Assembly: GCA_963803975.1 (NCBI GenBank)
Contig: CAWDOY010000038.1
Location: 1-29,554 of the forward strand
Length of the DNA stretch: 29,554 nucleotides
Source of the DNA: an uncultured delta proteobacterium
Lineage (GTDB): Bacteria; Desulfobacterota; WTBG01; CAIYCZ01
Reading direction: 5' to 3'
Shown here in pieces: positions 1-29,554 of this stretch (position 1 is the stretch's first letter; the number at the start of each line of letters is the position of its first letter). The notes under the pieces were generated by a model that made no database searches, was not told where the DNA came from, and saw only the letters and a program-made list of their open reading frames with translations. A program made the position numbers and the translations under genes.

Positions 1-144
1 CGGAAGCTGCTTGCCGCTGATGGTCTCTGTGGCGCCGGGCGAGCCGAGCACGCCAGTGACCTGCTGGGCCATAAGGGGACTGGCTGCCAGCATTGTGACC
101 ATGGCGAATGTCACCGCCGCAATAAAAAATGCTCTTCTCTTCAT
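1..144 (-). CDS. Arylsulfatase, N-terminal 48 codons (runs off the window)
   Basis: Manual translation MKRRAFFIAAVTFAMVTMLAASPLMAQQVTGVLGSPGATETISGKQLP. Signal peptide followed by the QQ.TG..GSP.AT.TI.GKQLP start typical of a proteobacterial arylsulfatase group. AAGGAGG RBS upstream. The catalytic motif lies outside the window. Confidence 0.7.
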   Translation of the reverse strand, partial: MKRRAFFIAAVTFAMVTMLAASPLMAQQVTGVLGSPGATETISGKQLP

Positions 145-190
145 CCCCTTCCCTCCTTTTTTAAATATTGTAGGAAAATTACAATAGCAC

Positions 191-220
191 ACGTCCTCTG
201 TAGCACTACGGAGGGTGGAC
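191..220. repeat. Short REP-like palindrome (GTCCTCTGTAGCACTACGGAGGGTGGAC)
   Basis: Hairpin CTCTGTAG-CA-CTACGGAG. A split reverse-complement copy lies at 2322-2420. Confidence 0.5.
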
Positions 221-301
221 AGAAATAAAATTTAAAGCTGTCACCAGTGAATCGATTCCGTCCCTCGTGACGCGTGTCCCGTGAACATCGCTTGATCATC
301 A

Positions 302-971
302 TCAGGGTGTGGGCACAACCTTATAGTAGACACCATTCGCGCCGTAGCATGGCTTGAAACCATGTATTGCCGCACAGATAGTATGTCGTGCCTTGGACGG
401 TCGGTGTAATGCAACCGGCAGGCAGCGTGGGATAGAGCGCTCCCATAACATACGAGGTGGTGCTCGCAGCACCCGCTGCGACACCGGCGTTATAGGAACT
501 GGCGGCTACTGCGGAAGTGTTGGCCGAGGCCACTGCTGCTCCGGCAACCATGCCGACCGCTGCTCCTGCAGCGGCTGCTCCGGCTGTTGACCAGCCTCCG
601 CAATTGTAGCATCCTGCGCCATAATAGTTCACCGTGGTGGGCGGATGGTACGCTGGATAGACCGCAACAGGCGGATGATAGTATGCACCGCCGTAGTGGG
701 CGTTGCCGTAGGCTGTGCCGCCGTAAGCGCCGGTCTTCGACCAGCCTCCGCCGGTGTAGTGCGTTGCGCTACCACCATACGCGTTGGTATGAGAGGTGCC
801 TTCCCCGGCAGTGTGCGACGTGCTGGTGCCCCAGGCGCTGGTATGGCTTGTGGACCCTGCGCTGTGCGAAGTGCTGCCGCCGTAGCGGTTCCCACTCGAA
901 AAGGCCGCGGCAGCCACATATAAGAGCACCACCATTAAAATACTCAAGAAACAAACGAAAATCTTTTTCAT
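302..971 (-). CDS. Secreted Gly/Ser/Thr/His-rich hypothetical protein (one frameshift near 355)
   Basis: Signal peptide MKKIFVCFLSILMVVLLYVAAAA and GAGGAGG RBS. ORF 321..971 joins the frame of ORF 302..484 to end ...YYLCGNTWF/KPCYGANGVYYKVVPTP*. Confidence 0.75.
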
Positions 972-990
972 GATCTATGTACCTCCTCGC

Positions 991-1908
991 TTAATTACTT
1001 TTGGATGGTTTGCTCTTCACCGGGGGCTTTTCGCCCGGGACACTTTTCGGATTCGGATGGGCAAAGGGCATGGGATTCGCTTTGCCCGCGCTCGTTGAAG
1101 CAAAGGCGTCTGCCGGGACGGCAATATCAAGCTGCCAGTTGGAGAACTCCAATTGGTGGCGCAGGTGCGCATTGTCACTGCGGTATACCCCGCGCATCAT
1201 CCGCGGCAGTTTGTCCTCGACGCCGATCCATACCTGCAGGAACACATTGTCATTGGCGTAAGCCACCATGTCAGTCGTCGTTCCGCCAACCACCTTGGAC
1301 TGGCCGATATAGAAAGCGAGGACCAGCCCGTCGGCAATATTCTTATAAGGGTCGGCGTCGATCATAGGGGCGTAGGGGAAGTAGATCGCGGCGGAGTCAT
1401 AGGCTAGTTTCAGCGCCTCGTCGATCGTGGGCGGAGCATCGGCAGTAGCGACCAGGTTCTCGGCCGGTGCAAAAGCCGTCATTGTCTTGCCGTTATAGTA
1501 AAACTCCGAGGCAGGGCCATCAGCGGACGTGATCACCCGCAGCTTGTCAGGCCGCTGCAGGGTGACCTCGGACTTTGTTGTGTAGGCCAGCGGAGTGCCG
1601 AACAGGCACGGGCTCTCATAAGTAACCACCGCCGTGAAGCTCATGGTGCGGGCAGTGGCCAGGCGACTGCATGCGGCCTTCAGTACTTCAATCGCCTTCG
1701 GCTCGAGGGTCATCTGGACCGGAGGCGGGGAATCATTGCCCGGCGACTTGGCTGGTTTTGATAGTTTTGGTATCTGCTGCGCTTGCTGGGCATTGGCGGT
1801 TACGGTAAGAAATACCACCAGCGCAAGCGCAAGTGCCAGCACACGCCCCGTGCACATGGCTCGAATCATCGCGGCTGCTGACGAGAAACCTCGTCCTCTG
1901 GTTTTCAT
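991..1908 (-). CDS. DUF2092-family periplasmic protein (LolA-like)
   Basis: Start MKTRG at 1908 overlaps the upstream stop (ATGA). Hydrophobic signal region, then LQRPDKLRV, EFYYNGKTMT, APPTIDEAL and QVWIG..DKLPR motifs characteristic of DUF2092. Confidence 0.85.
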   Translation of the reverse strand: MKTRGRGFSSAAAMIRAMCTGRVLALALALVVFLTVTANAQQAQQIPKLSKPAKSPGNDSPPPVQMTLEPKAIEVLKAACSRLATARTMSFTAVVTYESPCLFGTPLAYTTKSEVTLQRPDKLRVITSADGPASEFYYNGKTMTAFAPAENLVATADAPPTIDEALKLAYDSAAIYFPYAPMIDADPYKNIADGLVLAFYIGQSKVVGGTTTDMVAYANDNVFLQVWIGVEDKLPRMMRGVYRSDNAHLRHQLEFSNWQLDIAVPADAFASTSAGKANPMPFAHPNPKSVPGEKPPVKSKPSKSN

Positions 1909-2228
1909 GGAATCATCCCGCATTCGAACAGTTTGTTGGCAATGGGAGCTGCTACTTTGTTGATGAACACTTGCCGCATCTGGGGATCGTTGCGCAGCAT
2001 CCGGATGGCTCGTTCTTCCATCTCCGGTTTTGGCTTGCCTCTGTCCTGCCACAGCTGCTCGCATGTTGACTGTTGATATTTCTGGATGACTTTCTCGGCA
2101 ACCCGGTCCAGGATCGGGTACTCTTGCGTTCCGGCCCCACCTGCAAAGATCAGTAACGACACCATTACACAGAGGCAACACATCATCAATAGATAAAAAC
2201 GCTTGTTCATGGTTTTTTCTGCTTTCAT
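1905..2228 (-). CDS. Secreted conserved hypothetical protein
   Basis: AAGGAGGAG RBS before ATG 2228. Signal peptide, then QEYPILD..A.KVIQKYQQSTCEQLW...PIANKLFECGMIP. Translationally coupled to DUF2092. Confidence 0.8.
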   Translation of the reverse strand: MKAEKTMNKRFYLLMMCCLCVMVSLLIFAGGAGTQEYPILDRVAEKVIQKYQQSTCEQLWQDRGKPKPEMEERAIRMLRNDPQMRQVFINKVAAPIANKLFECGMIP

Positions 2229-2557
2229 TGCTTTCTCCTCCTTGTGTGTTAATTTCACTGTTCATTTGTTTTTTCCTCCTTCTAAAATTTATTCGCCACA
2301 GAGGACGCGGGAATAGGGATTCGTCCACCCTCCGCAGTGTTAAAAAAACAAGCTTACTGGTGATTGCTAAGTATGCGTTTGCATTTGGACTGTCCACAGT
2401 TTTCAGTGCTACGGGGGACGGGTGACCCATGGCTCGTGACCCGTTGCTCAGGCTTCGTGTTTTTCTGTCTACTGCCTTCTGTCTTTCAGCATTCTGCAAT
2501 CTTAAATCTGCATTTACTTTGTGCCTTCTGCCTCTGTGCCTATCAACCGCCTTTTTA

Positions 2558-2908
2558 TCACTGTCCCTGCGTCATCCAGTCGTGGAATCTGCCGGTGGCG
2601 GCAAAACAGCCGCTTCCATTTTGCGGGCAAATGATAATGTAGGTCTGGCGTCTTCCGCAGCCTTCCACTCCGACCGTAAACTCAGCGCGCTGGATACCGT
2701 TCATAAAGGGACCCTGCAGGGCAGGCTGGACCACTTCCTGTGATATAAGAACCGGCTGCGCGGCCGGACAGTTCAGCTCGAACTGCCCTTTGCTCGCAGC
2801 GGTCTGCATCGCGGTGGGCTGCATGCTGGCGAGGAACTGCTGCTGTGTGGCGCATCCGGTAACTGCCACTGCAGCGATAATTGCCAATAGTGCGAATGAT
2901 TTTTTCAT
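2558..2908 (-). CDS. Hypothetical lipoprotein (4 further Cys)
   Basis: AAGGAGG RBS and lipobox VTG-C after a hydrophobic signal (MKKSFALLAIIAAVAVTGC). Confidence 0.85.
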   Translation of the reverse strand: MKKSFALLAIIAAVAVTGCATQQQFLASMQPTAMQTAASKGQFELNCPAAQPVLISQEVVQPALQGPFMNGIQRAEFTVGVEGCGRRQTYIIICPQNGSGCFAATGRFHDWMTQGQ

Positions 2909-3007
2909 GGAGACCTCCTTGTATAAAAGCTATCAGCTGACAGCTGTCAGTTGTCCGTTATGTATTCATTTATAAAAATGCTTTGCCCGTTAACCTGTTT
3001 ACTAATT

Positions 3008-3050
3008 AAAAAGGGGGGAGAACGTGGAGGGATCTTCCCCATTCTCCCCC
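3008..3050 (-). terminator. Probable intrinsic terminator
   Basis: Inverted repeat GGGGGAGAA/TTCTCCCCC, followed on the minus strand by a T run. Confidence 0.5.
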
Positions 3051-3297
3051 TGACTGTTCTTCGGATTAATTATCACTGTGGACTGTGCGTCACTTCCTTA
3101 TAAAATAATTCCTCTTTTAGTTTATTAATATTTTTAACAGCGCACTTAATTTTCGATCTTTCAAGGCCAAAGAGTTATTAGTGCCAAAGCTTTTTAAACT
3201 CCTTAACTCCCCAACTCCTTTACTCATAAACTCTGTGTGCTGTGCGGTTCCATGTAGTTTTCCCATGTCGTTGTGATGCATTCTCCCGAGGGGCAGG

Positions 3298-3615
3298 CTA
3301 TTGCAGGTTGCACTGCTGCTTAATTTCAGCAATCTTCTTATCGATCATGCTGTTGTAATCGCCGGATGCAACTTTCATCTTGTCACCCTCTGTCCCGGTT
3401 ATAATGCCAATGACCGCGCCAGCCGGCACAATTGCTGTGATGCCGTTTGCTATCTGCTGCGCTACATGTGCTTTTTCAGACTGCAACACGCGTATATCCC
3501 CCTCTGCCGTCGCGCAGTTGATCGGCTTTGCTATGTCCTGCTTTTCCTGCTGGGTGATTGGCGCGCATGCTGTCGCGAGTACGATTGCTAAAACGGTCAG
3601 TAAAATCTTTTTCAT
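3298..3615 (-). CDS. Hypothetical lipoprotein
   Basis: GGAGG RBS before MKKILLTVLAIVLATAC (lipobox ATA-C). True start is likely 3615, not 3654. Confidence 0.85.
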   Translation of the reverse strand: MKKILLTVLAIVLATACAPITQQEKQDIAKPINCATAEGDIRVLQSEKAHVAQQIANGITAIVPAGAVIGIITGTEGDKMKVASGDYNSMIDKKIAEIKQQCNLQ

Positions 3616-3719
3616 GGTTTGTTCCTCCAGTATGGTTTGGTGCTTTATTTTCATCCCCGTGCCAGTCTATGTAATAAAAACTGCGGGCTGAGTACCACCT
3701 GTCAGGGCGGGGTTCTTTA

Positions 3720-4165
3720 TTAGTTCCCCCCATAATTTGTCCCTTCTCCAGCATCAGCTTGCCTATTCCTGCCAGGGTATCAACCTGTTTAGCTATCTCA
3801 TCTTTTTCTTTTTGTGTTACGGCACCCTTCTGTCTGCCCATCTTGAGCAGCCCACCGCCGATCTGTCGCAGTTTCATACCAATCTCCTGCATATTTGCCT
3901 TGCCTTCATCGGTGTACATCATTTCGCCACTTTCCTCGTAATCCGAACCATTTTTGATCAATAAGAGGCCTTCATCCACCAGCATGGCCCGATCCATGTC
4001 CTTAGCAGTTTTTATCTTCTGGGCCTGCGCCATCATAAACTTACTGGCTGCCACTACATGGGTACCTTCCTGCGGCAGATCCACCCACCCCTGCGCTTGA
4101 GCGGCAGAGACGACGAAAAGCAGAAAAAGGCTTGCTATTGCTGATATCATTATGGTTTTCTTCAT
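3720..4165 (-). CDS. Secreted helical hypothetical protein
   Basis: AGGAGG RBS and signal peptide ending AQA. Adding one G to the G run near 3726 gives ...QIMGGN-TAA-TAA at about 3720, which avoids the 140-bp overlap with the next gene seen in the 3476..4165 ORF. Confidence 0.7.
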
Positions 4166-4287
4166 GGTCTTTACCTCCTAATAAAAATATTTTTTCAGTT
4201 TATGTGACCGGTACATCACGACCCTTGTGACACTTTATTGTTTATTGCAGCTAATAATCATGCAAAAGGAACTTCATTGTATCCTCA

Positions 4288-4622
4288 TCATTGTCTGCCG
4301 CTCTCAGTTCTCAGGGCTTCAATCAAATCCATCCCCATTGTTTTCTCAACCTCATGAAACTCTATTTTCGGCTCCTCGCTGGCAAGCTCCATGGCGGTCA
4401 AAAGCCGCATATACATGCTGGATTGAACATGCCGCTCCAGGGTTTCCATTGATTGCCATTTCTCCATCTAAAGGACGCATGCTTGTCATCAGTCTGCTCG
4501 TATCTGCAGCAGCATAAACATCCCTGCTTGTTCCTCGTAAGCGCCTCCATGGTCCGGAGGATGTCCAGCATTGCCTGCCGTTTTTCAGGCTGCGGTATTA
4601 ATTTAATAAATGATAGAATCAT
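4288..4622 (-). CDS. Antibiotic-biosynthesis monooxygenase (ABM / putative quinol monooxygenase) family protein, frameshift near 4470
   Basis: MILSFIKLIPQPEKRQAMLDIL...GCL.C..YEQ continues in another frame as MEKWQSMETLERHVQSSMYMRLLTAMELASEEPKIEFHEV...RQ*, a typical ABM ferredoxin-like pattern. Confidence 0.75.
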
Positions 4623-4662
4623 GGTTTGCATTTGGGCTGCGTTTATCTTAGTGCTTCGATTC

Positions 4663-4677
4663 GCAAATAAAGTGCCG
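4663..4677 (-). promoter_or_regulatory. Sigma-54 (-24/-12) promoter
   Basis: Minus strand CGGCAC-TTTAT-TTGC has the exact GG-N10-GC spacing. It lies about 40 bp upstream of the ABM start and just downstream of a sigma-54 activator gene. Confidence 0.7.
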
Positions 4678-4906
4678 TATGTGATCCAAACAAAAGCTTT
4701 ACACTGCTTACTGAGCACTAAGTGAGTGAGTGATTGGTCACCGAATTTATGATCGTAGGACTTAGGGTATTATGTAATTACACAATTGATACCAGTCTGC
4801 GCGCTGCCGGAGCTAATTTACAAGCTGTTGAAAAATCATGGCAAAGGATTTGATGGGGGCAATGAATGCGTTAGGAATGGCTTGCTAAAGAGTCGGTATG
4901 GCGTCT

Positions 4907-6871
4907 TCAGGGCGAAATGCCGTCTTTTTCGCGGCGGTTTGGAATGCCCAGTTTATTCATTCTGGAGTACAGGGTTGAAGGCTTGAGTCCGAGCAGCGTT
5001 GCGGCACCGTTAGATCCCTTTATCCGCCACCCGGTCTTTGAGAGAACATCCATGATATGCTGGTACTCTGTTTCTTCCATGGTCTGGTTTTTAAAGCTTG
5101 CGCCGGCTGGCGCCTGCGGCAGATTTACCTGCATGCTGCTCCCGGAGCTGATGATGGTTGCCTGTTCCAGCACGTTGCGCAGCTCCCGGATATTGCCCGG
5201 CCAGTGATAGCGCTGCAGCGCCTGCATGGTTTTTTGGGGCACTGCTTGAAATTTCTTGCCCATTTTCACCGCGAACTCATGGACAAAGGCTTCTACCAGC
5301 AGCGGGATGTCATCCGGCCGCTCCCGCAGCGGCGGCACCATCAATGGGAAAAACGTTCAGCCGGTAGTACAGGTCTGCTCGGAAAGCGCCCTTGCGCACT
5401 TCCTGTGCCATATCACGGTTGGTTGCGGCAATCAGCCGCACATCGACGCGGATGGTCTTCGGGCTGCCGAGCCGCTCGAACTCCCCATTCTCCAGCACCC
5501 GCAACAGCTTTGCCTGCAGGTCAAGCGGCAGCTCCGTGATCTCATCAAGGAACAGGGTGGAACGGTCAGCCAGCTCAAAGCGCCCGATCTGTCTGGCCAA
5601 TGCTCCGGTATAAGCGCACTCTCGCGGCCGAACAGCTCGCTCTCAATGAGCGCTGCGGGCAGCGCAGCGCAGTTGACTTTCACCATCAGCCGGCCATGCC
5701 GAGGGCTTAGGTTGTGAACGGCCTGGGCAATCAGCTCTTTCCCGGTTCCGGTTTCACCGCTGAGCAGCACCGTGGAATCAGTCGCCGCAACCTGCTCTAC
5801 CTGGTGGAGCACCTTCATGAGCACGCCGCTCGTGCCGATAATGTGCTCAAAGTCGGACTCCCTGCTGACTTCCTGCCGCAGGTAAATATTTTCTGCTTCC
5901 AGCTGGTCCTTTAATTGCTTAATCTCGTGATATGCTTTCTGCAGGGCCTCGTTTGACTGTTTGCGTTCCGTGATGTCCATGGACACGCCCATCACGCGCT
6001 CCGGTTCCCCGGACGCGCTGAAATACGGGCGGCCGCGGGAAATAATCCAGCGGACGCTCTCATCAGTAAGCACAATCCGGTATTCGACCTTGAATGTTCT
6101 CTTTTGCCCTAATCGACTGCTCTACGGACCGGCGAACATGTTCACGGTCATCGGGATGGACCGTATTCAGGAATGGTTTCGAAGTTTATCTCCTGTTCTT
6201 TAGCATAGCCGAACAACTCCCGCGCCTTATCGGTTGCCCAGAAATGGCCGGTGCCAAAATCCAGAATCCACAGGCCCACTTCTGCTGAAGAAGCTGCGAG
6301 ATGAAGCCGTACCTCGCTTTCGCGCAAGGCGCTGGTCTTCGCGTTTCCGGGCAAGCGCATTGGCGAAAATGCTCACCCCGAGCAGGCGCAGCCGCGGGAT
6401 ATACTCATCAGGCCAGGCACGCTCACTGCGCACGGATTGAATCGGGCTATGAAGTAATGATTATGTCCCATCGGTGAAAATCGGTAGGTCCACAGATGAT
6501 CGGACTCCCCACTCGCTATAGGTCTGCTTGTCGAATGCGCCTCAGCCGGCAGCTCATCAAGCGTCGCAAAGGACAACCTTCGTGCTGCTCGACTATTTCT
6601 GTAGGCCAGGGAAACAACGCGACAGGAAGATCGGTTTTTAGCGGTACCGGAGGGTTCGTCTGAAACGCGGCGTGAGTGACCTGCCATGTGGTGCCTGTCC
6701 GGGGAGGCGAGCAGCAGACCGCAGCGGTCAACCTGGAAAAATTCAAGAATTTCCTTAAGCCCGTTCTCAATTTCCAGGCCTACCTGGTCAGGAGAGATAT
6801 TGACAAACCTGGCGGATATCGTCTGAGATAAGCCGCTCAAACCGCAAGTGTTCTTTAAGGGTTTTTTCCAT
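4907..6871 (-). CDS. Sigma-54-dependent Fis-family activator with GAF and PAS input domains (FhlA-like), multiple frameshifts
   Basis: Start [27 protein letters not shown] segment ([20 protein letters not shown]), Walker [15 protein letters not shown] followed by frameshifted [31 protein letters not shown] and C-terminal HTH ([17 protein letters not shown]). Pieces are spread over at least 6 ORFs. Confidence 0.9.
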
Positions 6872-7070
6872 CCGGTATTTAATAAAAACTGAGTTTTATT
6901 TAAAGAGAACGTGAATGGCGGGATGTTTTAAAATCCGACCATAGGGCTTATATAAGAATATAATATAAATTTTGCGAATAACAAGCAGTTTTTATAATTG
7001 CGGTTATTAGAGCATTCATTATTAAACAATTCAAGAACTTTTCAACTCCTGCCGGCATTACATCCTCAGC

Positions 7071-7107
7071 CCTTCGATGAGCTCAGGGCGGTGAGCCTGT
7101 CGAACCG
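7071..7107. repeat. REP-like palindrome (CTTCGA..AGCTCAG...GAGC.TGTCGAA type)
   Basis: CCTTCGATGAGCTCAGGGCGGTGAGCCTGTCGAACCG. Related GAGCTC-centred hairpins at about 7822-7880, 8061-8079 and 10138-10199. Confidence 0.55.
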
Positions 7108-7317
7108 CACCTAAGTCCCGCGGATCTTTCGCTCTTAAGCTCAACCAGAGCCACGCTGCAAAAGCTGGCAGGGCATAGCATGTAGATCGTGACTCGTGGC
7201 CAGTGACTTGTTGATTGCAGAATGCAGATTGCCCGCTGCGCCAGAAACTGCAGATTACTAAAGGCTGACGGCTGATCGCTGAATGCTGACAGCTATTTTT
7301 CTAAAGAAGATGTGCCG

Positions 7318-7442
7318 CAGGCTGGTCAAAAACATGCAGATGCAAGGCGCGCGACATCATGAGGAATGAGGCGTACTTTGCGGTACGCCGCAATGACGAG
7401 GGATGAGCGCAACGCAGCAGATGGGTGTTTTTCAGCAGCCTG
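7318..7442. mobile_element. 125-bp MITE-like element, copy 1
   Basis: Terminal inverted repeats CAGGCTGGTCAAAAAC / GTTTTTCAGCAGCCTG. Its reverse complement matches 19945..20069 with 8 substitutions and no indels. Confidence 0.75.
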
Positions 7443-7790
7443 TTACTTTTCAGTAAACGCTTCTATTGCCTTCATAACTTCCACCACATGGGCCATGCCC
7501 GGGCCGCCGCCCATGAGAATGGCAACCGAGGCTGCTTCCATGATTTCTTCCGGAGTCGCTCCCATGTTGAGCGCTGCGCTGGTATGGGCGTGAATGCAGG
7601 GCAGGCAGCGAAGCCCTACGGCAATTCCCAGAGCAATCAGTTCTTTCTCTTTTGTTTTTATGGCGCCGTCCTGCATAACGCCGCCCATGAGGGACATGAA
7701 GCCCTGGGAAATATCCGGATACTGCGCGCCGAATTTTGCCACATATTCAAAGAACTCTTCAGCTTTTTTCTTGATTTCGTTTTCTGCCAT
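7443..7790 (-). CDS. Carboxymuconolactone decarboxylase / AhpD-like protein
   Basis: K.KELIALGIAV..RCLPCI..H...A...GAT.EEI.EA..VA..MGGGP motif with CxxC. GGAGG RBS. Confidence 0.92.
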   Translation of the reverse strand: MAENEIKKKAEEFFEYVAKFGAQYPDISQGFMSLMGGVMQDGAIKTKEKELIALGIAVGLRCLPCIHAHTSAALNMGATPEEIMEAASVAILMGGGPGMAHVVEVMKAIEAFTEK

Positions 7791-8267
7791 AGTTCCTCCT
7801 GTTTATTTACCGCTGAGAACGCCCCTCGGCCATGTCTTCGACCCTGAGGCTCAGACCCGAAGGGAGCTCGGGGCCGAATGGCAGAGCTCGCAGAGGTTTT
7901 TAAAAAAACTGGAATTCTTTTATTCCAGGTTTTGTGGTAATGTTTTTCTGCTCCCGGGTCACGAATCCCGAATTCCTAACCCTGTTCGATTATATACCAG
8001 AGCAGGAGCCGGAAGGCAAAGGGATAACGAATTCGTGAGGTTCGGGATTAGTGACTTGTTGAGTGAGCATGTCGAACCGTGACTTGTGAAAAGGAAAGTG
8101 GAACGTGGAAAGCAGACAGCAGATTACAGATGACAGACTAAAGAAAAAGCTCTCTCTGCGTTCTCCGCGTGCTCAGCGGTTAATAAATTTTACAGAATTC
8201 CGAATCAGGCGAGCCCTTACTCAGCACTTTTAAGCGTGCTGAGAGCTATAAAATCATTCACGACACA

Positions 8268-8804
8268 ATGACTTCCACCATAAAAATATATATTGCCTCG
8301 CCGTTCGGATTTTTTGCCGCCGGCCGGGACTTTATGCAGGCGACATTGATCCCTCTGATACAGAAGGCTGGTTTTGTTGTGCTGGATCCCTGGGAATTAA
8401 CTCCGCAAGAATTGATTAAGCCGGTGGTACAGATGCCCTATGGTGAAAAGAAGCGGCAGGAGTTGCAGCGGCTTAACCGGATAATCGGAGAGAACAACAC
8501 CCGCGCGCTCAATGAGGCACACGCTGTTGTTGCCGTGCTGGATGGTACTGATGTTGATAGCGGTACTGCTTCTGAGATAGGATATGCCTGCGCCCTGGGG
8601 AAGCCGGTGCTTGGCTACCGGAGCGACTTCCGGCTCAGCGGCGATAACGAGGGCTGCACCGTTAACCTGCAGGTGGAATATTTTATTGAAAAAAATAACG
8701 GAAAGATTGTCATCCGGCTTGATGATCTCGAAGCAGCATTGCAGGATCTTTTTAAGCGGCTCTCCGCTTGGTCCGACCCGCCTTGCGGAGGGCAGGAGTT
8801 CTAA
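8268..8804 (+). CDS. Nucleoside 2-deoxyribosyltransferase family protein
   Basis: KIYIASPFGF N-terminus, LDGTDVDSGTASEIGYA.ALGKPV catalytic region and a C-terminal NL motif. Confidence 0.88.
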   Translation: MTSTIKIYIASPFGFFAAGRDFMQATLIPLIQKAGFVVLDPWELTPQELIKPVVQMPYGEKKRQELQRLNRIIGENNTRALNEAHAVVAVLDGTDVDSGTASEIGYACALGKPVLGYRSDFRLSGDNEGCTVNLQVEYFIEKNNGKIVIRLDDLEAALQDLFKRLSAWSDPPCGGQEF

Positions 8805-8892
8805 TAAGGTTTGGACTGCGTGGGGGGGCGACGGATCGCGGGCTTAACAAAAAGAAGTTGACTTAGTTTACTTATTAGGCTAGTAGATAGTC

Positions 8893-9138
8893 ATGATTAA
8901 ACTAAACATCCATGAAGCAAAAACCCATCTCTCCCGTTATCTCAGCCGCCTGGCAAAAGGTGAAACGATAACTCTATGCAAAAGAAATGTTCCCGTTGCT
9001 GAAATCCGCCCGATCCCGCCGGACAGAAAATCAAGACGCCCCATTGGCCTCGCTAAAGGAACTTTCAAGGTTCCTAAAAAATTCCATGAACCCCTGCCGG
9101 AAGATATAATTAAATCCTTCTATGACGGCCGGCCATGA
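8893..9138 (+). CDS. Phd/YefM-family antitoxin
   Basis: NIHEAKTHLSRYL...GETI...KRN.PVAEI signature. ATGA overlap with the PIN toxin. Confidence 0.92.
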   Translation: MIKLNIHEAKTHLSRYLSRLAKGETITLCKRNVPVAEIRPIPPDRKSRRPIGLAKGTFKVPKKFHEPLPEDIIKSFYDGRP

Positions 9139-9521
9139 AAATCCTCCTGGATACCTGCGCTTTTCTCTGGATTATAACTGACGACCCTAACCTCTCGCTC
9201 AGGGCACGTGAGCTCTTTGCTGATCCTGAAAATGATATCTACCTGAGCGCTGTTTCGGTATGGGAGATTGCCATAAAACATTCTCTGGGGCGCCTGCCCC
9301 TGCCCAAGAAACCTGAGCAGTTTATTCCTGCCCAACGGGTTCAGCACGGCATCAAAAGCCTTGCGCTTGATGAGGACGACTCTCTCTACGTAACAAAGCT
9401 GCCGGAACTACACCGGGACCCCTTTGATCGCATGCTCATTTGCCAGGCCATCGTCAATGGCATGGTGATTCTGACACCAGATGAGTCAATTACTAAGTAC
9501 CATGTTCGGTGTATGTGGTAG
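9135..9521 (+). CDS. vapC: VapC / PIN-domain toxin
   Basis: LLDTCAFLW, SAVSVWEIAIK, HRDPFDRMLICQA and LTPD PIN motifs. Confidence 0.93.
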   Translation: MKILLDTCAFLWIITDDPNLSLRARELFADPENDIYLSAVSVWEIAIKHSLGRLPLPKKPEQFIPAQRVQHGIKSLALDEDDSLYVTKLPELHRDPFDRMLICQAIVNGMVILTPDESITKYHVRCMW

Positions 9522-9579
9522 TATGCAACGAATAAGGGACGTGACATAAATAATAAAAAATCAATTTCAAGGAGGAGGC

Positions 9580-9768
9580 ATGGGAACAGCTAAAGAAGAA
9601 GTTCGCAAGATACTCGACAAAATCCCGGATGATGCATCGCTGGAAGACATCCAATATCATATATATGTGCGAGAGAAAATCGAACGCGGTTTTAACGACA
9701 TTACAGAAGGCCGCGTGTTAAGTCAGGAAGAGGTTGAACAGCGGATGTCTAAATGGATCGGAAGATAA
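9580..9768 (+). CDS. Putative antitoxin of the type normally preceding a RelE/ParE toxin (orphan here)
   Basis: AGGAGG RBS. AKEEV..ILD.IPDDASLEDIQYHIYV.EKIERG..D...GRV.SQEEV..RM.KW pattern. Confidence 0.75.
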   Translation: MGTAKEEVRKILDKIPDDASLEDIQYHIYVREKIERGFNDITEGRVLSQEEVEQRMSKWIGR

Positions 9769-10221
9769 TTGCACTCTTTAAGCGGCTCTCCGTAGCATGA
9801 TTCTCTACCTGCAGCCCTTTTTCACCTTCCGCAGTTTTTGAACAAATTTAAGAATCTTGCGCCGGTCCTGCGAATAGGGTTTAAGCTTCTCTTTGCCTGA
9901 AGCATCTTCTTTATTTTTTCTCATGTAAAAACCCGAACAAGCAGGAACTACAATTAAATTATATTTGGAACTCGATTCGTCTGGCTCATCGCAGACAGGA
10001 ACTCACGATGATAAAAAAAGAAAAACCTGATTTCTTGAGTTCCAGATTAATAGATTTTCATTTTGCTTTTATCCATGGTTTCCCATCATGTAATAAACGC
10101 AGGCTAAAACCTGCGGCTACCAGTTCTCTGTGCTCTCCGCCATTCGGCAACGAGCTCATGCCGAGGGCGTGCTCTGACTTCGGTGAGCTCAGTCGAGTCG
10201 CGGTGATTTTTTCTCTTAACC

Positions 10222-12265
10222 TTAAAACAACCTCATCTGCTTTGGCTTCTTCTCCAGCTTTTCCTTCATCCTCTTTGCAATAAGCGGGTCCGTGTACCGG
10301 GTGGCGGTTTCCGCGGGAATGCCCACAAGAAACTCTGAACAGGGCAGCGCCCTTCGTTCGCCAAACAAAAACCTGCTCTGGCTATACAGCAGATAGAGCT
10401 TTTCTTTGGCCCGCGTCATCCCCACATAGAACAGCCTGCGCTCTTCTTCCGGGTCATCTGTTGCGTCAGCGTCAGCTCTTCGGTCATAGGGAAACAGGCC
10501 TTGCTCAAGGCCGGCGATAAAGACCGCGGGAAACTCCAGCCCCTTGGCGCCGTGCACGGTCAGGAGCGTCACCGCTTCCTGCTGCGGACATATCTGTTCT
10601 CCTTCCCTGAGCAGGGCAATCTTTTCCAGAAAAAGAGGAATACCTTCCGCGGCCGGGACCGCGGAAAACGGCATGGCTGCGGTAATCAGGTCGAGCAGGT
10701 TTTCATCTGTTTGAGAAACAGAAGATTCTTCATTGTCTGCAGAAGCCGCTCCGATAGAAAGCTTTGCTGCTATTTCCCTGATGAGCTGGTCAAGGGGCAG
10801 AGTGCTCGCTGGTCTCCGTAAGCTCATCAAGCAGCCCGAGAAATGAGTGCAGCCGCGCGCGGCGGTCTGCGGTTATCTCCGGGAGGTTGAACTCATGCCT
10901 GATGCTTTCAATGAGTGTTGTGCCGCATTTTTCCGCATGGTCCTTAAGGCTTGCGACTGTTTTCGGGCCAAGGCCTTTTACCGCGTTCTCAAGCAGCGCT
11001 GCCGCGGCCAGATCATTTCCCTGATCGTGCAGCAGCTCAAGCACTGCGATAATGACTTCAGCGTCCGGCTCCTCATAGAGCGAGCGGCTCGTTGCCACCT
11101 GCAGCGGGATGCCGGCCTGCTCAAGAGCTTCTTTAATAAGCCGTGCCTGGGCATGGAGGCGGTAGAGCACCGCGATATCCTTAAAGCTCAGCTCCGGCAG
11201 CTCTTCATCTCGTTGGTCGTGGCCAAGGGACTCAAAGCGGGTGCCGCCCACAAGCCTTCCTATCTCGCTTGCGATAAAGCGCGCTTCCTGCCGCTCATCA
11301 AGCAGCTCGCATAGTTCAATACGGGCGCCAGACGGTTTCACGGCCACCAGTTTTTTGTCGATGCGCTCCCGGTTTTTCTCGATTACCTGCTGGCTGGCCG
11401 CGATAATGGTGCGGGTGGAGCGATAGTTCTCTTCGAGTTTTACAATCGTAGCGTCCGGGAAGTCCTGCTGAAAATTTAAAAAATTCTTTACCTGGGCTCC
11501 CCTGAAGGCATAAATCGCCTGGTCCGCATCCCCGACCGCGCAGAGATTGGGGCGCGGCCCGGCAAGCTCCCGTATCAGGAGGTACTGGACGGTATTCAAG
11601 TCCTGGTATTCATCGACTGAAAGATGGGTTAACCGGCTGCGCAGCTCATGCGCATGGAGAGAAAATTTTTTAAGGAAGCCCAGGGTTTTTATTATCAGAT
11701 CATCAAAGTCAAGCAGCCCCTGCCGCTCAAGTACTTCCTGATAGGCCCGGAGAAACGGCGAGCTGCTTTCAGATGTCAGCTCGTGATTCTCCGCAGCGAG
11801 CCGGGCGCGATCATTTTTTTCGCGGGACAGCATCAGCTCGTACTTCTTCAGCGAGAACGACTGCTGTTCAGGGAAAAACCGGGGCGCGAGATTGCGGATG
11901 ACCGCCGCCTGATCCGCCGGGGAGATAATCTCAAAGTCGCTCACAAAGCCTGCGCTGCGGCATTCATGCTTTAGAATCCGGTGGCAGAGCGAGTGGATGG
12001 TCCCGACAAAAAGCGCGGAGAGGTCAATGCCCTGGCTGCAGAGCGCGGCTATTCTTTCGCGCATCTCATCTGCTGCCCTGGTGGTAAAGGTGATGGCGAG
12101 AAGCTTTTCCGCGGGGATGCGCGCTTCAGCGACCAGATATGCCAGGCGGTGCACCAGGGTGCGGGTTTTCCCGGTGCCGGCTCCGGCAATAATCAGCAGC
12201 GGTCCATTGATTGTTTGTACTGCTGCGCGCTGGCTGGGGCTGAGAGAGGAAAGAAGATCAGGCAT
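10222..12265 (-). CDS. uvrD: UvrD/PcrA-family ATP-dependent DNA helicase (one frameshift near 10810-10830)
   Basis: AGAGTGKT, ITFT.RAA.EM, GTIHS, VDEYQD, VGDADQAIYAFRGA and ENYRST in 10790..12265. LLTVHGAKGLEF and EEERRLFYVGMTRAK in 10222..10830. Confidence 0.92.
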
Positions 12266-12290
12266 ATATTAATATAAGTGCTGATGTCGC

Positions 12291-12470
12291 ATGAGTGCTG
12301 AGTGATGAGTTGAACTGGCTTTCAGCTGTCAGCGTTCAGCTTTCAGCGCTTATTAATTTCTTTAAAATTTTCTCAATCATGAGTTACGAGTTATTCACTC
12401 TACACGGAGCTTTGTGCTCTGTGCCGTCCTTTTCCCTGTCCATACGTTCACTTTCCACCTTTCACTTTTT
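12291..12470 (-). repeat. About 170-bp composite intergenic repeat, copy 1
   Basis: Reverse complement aligns with 17065..17239 (GACAGGGAAAAGG...GTGTAGA.TGAATAACTCGT.AACTCATGATTGAGA...GCTGAACGCTGACAGCTGAAAGCC.GTTCAACTCATC.CTCAGCACTCAT). Confidence 0.8.
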
Positions 12471-12514
12471 CGCTCTCCACGAATCCCCAGTCCCCAATCC
12501 CGAATCCCTGGTTG

Positions 12515-13795
12515 TTAAAACAGCGCCAGCTGATTCTCCTGCCTCTCCCACGGCTCAAAGACTTTTATGACGCCGTACTCCCCGTCATAGCCGGGGCTTA
12601 TGTGAACGTTGCCCGCGCGGATTCTTTTGAGCGCTTCAGCGAACAGGCTGTAGCCCGCATCTTTAAGCTGTGAAAGCGAACAATCCCGCAGGATAAAGAA
12701 TTCATTGCCGAAGGTTTCCAAAAGTTTTTGGTAGTGCTGCGTGACCTTCTTGCTTTTAGCGCCCACGCCGTATACCTCTCCCAGCACCTCGGACATCGGT
12801 ATTGCGCTGAGAAACGGAAAGGCCTGCTGCGGTTTACATCCCGCTTCCCGGTCAGAAAGCAGTGCTACCCGGTGCATAACGCCGACGGTAACCTTTTTGC
12901 CGCACGCCGGGCAGAGGCCGCTTAACGACCGGGTCTCTTCAGGGCTCATACACCTGCTGCAGGCGCGGTGGCCGTCATAATGGTACTTGCCTTCCTCGGG
13001 GAAAAACTCGATAGTGCCCAGAAACCGCTTATGATCCTTTGTCTTTAACGCATCACGCATGGCGAAATAGGAGAGCTCACTGTCAAAGATATTTGCCTCC
13101 CTGCCGAGCTTTTCCGGAGAGTGGGCATCAGAATTGGAAACCAGCACAAAGGGGTCAAGCCGCGAGACGCGCCAGTTCATGGCCGGGTCGGATGAGAGGC
13201 CTGTTTCCAGGGCGAAGATCTGCGGCGTCAATTCTTCAAAACACTCTTCAACCGCGTCAAAGCCGCTGGCAGCACCAAGAACGGAGAAGTGGGGGGTCCA
13301 GATGTGGGCCGGGATGCAGGTATTGTCGGGGGAAGCGTCCAGCACCAGCTGCAGGAGGAGTTTACAGTCCATGCCCAGGATCGGCCGGCCGTCGGATTTA
13401 ATATTGCCGCGCTCCTGCAGTGCTGCATTGAGTTTTCCGGCACTGATAAGGTCAGGGGCGAGTATCACCGTATGGATTTTTCTGGTGCGCTCGCCTTTTT
13501 TATAGATGGTGCTTATCTCGGCCGAGAGCATAAACCTGACAGCTGCGCGGCAGGTCGCGGGGATTTCGCTATCCCGGCTTGCGGCATAGTTTTTTTTGAG
13601 CTGAAAGAGACCGGGCTCGGCAGGCTCGAGTTTTTCCCTGAGTTCGGCAAACCATTGGGGATGGGTAAAATCTCCGCACCCCACCACGGTGATGCCCTTG
13701 AGCTGGGCCCACTGGTAGAGATTTTCAAGGTTCATCTGGGGGCTGGTAGCGCGGGAAAATCGTGAATGGATGTGGAGGTCGGCGATGAACGGCAT
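12515..13795 (-). CDS. Endonuclease Q family (PHP-domain + Zn-finger) DNA repair nuclease
   Basis: ADLHIHSRFSRATS, GDFTHP, DGRPILG, IPAHIWTP, ETGLSSD, SNSDAHS..KLGRE, GKYH.DGHR.C..C, CP.CG...TVGV..RV and PGYDGEYG motifs. Confidence 0.9.
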   Translation of the reverse strand: MPFIADLHIHSRFSRATSPQMNLENLYQWAQLKGITVVGCGDFTHPQWFAELREKLEPAEPGLFQLKKNYAASRDSEIPATCRAAVRFMLSAEISTIYKKGERTRKIHTVILAPDLISAGKLNAALQERGNIKSDGRPILGMDCKLLLQLVLDASPDNTCIPAHIWTPHFSVLGAASGFDAVEECFEELTPQIFALETGLSSDPAMNWRVSRLDPFVLVSNSDAHSPEKLGREANIFDSELSYFAMRDALKTKDHKRFLGTIEFFPEEGKYHYDGHRACSRCMSPEETRSLSGLCPACGKKVTVGVMHRVALLSDREAGCKPQQAFPFLSAIPMSEVLGEVYGVGAKSKKVTQHYQKLLETFGNEFFILRDCSLSQLKDAGYSLFAEALKRIRAGNVHISPGYDGEYGVIKVFEPWERQENQLALF

Positions 13796-13832
13796 AAGGG
13801 AACGGAGCTCTCCGGCAGGATGGAGGGTTTAT

Positions 13833-14036
13833 TTATTCTACACTGTCGGAACCATCTGCCCCGGTGCTTTCAGCTTCCGGCACACCCAGGCAGTCCGGGC
13901 AGTATGCTACTGCCTTGCCGCAGTGACACACGTCATCATAGCCGCCCTGGGACTGCTGGATTTTTCTTCGGTTATTATATGCCCAGTAGTTGCGCACCTG
14001 GACTTTGCGGCGGTTTTGCCTTTCTGATTCTTTCAT
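13833..14036 (-). CDS. Small hypothetical protein with CxC-x6-CxxC
   Basis: 67-aa ORF co-oriented with and immediately upstream of EndoQ. Basic N-terminus and CHCGKAVAYCPDC. No clear RBS. Confidence 0.4.
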   Translation of the reverse strand: MKESERQNRRKVQVRNYWAYNNRRKIQQSQGGYDDVCHCGKAVAYCPDCLGVPEAESTGADGSDSVE

Positions 14037-14332
14037 AAGCTCTTATAGTGCTGCGTCATAATGCGCATTTCATAGCATGTTCAGGCAGCGGGCGCAAGGT
14101 GTTTGTGGGCAGGACATTCCGCAAAATTAAGTCATAGAAAACTGGCAAACGGCATGATTGCAGTGAAAAAGTGAAAAGGAGAATAGGTGAAAAGGTGAAG
14201 AGGCAAAGCGGTTTTACCTTTTAACCTCTTAGCCTTTTGGCCTTTACTGGGCTCTAACCCCGCGTTCCCACACCCTGCTCTCGCGTAACGACCGCTATAT
14301 ACATTTTGAGGAACGACCTGTTATTAAAATAG

Positions 14333-14360
14333 TTGCAATACGCACTGCAGGTATTATACT
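14333..14360 (+). promoter_or_regulatory. Possible sigma-70 promoter
   Basis: TTGCAA-N16-TATACT upstream of the LapA-like gene. Confidence 0.35.
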
Positions 14361-14408
14361 ATTAACAAATATAGCTCATTACCCATGTTAATTAAAAGGA
14401 AGGGAGCA

Positions 14409-14642
14409 ATGGCAACATTTAAATTTATAAGCTTCTTAGCTATTCTTGCAGTTGTGGCAGGTTTTGTTTATGGAAATGCAACTGTTGTCCCGGTCAAGTT
14501 TTTTGGTTGGGAAATGGCTTCAATGTCACTTTCTCTTCTGCTTCTGGCAGTTCTTTTTGTTGGTATTATCGTAGGGTGGAGTTACTCTTTTTGGACATTC
14601 AGAAAAAAAGATGCCAGAGATGAAGACCTGAAAACATTGTAG
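14409..14642 (+). CDS. LapA (DUF1049) family membrane protein
   Basis: Two TM segments with F...N...V.V.FFGW....SLSLLLL..LF.GI..G. GGAAGGGAG RBS before ATG 14409. Confidence 0.8.
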   Translation: MATFKFISFLAILAVVAGFVYGNATVVPVKFFGWEMASMSLSLLLLAVLFVGIIVGWSYSFWTFRKKDARDEDLKTL

Positions 14643-14683
14643 ATGTAAGTAACTATCCATATCCAGACAAGGAGGGTACTACT

Positions 14684-14944
14684 ATGATCTCGGGATTATC
14701 GTTTGTCATCTCAATTGTAGCATTGGTTTTGGCGTATCTTGCCTTTCAACGAAGCGGGGGAAACCTGGAGCTCAAATCAAAGGTTGAGCAGCTGGGCATC
14801 ACCACCGACACCATGCGGGACAAGCTGGCTGATGTTCTCAGCCGCATGGAAAAGGCCGTGCGGGGCATGCAGACAAAACCTTCCGCACCGCCGGAAGACC
14901 AGCAGGCCGGTTCTTCATCGCAGAAAGATAAAGATATCCTGTAA
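14684..14944 (+). CDS. Hypothetical membrane-anchored protein
   Basis: AGGAGG RBS, N-terminal TM helix, then a coiled-coil-like region. Confidence 0.75.
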   Translation: MISGLSFVISIVALVLAYLAFQRSGGNLELKSKVEQLGITTDTMRDKLADVLSRMEKAVRGMQTKPSAPPEDQQAGSSSQKDKDIL

Positions 14945-14990
14945 TTACTGTAAGGTGGTGAATGTTCGCCTCAGGCACGCGGGAAGGCAG

Positions 14991-15560
14991 TTAATTGCTC
15001 AACAGCGCGCCGGGATCGGGAAGGTGCAATACATCTTTGCCGAGAATTGCCGCTGAGATACCCATGCCCAGGGCAAGCGTCATAATAATAATGACCGCAA
15101 GTCCTGCCTGGCGCGGCTTTAAACGGTGCATCTCCTGCAGCCCGAGAAATATAAGGTAAATGCCGTAGAGCGAGGCAATGGTTCCGATAAAGGGAATCCA
15201 GGCGCCAAGGTCCGTGACACTGGAGTAGGCTATGATGCGAAAGGTTGCGGCAAAGGGAGCGCTGCCGCCAAAGGCCCTGGTCGCCAGTGCATGCAGGAGG
15301 CCGCTGACGATAACATCGGACAGCATATTGGAAAAAAACAGGATCAGAAATAAGCGGTAATCCCCGTTCAGGATGTTTGCCATACACAGGGAAGACAGAA
15401 ACACGCACAGGGAAAGAAACAGCAGCGGGTTGAGCAGGCTGCCCTGCTGCGGCAGGCCCTGAAAAAAAACCACGGGGCGAACAACTACTTCCTTACAAAT
15501 CCGCGCAAAACTTTCTACCAGCTGGGAAGGACTGAATTCCATTTCTGCATCACTCCGCAT
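14991..15560 (-). CDS. YIP1-family membrane protein
   Basis: P..FF..LP..G.L..PLLF, LH......GG...F.ATFR..AYSS, WIP.IG....LYG.YL...GL...H.L pattern. Start is probably 15560 or 15542 (the longer ORF overlaps bioA). Confidence 0.85.
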   Translation of the reverse strand: MRSDAEMEFSPSQLVESFARICKEVVVRPVVFFQGLPQQGSLLNPLLFLSLCVFLSSLCMANILNGDYRLFLILFFSNMLSDVIVSGLLHALATRAFGGSAPFAATFRIIAYSSVTDLGAWIPFIGTIASLYGIYLIFLGLQEMHRLKPRQAGLAVIIIMTLALGMGISAAILGKDVLHLPDPGALLSN

Positions 15561-15642
15561 TAACAGTAGGTCTCTCTTCTGATTTCTCGAAATTATAACA
15601 ACCTTACGTCTGGATAACAAGTTTAAAGACGCATACAACCCC

Positions 15643-17022
15643 ATGGCAGCAAAAAATAAAACAACAACAGAAAAGAAGCAGCTGGAAAACCTGGATAAGA
15701 AATATATCTGGCACCCCTTCACCCAGATGAAAGACTACTGCCGCACGAGCCCCCTCATTATTGAACGGGGCCAGGGATCATGGCTCTATGATATAGAGGG
15801 GAACCGCTATATCGATGGCGTCTCCTCGCTCTGGGTTACCATCCACGGCCATTGCAAGCGGGAAATCGACGCGGCCATCATCAAGCAGGTAAAAAAAATC
15901 TCGCACTCGACGCTGCTCGGCCTTACCAATGTGCCGGCGGTCAGGCTGGCACAGAAGCTGGCACAGATTTCCCCCCGGGGGCTCGCCAAGGTTTTTTACT
16001 CTGATAACGGCTCAACAGCGGTTGAAGTCGCTTTAAAGATCGCTTTTCAGTACTGGCAGCAGGCCTCCCGCGCAGCGCGGACAAAAAAATCTTTTGTCAC
16101 CCTGCGCAACGCCTACCATGGTGATACCATCGGAGCGGTGAGCGTCGGCGGGATTGATCTTTTTCACCGCATCTATAGACCGCTGCTCTTTAAAACCTTC
16201 CAGGTTGACTCACCGTACTGCTACCGCTGCCCGCTCAAGCGCGCGTATCCGGCGTGCGGCCTTGAATGTTTGAACGCCCTGGAAAAGACCCTGAAAAAAC
16301 ATCACGCTGAAATTGCCAGCCTCATCATGGAGCCGCTGGTGCAGGGCGCGGCCGGGATGATTGTCTTTCCCCGCGGCTATGTCAGCGCGGCCCGCAGCCT
16401 CTGCGCGCGCTACAACGTTCTTTTTATTGCTGACGAGGTTGCCGTGGGGTTTGGCAGGACCGGCAAAATGTTTGCCTGCGAGCATGAAAAGGTGCAGCCC
16501 GATCTCATGGCCCTGGCAAAGGGAATTACCGGCGGGACCCTGCCGCTTGCCGCCACGCTGGCCACAGACAGAATTTATAGCGCGTTCCTTGGCGAGTTTC
16601 AGGATTTAAAGACCTTCTACCATGGTCATACCTATACCGGAAACCCGGTTGCCTGCGCCGCGGCCCTGGCCAGCCTTGAAGTATTTGAACAGGAGCGCGT
16701 GCTTGCCGGCCTGCAGCCCAAAATCAAGTTTTTAAAAGAGCGCCTCAAGGCATTTTATCATCTGCGTCACGTCGGTGATGTCCGCCAGTGCGGATTCATG
16801 GTGGGCATAGAGCTGGTGGCAGACCGTGACACGAAAAAGCCCTTTCCGGTGAAGAAGAAAATCGGGCAGCAGGTGACAGCTGAAGCACGGCGCCGCGGCG
16901 TCATCATACGGCCCCTGGGAGATGTGATCGTTCTTATGCCGCCCCTCTCCATAGCAGTGAAGGAGCTTGAGACACTGATTGATGTTGTTTATGAAGCAAT
17001 AAAAGCGGTAACGGAACAATAA
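15643..17022 (+). CDS. bioA: Adenosylmethionine-8-amino-7-oxononanoate aminotransferase
   Basis: WHPFTQM, DGVSSLWV..HGH, SDNGSTAVEVALK, YHGDTIGA, EPLVQGAAGM, DEVAVGFGRTG, AKGITGG (PLP Lys), HGHTYTGNP and RPLGDV motifs. Confidence 0.96.
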   Translation: MAAKNKTTTEKKQLENLDKKYIWHPFTQMKDYCRTSPLIIERGQGSWLYDIEGNRYIDGVSSLWVTIHGHCKREIDAAIIKQVKKISHSTLLGLTNVPAVRLAQKLAQISPRGLAKVFYSDNGSTAVEVALKIAFQYWQQASRAARTKKSFVTLRNAYHGDTIGAVSVGGIDLFHRIYRPLLFKTFQVDSPYCYRCPLKRAYPACGLECLNALEKTLKKHHAEIASLIMEPLVQGAAGMIVFPRGYVSAARSLCARYNVLFIADEVAVGFGRTGKMFACEHEKVQPDLMALAKGITGGTLPLAATLATDRIYSAFLGEFQDLKTFYHGHTYTGNPVACAAALASLEVFEQERVLAGLQPKIKFLKERLKAFYHLRHVGDVRQCGFMVGIELVADRDTKKPFPVKKKIGQQVTAEARRRGVIIRPLGDVIVLMPPLSIAVKELETLIDVVYEAIKAVTEQ

Positions 17023-17064
17023 ACTGCGTGACTTGTGGCCAGTGACCCGTGACTCGGGAAAACA

Positions 17065-17239
17065 GTGGAACGTGAAAAGTGAAAAACAGACAGGGAAAAG
17101 GCATTAAGGCACAGAGCTCACGTGTAGAATGAATAACTCGTCAACTCATGATTGAGATAAAATTGGTTTTCGAAATGAAATTAATACGCGCTGAACGCTG
17201 ACAGCTGAAAGCCGGTTCAACTCATCGCTCAGCACTCAT
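17065..17239 (+). repeat. About 170-bp composite intergenic repeat, copy 2, followed by ACTCAGC-like heptamer repeats
   Basis: Matches the reverse complement of 12291..12470. Confidence 0.8.
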
Positions 17240-17532
17240 CACTCGCTACTCAGCACTCGTTACTCAGCACCATGACCACCCCCCACATCACTGCCTTGCT
17301 TCTAATCCTGTTTGTAAAGCTTAAAAACCTGACCCGCAACGCTGCTTTTATTCCCGCCTCAATGCAGGCTTAACAAACCTTCTCAAGCATCCCTGACGCA
17401 CTCATTATCCCCATAAAAAGTTTATATACAAGAGCTTTCATTTATGATAAGCAGTGGCTGTTTTTGCAACAGGGGATACCTCTCAGCTCAGGGGGTAGAT
17501 AAACAAAAACAGCAGCAGCACAGGGGCAATCT

Positions 17533-18765
17533 ATGAAAAAATCTCTGACCACACGCCTTATCATTTTCGCCGTCATCAGTGTTTTCTGTATTCCCGCAGG
17601 CCGCGTTTTTGCCGCCGGATTTGCGCTCTATGAAGGCAGCGCCCGCGGCAATGCCCTGGGCGGCGCGCTCATCGCGCGCGCTGATGATGCTTCCGCCGTA
17701 TACTACAATCCCGCCGGCATCACCCAGCTTAAAGGCACCCAGATGATCAACCGGCTGACGCTCATTACGCCATCCAATAAGATATATTTTTATGAAAACG
17801 GTAAGGATTCGGAGCTCAAGCGCAACTGGTTCTACCCGCCCTACGGCTACCTGACGCGCCAGCTCTCGGACCGGCTGTGGTTCGGGGTCGGCATGTTTGC
17901 CCGCTTTGGCCTCGGTACCGAGTATGAAGAAAACTGGCCGGGGCGCAACAACAGCTATAACGCGGTGGTGAAGGGCGTGGAAATAAACCCCAACCTGGCA
18001 TGGAAGGTTAACGACTGCTTTTCAATAGCCGGCGGGCTGAGCGTGATGCGCCTTGATGTAAAGCTTGAGCAGATGATCCCTATCTTCGATGTGGATTCGA
18101 GCCTGAAGGGCCATTCCTACGGCTGGGGATTTAATCTCGCCGCCCATTACAAACCCCGCGACTGGGTCTCTTTCGGCTTTTTATACCGGAGCAAGGTGAA
18201 ACATAACCTCGGGGGCCATGCGGATTTCATCAAGACTAGTTGCTGCGCAGGGCTGTTCCCTGACGGCCCGATCAGGCCGATGTGCATGCTGCCGGACGAA
18301 TATTTCTTGGCGTCGCCTTCAAGCCGATTGCAAGCTGAGCATTGAATTTGACGCGATCCTCACCCGGTGGAACACCTTTAATCATATGACGATCAACTTT
18401 GACGACGGCATTGCCGGCATGGATGAGGTAACAAAGCAGAAGGACTGGCATGATGTGTGGCGCTACCAGATCGGGGTTGAGTACGCCCTGACACCGATGG
18501 TTGACCTGCGCCTGGGCTATACCTATGACAATGAGCCCATTCCGGCGGGAGGGGTTGACTACCTGGTGTCGTCCTACGACCGGCAGCTCTTCAGCTGCGG
18601 CTTCGGCCTGCACTGGGGGCACTGGTCAACGGATTTCTCCTATACCTATCTGCGCAGCTAAAAACCGCAACTTCGAAGCGCGCACCGGTTGACGGGGTGC
18701 CCAAAAGCAGGCTCCACGACGGGGATGCCTACATCATCGGGGCCGGGATCGGGTATAAATTTTAG
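17533..18765 (+). CDS. fadL: OmpP1/FadL/TodX-family outer-membrane transporter (frameshifts near 18320, 18660, 18690)
   Basis: Signal peptide, then AGFALYEGSARGNALGGA..A.ADDASAVYYNPAGI. Later FGLGTEY, INPNLAWKVND, W.DVWRYQIGVEY and LRLGY.YD. Final frame ends ...GAGIGYKF* (terminal Phe of beta-barrels). Confidence 0.9.
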
Positions 18766-18779
18766 CAGGCTGTTTCATA

Positions 18780-18816
18780 TCCCTGCCCATGCAGCGGTTG
18801 AAAACATGGGCAGGGA
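18780..18816. terminator. Hairpin between convergent genes (probable bidirectional terminator)
   Basis: 12-bp perfect inverted repeat TCCCTGCCCATG / CATGGGCAGGGA between the fadL and KamA-family stops. Confidence 0.6.
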
Positions 18817-18836
18817 AACATAATTAATCTATTACC

Positions 18837-19916
18837 TCACGGATATTTGAATATCTGTCCCTGAAAATTCTTTACCAGCAGTGTTCCATTCTCCTCCCCC
18901 ACCACATATTCCGGAAGCAGCGGGATTTTGCCGCCGCCTCCCGGCAGGTCAATGACAAAGTGCGGAACGCACATCCCCGAAGTATGTTCGCGCAGTGCTT
19001 GCATAATGCTGAGTCCTGTGGCCAGCGCGGTGCGGAAATGGCCGGTGCCGCGCGCGAGATCCATCTGGTGGATGTAGTAGGGCTTCACCCGTATGCAGAG
19101 CAGCTTCTGCATCAGCTGCTGCATGACCGCGGCATTATCGTTTACCCCCTTCAGCAGCACGGTCTGACAGCCAAGGGGAATTCCCGCATCGCTCAGCAGG
19201 GCGCATGCCTGTGAGGCCTCGGGAGTAATCTCCGCCGGATGGTTAAAGTGGGTGTTAACGTACAGCGGGTGGAACCGCTGCAGGGTCTTTACCAGGCGCT
19301 TTGTTACGCGCTGCGGCAGCACGCAGGGCACCCGCGTGCCGATGCGGATGATTTCAACGTGCGGAATGGCCCGCACTGAAGCAAGAATATCTGCAAGCTG
19401 TTCATCCGCGAGCATCAGCGGGTCACCCCCGGAGATGAGCACGTCCCGCACTTCCCGGTGAAAGCGGATATAGGCAAGTCCATCGCTCAAGGTTTTATCG
19501 GTCACCGCAAACTGTTTGCCGATTTTTCGCTTGCGCGTGCAGAAGCGGCAGTGCACCGCGCACTGATTGGATACCAGGAACAGCACCCGGTCAGGATAGC
19601 GATGGGTTACATTCGGAACCGGGGAATATTCCTCTTCTGCGAGCGGGTCCTCCATTCCTGCAGTATCCATGAGCTCCGCTTCATCAGGCACCACCTGTTT
19701 CCACAAAGGATCTTCCGGCTCTTGTATCAGGCTGAGATAGTAGGGGTTGATCCGCAGGGGATAGCAGTCAATGACCTTTTGCATGGCTTCCCTGTCAATC
19801 GGGAAGCAGCGGGCAAGCTGCTCAGCTGTTGTTACCGCGTTTGCTGCCAGCTGCTGCCAGCTGGATCTCCCGGCAGGTTGCATAGAGAGTACGGTGGTGG
19901 CTGCTTTTCGAAGCAT
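18837..19916 (-). CDS. KamA-family radical SAM protein (lysine/glutamate 2,3-aminomutase-like)
   Basis: DPLAEE, HRYPDRVL, CAVHCRFCTRKR (CxxxCxxC), SGGDPL, RIGTR, NTHFNHP, QTVLLKGVND, PYY and PGGGGKIP (PLP Lys). Substrate not determinable from sequence here. Confidence 0.92.
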   Translation of the reverse strand: MLRKAATTVLSMQPAGRSSWQQLAANAVTTAEQLARCFPIDREAMQKVIDCYPLRINPYYLSLIQEPEDPLWKQVVPDEAELMDTAGMEDPLAEEEYSPVPNVTHRYPDRVLFLVSNQCAVHCRFCTRKRKIGKQFAVTDKTLSDGLAYIRFHREVRDVLISGGDPLMLADEQLADILASVRAIPHVEIIRIGTRVPCVLPQRVTKRLVKTLQRFHPLYVNTHFNHPAEITPEASQACALLSDAGIPLGCQTVLLKGVNDNAAVMQQLMQKLLCIRVKPYYIHQMDLARGTGHFRTALATGLSIMQALREHTSGMCVPHFVIDLPGGGGKIPLLPEYVVGEENGTLLVKNFQGQIFKYP

Positions 19917-19944
19917 GGCTGTAGAAAATAATTTGATTTATTTT

Positions 19945-20069
19945 CAGGCTGTTGAAAAACACCCATCTACTGCGTTGCGCTCATCCTTCGTCATTGCGGC
20001 GTACCACAAAGTACGCCTCATTCCTCGTGATTTCGCGTGCCTTGCATCTGAATGTTTTTGACCAGCCTG
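19945..20069. mobile_element. 125-bp MITE-like element, copy 2
   Basis: CAGGCTGTTGAAAAAC ... GTTTTTGACCAGCCTG, about 94% identical to the inverted copy at 7318..7442. Confidence 0.75.
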
Positions 20070-20458
20070 TGAAAAAACACCTTTTTAACAACCTGTTTAT
20101 TGTCCGTATAGTGCTATGCCGGCAGCTGTGGATTGTCAGTTGCATGGTTGAACTTTACCGGAATATATCATGGCGCAGCCCATATTTTCAAACAGTAACA
20201 GAGCCTGGTCGCGTTTCTGAAAATATTTCTTTATTGCCGGGATAGCGGATATAGTATAATATTCTCAATACTTAAAAGACCGCGGATATAAAACCACGGA
20301 GAGAATTGAGAGTTGGCGGGTCGTGGAGTTAAGGAGTTTCGGAGTTCTATAATTAATAACTCCACACTCTCAACGCCTAAACTCCTCGACTCTAAACTTA
20401 TCTACTCTGTACTCTGTGGTTATTTTTTGACAATACCGGATTTACAGCAGGGGATTCT

Positions 20459-21526
20459 ATGAAACGATATACAAAAAAGCGCTCAAAAAAGTCCTGGATG
20501 GCGCCGGGCACGCTCGTGCACATCGGGGAAAAGACCGTGGATATCACCGGGATCACGGTTATTGACTACAGTGAAACTGAGCTGCGGGAAGAAACGCTGC
20601 ACAGATCGAAGAATGCTTTTTATTAAAAGACAAGCCCACGGTTACCTGGATTAATCTTGAGGGCATTCATGATATACATCTGATTGAAAAGCTGGGGGCA
20701 TGTTATCAGATTCATCCGTTGACCCTGGAAGACATCCTGAACAGTGACCAGCGTCCCAAAATTGATGACATGGAGAATTATATCTTTATAGTTCTCAAAA
20801 TGCTGCACTACAATGACCAGGGCACTGATATTGTGTCCGAGCAGGTGAGCCTCATCCTCGGGCACAATTTTGTTTTTTCGTTTCAGGAGGGAATCAAGGG
20901 TGATGTGTTTGAGCCGCTGCGGCAGCGCATCAGGGGCAGCAAGGGAAAGATCCGCAAGATGGGGGCTGATTACCTGGCCTATGCTATGTTGACGGGATAG
21001 TGGATAATTATTTTACCGTTCTTGAAAAGCTGGGGGAGCAGATCGAGCTTCTTGAAGAAGAAGTGGTTACCGACCCCAAACCTGAAACCCTGCAAAAAAT
21101 ACACTACTTCAAAACGGGAGATGCTCTATATACGACAGGTGCATCTGGCCCCTGCGCGAAGTCGTTGCCGCGCTCGCGAAGAGGGAATCAGACTTGATAA
21201 AAGAGTCAACAGAGATTTATCTGCGGGATATTTATGATCATGTGGTGCAGATCATAGATACCATTGAAACATTCAGGGAAATGCTTTCCAGCATGCTTGA
21301 TATCTATCTTTCATCGCTCAGCAACCGGCTGAACCAGGTGATGAAAGTTTTGACCATTATCGCCACTATTTTTATCCCCCTCACCTTTCTCGCCGGCCTC
21401 TACGGGATGAATTTCAAATATATGCCTGAGCTGGAATGGCAATGGGGGTATCCCTTTGTTCTTACCATCATGATATCCGTCGTTTGCATCATGCTGTTTT
21501 TTTTCAGAAAACGGAAATGGCTGTGA
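20459..21526 (+). CDS. corA: Magnesium/cobalt transporter CorA (frameshifts near 20605, 20995, 21112)
   Basis: MKRYTKKRSKK..MAPGTLVHIGEK start, HPLTLEDI.N..QRPK, YLRDIYDH, MKVLTIIATIFIPLTFLAGLYGMNF.YMPEL.W..GY (GMN signature). Confidence 0.93.
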
Positions 21527-21658
21527 GCGAGCGTAGATGCACAGCTTATAGTTGAAATCAGGTAAAGCTGCCCTGCTTACGCCGCCGACGGTATAAATAA
21601 TAGCTACCGTTGCCTTGACAAAAACAAAAAAACAATGTAATTATTCTTTAAATTATAG

Positions 21659-21758
21659 ATTCTCCGAATCACTTTTTCTAAAGCCTTACATGCCATGAAG
21701 GGTGGTCAAAAGGGTTGTACTTGAAAAGGTACTGCCTCCCGTTTTTGGAAAGGAGAAT
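21659..21758 (+). ncRNA. Moco-family riboswitch aptamer, P3-less (Wco/tungsten-type) variant, copy 1
   Basis: P1 AUUCUCC/GGAGAAU. P2 AUCACUUUU/AAGGGUGGU enclosing a CUAA...AUG tetraloop-receptor-like motif. AGGGU, then P4 GUACUU-GAAA-AGGUAC, then GCCUCCCGUUUUUGGAAAGGAG, matching the moaA-type motif 3' end (GCCUCCCGUAUUUGGAAAGG). Confidence 0.88.
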
Positions 21759-21775
21759 TGGTCAAGTAACTATTG

Positions 21776-21809
21776 GCCAGTTCCGTTCTAATACGGGGCT
21801 GGCTTTTTT
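21776..21809 (+). terminator. Riboswitch expression-platform intrinsic terminator 1
   Basis: GCCAGTTCCGT/ACGGGGCTGGC stem + TTTTTT. Its 5' arm can alternatively pair with GAATTGGTCAA (antiterminator). Confidence 0.85.
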
Positions 21810-21837
21810 ATTATCACCCCATGGAGTAAAACTAATT

Positions 21838-23260
21838 ATGAAACACTTCCTAAGATACCCATCAATAAATCTGCTTCTGTTTGTATTAATTTTGCTATTT
21901 AAAATACCGGCGCACGCAGGCTGGGAACTGTTGACTTCCTGCTCCAACGAGCTATCAGTTGCGCGCAATCTGGGGCACAGCAAGCAATGATATATTTGCA
22001 GCTGGTGATTACGGAACGATTTTTCATTACAATGGAACTTCCTGGGGCACCATGTCGAGCGGCATCCCCCAAACTATCTACGGCGTATGGGGCAGTTCTG
22101 CAAGCAATGTGTTTGCGTGTGGCTGATCAAGGAAAAATTATACGCTATAATGGGTCTACTTGGAGTTCCATGACCAGCCCTACTGCTATAAGGCTTCGGG
22201 ATATGTGGGGCTCTTCCTCAAGCAATGTCTTTGCCGTTGGTGAGAGCGGGGTAATTTTACGCTATAATGGCAGCTCCTGGAGCACCATGATCAGCCCGAC
22301 GACTCTTACACTTCAGGGAGTGTGGGGCAGTGCCTCTAATAATGTATTTGCCGTTGGCGGGCCAAGCGCAAGCTCAGGCGGAGACCGTGGCGTAATATTG
22401 AAATATAATGGGAGTTCTTGGACAACCATATGGAATGATCCGTCAATTTTAAGATTTCACGATGCGTGGGGCAGTTCTGGAAATGATGTTTATGCAGTTG
22501 GAGAAGCAGGGGCAATCGTGCATACAACGAACGGTGGAACAAGCTGGTCTTTGATGTCAAATCCAGTTCTGGGAAGTACTGTGGTACTTCGAGATATATG
22601 GGGAAATGCTGCAAATAATATTTTTGCTGTCGGTGATGGGGATAATCTGACTGATTTTGGCACTACGATTATTCATTATGATGGAACGGCCTGGAGCATC
22701 ATGAAAAACCCGCGTGAGCAATATATCCTTAAACTTCCACGGCGTTTGGGGTAGCTCTGCAACCAGCGTTCTTGCTGTTGGTGAAGCAGGAACACTCCTG
22801 CAATTCGACAGTGATGGTGATGATGTGCCTGATTACCAGGATAATTGTCCAAACGATTGTAATACTGAGCAGCTTGATGCAGATAGCGATACCATCGGAG
22901 ATGTCTGTGACCAACACCCGGTTGCGGAGGATGCTCCGGGGTACAGTGCGAACAGGAGTGCATCCTTCCAGATACGGATAGTGATGGCATCCCCGACTTC
23001 AGAGATAATTGCCCCAGTGTTTCTAATCCAACTCAGACTGATACAGATCATGATAGCTTTGGTGACGTCTGTGACATTTGCCCTAACTGACCTCAACAGA
23101 TGATGCAGATAGTGATGGCGCTTGCGGGAGCGTTGACAATTGTCCAGGCAGATGTAACACCGGGCAGCTCGATGCGGATAGTGATGGTATAGGGGATGTG
23201 TGTGACCCGACACCTGGGTGTGGGGGCTGTGGTCTACCGCAGTGCGAACAACAATGCTGA
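21838..23260 (+). CDS. Secreted seven-repeat beta-propeller protein 1 with thrombospondin type-3-like Ca-binding repeats and Cys-rich tail (several frameshifts)
   Basis: Signal peptide [27 protein letters not shown]. Stitched repeats [48 protein letters not shown]. Then [15 protein letters not shown]...QLDADSD.IGDVCD repeats, ending [17 protein letters not shown]. Confidence 0.85.
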
Positions 23261-23315
23261 GATAATTTTATTGTTTTTAATATAAGATCATATTTTACGA
23301 ATTTATATTTTTCTC

Positions 23316-23344
23316 TTGACATATTTCAAATAATAACTTATTGT
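23316..23344 (+). promoter_or_regulatory. Sigma-70 promoter upstream of riboswitch 2
   Basis: TTGACA-N17-TATTGT, 15 bp before the aptamer. A TTGACA also sits at 21615-21620 before riboswitch 1. Confidence 0.6.
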
Positions 23345-23359
23345 TCTAAACGATTCTAT

Positions 23360-23459
23360 ATTCTCCGAATCACTTTTTCTAAAGCCTTAGATGCCATGAA
23401 GGGTGGTCAAAAGGGTTGTACTTGAAAAGGTACTGCCTCCCGTGTTTGGAAAGGAGAAT
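23360..23459 (+). ncRNA. Moco-family riboswitch aptamer, P3-less (Wco/tungsten-type) variant, copy 2
   Basis: 98/100 identical to copy 1. The two differences fall in the P2 and P5 loops. Confidence 0.88.
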
Positions 23460-23474
23460 TGGTTATTGAATAAT

Positions 23475-23510
23475 AGCCAGTTCCGTTTCTAATACGGGGC
23501 TGGCTTTTTT
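23475..23510 (+). terminator. Riboswitch expression-platform intrinsic terminator 2
   Basis: AGCCAGTTCCGT/ACGGGGCTGGCT stem + T run. Antiterminator GAATTGGTTATT/AATAGCCAGTTC. Confidence 0.85.
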
Positions 23511-23560
23511 ATTTATCAATTAACGTTTAACAATTTTTATTAATTTGAGAAGGAGGATTT

Positions 23561-24919
23561 ATGATTAGGAAGTTATTAAGTCGTATTATGTTTGCAGGTT
23601 TAATCATGGGGCTGGTATTTTTTACGTACGGCACGAATGCTTTTGCAGTTGTAGCCTGCGGCTGGAATCTGCAATACAACCCTGACCCGGATCCCAATGC
23701 CAATCAGCTCCGGGCAGTGTGGGGAGCATCTGGAAGCGATGTGTTTGCAGTTGGTGATATTGGGACTATACTACACACTACAGACAGTGGCAGCACTTGG
23801 ACCCCAATGACCAGCGGGACCGGTGTAAATATTTATGGCGTGTGGGGCACTTCGGGAACGAATGTCATAGCTGTGGGTGACAGTGGAAATATCCTGAGTT
23901 TTAATGGAACTTCTTGGAGTGCTATTGTCAGTGGCAGTAAGCGACTGAGAGATGTTTGGGGTACTGCAGCTGATAATGTAATAGTTGTTGGTGAAGATGG
24001 CATGATTCGAAGATATAATGGAAGTTTATGGAGTCAAATGACCAGCAATACGACCCTGACACTACAAGGCGTGTGGGGCAGTTCGGCATCTAATGTGTTT
24101 GCTGTTGGCGGGGCCAAGGAAAACCAGACCGGCAGTGCTATTGTTCAAAAATTTGATGGTTCAACCTGGAGTAATATTTTGACTTATACCTCGATTCCGC
24201 GATTCCACGATGCATGGGGAACTTCTGATACCAATGTCTATGTTGTGGGCGAGGCTGGAACCATTCTCCATACAACCGATGGCGGGACAAGCTGGAATGC
24301 AATGTCAGTTCCATCGGGAGTTAGCACAGTGACGCTTAGGGACATCTGGGGAACAGCAGAGAATGATATTTTTGCGGTTGGAGACGGACCTGCTGTACCC
24401 AACGGAAGCACCATTCTGCATTATGATGGCAGTGACTGGAGCATCATGAGTCATCCACGGGATAACAAAATAGTGAAGCTGCATGGTGTCTGGGGAAGCG
24501 CTCCTGACAATTTCTTTGCCGTTGGCGAGCCCTATATTGAACCAGATCTCATCACCAAGCATGGCACCATCGAACACTATTATGGTCCATGCACAACCTT
24601 AATCAGCCTCTCCTCATTTACCGCAACCCCTTTCAGCAAAGAAGTAGTTCTTGAATGGACAACCGCATCTGAGATTGATAATGCAGGGTTTAACCTGTAC
24701 CGCGCTGAATCTGAAAACGGAGAATACGTAAAGATTAATGATGAGTTGATTACAGCCCGCGGTTCATCAACTGAAGGCGCTTCGTATGAGTTTGCGGATG
24801 ATGGCCTGCAGAACAGAAACACCTATTATTACAAGCTTGAAGATGTAGACTTTGACGGCCAGAGCACCTTCCATGTCCCGAAAAAGGCAACGCCCCGGTG
24901 GATTTATGGGAATAGGTGA
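23561..24919 (+). CDS. Secreted seven-repeat beta-propeller protein 2 with C-terminal Ig/FN3-like domain
   Basis: AAGGAGG RBS, signal peptide and seven W-G-x4-V-F-A-V-G..G.I..Y.G..W repeats. C-terminal SFTA...V.LEWTTASEIDNAGFNLYR...YEF.D...YYYKLEDVDFDG domain. Confidence 0.9.
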   Translation: MIRKLLSRIMFAGLIMGLVFFTYGTNAFAVVACGWNLQYNPDPDPNANQLRAVWGASGSDVFAVGDIGTILHTTDSGSTWTPMTSGTGVNIYGVWGTSGTNVIAVGDSGNILSFNGTSWSAIVSGSKRLRDVWGTAADNVIVVGEDGMIRRYNGSLWSQMTSNTTLTLQGVWGSSASNVFAVGGAKENQTGSAIVQKFDGSTWSNILTYTSIPRFHDAWGTSDTNVYVVGEAGTILHTTDGGTSWNAMSVPSGVSTVTLRDIWGTAENDIFAVGDGPAVPNGSTILHYDGSDWSIMSHPRDNKIVKLHGVWGSAPDNFFAVGEPYIEPDLITKHGTIEHYYGPCTTLISLSSFTATPFSKEVVLEWTTASEIDNAGFNLYRAESENGEYVKINDELITARGSSTEGASYEFADDGLQNRNTYYYKLEDVDFDGQSTFHVPKKATPRWIYGNR

Positions 24920-24965
24920 AACGTGTAAAGTGAATACACACCGTGAAAAAAACAGGGAGTGAGAT

Positions 24966-25079
24966 ATGAAAAAAGAATATGAAGCACCAAAAGTAATAAC
25001 GTACTCTGAAGATGAGCTCATTGAAATGCTCGGTCCGGCCCAAACCTGCTCACCCAGCCCGTGCCCGACCTATCAATGA
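24966..25079 (+). CDS. 37-aa peptide with RiPP-leader-like YxxP motif and Cys/Pro tail (not in ORF track)
   Basis: MKKEYEAPKVITYSEDELIEMLGPAQTCSPSPCPTYQ*. AGGGAG RBS upstream and a terminator downstream. Confidence 0.7.
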   Translation: MKKEYEAPKVITYSEDELIEMLGPAQTCSPSPCPTYQ

Positions 25080-25114
25080 TAAAAGTCGGTAAAAACCATC
25101 GAACGTAAGGCAAT

Positions 25115-25150
25115 AAGGCGGGGCCGGAAATGGCCCTGCCTTTTCTTGTT
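25115..25150 (+). terminator. Intrinsic terminator after the small peptide
   Basis: AAGGCGGGGCC-GGAAAT-GGCCCTGCCTT followed by TTCTTGTTT. Confidence 0.65.
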
Positions 25151-25186
25151 TAACAACTGAACCCTTGAAACATATAAAAACGCATT

Positions 25187-26977
25187 ATGAAAAAAATATT
25201 TTATTTCGTCATTCTGTTTTTTTTGTCACTCAGCGCTGCACAGGCCGAGTGGTCGGTTCAATATAATCCTGACCCTGATCCCAATGCCAACCAGCTCCGG
25301 GCCGTTTGGGGCGCATCAGGCACTGAAGCATTTGCGGTGGGTGAATATGGCACCATATTGCATACAACAAATAATGGAACCGTCTGGAATCTTATGCCGG
25401 CTGGTATCATACAAACTATGTACGGTATCTGGGGCAGCTCAGCGACTGACATTTTTATTGTAGCCGATACAGGTATAATTCTGCGCTATGATGGCACTAC
25501 TTGGAGCACCATGACCAGTCCGGTAATAACACGGCTGCGTGATGTATGGGGCGTATCTGAGACGGATGTGTTTGCTGTGGGCGAAAACGGGGTGATACTG
25601 CATTATAATGGTACAGCATGGAGCAACATGACCAGCCCGACGACTCTAACGTTACAGGGTGTGTGGGGCACTGCAGGAAATAATCTATTTGCTGTAGGCG
25701 GGCCCAGTGCAAGCTCCGGAGGAGATCGCGGCACTATTTTAAAATATGACGGGGGAAAGTGGAGCATTATCTGGAACGATCCGTCAATTCTGAGATTTCA
25801 TGACATCTGGGGAAGTTCAGCTACCAATCTGTTTGCCGTGGGAGAGGCCGGAGCCATCGTGCATTCAACCAATGGCGGAACAAACTGGGAAGTTATGGAT
25901 AATCCCGCGCAAGGCAGTTCGGTCACACTACGAGACATTTGGGGAAACTCCGGGAGCGATATTTTTGCCGTCGGCGACGGTAATCCTGCAAGTGATTACG
26001 GCAGCACCATCCTGCATTATGACGGCAACGCCTGGAGCATTATGGATAATCCGCGCAGCGCAACATCCACAAAGCTGCATGGTGTCTGGGGCAGTGCAGC
26101 AGATAACGTATTTGCCGTCGGTGACAGATATATCGAAGAGGACGGGTTAACCACGCATGGAACGATTATGCATTATACCGGGACTGCTGCATCCACTTCC
26201 ACAACGTCCAGCACCTCCTCTTCAACGACCACCGCGCCGACTACATCGAGCAGCTCAACCTCCAGCACCTCCTCTTCAACCACCACCGCACCGGTCACAT
26301 CGAGCAGCTCAACGTCCAGCACCTCCTCTTCGACCACCACCGTACCGACTACCTCGAGCAGCTCAAGTTCCAGCTCCTCCTCTTCTACCACCAGCAGTAT
26401 CAGCGGAGGCAGTACCACCTCCCCATCTACCACGACAACATCAGCGGCAAGCACCACTACGACAGTGCCGGTAACAACCAGCAGCACAAGTACCGCTGCT
26501 GCAACCAGCACCTCTACCAGCTCTTCAATCACTACCAGCTCTGTCCCCATAACCAGCACCACTACCACCACGGTCTTCTGTGTAGTTGAGAAAATCTTTG
26601 ATGGTACGGACAAGCCTGAAGTTTCCATGGTCCGATCGTACCGGAACACGCGGCTCACTAAATCATTTACCGGCATCATGTTGATGTATCTCTACTATAC
26701 TCATTCTGAAGAAATGACACAGGTCTTAACCGCGCACCCGGCACTCTCTATGAAAGCTGCCGCACTTGCTAAGGAACTTATTCCTTCCCTGCAGTCCGGC
26801 CTGCAAAATAACAGTGCTATTGTTCTGACCGGGGACCAATATAACCGGGTGCTCGATATCCTCAGAGAGATGAGGGAAAAATCATCTCCGCGATTAGCCG
26901 GCGCCATAACTTTTGTTCTGAAAAAGCTTGCATCACCGGAACAATTAGAGAAAACAGGGGTGCTCGTGCGGCGCTGA
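25187..26977 (+). CDS. Secreted seven-repeat beta-propeller protein 3 with long Ser/Thr linker and CFI-box-CTERM-like C-terminal domain
   Basis: Signal peptide ending AAQA, seven WG repeats and a roughly 130-aa S/T linker. C-terminal C.VE..F....PEV..VR.YRN..L.KS.TG..L..LYY..S helical domain. Confidence 0.9.
   Translation: MKKIFYFVILFFLSLSAAQAEWSVQYNPDPDPNANQLRAVWGASGTEAFAVGEYGTILHTTNNGTVWNLMPAGIIQTMYGIWGSSATDIFIVADTGIILRYDGTTWSTMTSPVITRLRDVWGVSETDVFAVGENGVILHYNGTAWSNMTSPTTLTLQGVWGTAGNNLFAVGGPSASSGGDRGTILKYDGGKWSIIWNDPSILRFHDIWGSSATNLFAVGEAGAIVHSTNGGTNWEVMDNPAQGSSVTLRDIWGNSGSDIFAVGDGNPASDYGSTILHYDGNAWSIMDNPRSATSTKLHGVWGSAADNVFAVGDRYIEEDGLTTHGTIMHYTGTAASTSTTSSTSSSTTTAPTTSSSSTSSTSSSTTTAPVTSSSSTSSTSSSTTTVPTTSSSSSSSSSSSTTSSISGGSTTSPSTTTTSAASTTTTVPVTTSSTSTAAATSTSTSSSITTSSVPITSTTTTTVFCVVEKIFDGTDKPEVSMVRSYRNTRLTKSFTGIMLMYLYYTHSEEMTQVLTAHPALSMKAAALAKELIPSLQSGLQNNSAIVLTGDQYNRVLDILREMREKSSPRLAGAITFVLKKLASPEQLEKTGVLVRR
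26207..26392 (+). repeat. 54-bp tandem repeat (about 3.5 units) encoding the Ser/Thr linker
   Basis: Units start TCCAGC at 26207, 26261, 26315 and 26369 (SSTSSSTTT.P.TSSSST). Confidence 0.85.
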
Positions 26978-27009
26978 CCGCCTGATCCCTCATGCAGGAA
27001 AGATCTCAT

Positions 27010-28223
27010 ATGAAACAAAGAAAATACATACCCTCTTTGGTCTTGGCTCTTGCCATTATCCCGATGCTTTTGCTGCTGCCATGTCTATCCGCCCATGCCG
27101 GCTGGGAGGCACAGAGTACCGTACCGACCAAGAACCAGCTCCGCGCGGTATGGGCCAGCTCCGCAACTGACGTGTTTGCAGTGGGCGATTACGGCACGAT
27201 TGTCCACTATGACGGCACCAGCTGGGGCAGCACCACGGTGGGAGCCTTTAATATTTACGGGGTGTGGGGAACTTCAGAAACGGATGTTTATGCGGTTGCC
27301 GATAAAGGCATCATCCTGCACTATGACGGCAGCGCCTGGAAAAATATGACCAGCGGCACCGTGCAGCGCTTGAGGGATGTATGGGGTTTTTCCACGACCG
27401 ATATCTTCGCGGTCGGTGAGAACGGCACCACCCTGCATTATGACGGGACTACCTGGAGCCGCATGAGCAATGCCACCATCCTCACGCTTCAGGGGGTTTG
27501 GGGCATCTCCAGTGATGACCTCTATGCTGTCGGCGGCGCCAGCGCCAGCTCCGGACCGGGTAACGATATCATGGTCCATTATGACGGCAGCACCTGGACG
27601 CTGGTGCACACCGGCAGCCTGGCACGGCTGCATGACTTATGGGGAAACTCTGCAGCAAATCTTTTTACGGTGGGTGAATCCGGCGGAATCTTTAACTATA
27701 ATGGAACGAACTGGACGAGCGTTGATAATCCAGTGAATGGCAATGCTGCAATAACGCTGAGAGATATATGGGGTTCTTCAGGAAGTGATATCTTTGCTGT
27801 CGGCGACGGCGGAACAGTCTTGCACTATGACGGCGCGCAGTGGAAAAGCATGGACAGTAAAACCAGCGTCAAGCTCCATGGCGTGGCCGGCGTTTCAGCA
27901 AGCGAAGTTTTTGCCGTGGGCGAGTCCGGCACCATTATCCGCTATGACGGCAAAGATGATGGCGGCAACAATGGGAACTGCATCTTTACGGCGATCTTAG
28001 GGAAAGGCAACCCGCAGCTTGATACCCTGCGGCGGGTGCGTGATGATGCTCTGGTTAAGAGCGCGCTGGGGGGGGGCTGATAGCATTCTACTATACCTGC
28101 GGCAGGCTGCTGGTACCGCTTGTTGAACAGCAGCCGCTGGTTCGGCAGGGCGCAAAACAGTTTCTTGAATCACTGCTGCCGCTCATAGCAGCAATGGCAC
28201 CTGCTCACGAGATCAGGCCGTGA
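27010..28223 (+). CDS. Secreted seven-repeat beta-propeller protein 4 with CFI-box-CTERM-like domain (frameshift at G9 tract 28068-28076)
   Basis: Signal peptide ending SAHA and seven WG repeats. CIFTAILG.GNPQLDTLRRVRDDALVKSALG continues in another frame as LIAFYYTCGRLLVPLVEQQPLVRQGAKQFLESLLPLIAAMAPAHEIRP*. Confidence 0.88.
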
Positions 28224-28754
28224 GCTTTCAGCCGCCGCACCACCAGCGGGACCAGCGCCGAGCCGGCAGCGCCGAACAGAATGTTCATGGTGGACCCTAT
28301 CAGAGCTTTTTTCAGCATGATGTCGTAGTCCATCTCCACCAGCCAGTCGATTCCCATGGACGTAGCATAGCGAAAGGCTGCTGCAATCGCGCCGACGATT
28401 ACGCAGGCCGGAATGCTGAAGGCAAGTCGTGAATACAGAAGCGCTGCAGCGTCCACAATAATACCCGGCAGAACAAACTTTATTATAAGCAGCGGCCCCT
28501 CCTTGCCCATGCCGAGCATGGTGCACATGATGCCCGCGATGAGCCCCACCAGTGTTGCCGCTCCCAGCCTCTGCACGCAGCCCCTGCCGAGAATCAGAAA
28601 AAACATGGTAAAAAACATGCGCGTGCCCGGGAATGTTCAGTTTCAGCATCAGCGCTGCGCGGGTTATAATGATAAATGTCGCGCAGAAACCAAGCCAGAT
28701 GGCCTCGCGCAGGGTAAATCGCTTCCACACCATTGCTTTAGTGTTACCCGTCAT
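28205..28754 (-). CDS. Predicted ECF-transporter substrate-binding (S) component (frameshift near 28620)
   Basis: About 180-aa highly hydrophobic protein when joined (...KLNIPGH/MFFTMFFLILG...GAATLVGLIAG...KFVLPGIIVD...). ATGA-coupled to EcfT. Confidence 0.7.
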
Positions 28755-29524
28755 GGGGTCTTCTTTATCTCCATGTCATTGACAGCAGCAGTTTTGCCGC
28801 GGAAGTTTTGATAGTTCGCTGAATTCCAGTAGCTGCGTTTGGGATGCGAGCCGAAAGCGCGGGCCTCTGCTGAAAGGGCTGCCTCATCAGCGGTCTTCAA
28901 TGCCCTGATGATAAGCGGCAGCAGCAGACAGTTCAGCAGGTCCGGCCAGTTGCGCGGGTTTAAGAGCTCTCGGGGAGCCAGACGCGCGCCGCGCAGCCGC
29001 TGGGCCATGGCAATTTCCCGGACTTCCCGGGCAAAAAAAGGAATAAACCGGAGGCTCGTAAAAACCAGAAACGCCATCCGGTAGGGCAGGATTTTGCGCA
29101 TGCTGTACATCATCTGGGATATCCGGGTCGTTCGCAGCAGGATTATACCGGGAAGAAAGAAAAGTAAAATCCGCAGCGAGGTGCGCAGGCCCAGCCAGAT
29201 TCCCTCCGGTATGCCGTAGCGCAGCATATAGAGCACTAACACCACCGCCATCTGGATCAAAAAGAACCAGAGGTCCCGCACCAGCTCCGCGACACTCAGG
29301 CGCGCCAGGAAATAGTAGCCGGCATTAACGGCAATCAGCGCTGCCAGCAGCCAGGGATTGCTCGCGCCGATAGCAGCCGCGCACAGCGCTGTGCCGAGAA
29401 GCAGCTTCCAGCCCGCCCCCATCCGGTGAACCGGGGAATCTGTTGCCCGGTACTGAAACGCGTAGTCATTTGCCCGGGGCTGATTCTGAATGGCTGATGG
29501 TTTAATTACATTCAATGGCGCCAT
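28751..29524 (-). CDS. ecfT: ECF transporter transmembrane component (EcfT/CbiQ family), start uncertain
   Basis: Y...DSPVHRM....KL N-terminus, LRTT, LRFIP, AQRLRG and AEARAF (the two conserved Arg motifs of the coupling helices). Confidence 0.9.
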   Translation of the reverse strand: MAPLNVIKPSAIQNQPRANDYAFQYRATDSPVHRMGAGWKLLLGTALCAAAIGASNPWLLAALIAVNAGYYFLARLSVAELVRDLWFFLIQMAVVLVLYMLRYGIPEGIWLGLRTSLRILLFFLPGIILLRTTRISQMMYSMRKILPYRMAFLVFTSLRFIPFFAREVREIAMAQRLRGARLAPRELLNPRNWPDLLNCLLLPLIIRALKTADEAALSAEARAFGSHPKRSYWNSANYQNFRGKTAAVNDMEIKKTP

Positions 29525-29554
29525 GCTCCAATATCAGTATCCGGTCTGCCCAAT
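29502..29554 (-). CDS. C-terminal end of an ABC ATPase (probable EcfA), partial
   Basis: Minus-strand frame reads WADRILILEHGAIECN*, the typical 'ADR....G.I' ABC ATPase C-terminal strand, directly upstream of ecfT. Confidence 0.65.
   Translation of the reverse strand, partial: WADRILILEHGAIECN

Follow-up and report, generated by a model that had tools for sequence, protein, structure and literature searches.

Riboswitches and propeller genes at the locus

The window, a stretch of 29,554 nucleotides from an uncultured delta proteobacterium, carries four co-oriented genes for predicted seven-bladed beta-propellers, the first two of which are each preceded by a Moco/Wco riboswitch, and the tail of a TonB/TonB-dependent transporter/ECF operon converges on them (Table 1). 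In an Rfam scan of the window, the covariance model RF01055 was matched twice on the plus strand over its full length (model positions 1-135), far above its gathering score of 36 bits, and each match is followed by a strong terminator-like hairpin with a T-run, at 21775-21804 and 23475-23505, which bears out the original prediction of two Moco-family aptamers with terminators in front of genes 1 and 2. The two riboswitches are near copies of each other and score 107.9 and 107 bits, respectively, with our own model R1. The P3 hairpin columns are deleted in both alignments to RF01055, and all 10 RF01055 copies in the genome are 117-123 nt long. P3-less forms of the Moco RNA track tungsten-cofactor metabolism, according to Regulski et al. 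(2008, PMC2408646), and both aptamers belong to this subclass, whose tungsten association is taken from that source. A sigma-70-like promoter match lies before each riboswitch, that of riboswitch 1 agreeing with 10 of 12 consensus positions, although a consensus scan is no evidence of function.

Table 1. Features of the locus, with positions counted from the first nucleotide of the window
Feature	Position	Strand	Remarks
Sigma-70-like promoter match before riboswitch 1	21615..21644	+	TTGACA, 18 nt, AATTAT with TG; consensus scan
Moco/Wco riboswitch aptamer 1, P3-less	21650..21771	+	RF01055 75.9 bits, E 6.5e-17
Intrinsic terminator of riboswitch 1 (expression platform)	21775..21810	+	12-bp stem and T-run
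Propeller gene 1	21839..23260 (about)	+	Signal peptide, 7-blade R-Y-R-Q propeller, thrombospondin type-3 repeats
Sigma-70-like promoter match before riboswitch 2	23316..23344	+	Consensus scan only
Moco/Wco riboswitch aptamer 2, P3-less	23351..23472	+	RF01055 72.9 bits, E 5.1e-16
Intrinsic terminator of riboswitch 2	23475..23511	+	12-bp stem and T-run
Propeller gene 2, 452 aa	23561..24919	+	Signal peptide, 7-blade propeller, C-terminal module
37-aa ORF between genes 2 and 3	24966..25079	+	Conserved in relatives; 7 copies in genome
Possible decayed aptamer before gene 3	25075..25175	+	R1 19.9 bits; alignment confined to P4 and P1 fragments
Propeller gene 3, 596 aa	25187..26977	+	Signal peptide, propeller, Ser/Thr-rich linker, CFI-box-CTERM-like helical module
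Propeller gene 4, 362 aa	26992..28080	+	Signal peptide, propeller, CFI-box-CTERM-like module
ECF S-component-like membrane protein	28205..28754	-	Frameshift near 28620; last gene of convergent operon
ECF T component, CbiQ family	28751..29524	-	PF02361, E 9e-20; contig ends just beyond

The terminator of each riboswitch stands directly after P1, and the aptamer-plus-terminator and antiterminator folds are mutually exclusive and similar in energy. In leader 1 the MFE fold is the antiterminator (-52.5 kcal/mol versus -50.2 kcal/mol for aptamer plus terminator), and in leader 2 the values are -57.5 kcal/mol for the antiterminator and -54.6 kcal/mol for the terminator state; in the unconstrained leader fold, CCUCCCGU..GGAAAGGAGAAUUGG of the aptamer 3' core is paired with both terminator halves. 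Both riboswitches are thus predicted from the modelled folds to be OFF switches acting through an intrinsic terminator. With the cofactor bound, the aptamer would keep its 3' core, the terminator would form and the genes would be off, whereas in its absence the 3' core would pair with both terminator halves and read-through would turn the genes on. With this OFF-switch design, expression of the genes is expected under cofactor scarcity, as had been proposed. Elsewhere a terminator follows 17 of 20 propeller-heading riboswitches at our own threshold, and the other three have weaker hairpins. Before gene 3, the possible decayed aptamer lies below any Rfam threshold in the scan of the window, and in a terminator scan its P4-like hairpin (25115-25142) with a T-run has the look of a terminator that parts gene 2 from gene 3, so that riboswitch 2 need not govern genes 3 and 4, although they may share its control.

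The same riboswitch type heads moaA, mop-moeA-modABC, AOR, an XDH-family enzyme and a porin-tupABC operon in this genome. Because AOR and the XDH-family enzyme use the cofactor, riboswitch control alone is no proof of an uptake role. Other riboswitch-controlled genes of the genome encode secreted repeat proteins of beta-helix and CBM96/DNRLRE-like types.

Genes 2, 3 and 4 are open frames and clear paralogues (44-57% identity), and all four N-termini, judged by eye, have the basic n-region, hydrophobic core and AxA-type site of a signal peptide, in line with the earlier description of four co-oriented paralogs with Sec signal peptides. A possible lipobox (VVAC) is found in gene 2 only; the other three signal peptides look like signal-peptidase-I substrates without a lipobox, which counts against a role in capture. 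Gene 1, with a Pfam match to TSP_3, is spread over at least three frames in this assembly (ORF pieces 21715-21990, 21987-22754 and 22714-23103). In the relative L120, whose collinear locus is 88% identical at the nucleotide level and keeps both riboswitches and four intact propellers, gene 1 encodes 475 aa, and single-base indels against this copy lie at about 21936, 22117, 22712 and 22912. Because the L120 copy is intact and two of the frameshifts are absent from near-identical public contigs, the breaks are probably assembly errors. The original prediction was right about the link between riboswitches and propellers, but it overlooked both this breakage and the terminator between genes 2 and 3.

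Neither type of C-terminal module is special to the locus, with 21 and 32 occurrences in the genome. That of gene 2 (about 100 aa, with an 'EIDNAGFN' motif) is found in 21 ORFs, and that of gene 4 is cut off by a missing base near 28078, the protein being 409 aa in relatives. NF041770 (CFI-box-CTERM) gives 31.5 bits at 26597-26761 in gene 3 and 27.8-32.8 bits in the L120 copies of genes 3 and 4, all under the cut-off of 40 bits, which 13 other places of the genome pass. The 37-aa peptide is also present in L120, and in L011 it sits between the riboswitch and propeller 1.

Fold, subfamily and recurrence of the propellers

The AlphaFold model of gene 2 (pLDDT 82 overall and above 90 in the blades) has 7 sets of 4 strands, a seven-bladed beta-propeller predicted at high confidence. 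Its best PDB match by Foldseek is Ycf48 (5OJR and 2XBG; TM 0.74-0.76 normalised to the target), with 17-18% identity to the propeller. Pfam gives only weak matches to PSII_BNR, Sortilin and Rax2 (for PSII_BNR, 27.0 bits in gene 2, 23.8 in gene 3 and 18.5 in gene 1 at a cut-off of 27, and no match in gene 4), and the Ycf48 model NF010237 of NCBIfam reaches 34.9 against a cut-off of 326. The likeness to the photosystem II assembly factor Ycf48/HCF136 is one of a seven-bladed propeller with weak PSII_BNR matches. The genomic setting here, by contrast, is not photosynthetic, and homologues whose source is named derive from Deltaproteobacteria and Desulfobacterales MAGs; the proteins carry additional C-terminal modules, and the signature R-Y-R-Q-x-R, one residue per blade, is specific to the subfamily described below. 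BtuG is absent among the best 50 Foldseek matches, and a profile search of PDB sequences returned only a chance-level Kelch match and no BtuG. Homology to BtuG was rejected on these grounds, by sequence and profile (Pfam, PDB) as well as by best structural match.

Each blade contributes one conserved residue to a pattern, R-Y/F-R-Q-x-R (RYRQHRH in gene 2), which occurs in 25 of 25 riboswitch-linked propellers, 2 of 22 unlinked ones and 8 of 115 background proteins; the groups are phylogenetically related, so that this invariance partly reflects shared descent. In this genome the signature is limited to the genes of the locus (three full, and the broken gene 1 over its alignable part) and is found in none of 8 other paralogues. 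Judged by these residues, the riboswitch-linked propellers form a distinct subfamily. In every blade the signature residue opens the innermost strand, as Arg-Tyr-Arg-Gln-(His/Lys)-Arg-(His/Phe), and the repeat symmetry suggests that these residues would ring the central pore.

Ycf48 is an assembly factor and no ligand carrier, and this closest solved fold counts against a role in capture. The propellers could instead be co-regulated envelope proteins that do not bind W or Mo, either Ycf48-like factors that assemble or stabilise the transporter or periplasmic W/Mo enzymes, or adhesins for Mo/W minerals. The propeller family at large would suit such a role, being very big, spread over many phyla and found in fusions with adhesin-like Ig, TSP3 and CARDB modules, and so would the other secreted repeat proteins under riboswitch control in this genome. 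A strictly conserved polar and basic residue per blade in the linked subfamily, however, better fits a small anionic ligand, and the propellers repeatedly stand next to a TupA-like binding protein and a transporter, and we regard an envelope role without metal binding as possible but unlikely.

The link between riboswitch and propeller is no one-off and recurs widely. Propellers occur at 3 of 97 riboswitch loci among 40 relatives, a rate that counts against W/Mo capture; the gene order is riboswitch, peptide and three propellers in G008:C31, riboswitch, TupA-like binding protein and propeller in G006:C77, and riboswitch, tupA, riboswitch, porin and, further on, TonB-dependent transporter and propeller in G005:C27. 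Among 49 metagenome loci with close propeller homologues, 16 (12 groups at 90% identity) have a riboswitch directly upstream, linkage being defined as a propeller ORF start within 285 nt after a riboswitch on the same strand, whereas none of 13 control loci does. Rfam confirmed 20 aptamers at metagenome propeller loci. In G001, a genome of the same genus that is 91% complete, neither a riboswitch-linked nor a signature-bearing propeller was present in the sequence examined. The near identity of riboswitches 1 and 2, the decayed third copy that may precede gene 3 and the clustering of propeller paralogues within each lineage in the tree could also reflect lineage-specific duplication of riboswitch-plus-propeller units without a functional Mo/W tie. 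This reading is already disfavoured and we consider it extremely improbable, as 12 dereplicated metagenome groups show the linkage, as do three relatives whose gene orders differ, and the linked label changes at least twice on the propeller tree.

The convergent transporter operon and its Mo/W neighbours

The original prediction placed the propellers in a Mo/W context, and this stands, but it overlooked the neighbouring ECF/TonB-transporter operon as well as the lack of a Mo/W link in most propellers of the wider family. The S component is 96.5% identical to a 182-aa protein of L120, has a weak PF09819 match and falls in an Atlas cluster named 'putative ECF transporter S component' (score 0.95). 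Past the T component, the L120 operon goes on to encode a TonB-dependent transporter and TonB, preceded by a fused EcfAA' ATPase; the ATPase was seen only in L120, L133 and L138, and the window contig stops short of it. Neither this assembly nor the three other genomes of its family yielded the TonB-dependent transporter, which this organism would have to judge from the collinear L120.

Propellers recur beside a BtuB-like TonB-dependent transporter with TonB/ExbBD, the orthologous transporter (45-65% identity) flanking them in L120, L133, L135/L138, G005, G008:C2, G009:C13 and G014:C21. L135 has a tight single operon of 2 riboswitches, 2 propellers, a 164-aa protein, TonB, TonB-dependent transporter, a 232-aa protein, EcfAA' and EcfT. 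Cofactor riboswitch, transporter and propeller come together in this operon, in G005:C27 and in G006:C96 with C77, the riboswitch of G006:C96 preceding the transporter. The Moco riboswitch is absent from the transporter clusters in G008:C2, G009:C13 and G029, and a DtxR-type regulator adjoins the G009 cluster.

A homologue of the MoSto beta subunit (E 4e-64) adjoins loci in G008, G006, G014, G018 and G029 and lies on the genome's own contig C57, outside the window; its recurrence marks the neighbourhood as Mo/W-related. Azotobacter MosA/MosB (PDB 2OGX, 4F6T) is a cytoplasmic store, and one subunit type is seen here. TupA-like binding proteins and AOR are also neighbours. The Mo/W-uptake contexts in which the link is found comprise TupA-like protein, porin, TonB-dependent transporter, ECF, MoSto homologue and AOR. 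The TupA-like protein, with PBP_like_2 and SBP_bac_11 domains, lies between transporter and propeller in G008:C2, G009:C13 and G006:C77. Its identity as TupA itself was rejected (NF041772 56.1 bits against an equivalog cut-off of 400), and it is a TupA-like relative instead. The inner-membrane partner varies among ECF modules (L120, L133, L135/L138 and G029), a FecCD-type ABC importer (G014:C21) and the TupA-like binding protein, which counts against W/Mo capture.

The nearest solved relative of the transporter is BtuB, one source names many of its homologues 'vitamin B12 transporter' or 'outer membrane cobalamin receptor', and ECF-type B12 importers exist. The transporter and ECF module might accordingly import corrinoids (B12), with the propellers as BtuG-like B12 binders and the Moco riboswitch link incidental. 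We hold this to be very improbable, because the transporter scores 187 bits with TIGR01779 (BtuB) against a cut-off of 599.7, scans of the window and of the other loci brought up RF01055 and tRNAs but no cobalamin riboswitch at threshold, the transporter operons of L135, G006:C96 and G005:C27 are led by Moco riboswitches, and the neighbours are MoSto, AOR and TupA-like genes.

The same machinery could also serve an organic cargo, namely a W/Mo complex (metallophore) or a molybdopterin/tungstopterin cofactor or precursor, which the propellers would bind outside the cell as BtuG binds B12 and which the riboswitch would sense after import. TonB-dependent transporters and ECF and FecCD/Peripla_BP_2 importers usually carry cofactors or chelates and seldom oxyanions, so that the ECF and FecCD-type modules listed above and the BtuB kinship of the transporter point in this direction, and the cofactor end with its phosphate and dithiolene-metal groups would likewise fit an Arg/Tyr/His ring. 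Yet an oxyanion-type, TupA-like binding protein stands amid three of the clusters, the genome makes its own cofactor, with moaA, moeA and mod/tup under the same riboswitch type, and metallophore synthesis genes were not seen beside the loci. Moreover, the Moco/Wco-type cofactor is very labile outside proteins. An organic cargo therefore seems rather improbable to us.

A candidate W/Mo acquisition system

We lean, with only slight preference, towards the propellers belonging to a TonB-dependent W/Mo acquisition system, as capture proteins induced by scarcity and located outside the cytoplasm that are analogous but not homologous to BtuG. In such a system, Sec-exported seven-bladed propellers with generic C-terminal sorting or anchoring modules would bind anionic W/Mo species (tungstate, molybdate, a thio-form, a chelate or the pterin cofactor) through their pore-ring residues and would cooperate, beyond the inner membrane, with a BtuB-like TonB-dependent transporter dedicated to the task. 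Transport would then pass to an inner-membrane importer, here the ECF module with its S and T genes running towards those of the propellers. Further points against this reading are the terminator-like hairpin ahead of genes 3 and 4, the transporter missing from this assembly, the transporter clusters that lack a Moco riboswitch, the result in G001 and the generic C-terminal modules. In HasA-HasR-type hemophores, a secreted or surface protein likewise captures a scarce nutrient and hands it to a dedicated TonB-dependent transporter; the concept would be alike, and the folds are different.

The closest parallel is with the Bacteroides BtuB-BtuG loci for B12 riboswitch-controlled uptake (PMC6143338, PMC10404256), where a cofactor riboswitch gates a TonB-dependent transporter and one or more seven-bladed propellers, often in several paralogous copies, with the logic of scavenging a scarce cofactor-related nutrient. 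BtuG has a lipoprotein anchor, whereas most propellers here combine a signal-peptidase-I type leader with a CFI-box-like or some other C-terminal module; the riboswitches are of the Moco/Wco class, and the inner-membrane partner is ECF, FecCD-type or TupA-like. The parallel to BtuG drawn originally thus holds for the architecture of riboswitch, transporter and propeller and fails for homology, so that the observation behind the original prediction is confirmed and its interpretation partly supported. With the classical Moco-riboswitch regulon (moa, mod, tup and Mo/W enzymes; Regulski et al. 2008, PMC2408646), the loci share the RNA family, the P3-less subclass and the terminator OFF platform, and they add secreted propellers, TonB-dependent transporters and ECF modules. 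The 2008 gene lists in the supplement of that paper, by term search, place Porin_O_P after the RNA in two Geobacter genomes, contain no TonB-dependent transporter ('tonb' 0 matches) and give 'Unknown' genes for environmental reads only. A full-text search of the literature found no published description of such a system, in agreement with the original view that no Mo/W equivalent had been described. Riboswitch-controlled propellers beside a TonB-dependent importer in many sediment bacteria point to an undescribed route of W/Mo scavenging.

The riboswitches and propeller genes of the locus

The original prediction had placed two Moco-family aptamers with terminators directly in front of propeller genes 1 and 2, and four co-oriented paralogues with signal peptides behind them. 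Both aptamers prove to be full-length matches to RF01055, far above the gathering score of 36 bits, and an Rfam scan of the whole window finds no other RNA family. A GC-rich hairpin with a T-run follows each aptamer, and the four co-oriented paralogues lie 3' of the riboswitches, each with a leader that, judged by eye, is basic, then hydrophobic, then ends in AxA. The P3 hairpin is missing from both aptamers in the RF01055 alignments. In Regulski et al. (2008, PMC2408646), repression is demonstrated for the E. coli representative, and P3-less variants are reported to track tungsten-cofactor metabolism. A sequence scan finds a promoter-like match shortly 5' of each aptamer. The unconstrained leader folds (−52.5 kcal/mol for riboswitch 1 and −57.5 kcal/mol for riboswitch 2) pair the conserved 3' aptamer core with both terminator halves in each leader, and the aptamer-plus-terminator state lies near the preferred fold (−50.2 and −54.6 kcal/mol, respectively). 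These predicted alternatives are those of the usual transcriptional OFF switch, in which the ligand-bound aptamer would free the terminator and scarcity of the cofactor would allow read-through. A terminator by our own threshold also follows 17 of the 20 propeller-preceding riboswitches found elsewhere; in the remaining three the hairpin, again with a T-run, is weaker.

Our own Moco model gives a weak match of 19.9 bits before gene 3 (25075-25175), where the sole surviving part is a P4 hairpin with a GAAA loop that reads, with the following T-run, as a terminator. This is probably a decayed third riboswitch. The hairpin and T-run (25115-25142) stand between gene 2 and genes 3 and 4, and the regulation of the latter two is therefore uncertain. 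Similar weak matches to our model lie 3' of the first propeller in two other loci, L134 and L136.

Gene 1 is broken into three frames in the window. In L120, a collinear metagenome relative with 88% identity to 21401-29553, it is intact (475 aa), and two of its frameshifts are absent from near-identical public contigs, which include two RNA libraries and cover fragments of the stretch only; the gene 1 breaks are thus read as assembly errors. Split genes are common in the rest of the window, with CorA (C-terminal piece, 21194-21526), FadL (two ORFs, 17533-18661) and the ECF S-component-like gene as examples, and isolated one-base indels separate the window from L120 at about 21936, 22117, 22712, 22912, 28078 and 28620. 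Among public sequencing runs none covers the whole stretch, the best share being 0.12. These breaks suggest an error-prone assembly rather than pseudogenes, with real mutations as a possibility. Upstream of the locus lie a KamA-like radical SAM aminomutase (18837-19916, minus strand) and a class-III aminotransferase (15643-17022, plus strand), both apparently unrelated to it.

Features of the window and gene orders at related loci. Positions are those of the window unless a contig or locus is named; G000 is the window's own genome, other G numbers are relatives' genomes, C is a contig and L a locus (L011, G008 locus).
Feature	Location	Strand	Remark
Moco/Wco aptamer 1	21650-21771	+	RF01055, 75.9 bits
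Terminator of riboswitch 1	21775-21804	+	12-bp hairpin and T-run, a few bases 3' of aptamer
Propeller gene 1	21715-21990, 21987-22754, 22714-23103	+	Thrombospondin type-3 repeats at end
Moco/Wco aptamer 2	23351-23472	+	RF01055, 72.9 bits
Terminator of riboswitch 2	23475-23505	+	12-bp hairpin and T-run, a few bases 3' of aptamer
Propeller gene 2	23561-24919	+	Open frame
Propeller gene 3	25187-26977	+	Open frame
Propeller gene 4	26992-28080	+	L120 counterpart, 409 aa
ECF S-component-like protein	28205-28754	-	Converges on gene 4
ECF T component	28751-29524	-	Same end-of-window pair, converges on gene 4
Small peptide	24966-25079; G000 C3, C15, C20 (three copies), C57:38773-38892; L011:2149-2259; L120 about 3565-3680
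~150-aa secreted protein	L015:5629-6081, L129:1348-1818, L135:3926-4420, L169:7714-8295, L170:10860-11309, L171:12105-12563, L175:9231-9698
~240-aa TiaS-like protein	L135:7355-8053, L139:1907-2629, L012:2967-3716, L174:6660-7385, G000 C57:49449-50174
Gene order	G008:C31		Riboswitch, terminator, small peptide, three propellers
Gene order	G006:C77		Riboswitch, TupA-like binding protein, propeller
Gene order	G005:C27		Riboswitch, tupA, riboswitch, porin, GEGP dihaem protein, further genes, TonB-dependent transporter, propeller
Gene order	G006:C96		Riboswitch, TonB-dependent transporter
Gene order	G008:C2 and G009:C13		150-aa protein, TonB-dependent transporter, TupA-like binding protein, propeller; no riboswitch
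Gene order	G014:C21		Transporter with propeller, FecCD/Peripla_BP_2 importer, TonB, MFS protein, MoSto homologue, AOR
Gene order	L133		TonB-dependent transporter, EcfAA', EcfT, further genes, EcfS, riboswitch, propeller
Gene order	L135/L138 contig		One tightly packed operon: two riboswitches, two propellers, 164-aa protein, TonB, TonB-dependent transporter, 232-aa protein, EcfAA', EcfT, further genes, EcfS; after it, third riboswitch and third propeller

Recurrence of the link and a signature of the linked propellers

Among the 41 genomes searched (G000 and 40 relatives), 35 carry RF01055. Outside G000 there are 112 matches above the threshold, 6 below it having been excluded, and these merge into 97 loci when tandem copies are joined. 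In the 9 kb inspected downstream of each, propellers occur in the co-directional run at 3 of the 97 (G008:C31, G006:C77 and G005:C27). Gene 2 alone, as a query of the genomes' contigs, returned two loci, both distant (L031 and L032). When metagenomes were scanned with the aligned propellers of the window and G008, 49 loci came back. The original prediction proposed testing homologues for an enrichment of upstream Moco riboswitches: in 16 of the 49, one lies on the same strand and no more than 285 nt ahead of the start of a propeller ORF, compared with 0 of 13 loci with unlinked propellers that served as controls. The 16 form twelve groups at 90% identity and hold 20 aptamers confirmed by Rfam; the remaining loci are mostly too short for the upstream region or have more distant propellers. 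The riboswitch-linked propellers are not a single clade, as the tree needs three changes, at least two of them forced by well-supported branches. In the same tree, the tandem propellers (the G008 triplet; window genes 2 and 3) group as duplicates within their own lineages.

It is also evident that propellers beside an RF01055 riboswitch or the BtuB-like TonB-dependent transporter conserve one residue in every blade, located two residues ahead of the first-strand V-W-G, which over the seven blades reads R, Y/F, R, Q, H/K/Q/Y, R, H/F. A five-position pattern, R-Y/F-R-Q-x-R, is present in all 25 linked propellers, in 2 of 22 unlinked ones and in 8 of 115 of the family background, a contrast that is suggestive rather than statistical proof because the linked groups share ancestry. 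Within G000 it is confined to the locus genes (0 of 8 other paralogues) and is visible in the aligning part of the broken gene 1; same-genus propellers without a riboswitch are also without it. The first strand is the innermost of a blade in the usual propeller topology. Given the pseudo-symmetry of the fold, the signature residues would ring the axis at one pore mouth. An anion would fit a ring in which three Arg stand together with Tyr, Gln and His/Lys.

AlphaFold, given 28 aligned sequences, models gene 2 with seven blades of four strands each (mean pLDDT 82, blades >90); the C-terminal domain is poorly predicted. The model's top solved structural match is Ycf48 (target-normalised TM 0.74-0.76, 17-18% identity); a sequence-profile search found no solved relative of the propellers. 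The wider family, with more than 3,233 matches among the candidates scored, spans many phyla, and its members carry a variety of Ig, TSP3 and CARDB fusions. The C-terminal "EIDNAGFN" module of gene 2 (~100 aa) occurs in 21 ORFs of the genome, and a CFI-box-CTERM-type module, matched below the NCBIfam cut-off by the C-terminal helical module of genes 3 and 4, occurs at 32 places, 13 of them above that cut-off. These numbers rule out both modules as markers of a Mo/W regulon; in this organism they appear to be general tags for sorting or anchoring. Three GEGP dihaem proteins in relatives match the C-terminal part of gene 3 only and are not propellers.

A small ORF of 36-40 aa has seven copies in G000; its N-terminal half is conserved, and its C-terminal part, which is invariant, bears a GPAQTC motif and two Cys. 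It follows 3 of the 21 EIDNAGFN ORFs, and in G008 its place is after the riboswitch and ahead of the first propeller. The ORF resembles a precursor of a modified peptide, but no maturase was seen near its three C20 copies.

Transporter partners and the wider regulon

In L120 the ECF operon at the window's end goes on to EcfAA' (a fused ATPase), a TonB-dependent transporter of 714 aa, and TonB. This transporter was not found in the window's assembly, where the contig ends before its expected place. Orthologues with 45-65% identity flank signature-bearing propellers at several loci (table), and the transporter is present in 8 of the 41 genomes. One source labels its family as a B12 receptor, and its nearest solved relative is BtuB (2e-29); however, its score is far under the BtuB equivalog cut-off, and Rfam finds no cobalamin riboswitch in any scanned locus. 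The predicted complex of the G008:C2 transporter with its adjacent propeller scores 0.00 (mark, 0.32), which is neither for nor against binding. An amino-acid-kinase-family neighbour matches the beta subunit of the Azotobacter molybdenum storage protein (MoSto) at E = 4e-64, compared with at least 5e-09 for UMP kinases, and this homologue recurs in G008, G006, G014, G018, G029 and G000 contig C57.

Two further proteins accompany the system. One, conserved and secreted, has ~150 aa, matches no family and is almost always directly 5' of the TonB-dependent transporter or TonB gene. A soluble protein of ~240 aa, with a weak TiaS/methanogenesis-marker-11-like N-terminal domain, recurs by the MoSto homologue and ECF genes.

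All ten RF01055 riboswitches in G000 are P3-less. They head moaA, a tungsten-type aldehyde:ferredoxin oxidoreductase, mop-moeA-modABC, an XDH-family enzyme (tandem riboswitches), a porin-dihaem-tupABC operon, a secreted beta-helix protein (tandem riboswitches) and two propeller genes. The remaining regulon of the relatives is as expected (MoaA, XDH-family subunits, ModA/TupA ABC systems, MobB and AOR), and an operon of Porin_O_P, GEGP dihaem and a 130-aa protein recurs behind the riboswitch at 14 loci. Porin_O_P after Moco RNA is already listed for two Geobacter genomes in the 2008 supplement (PMC2408646), in which a search by term finds no TonB-related entry.

Part of contig C57 (29416-51200) forms a Mo/W island in G000 with several frame-broken genes. 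Here a single riboswitch is at the head of Porin_O_P, a GEGP dihaem protein carrying a CFI-box, a 134-aa protein and tupABC. Tandem riboswitches precede a second set: a beta-helix protein, secreted and with an EIDNAGFN module, the small peptide, and several CBM96/DNRLRE-like proteins with Ser/Thr-rich linkers. A 241-aa TiaS-like protein and the MoSto homologue come next. A Moco riboswitch also lies 5' of [NiFe] hydrogenase genes (small and large subunit), an unexpected target, at L056 (G008:C129), L079 (G014:C22) and L096 (G020:C110).

Proposed capture and import of tungsten or molybdenum

These results could be explained most economically by scarcity-induced capture and TonB-dependent import: shortage of the cofactor would switch on the exported propellers, these would bind anionic W/Mo species outside the cytoplasm, and they would serve the dedicated TonB-dependent transporter, with an ECF, FecCD-type or TupA-like system finishing import. 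The TupA-like partners argue for an oxyanion as the cargo, and the ECF and FecCD-type partners for a chelate or pterin cofactor. We consider it rather unlikely that the propellers, the BtuB-like transporter and ECF salvage a W/Mo pterin cofactor or chelate, with the riboswitch sensing the imported molecule and the R-Y-R-Q-x-R ring as the cofactor site; such salvage, if true, would be the Mo/W counterpart of B12 piracy, and a cofactor or chelate cargo would make it the first bacterial salvage route of its kind.

For scarcity-induced capture, the parallel with BtuG drawn in the original prediction stands in part. The arrangement would work like BtuB-BtuG of Bacteroides (PMC6143338, PMC10404256), but the window propellers are not members of the BtuG family, which is absent from the best 50 structural matches of the gene 2 model. 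That prediction knew of no Mo/W equivalent, and a search of the openly readable full-text literature likewise yields none: no paper found there ties the Moco riboswitch to propellers, TonB-dependent transporters, ECF, MoSto or the CFI-box, and the portions of genome papers that mention Mo regulation describe nothing comparable. The window's system would stand beside known cases in which a riboswitch gates the TonB-dependent scavenging of a micronutrient with the help of accessory binding proteins.

To our knowledge, the passage of tungsten and molybdenum across the outer membrane of diderm anaerobes is essentially unexplained, and the described systems (Mod, Tup and Wtp) start in the periplasm. 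Sulfidic sediments, where both metals are in short supply or locked away, pose this question most acutely. The riboswitch, the signature-bearing propeller, one transporter orthologue group and the ECF, FecCD-type or TupA-like importers make a testable set of parts, which would carry TonB-dependent, accessory-protein-assisted scavenging from iron and B12 over to W/Mo. Moreover, it would widen the Moco/Wco riboswitch regulon past the cytoplasm and periplasm, and it offers a simple sequence signature for spotting such systems in metagenomes.

Follow-up and report, generated by a model that had tools for sequence, protein, structure and literature searches.

An asymmetric arginine signature in four exported seven-bladed propellers, two of them encoded behind Moco/Tuco riboswitches, with a possible link to tungsten or molybdenum supply

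In a 29,554-nucleotide stretch of DNA analysed here (the window), four tandem plus-strand genes, p1 to p4 (21838-28080), each encode a signal peptide followed by a Ycf48-like seven-bladed propeller. At positions that vary widely elsewhere in the family, these propellers carry a blade-specific set of residues that includes five arginines, and riboswitches of the Moco/Tuco class (RF01055) precede p1 and p2. It is possible, though short of probable, that the signature marks an anion-binding face tied to tungsten or molybdenum (W/Mo) supply, most simply one for tungstate or molybdate; this reading is plausible because of the riboswitches upstream of p1 and p2. Together, the arginine ring and the riboswitches hint at an undescribed bacterial handling of tungsten or molybdenum outside the cell.

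The four genes share the propeller and differ in what follows it. p1 (21838..23300, 3' end approximate) encodes thrombospondin type 3 repeats after the propeller (TSP_3, 33.2 bits; cut-off 25) and is broken by frameshifts into pieces in at least three frames (21601, 21602 and 21603). p2 (23561..24919) encodes a propeller at residues 35-345 and a C-terminal beta-rich domain of no assigned kind, and p3 (25187..26977) a Ser/Thr-rich linker and a tail with a sub-threshold match to CFI-box-CTERM (NF041770, 32.1 bits; cut-off 40). The tail of p4 (26992..28080) resembles the first half of the same domain (18.7 bits over profile positions 3-33 of 69, also below the cut-off); this gene is probably shortened by a frameshift near 28075, and a 94%-identical relative (P0299) is 409 amino acids long. 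All four signal peptides end in AxA, and no twin-arginine export motif was found in any of them. The preliminary description had called the paralogs otherwise diverged; they do differ from one another, but the divergence is moderate, with 51-59% identity across the propeller and 124 of 309 columns invariant in an alignment of p2-p4. Each of the four is closer to an orthologue elsewhere than to its neighbours in the array (83, 81, 94 and 69% identity), and the best relatives in species-representative genomes are just 26-29% identical.

Counted back from the WG of each repeat, position -3 reads R, Y, R, Q, H, R and H in blades 1 to 7, and position -5 reads Q, N/T, R, T, R, T and K. The blade-fixed motifs given in the preliminary description were all found where it had placed them in p2, p3 and p4, as QLRAVW, (N/T)(I/M)YG(V/I)W, RLRDVW, TLQGVW, R(F/L)HD(A/I/L)W, TLRDIW and KLHGV(W/A). 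The corresponding residues of p2 are Q49 and R51, N90 and Y92, R128 and R130, T167 and Q169, R214 and H216, T258 and R260, and K306 and H308. The same seven motifs are spread over three reading frames in p1 (starting at 21956, 22073, 22191, 22308, 22452, 22584 and 22732), where a frameshift splits that of blade 7 after KL and before HGVWG. The earlier count of five Arg, two His, one Lys, one Tyr and two Gln was correct, and the invariant core comprises the five Arg (blade 1 -3, blade 3 -5 and -3, blade 5 -5, and blade 6 -3) together with two Gln and an aromatic residue. That count omitted three Asp at -2 (in RLRD, RFHD and LRD), and six of the seven blades have D or E at +12, on the same face as -3 and -5. 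The label "strongly basic" is not supported, as it leaves out these acidic residues. The propeller domain is acidic overall (net charge -14 to -17), and the signature holds five of its 7-9 Arg.

In p2-p4, positions -3 and -5 were invariant in 13 of 14 cases compared to 30 of 134 other polar positions. An alignment of 15 subfamily sequences gave 10 of 14 and 12 of 134, respectively; the Fisher p value for invariance at -3/-5 (~1e-7) serves as no more than a guide, given that the sequences are related. A wider-family sample of 2,736 blades from 292 proteins had its most variable positions at -6, -5, -3, +12 and +13 (3.6-4.0 bits, compared to 0.4-1.4 bits for the core). The signature is therefore not universal in the repeat family, which has -3 and -5 among its most variable positions, and the view that it is not a generic structural repeat was borne out: positions that vary in the family are frozen in one subfamily. 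In the collected set of 404 proteins, the full seven-blade signature occurred in 18 and the five-Arg core in 25. When p4 was compared with 20 relatives at 40-44% identity, nine were wholly without the signature, and six relatives at 44-46% identity retained the five Arg; in a remoter clade both His are substituted (H to Q and H to F). Of the 181 seven-blade windows taken from the wider set, one had at least eight basic residues among the 14 positions, and that one belongs to the subfamily. Arg codons at signature sites vary among the paralogs, with CGG, AGA, CGT and AGG at blade 3 -3. Because closer orthologues are found elsewhere and Arg codons differ between the paralogs, these comparisons indicate that the pattern is kept by selection, not by recent copying.

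An AF2 model of p2 contained seven four-stranded blades (pTM 0.76; 258 residues at pLDDT 90 or more), with pLDDT mostly >90 across the propeller and <50 for residues 319-424. In this model, the signature opens strand A of every blade by DSSP, in agreement with its earlier placement at the start of the inner strand, and its residues are predicted to be on the face bearing the D-A and B-C loops. The best 11 of the 50 Foldseek matches listed were Ycf48 chains (TM 0.71-0.75, normalised by target), headed by 5ojr_C (E 1.5e-12, TM 0.75), and nearly all the remaining matches among the 50 were propellers of WD40 type or of designer origin. The window propellers share with WD40 repeats the hydrophobic-R1-R2-hydrophobic order where strand a begins. 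Among WD40 positions R1 shows the greatest diversity, and Asp and small residues are frequent at R2; the wider family of the window proteins follows the same pattern. The likeness is topological, with no WD40 family match in Pfam at E up to 1.

Ycf48/HCF136 (PF14870; PDB 2xbg, 5ojr and 8am5) is likewise an extracytoplasmic seven-bladed propeller and the best structural match to p2, but its sequence identity to the window propellers is only 15-18%. Against PF14870 (PSII_BNR, cut-off 27), p2 scored 27.0 bits, p3 23.8 and a piece of p1 18.5, with no match for p4; scores against the NCBIfam equivalog NF010237 were 34.9, 29.8 and 19.4 bits, far below its cut-off of 326. Judged by these profiles, the window genes are relatives within the Ycf48 superfamily and not Ycf48 proper. 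Residues of the conserved Ycf48 Arg patch (R180, R196, R215, R219, R220 and R237, Synechocystis numbering) bind D1 carboxylates (PMC10403576), and the patch, like the window signature, is on the face with the D-A and B-C loops. In alignments that were short and low-scoring, R180 fell at -3, R196 at +13, and R219/R220 at -5/-4 or -6/-5. In topology, -3 and -5 correspond to the WD40 hot spots R1 and R1-2 and, as far as these alignments go, to part of the Ycf48 Arg patch. That patch covers two adjacent blades, whereas the conserved residues of the window propellers circle all seven; conserved Arg occupy the equivalent topological positions, but they are in different blades and differently arranged. 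At equivalent positions, the Ycf48 ligand is protein carboxylates and no oxyanion. Ycf48 also belongs to a photosystem II context, whereas no photosynthesis genes were found among the ORFs of the window and the genes are instead under predicted Moco/Tuco riboswitch control.

The leaders of p1 and p2, both on the plus strand, consist of a promoter-like site, an aptamer, and a terminator-like hairpin with a U tract as the expression platform. Upstream of p1, TTGACA and AATTAT spaced by 18 nt (21615..21644; 10 of 12 consensus matches, a match to consensus only) precede an RF01055 aptamer (21650..21771, 75.9 bits) and a hairpin (21775..21814) with a 12-bp stem, seven GC pairs and the tail TTTTTTATTAT. 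Upstream of p2, TTGACA and TATTGT spaced by 17 nt (23316..23344) precede the second aptamer (23351..23472, 72.9 bits) and hairpin (23475..23515). Both aptamers cover model positions 1-135 (gathering score 36) with the P3 stem (model positions 59-73) deleted, and the hairpins begin 3-4 nt past each aptamer. In the MFE fold of the whole leader, the 3' part of the aptamer pairs with the terminator's 5' arm, forming a competing antiterminator. The presence or absence of P3 divides the Moco/Tuco class, and P3-less RNAs have been proposed to be OFF switches and, on the basis of a correlation, Tuco sensors (PMC2408646). Aptamer 2 is 90% identical to aptamer 1 and is inside a 161-nt direct repeat (D5); the two leaders (86-91% identical) are one duplicated unit and therefore not independent evidence. 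The RF01055 search of the window found no riboswitch belonging to p3 or p4. A candidate third riboswitch was rejected (18.4 bits, E 0.96, model positions 75-112 only), the match being explained by a plus-strand terminator-like hairpin after p2 (25115..25142). RF01055 was also absent from 44,254 bases at four loci encoding relatives that do not carry the signature. The association of signature and riboswitch was seen in this one window.

The window leaders share with known RF01055-controlled genes the P3-less aptamer type, the terminator (as in some representatives) and the OFF-switch logic. The known targets are modABC and tup/wtp transporters, moa/moe biosynthesis genes and Moco/Tuco enzymes, whereas the window targets are exported propellers, which are none of the target classes named in the available text of PMC2408646. 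Our literature search found no paper tying a Moco/Tuco riboswitch to propeller proteins. The Mo/W idea of the preliminary description was partly supported: riboswitches with terminators are directly upstream of p1 and p2, but the window contains no Mo/W transporter or biosynthesis gene. Specifically, neither a tup/wtp/mod transporter nor a moa/moe gene nor a W/Mo enzyme is among its ORFs, and no ABC permease or ATPase genes were found adjoining the array.

We weigh a model in which p1-p4, exported beta-propellers with seven blades that belong to the Ycf48/BNR-like superfamily, have otherwise variable positions frozen into an asymmetric ring that serves as a putative binding face for an anionic ligand. 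The fold, the positions, their subfamily-specific conservation and the riboswitches are results of the analysis; the model further supposes an open basic site made up of these residues, an anion as its ligand, and a W/Mo species as this anion. The promoter-like site, aptamer and terminator before p1 and p2 would act as an OFF switch, giving read-through when the cofactor is scarce. The propellers, on the cell surface or within the periplasm, would then catch a ligand that most likely belongs to the W/Mo supply line, most simply tungstate or molybdate in mono-, thio- or poly-oxo form, and hand it to a transporter encoded elsewhere. Capture of these anions under cofactor shortage is a role the propellers might share with ModA, TupA and WtpA, which are likewise extracytoplasmic. 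Those proteins have a two-lobed fold and are encoded beside ABC genes, unlike the window propellers, so the proposed likeness is one of function only. Known periplasmic W/Mo binders have a fold other than the propeller. Against an anion site, the Arg may be partly neutralised by Asp at -2 and D/E at +12, because basic residues at -3/-5 accompany acidic +12 of the same blade or of the one before it in the wider family (OR 1.6-2.7). The terminator-like hairpin after p2, together with p3 and p4 having no riboswitch of their own, counts against the W/Mo reading. The 14 conserved residues exceed the need of one tetrahedral oxyanion.

The same face might instead dock carboxylates of an acidic protein or peptide, or an anionic glycan, with the propellers acting as adhesin-like heads on varied stalks and anchors; riboswitch control would then reflect another cofactor link, such as an exported W/Mo enzyme or partner. 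Ycf48, the nearest solved relative, binds protein carboxylates by equivalent positions, WD40 propellers have protein-binding hot spots at R1, R1-2 and D-1, and conservation extends over a large, asymmetric surface. The C-termini resemble those of surface proteins (TSP3, Ser/Thr-rich stalk and CFI-box-CTERM-like tail), wider-family propellers occur in fusions with PKD, FN3, Big and SLH domains, and a head domain overlapping PSII_BNR, of ambiguous function, is among predicted fibrillar adhesins (PMC9210967). However, no candidate partner was found in the window and docking by itself leaves the Moco/Tuco riboswitches unexplained, and we regard this reading as unlikely but deserving of real weight. 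An inter-blade network of salt bridges and hydrogen bonds, in which the Arg and His pair with Asp -2 or D/E +12 and bind no ligand, would account for the Asp directly after Arg or His in blades 3, 5 and 6 and for the association with acidic +12 in the wider family. It also has a precedent in WD40 proteins, where Asp at R2 salt-bridges an Arg or Lys in strand a of the neighbouring blade (PMC3419727). We consider it improbable: basic -3 and acidic -2 of neighbouring blades were not significantly associated (OR 0.96-1.33), relatives of equal overall identity are missing the pattern, and the fold has no need of the -3/-5 residues, since these positions are the most variable in the 2,736 wider-family blades.

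A ring that bound a pterin (Moco/Tuco, MPT or cPMP) outside the cytoplasm would make the propellers receptors for salvage of the cofactor or its precursor. The cofactor that the riboswitch senses is a pterin, whose scarcity would turn the genes on, and Arg with Tyr/Phe, His and Gln could in principle grip a phosphate and a stacked heterocycle. The phosphorylated pterin, the second option of the preliminary description, is nonetheless a very unlikely ligand, because the proteins are without a twin-arginine export motif, their signal peptides ending in AxA. No transporter adjoins the genes, and we know of no bacterial uptake route for the labile pterin cofactors. There is similarly little to recommend a catalytic centre, of the lyase or hydrolase kind known from several propeller enzymes, that would act on an anionic substrate: neither His is constant in the remoter clade, no enzyme family was matched in Pfam or NCBIfam, and the Foldseek matches listed, led by Ycf48, included one enzyme among 50, a GH74 hydrolase (rank 37, TMq 0.38, rmsd 22).

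The W/Mo reading can be taken further, to a new class of extracytoplasmic W/Mo receptors that a Tuco-type riboswitch turns on when cofactor is short and whose five-Arg ring holds tungstate or molybdate, although we find this version doubtful. If it were true, one capture head would be shown at the cell surface via differing C-terminal anchors, and the ring could even hold a pterin precursor for salvage. Thio- or poly-oxo forms could also occupy the ring, which would then be nature's analogue of designer propellers that hold polyoxotungstates on their axis. In one of these, Pizza6-S, a His ring around the central cavity binds polyoxotungstate clusters (bioRxiv 10.1101/2020.11.18.388215). Pizza6-S is engineered, six-fold symmetric and a tool for crystallisation and assembly, whereas the window ring is natural, asymmetric, Arg-based and a putative ligand site.

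The four tandem propeller genes p1 to p4, on the + strand, each encode seven WG units whose preceding residues are fixed by blade number, in agreement with the pattern reported in the preliminary description. The motifs read QLRAVW, (N/T)(I/M)YG(V/I)W, RLRDVW and TLQGVW in blades 1-4, and R(F/L)HDxW, TLRDIW and KLHGV(W/A) in blades 5-7, with the blade-7 motif of p1 interrupted by a frameshift. Counted from the Trp of each WG (position 0), the residues by blade are R, Y, R, Q, H, R, H at -3 and Q, N/T, R, T, R, T, K at -5. The earlier count of five Arg, two His, one Lys, one Tyr and two Gln had these numbers right but left out three Asp at -2. The paralogs, described as otherwise diverged, are less so than stated, at 51-59% identity over the propeller, and 124 of 309 columns are invariant in the p2-p4 propellers. 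Within p2-p4, 13 of the 14 positions at -3/-5 are invariant compared with 30 of 134 other polar positions, and in a 15-row subfamily alignment 10 of 14 compared with 12 of 134, although Fisher values for this conservation are indicative only because the alignment rows are related.

The proteins differ in their tails and in how intact they are. The first copy, p1 (from 21838, +), opens with a signal peptide, after which its coding sequence is spread over three frames: 21602 holds blades 1-2, 21603 holds blades 2-7, and 21601 holds blade 7 and the thrombospondin type 3 repeats (TSP_3 in Pfam). It is followed by p2 (23561-24919, +; 452 aa), p3 (25187-26977, +; 596 aa) and p4 (26992-28080, +; 362 aa). 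All four have signal peptides ending in AxA (AFA, AQA, AHA, AHA), and no twin-arginine motif was present in any of them. The Pfam match to PSII_BNR/Ycf48 was marginal, with p2 at 27.0 bits for a cut-off of 27, p3 and p1 lower, and no match for p4. The NCBIfam Ycf48 model scored 34.9 bits against a cut-off of 326, which is far too low, and NCBIfam matches to CFI-box-CTERM in the p3 and p4 tails were both sub-threshold. Between the propeller and C-terminal domain of p3 lies a linker of about 130 residues, nearly all Ser/Thr (window 26200-26560), in which TSSSSTSSTSSSTTTAP-like units recur and which looks like a stalk. Two Cys are kept in the p2 lineage, in AC[G/D]W before the N-terminal closing strand (window 23645-23665, p2 residue ~33) and in GPC right after blade 7 (window 24590-24601, residue ~344). 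A disulfide between them could clasp the propeller shut; alternatively, the first Cys could be lipidated, as in Ycf48.

A recent duplication or gene conversion was rejected as the source of the common motif on the evidence of phylogeny and differing Arg codons. In a propeller-domain tree of 17 rows, rooted at the midpoint with no outgroup, every paralog in the window had a closer relative outside it than among its neighbours. Their partners in this tree were P0152 for p2 (83% identity), P0161 for p3 (81%), P0299 for p4 (94%) and P0167 for p1 (69%), with TSP3 repeats common to p1 and P0167. The paralogs use different codons for the signature Arg, namely CGG, AGA, CGT and AGG at -3 of blade 3, and AGG, CGA, CGG and CGC at -5 of the same blade; therefore, selection holds the amino acids. 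Of two further signature-carrying relatives, P0200 and P0202, one is called 'MopE-related' and the other 'thrombospondin type 3 repeat-containing'. Each is listed with a longest contig of 8,148 bases, and another organism probably also has tandem paralogs whose tails differ.

We placed the signature on an AlphaFold2 model of mature p2 built from a 38-row alignment. The propeller was predicted with confidence (258 residues with pLDDT of at least 90; pTM 0.76), and the C-terminal domain was unreliable, with residues 319-424 below pLDDT 50. The model has seven four-stranded blades with closure by the N-terminal strand. In every blade, the innermost (first) strand begins at -4 or -5, with -3 and -5 flanking a buried Leu, and the earlier assignment of these residues to the start of the inner strand is thus recovered in each modeled blade. 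By construction of such a propeller, the seven equivalent positions are predicted to lie in a ring on a single face, not scattered over the surface.

Two outside comparisons are in line with this placement. The local hydrophobic-x-x-hydrophobic arrangement of these propellers corresponds to the '(V,L,I) R1 R2 (V,L,I)' bulge of WD40 domains. In PMC3419727, WD40 R1 is described as the most diverse position; along with R1-2 and D-1 it is a binding hot spot that projects from the top face, while R2 is Asp-rich, its Asp forming salt bridges to the next blade. Ycf48 chains ranked top in a Foldseek search with the p2 model (TM 0.71-0.75, 15-18% identity). Short HMMER alignments placed Ycf48 R180 at -3, R196 at +13 and R219/R220 at -5/-4 (or -6/-5) of successive blades, and a check of the residue numbering recovered Arg at 180, 196, 215, 219 and 220. 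A profile of the wider alignment, A2, found no match among PDB sequences, and the Ycf48 mapping therefore rests on the short HMMER alignments. The Ycf48 Arg patch is described as binding D1 carboxylates (PMC10403576).

The repeat family is very large, comprising 35,882 representative clusters (E up to 1e-3), and giant proteins with multiple propellers make up many of these. We anchored 2,840 blades in 308 stored proteins, with 2,736 blades from 292 proteins lying outside the subfamily. The consensus of these outside blades is GTTxxLxGVWGSSxxDVFAVGDxG, in which -4, -1, 0 and +1 are almost fixed and variability is highest at -6, -5, -3, +12 and +13 (3.6-4.0 bits); at -3, Y (18%) leads, followed by N (16%) and R (14%). 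Across 181 seven-blade windows from 73 wider-set proteins, basic residues mostly occupy 0-3 of the 14 positions at -3/-5, and the sole window with 8 of 14 belongs to P0299, a subfamily member. The full seven-blade signature was found in 18 of 404 stored proteins, a set in which p2 of the window figures twice, and the core (Q/R in blade 1, an aromatic residue in blade 2, R/R in blade 3, T/Q in blade 4, and R in blades 5 and 6) in 25, with three further, N-terminally incomplete proteins standing outside the 25. The sharpest contrast came from 20 relatives aligned to p4: five with 57-94% identity keep the whole pattern; six with 44-46% identity keep the five Arg, both Gln and the aromatic residue, with His replaced by Gln in blade 5 (five of the six) and by Phe in blade 7; and nine with 40-44% identity have no trace of it. 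On these alignments, the invariant core is the five Arg, not His or Lys. Universality of the signature in the repeat family, which the preliminary description had named as counting against its own reading, was ruled out by the blade variability, the 404-protein count and the p4 comparison.

Sources of the subfamily were confined to proteins of metagenome-type origin and a few MAG records. Searching species-representative genome contigs with a subfamily-alignment profile returned four loci, all 26-29% relatives, and RF01055, the Moco/Tuco (molybdenum/tungsten cofactor) riboswitch family, was absent from these four. A tblastn search of plasmids gave just 2 distant matches, of no use, and protein atlas matches were confined to Ycf48/BNR/DUF6242-type clusters.

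The propeller domains are acidic, with a net charge of -14 to -17, and have 7-9 Arg each, five of them in the signature, so that basic residues are concentrated on the ring. Acidic residues share that face, namely D/E at +12 (six of seven blades) and Asp at -2 (three blades), and the "strongly basic" site suggested initially is therefore not supported. In the wider family, a basic residue at -3/-5 is associated with an acidic one at +12, either in its own blade or in the one before (OR 1.6-2.7), and there was no link between basic -3/-5 and -2 of neighbouring blades.

A scan of the whole window against Rfam identified two RF01055 aptamers, one directly upstream of p1 (21650-21771, +; 75.9 bits) and one directly upstream of p2 (23351-23472, +; 72.9 bits), both against a gathering score of 36. 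This result overturned a "no Mo/W context" reading based on Pfam and NCBIfam (27 + 13 ORFs); no tup/wtp/mod, moa/moe or W/Mo-enzyme genes occur within the window. The P3 stem is absent from both aptamers (model positions 59-73 deleted). A sigma-70-like site (TTGACA at 21615 and 23316) lies ahead of each aptamer, and a 12-bp hairpin with a U tract follows within 3-4 nt. Folding each leader in full gave a minimum-energy structure in which the 5' arm of the terminator is instead taken up by the 3' part of the aptamer; as modeled, the layout is that of an OFF switch, in which bound ligand would free the terminator. The leaders (21610-21815 and 23311-23516, covering promoter, aptamer and terminator) are 86-91% identical, compared with 65-69% for the coding parts. 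By this comparison the two leaders are one duplicated unit, and their identity would mean that the whole leader is strongly constrained or that it was copied more recently than the genes. A possible third riboswitch before p3, an 18.4-bit partial match (E 0.96), was rejected as a terminator-like hairpin after p2, and the Rfam scan of the window gave no aptamer belonging to p3 or p4 themselves.

The available text of PMC2408646 reports that P3-less RF01055 RNAs (58 of 176) correlate with tungsten-cofactor metabolism, a correlation rather than a measured specificity, that some P3-less representatives have terminators, and that expression from the E. coli element is repressed when Moco is made. 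The gene classes named in that text are transport, pterin biosynthesis and cofactor-using enzymes, and propellers are not among them. Our literature search found no paper linking the Moco/Tuco riboswitch with propeller proteins.

We propose a ligand-binding face as the best explanation of the frozen ring. The Arg core within an acidic domain suggests an anionic ligand, and the upstream riboswitches suggest a tungsten/molybdenum supply line; the simplest ligand would be tungstate or molybdate, captured outside the cytoplasm when cofactor is scarce. We advance this capture role as a tentative reading with a somewhat less than even chance of being correct. A Pizza-type engineered propeller with a cationic ring on its axis offers a precedent, as it is described to hold polyoxotungstates (bioRxiv 10.1101/2020.11.18.388215). 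The main rival, that the ring docks an acidic protein or glycan, appears less likely; Ycf48 offers the analogy, and the surface-protein architecture suggests it. PSII_BNR-overlapping heads also occur among predicted fibrillar adhesins, with ambiguous function, in PMC9210967. A purely structural role for the signature residues is improbable, given that their positions are variable elsewhere in the family. We consider two others more improbable still: catalysis at the ring, which the variable His fits poorly, and binding of a pterin, a salvage idea weakened by the lack of a twin-arginine motif in p1-p4.

Moco/Tuco riboswitches control cofactor transport, biosynthesis and use, and exported propellers under such a switch would add an extracellular step to the controlled functions. 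The acquisition of scarce tungsten and molybdenum by anaerobes is poorly understood, above all where sulfide ties up metals, and the tungsten/molybdenum binders known to us are all of one fold. The question is directly testable through p2 residues R51, R128, R130, R214 and R260, together with Q49, Q169 and Y92, in a domain that is compact and soluble and with a regulatory RNA that is defined. The case also illustrates how top-face positions that vary elsewhere can, once frozen, mark a functional subfamily in a very large repeat family.

Several other genes in the window are split over two frames, namely those for a sigma-54 activator (4907-6073, -), a UvrD helicase (10222-12265, -), a FadL/TodX porin (17533-18661, +), a CorA channel (20719-21526, +) and an ECF S-component-like membrane protein (28170-28754, -). 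Either many sequencing indels or a decaying genome could lie behind the splits, so that sequencing error, as well as real decay, may account for the frameshifts of p1 and the probable one of p4. The CFI-box-CTERM-like tail of p4 matches the first half of the profile only. A candidate continuation (…FYY…) lies in another frame at window 28059-28220 (+), p4 itself stopping at 28080, and P0299, 94% identical to p4, is 47 aa longer. On its own, the continuation had no HMM match (0 families), making the p4 frameshift tentative. Genes for an ECF-transporter T component (CbiQ-like; 28751-29524, -) and the S-component-like protein are convergent with the propeller array at its end; genes for the ATPases would fall outside the window. 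A type II toxin-antitoxin pair lies at 8893-9521 (+), formed by overlapping genes for a Phd/YefM-like antitoxin and a PIN-domain toxin.
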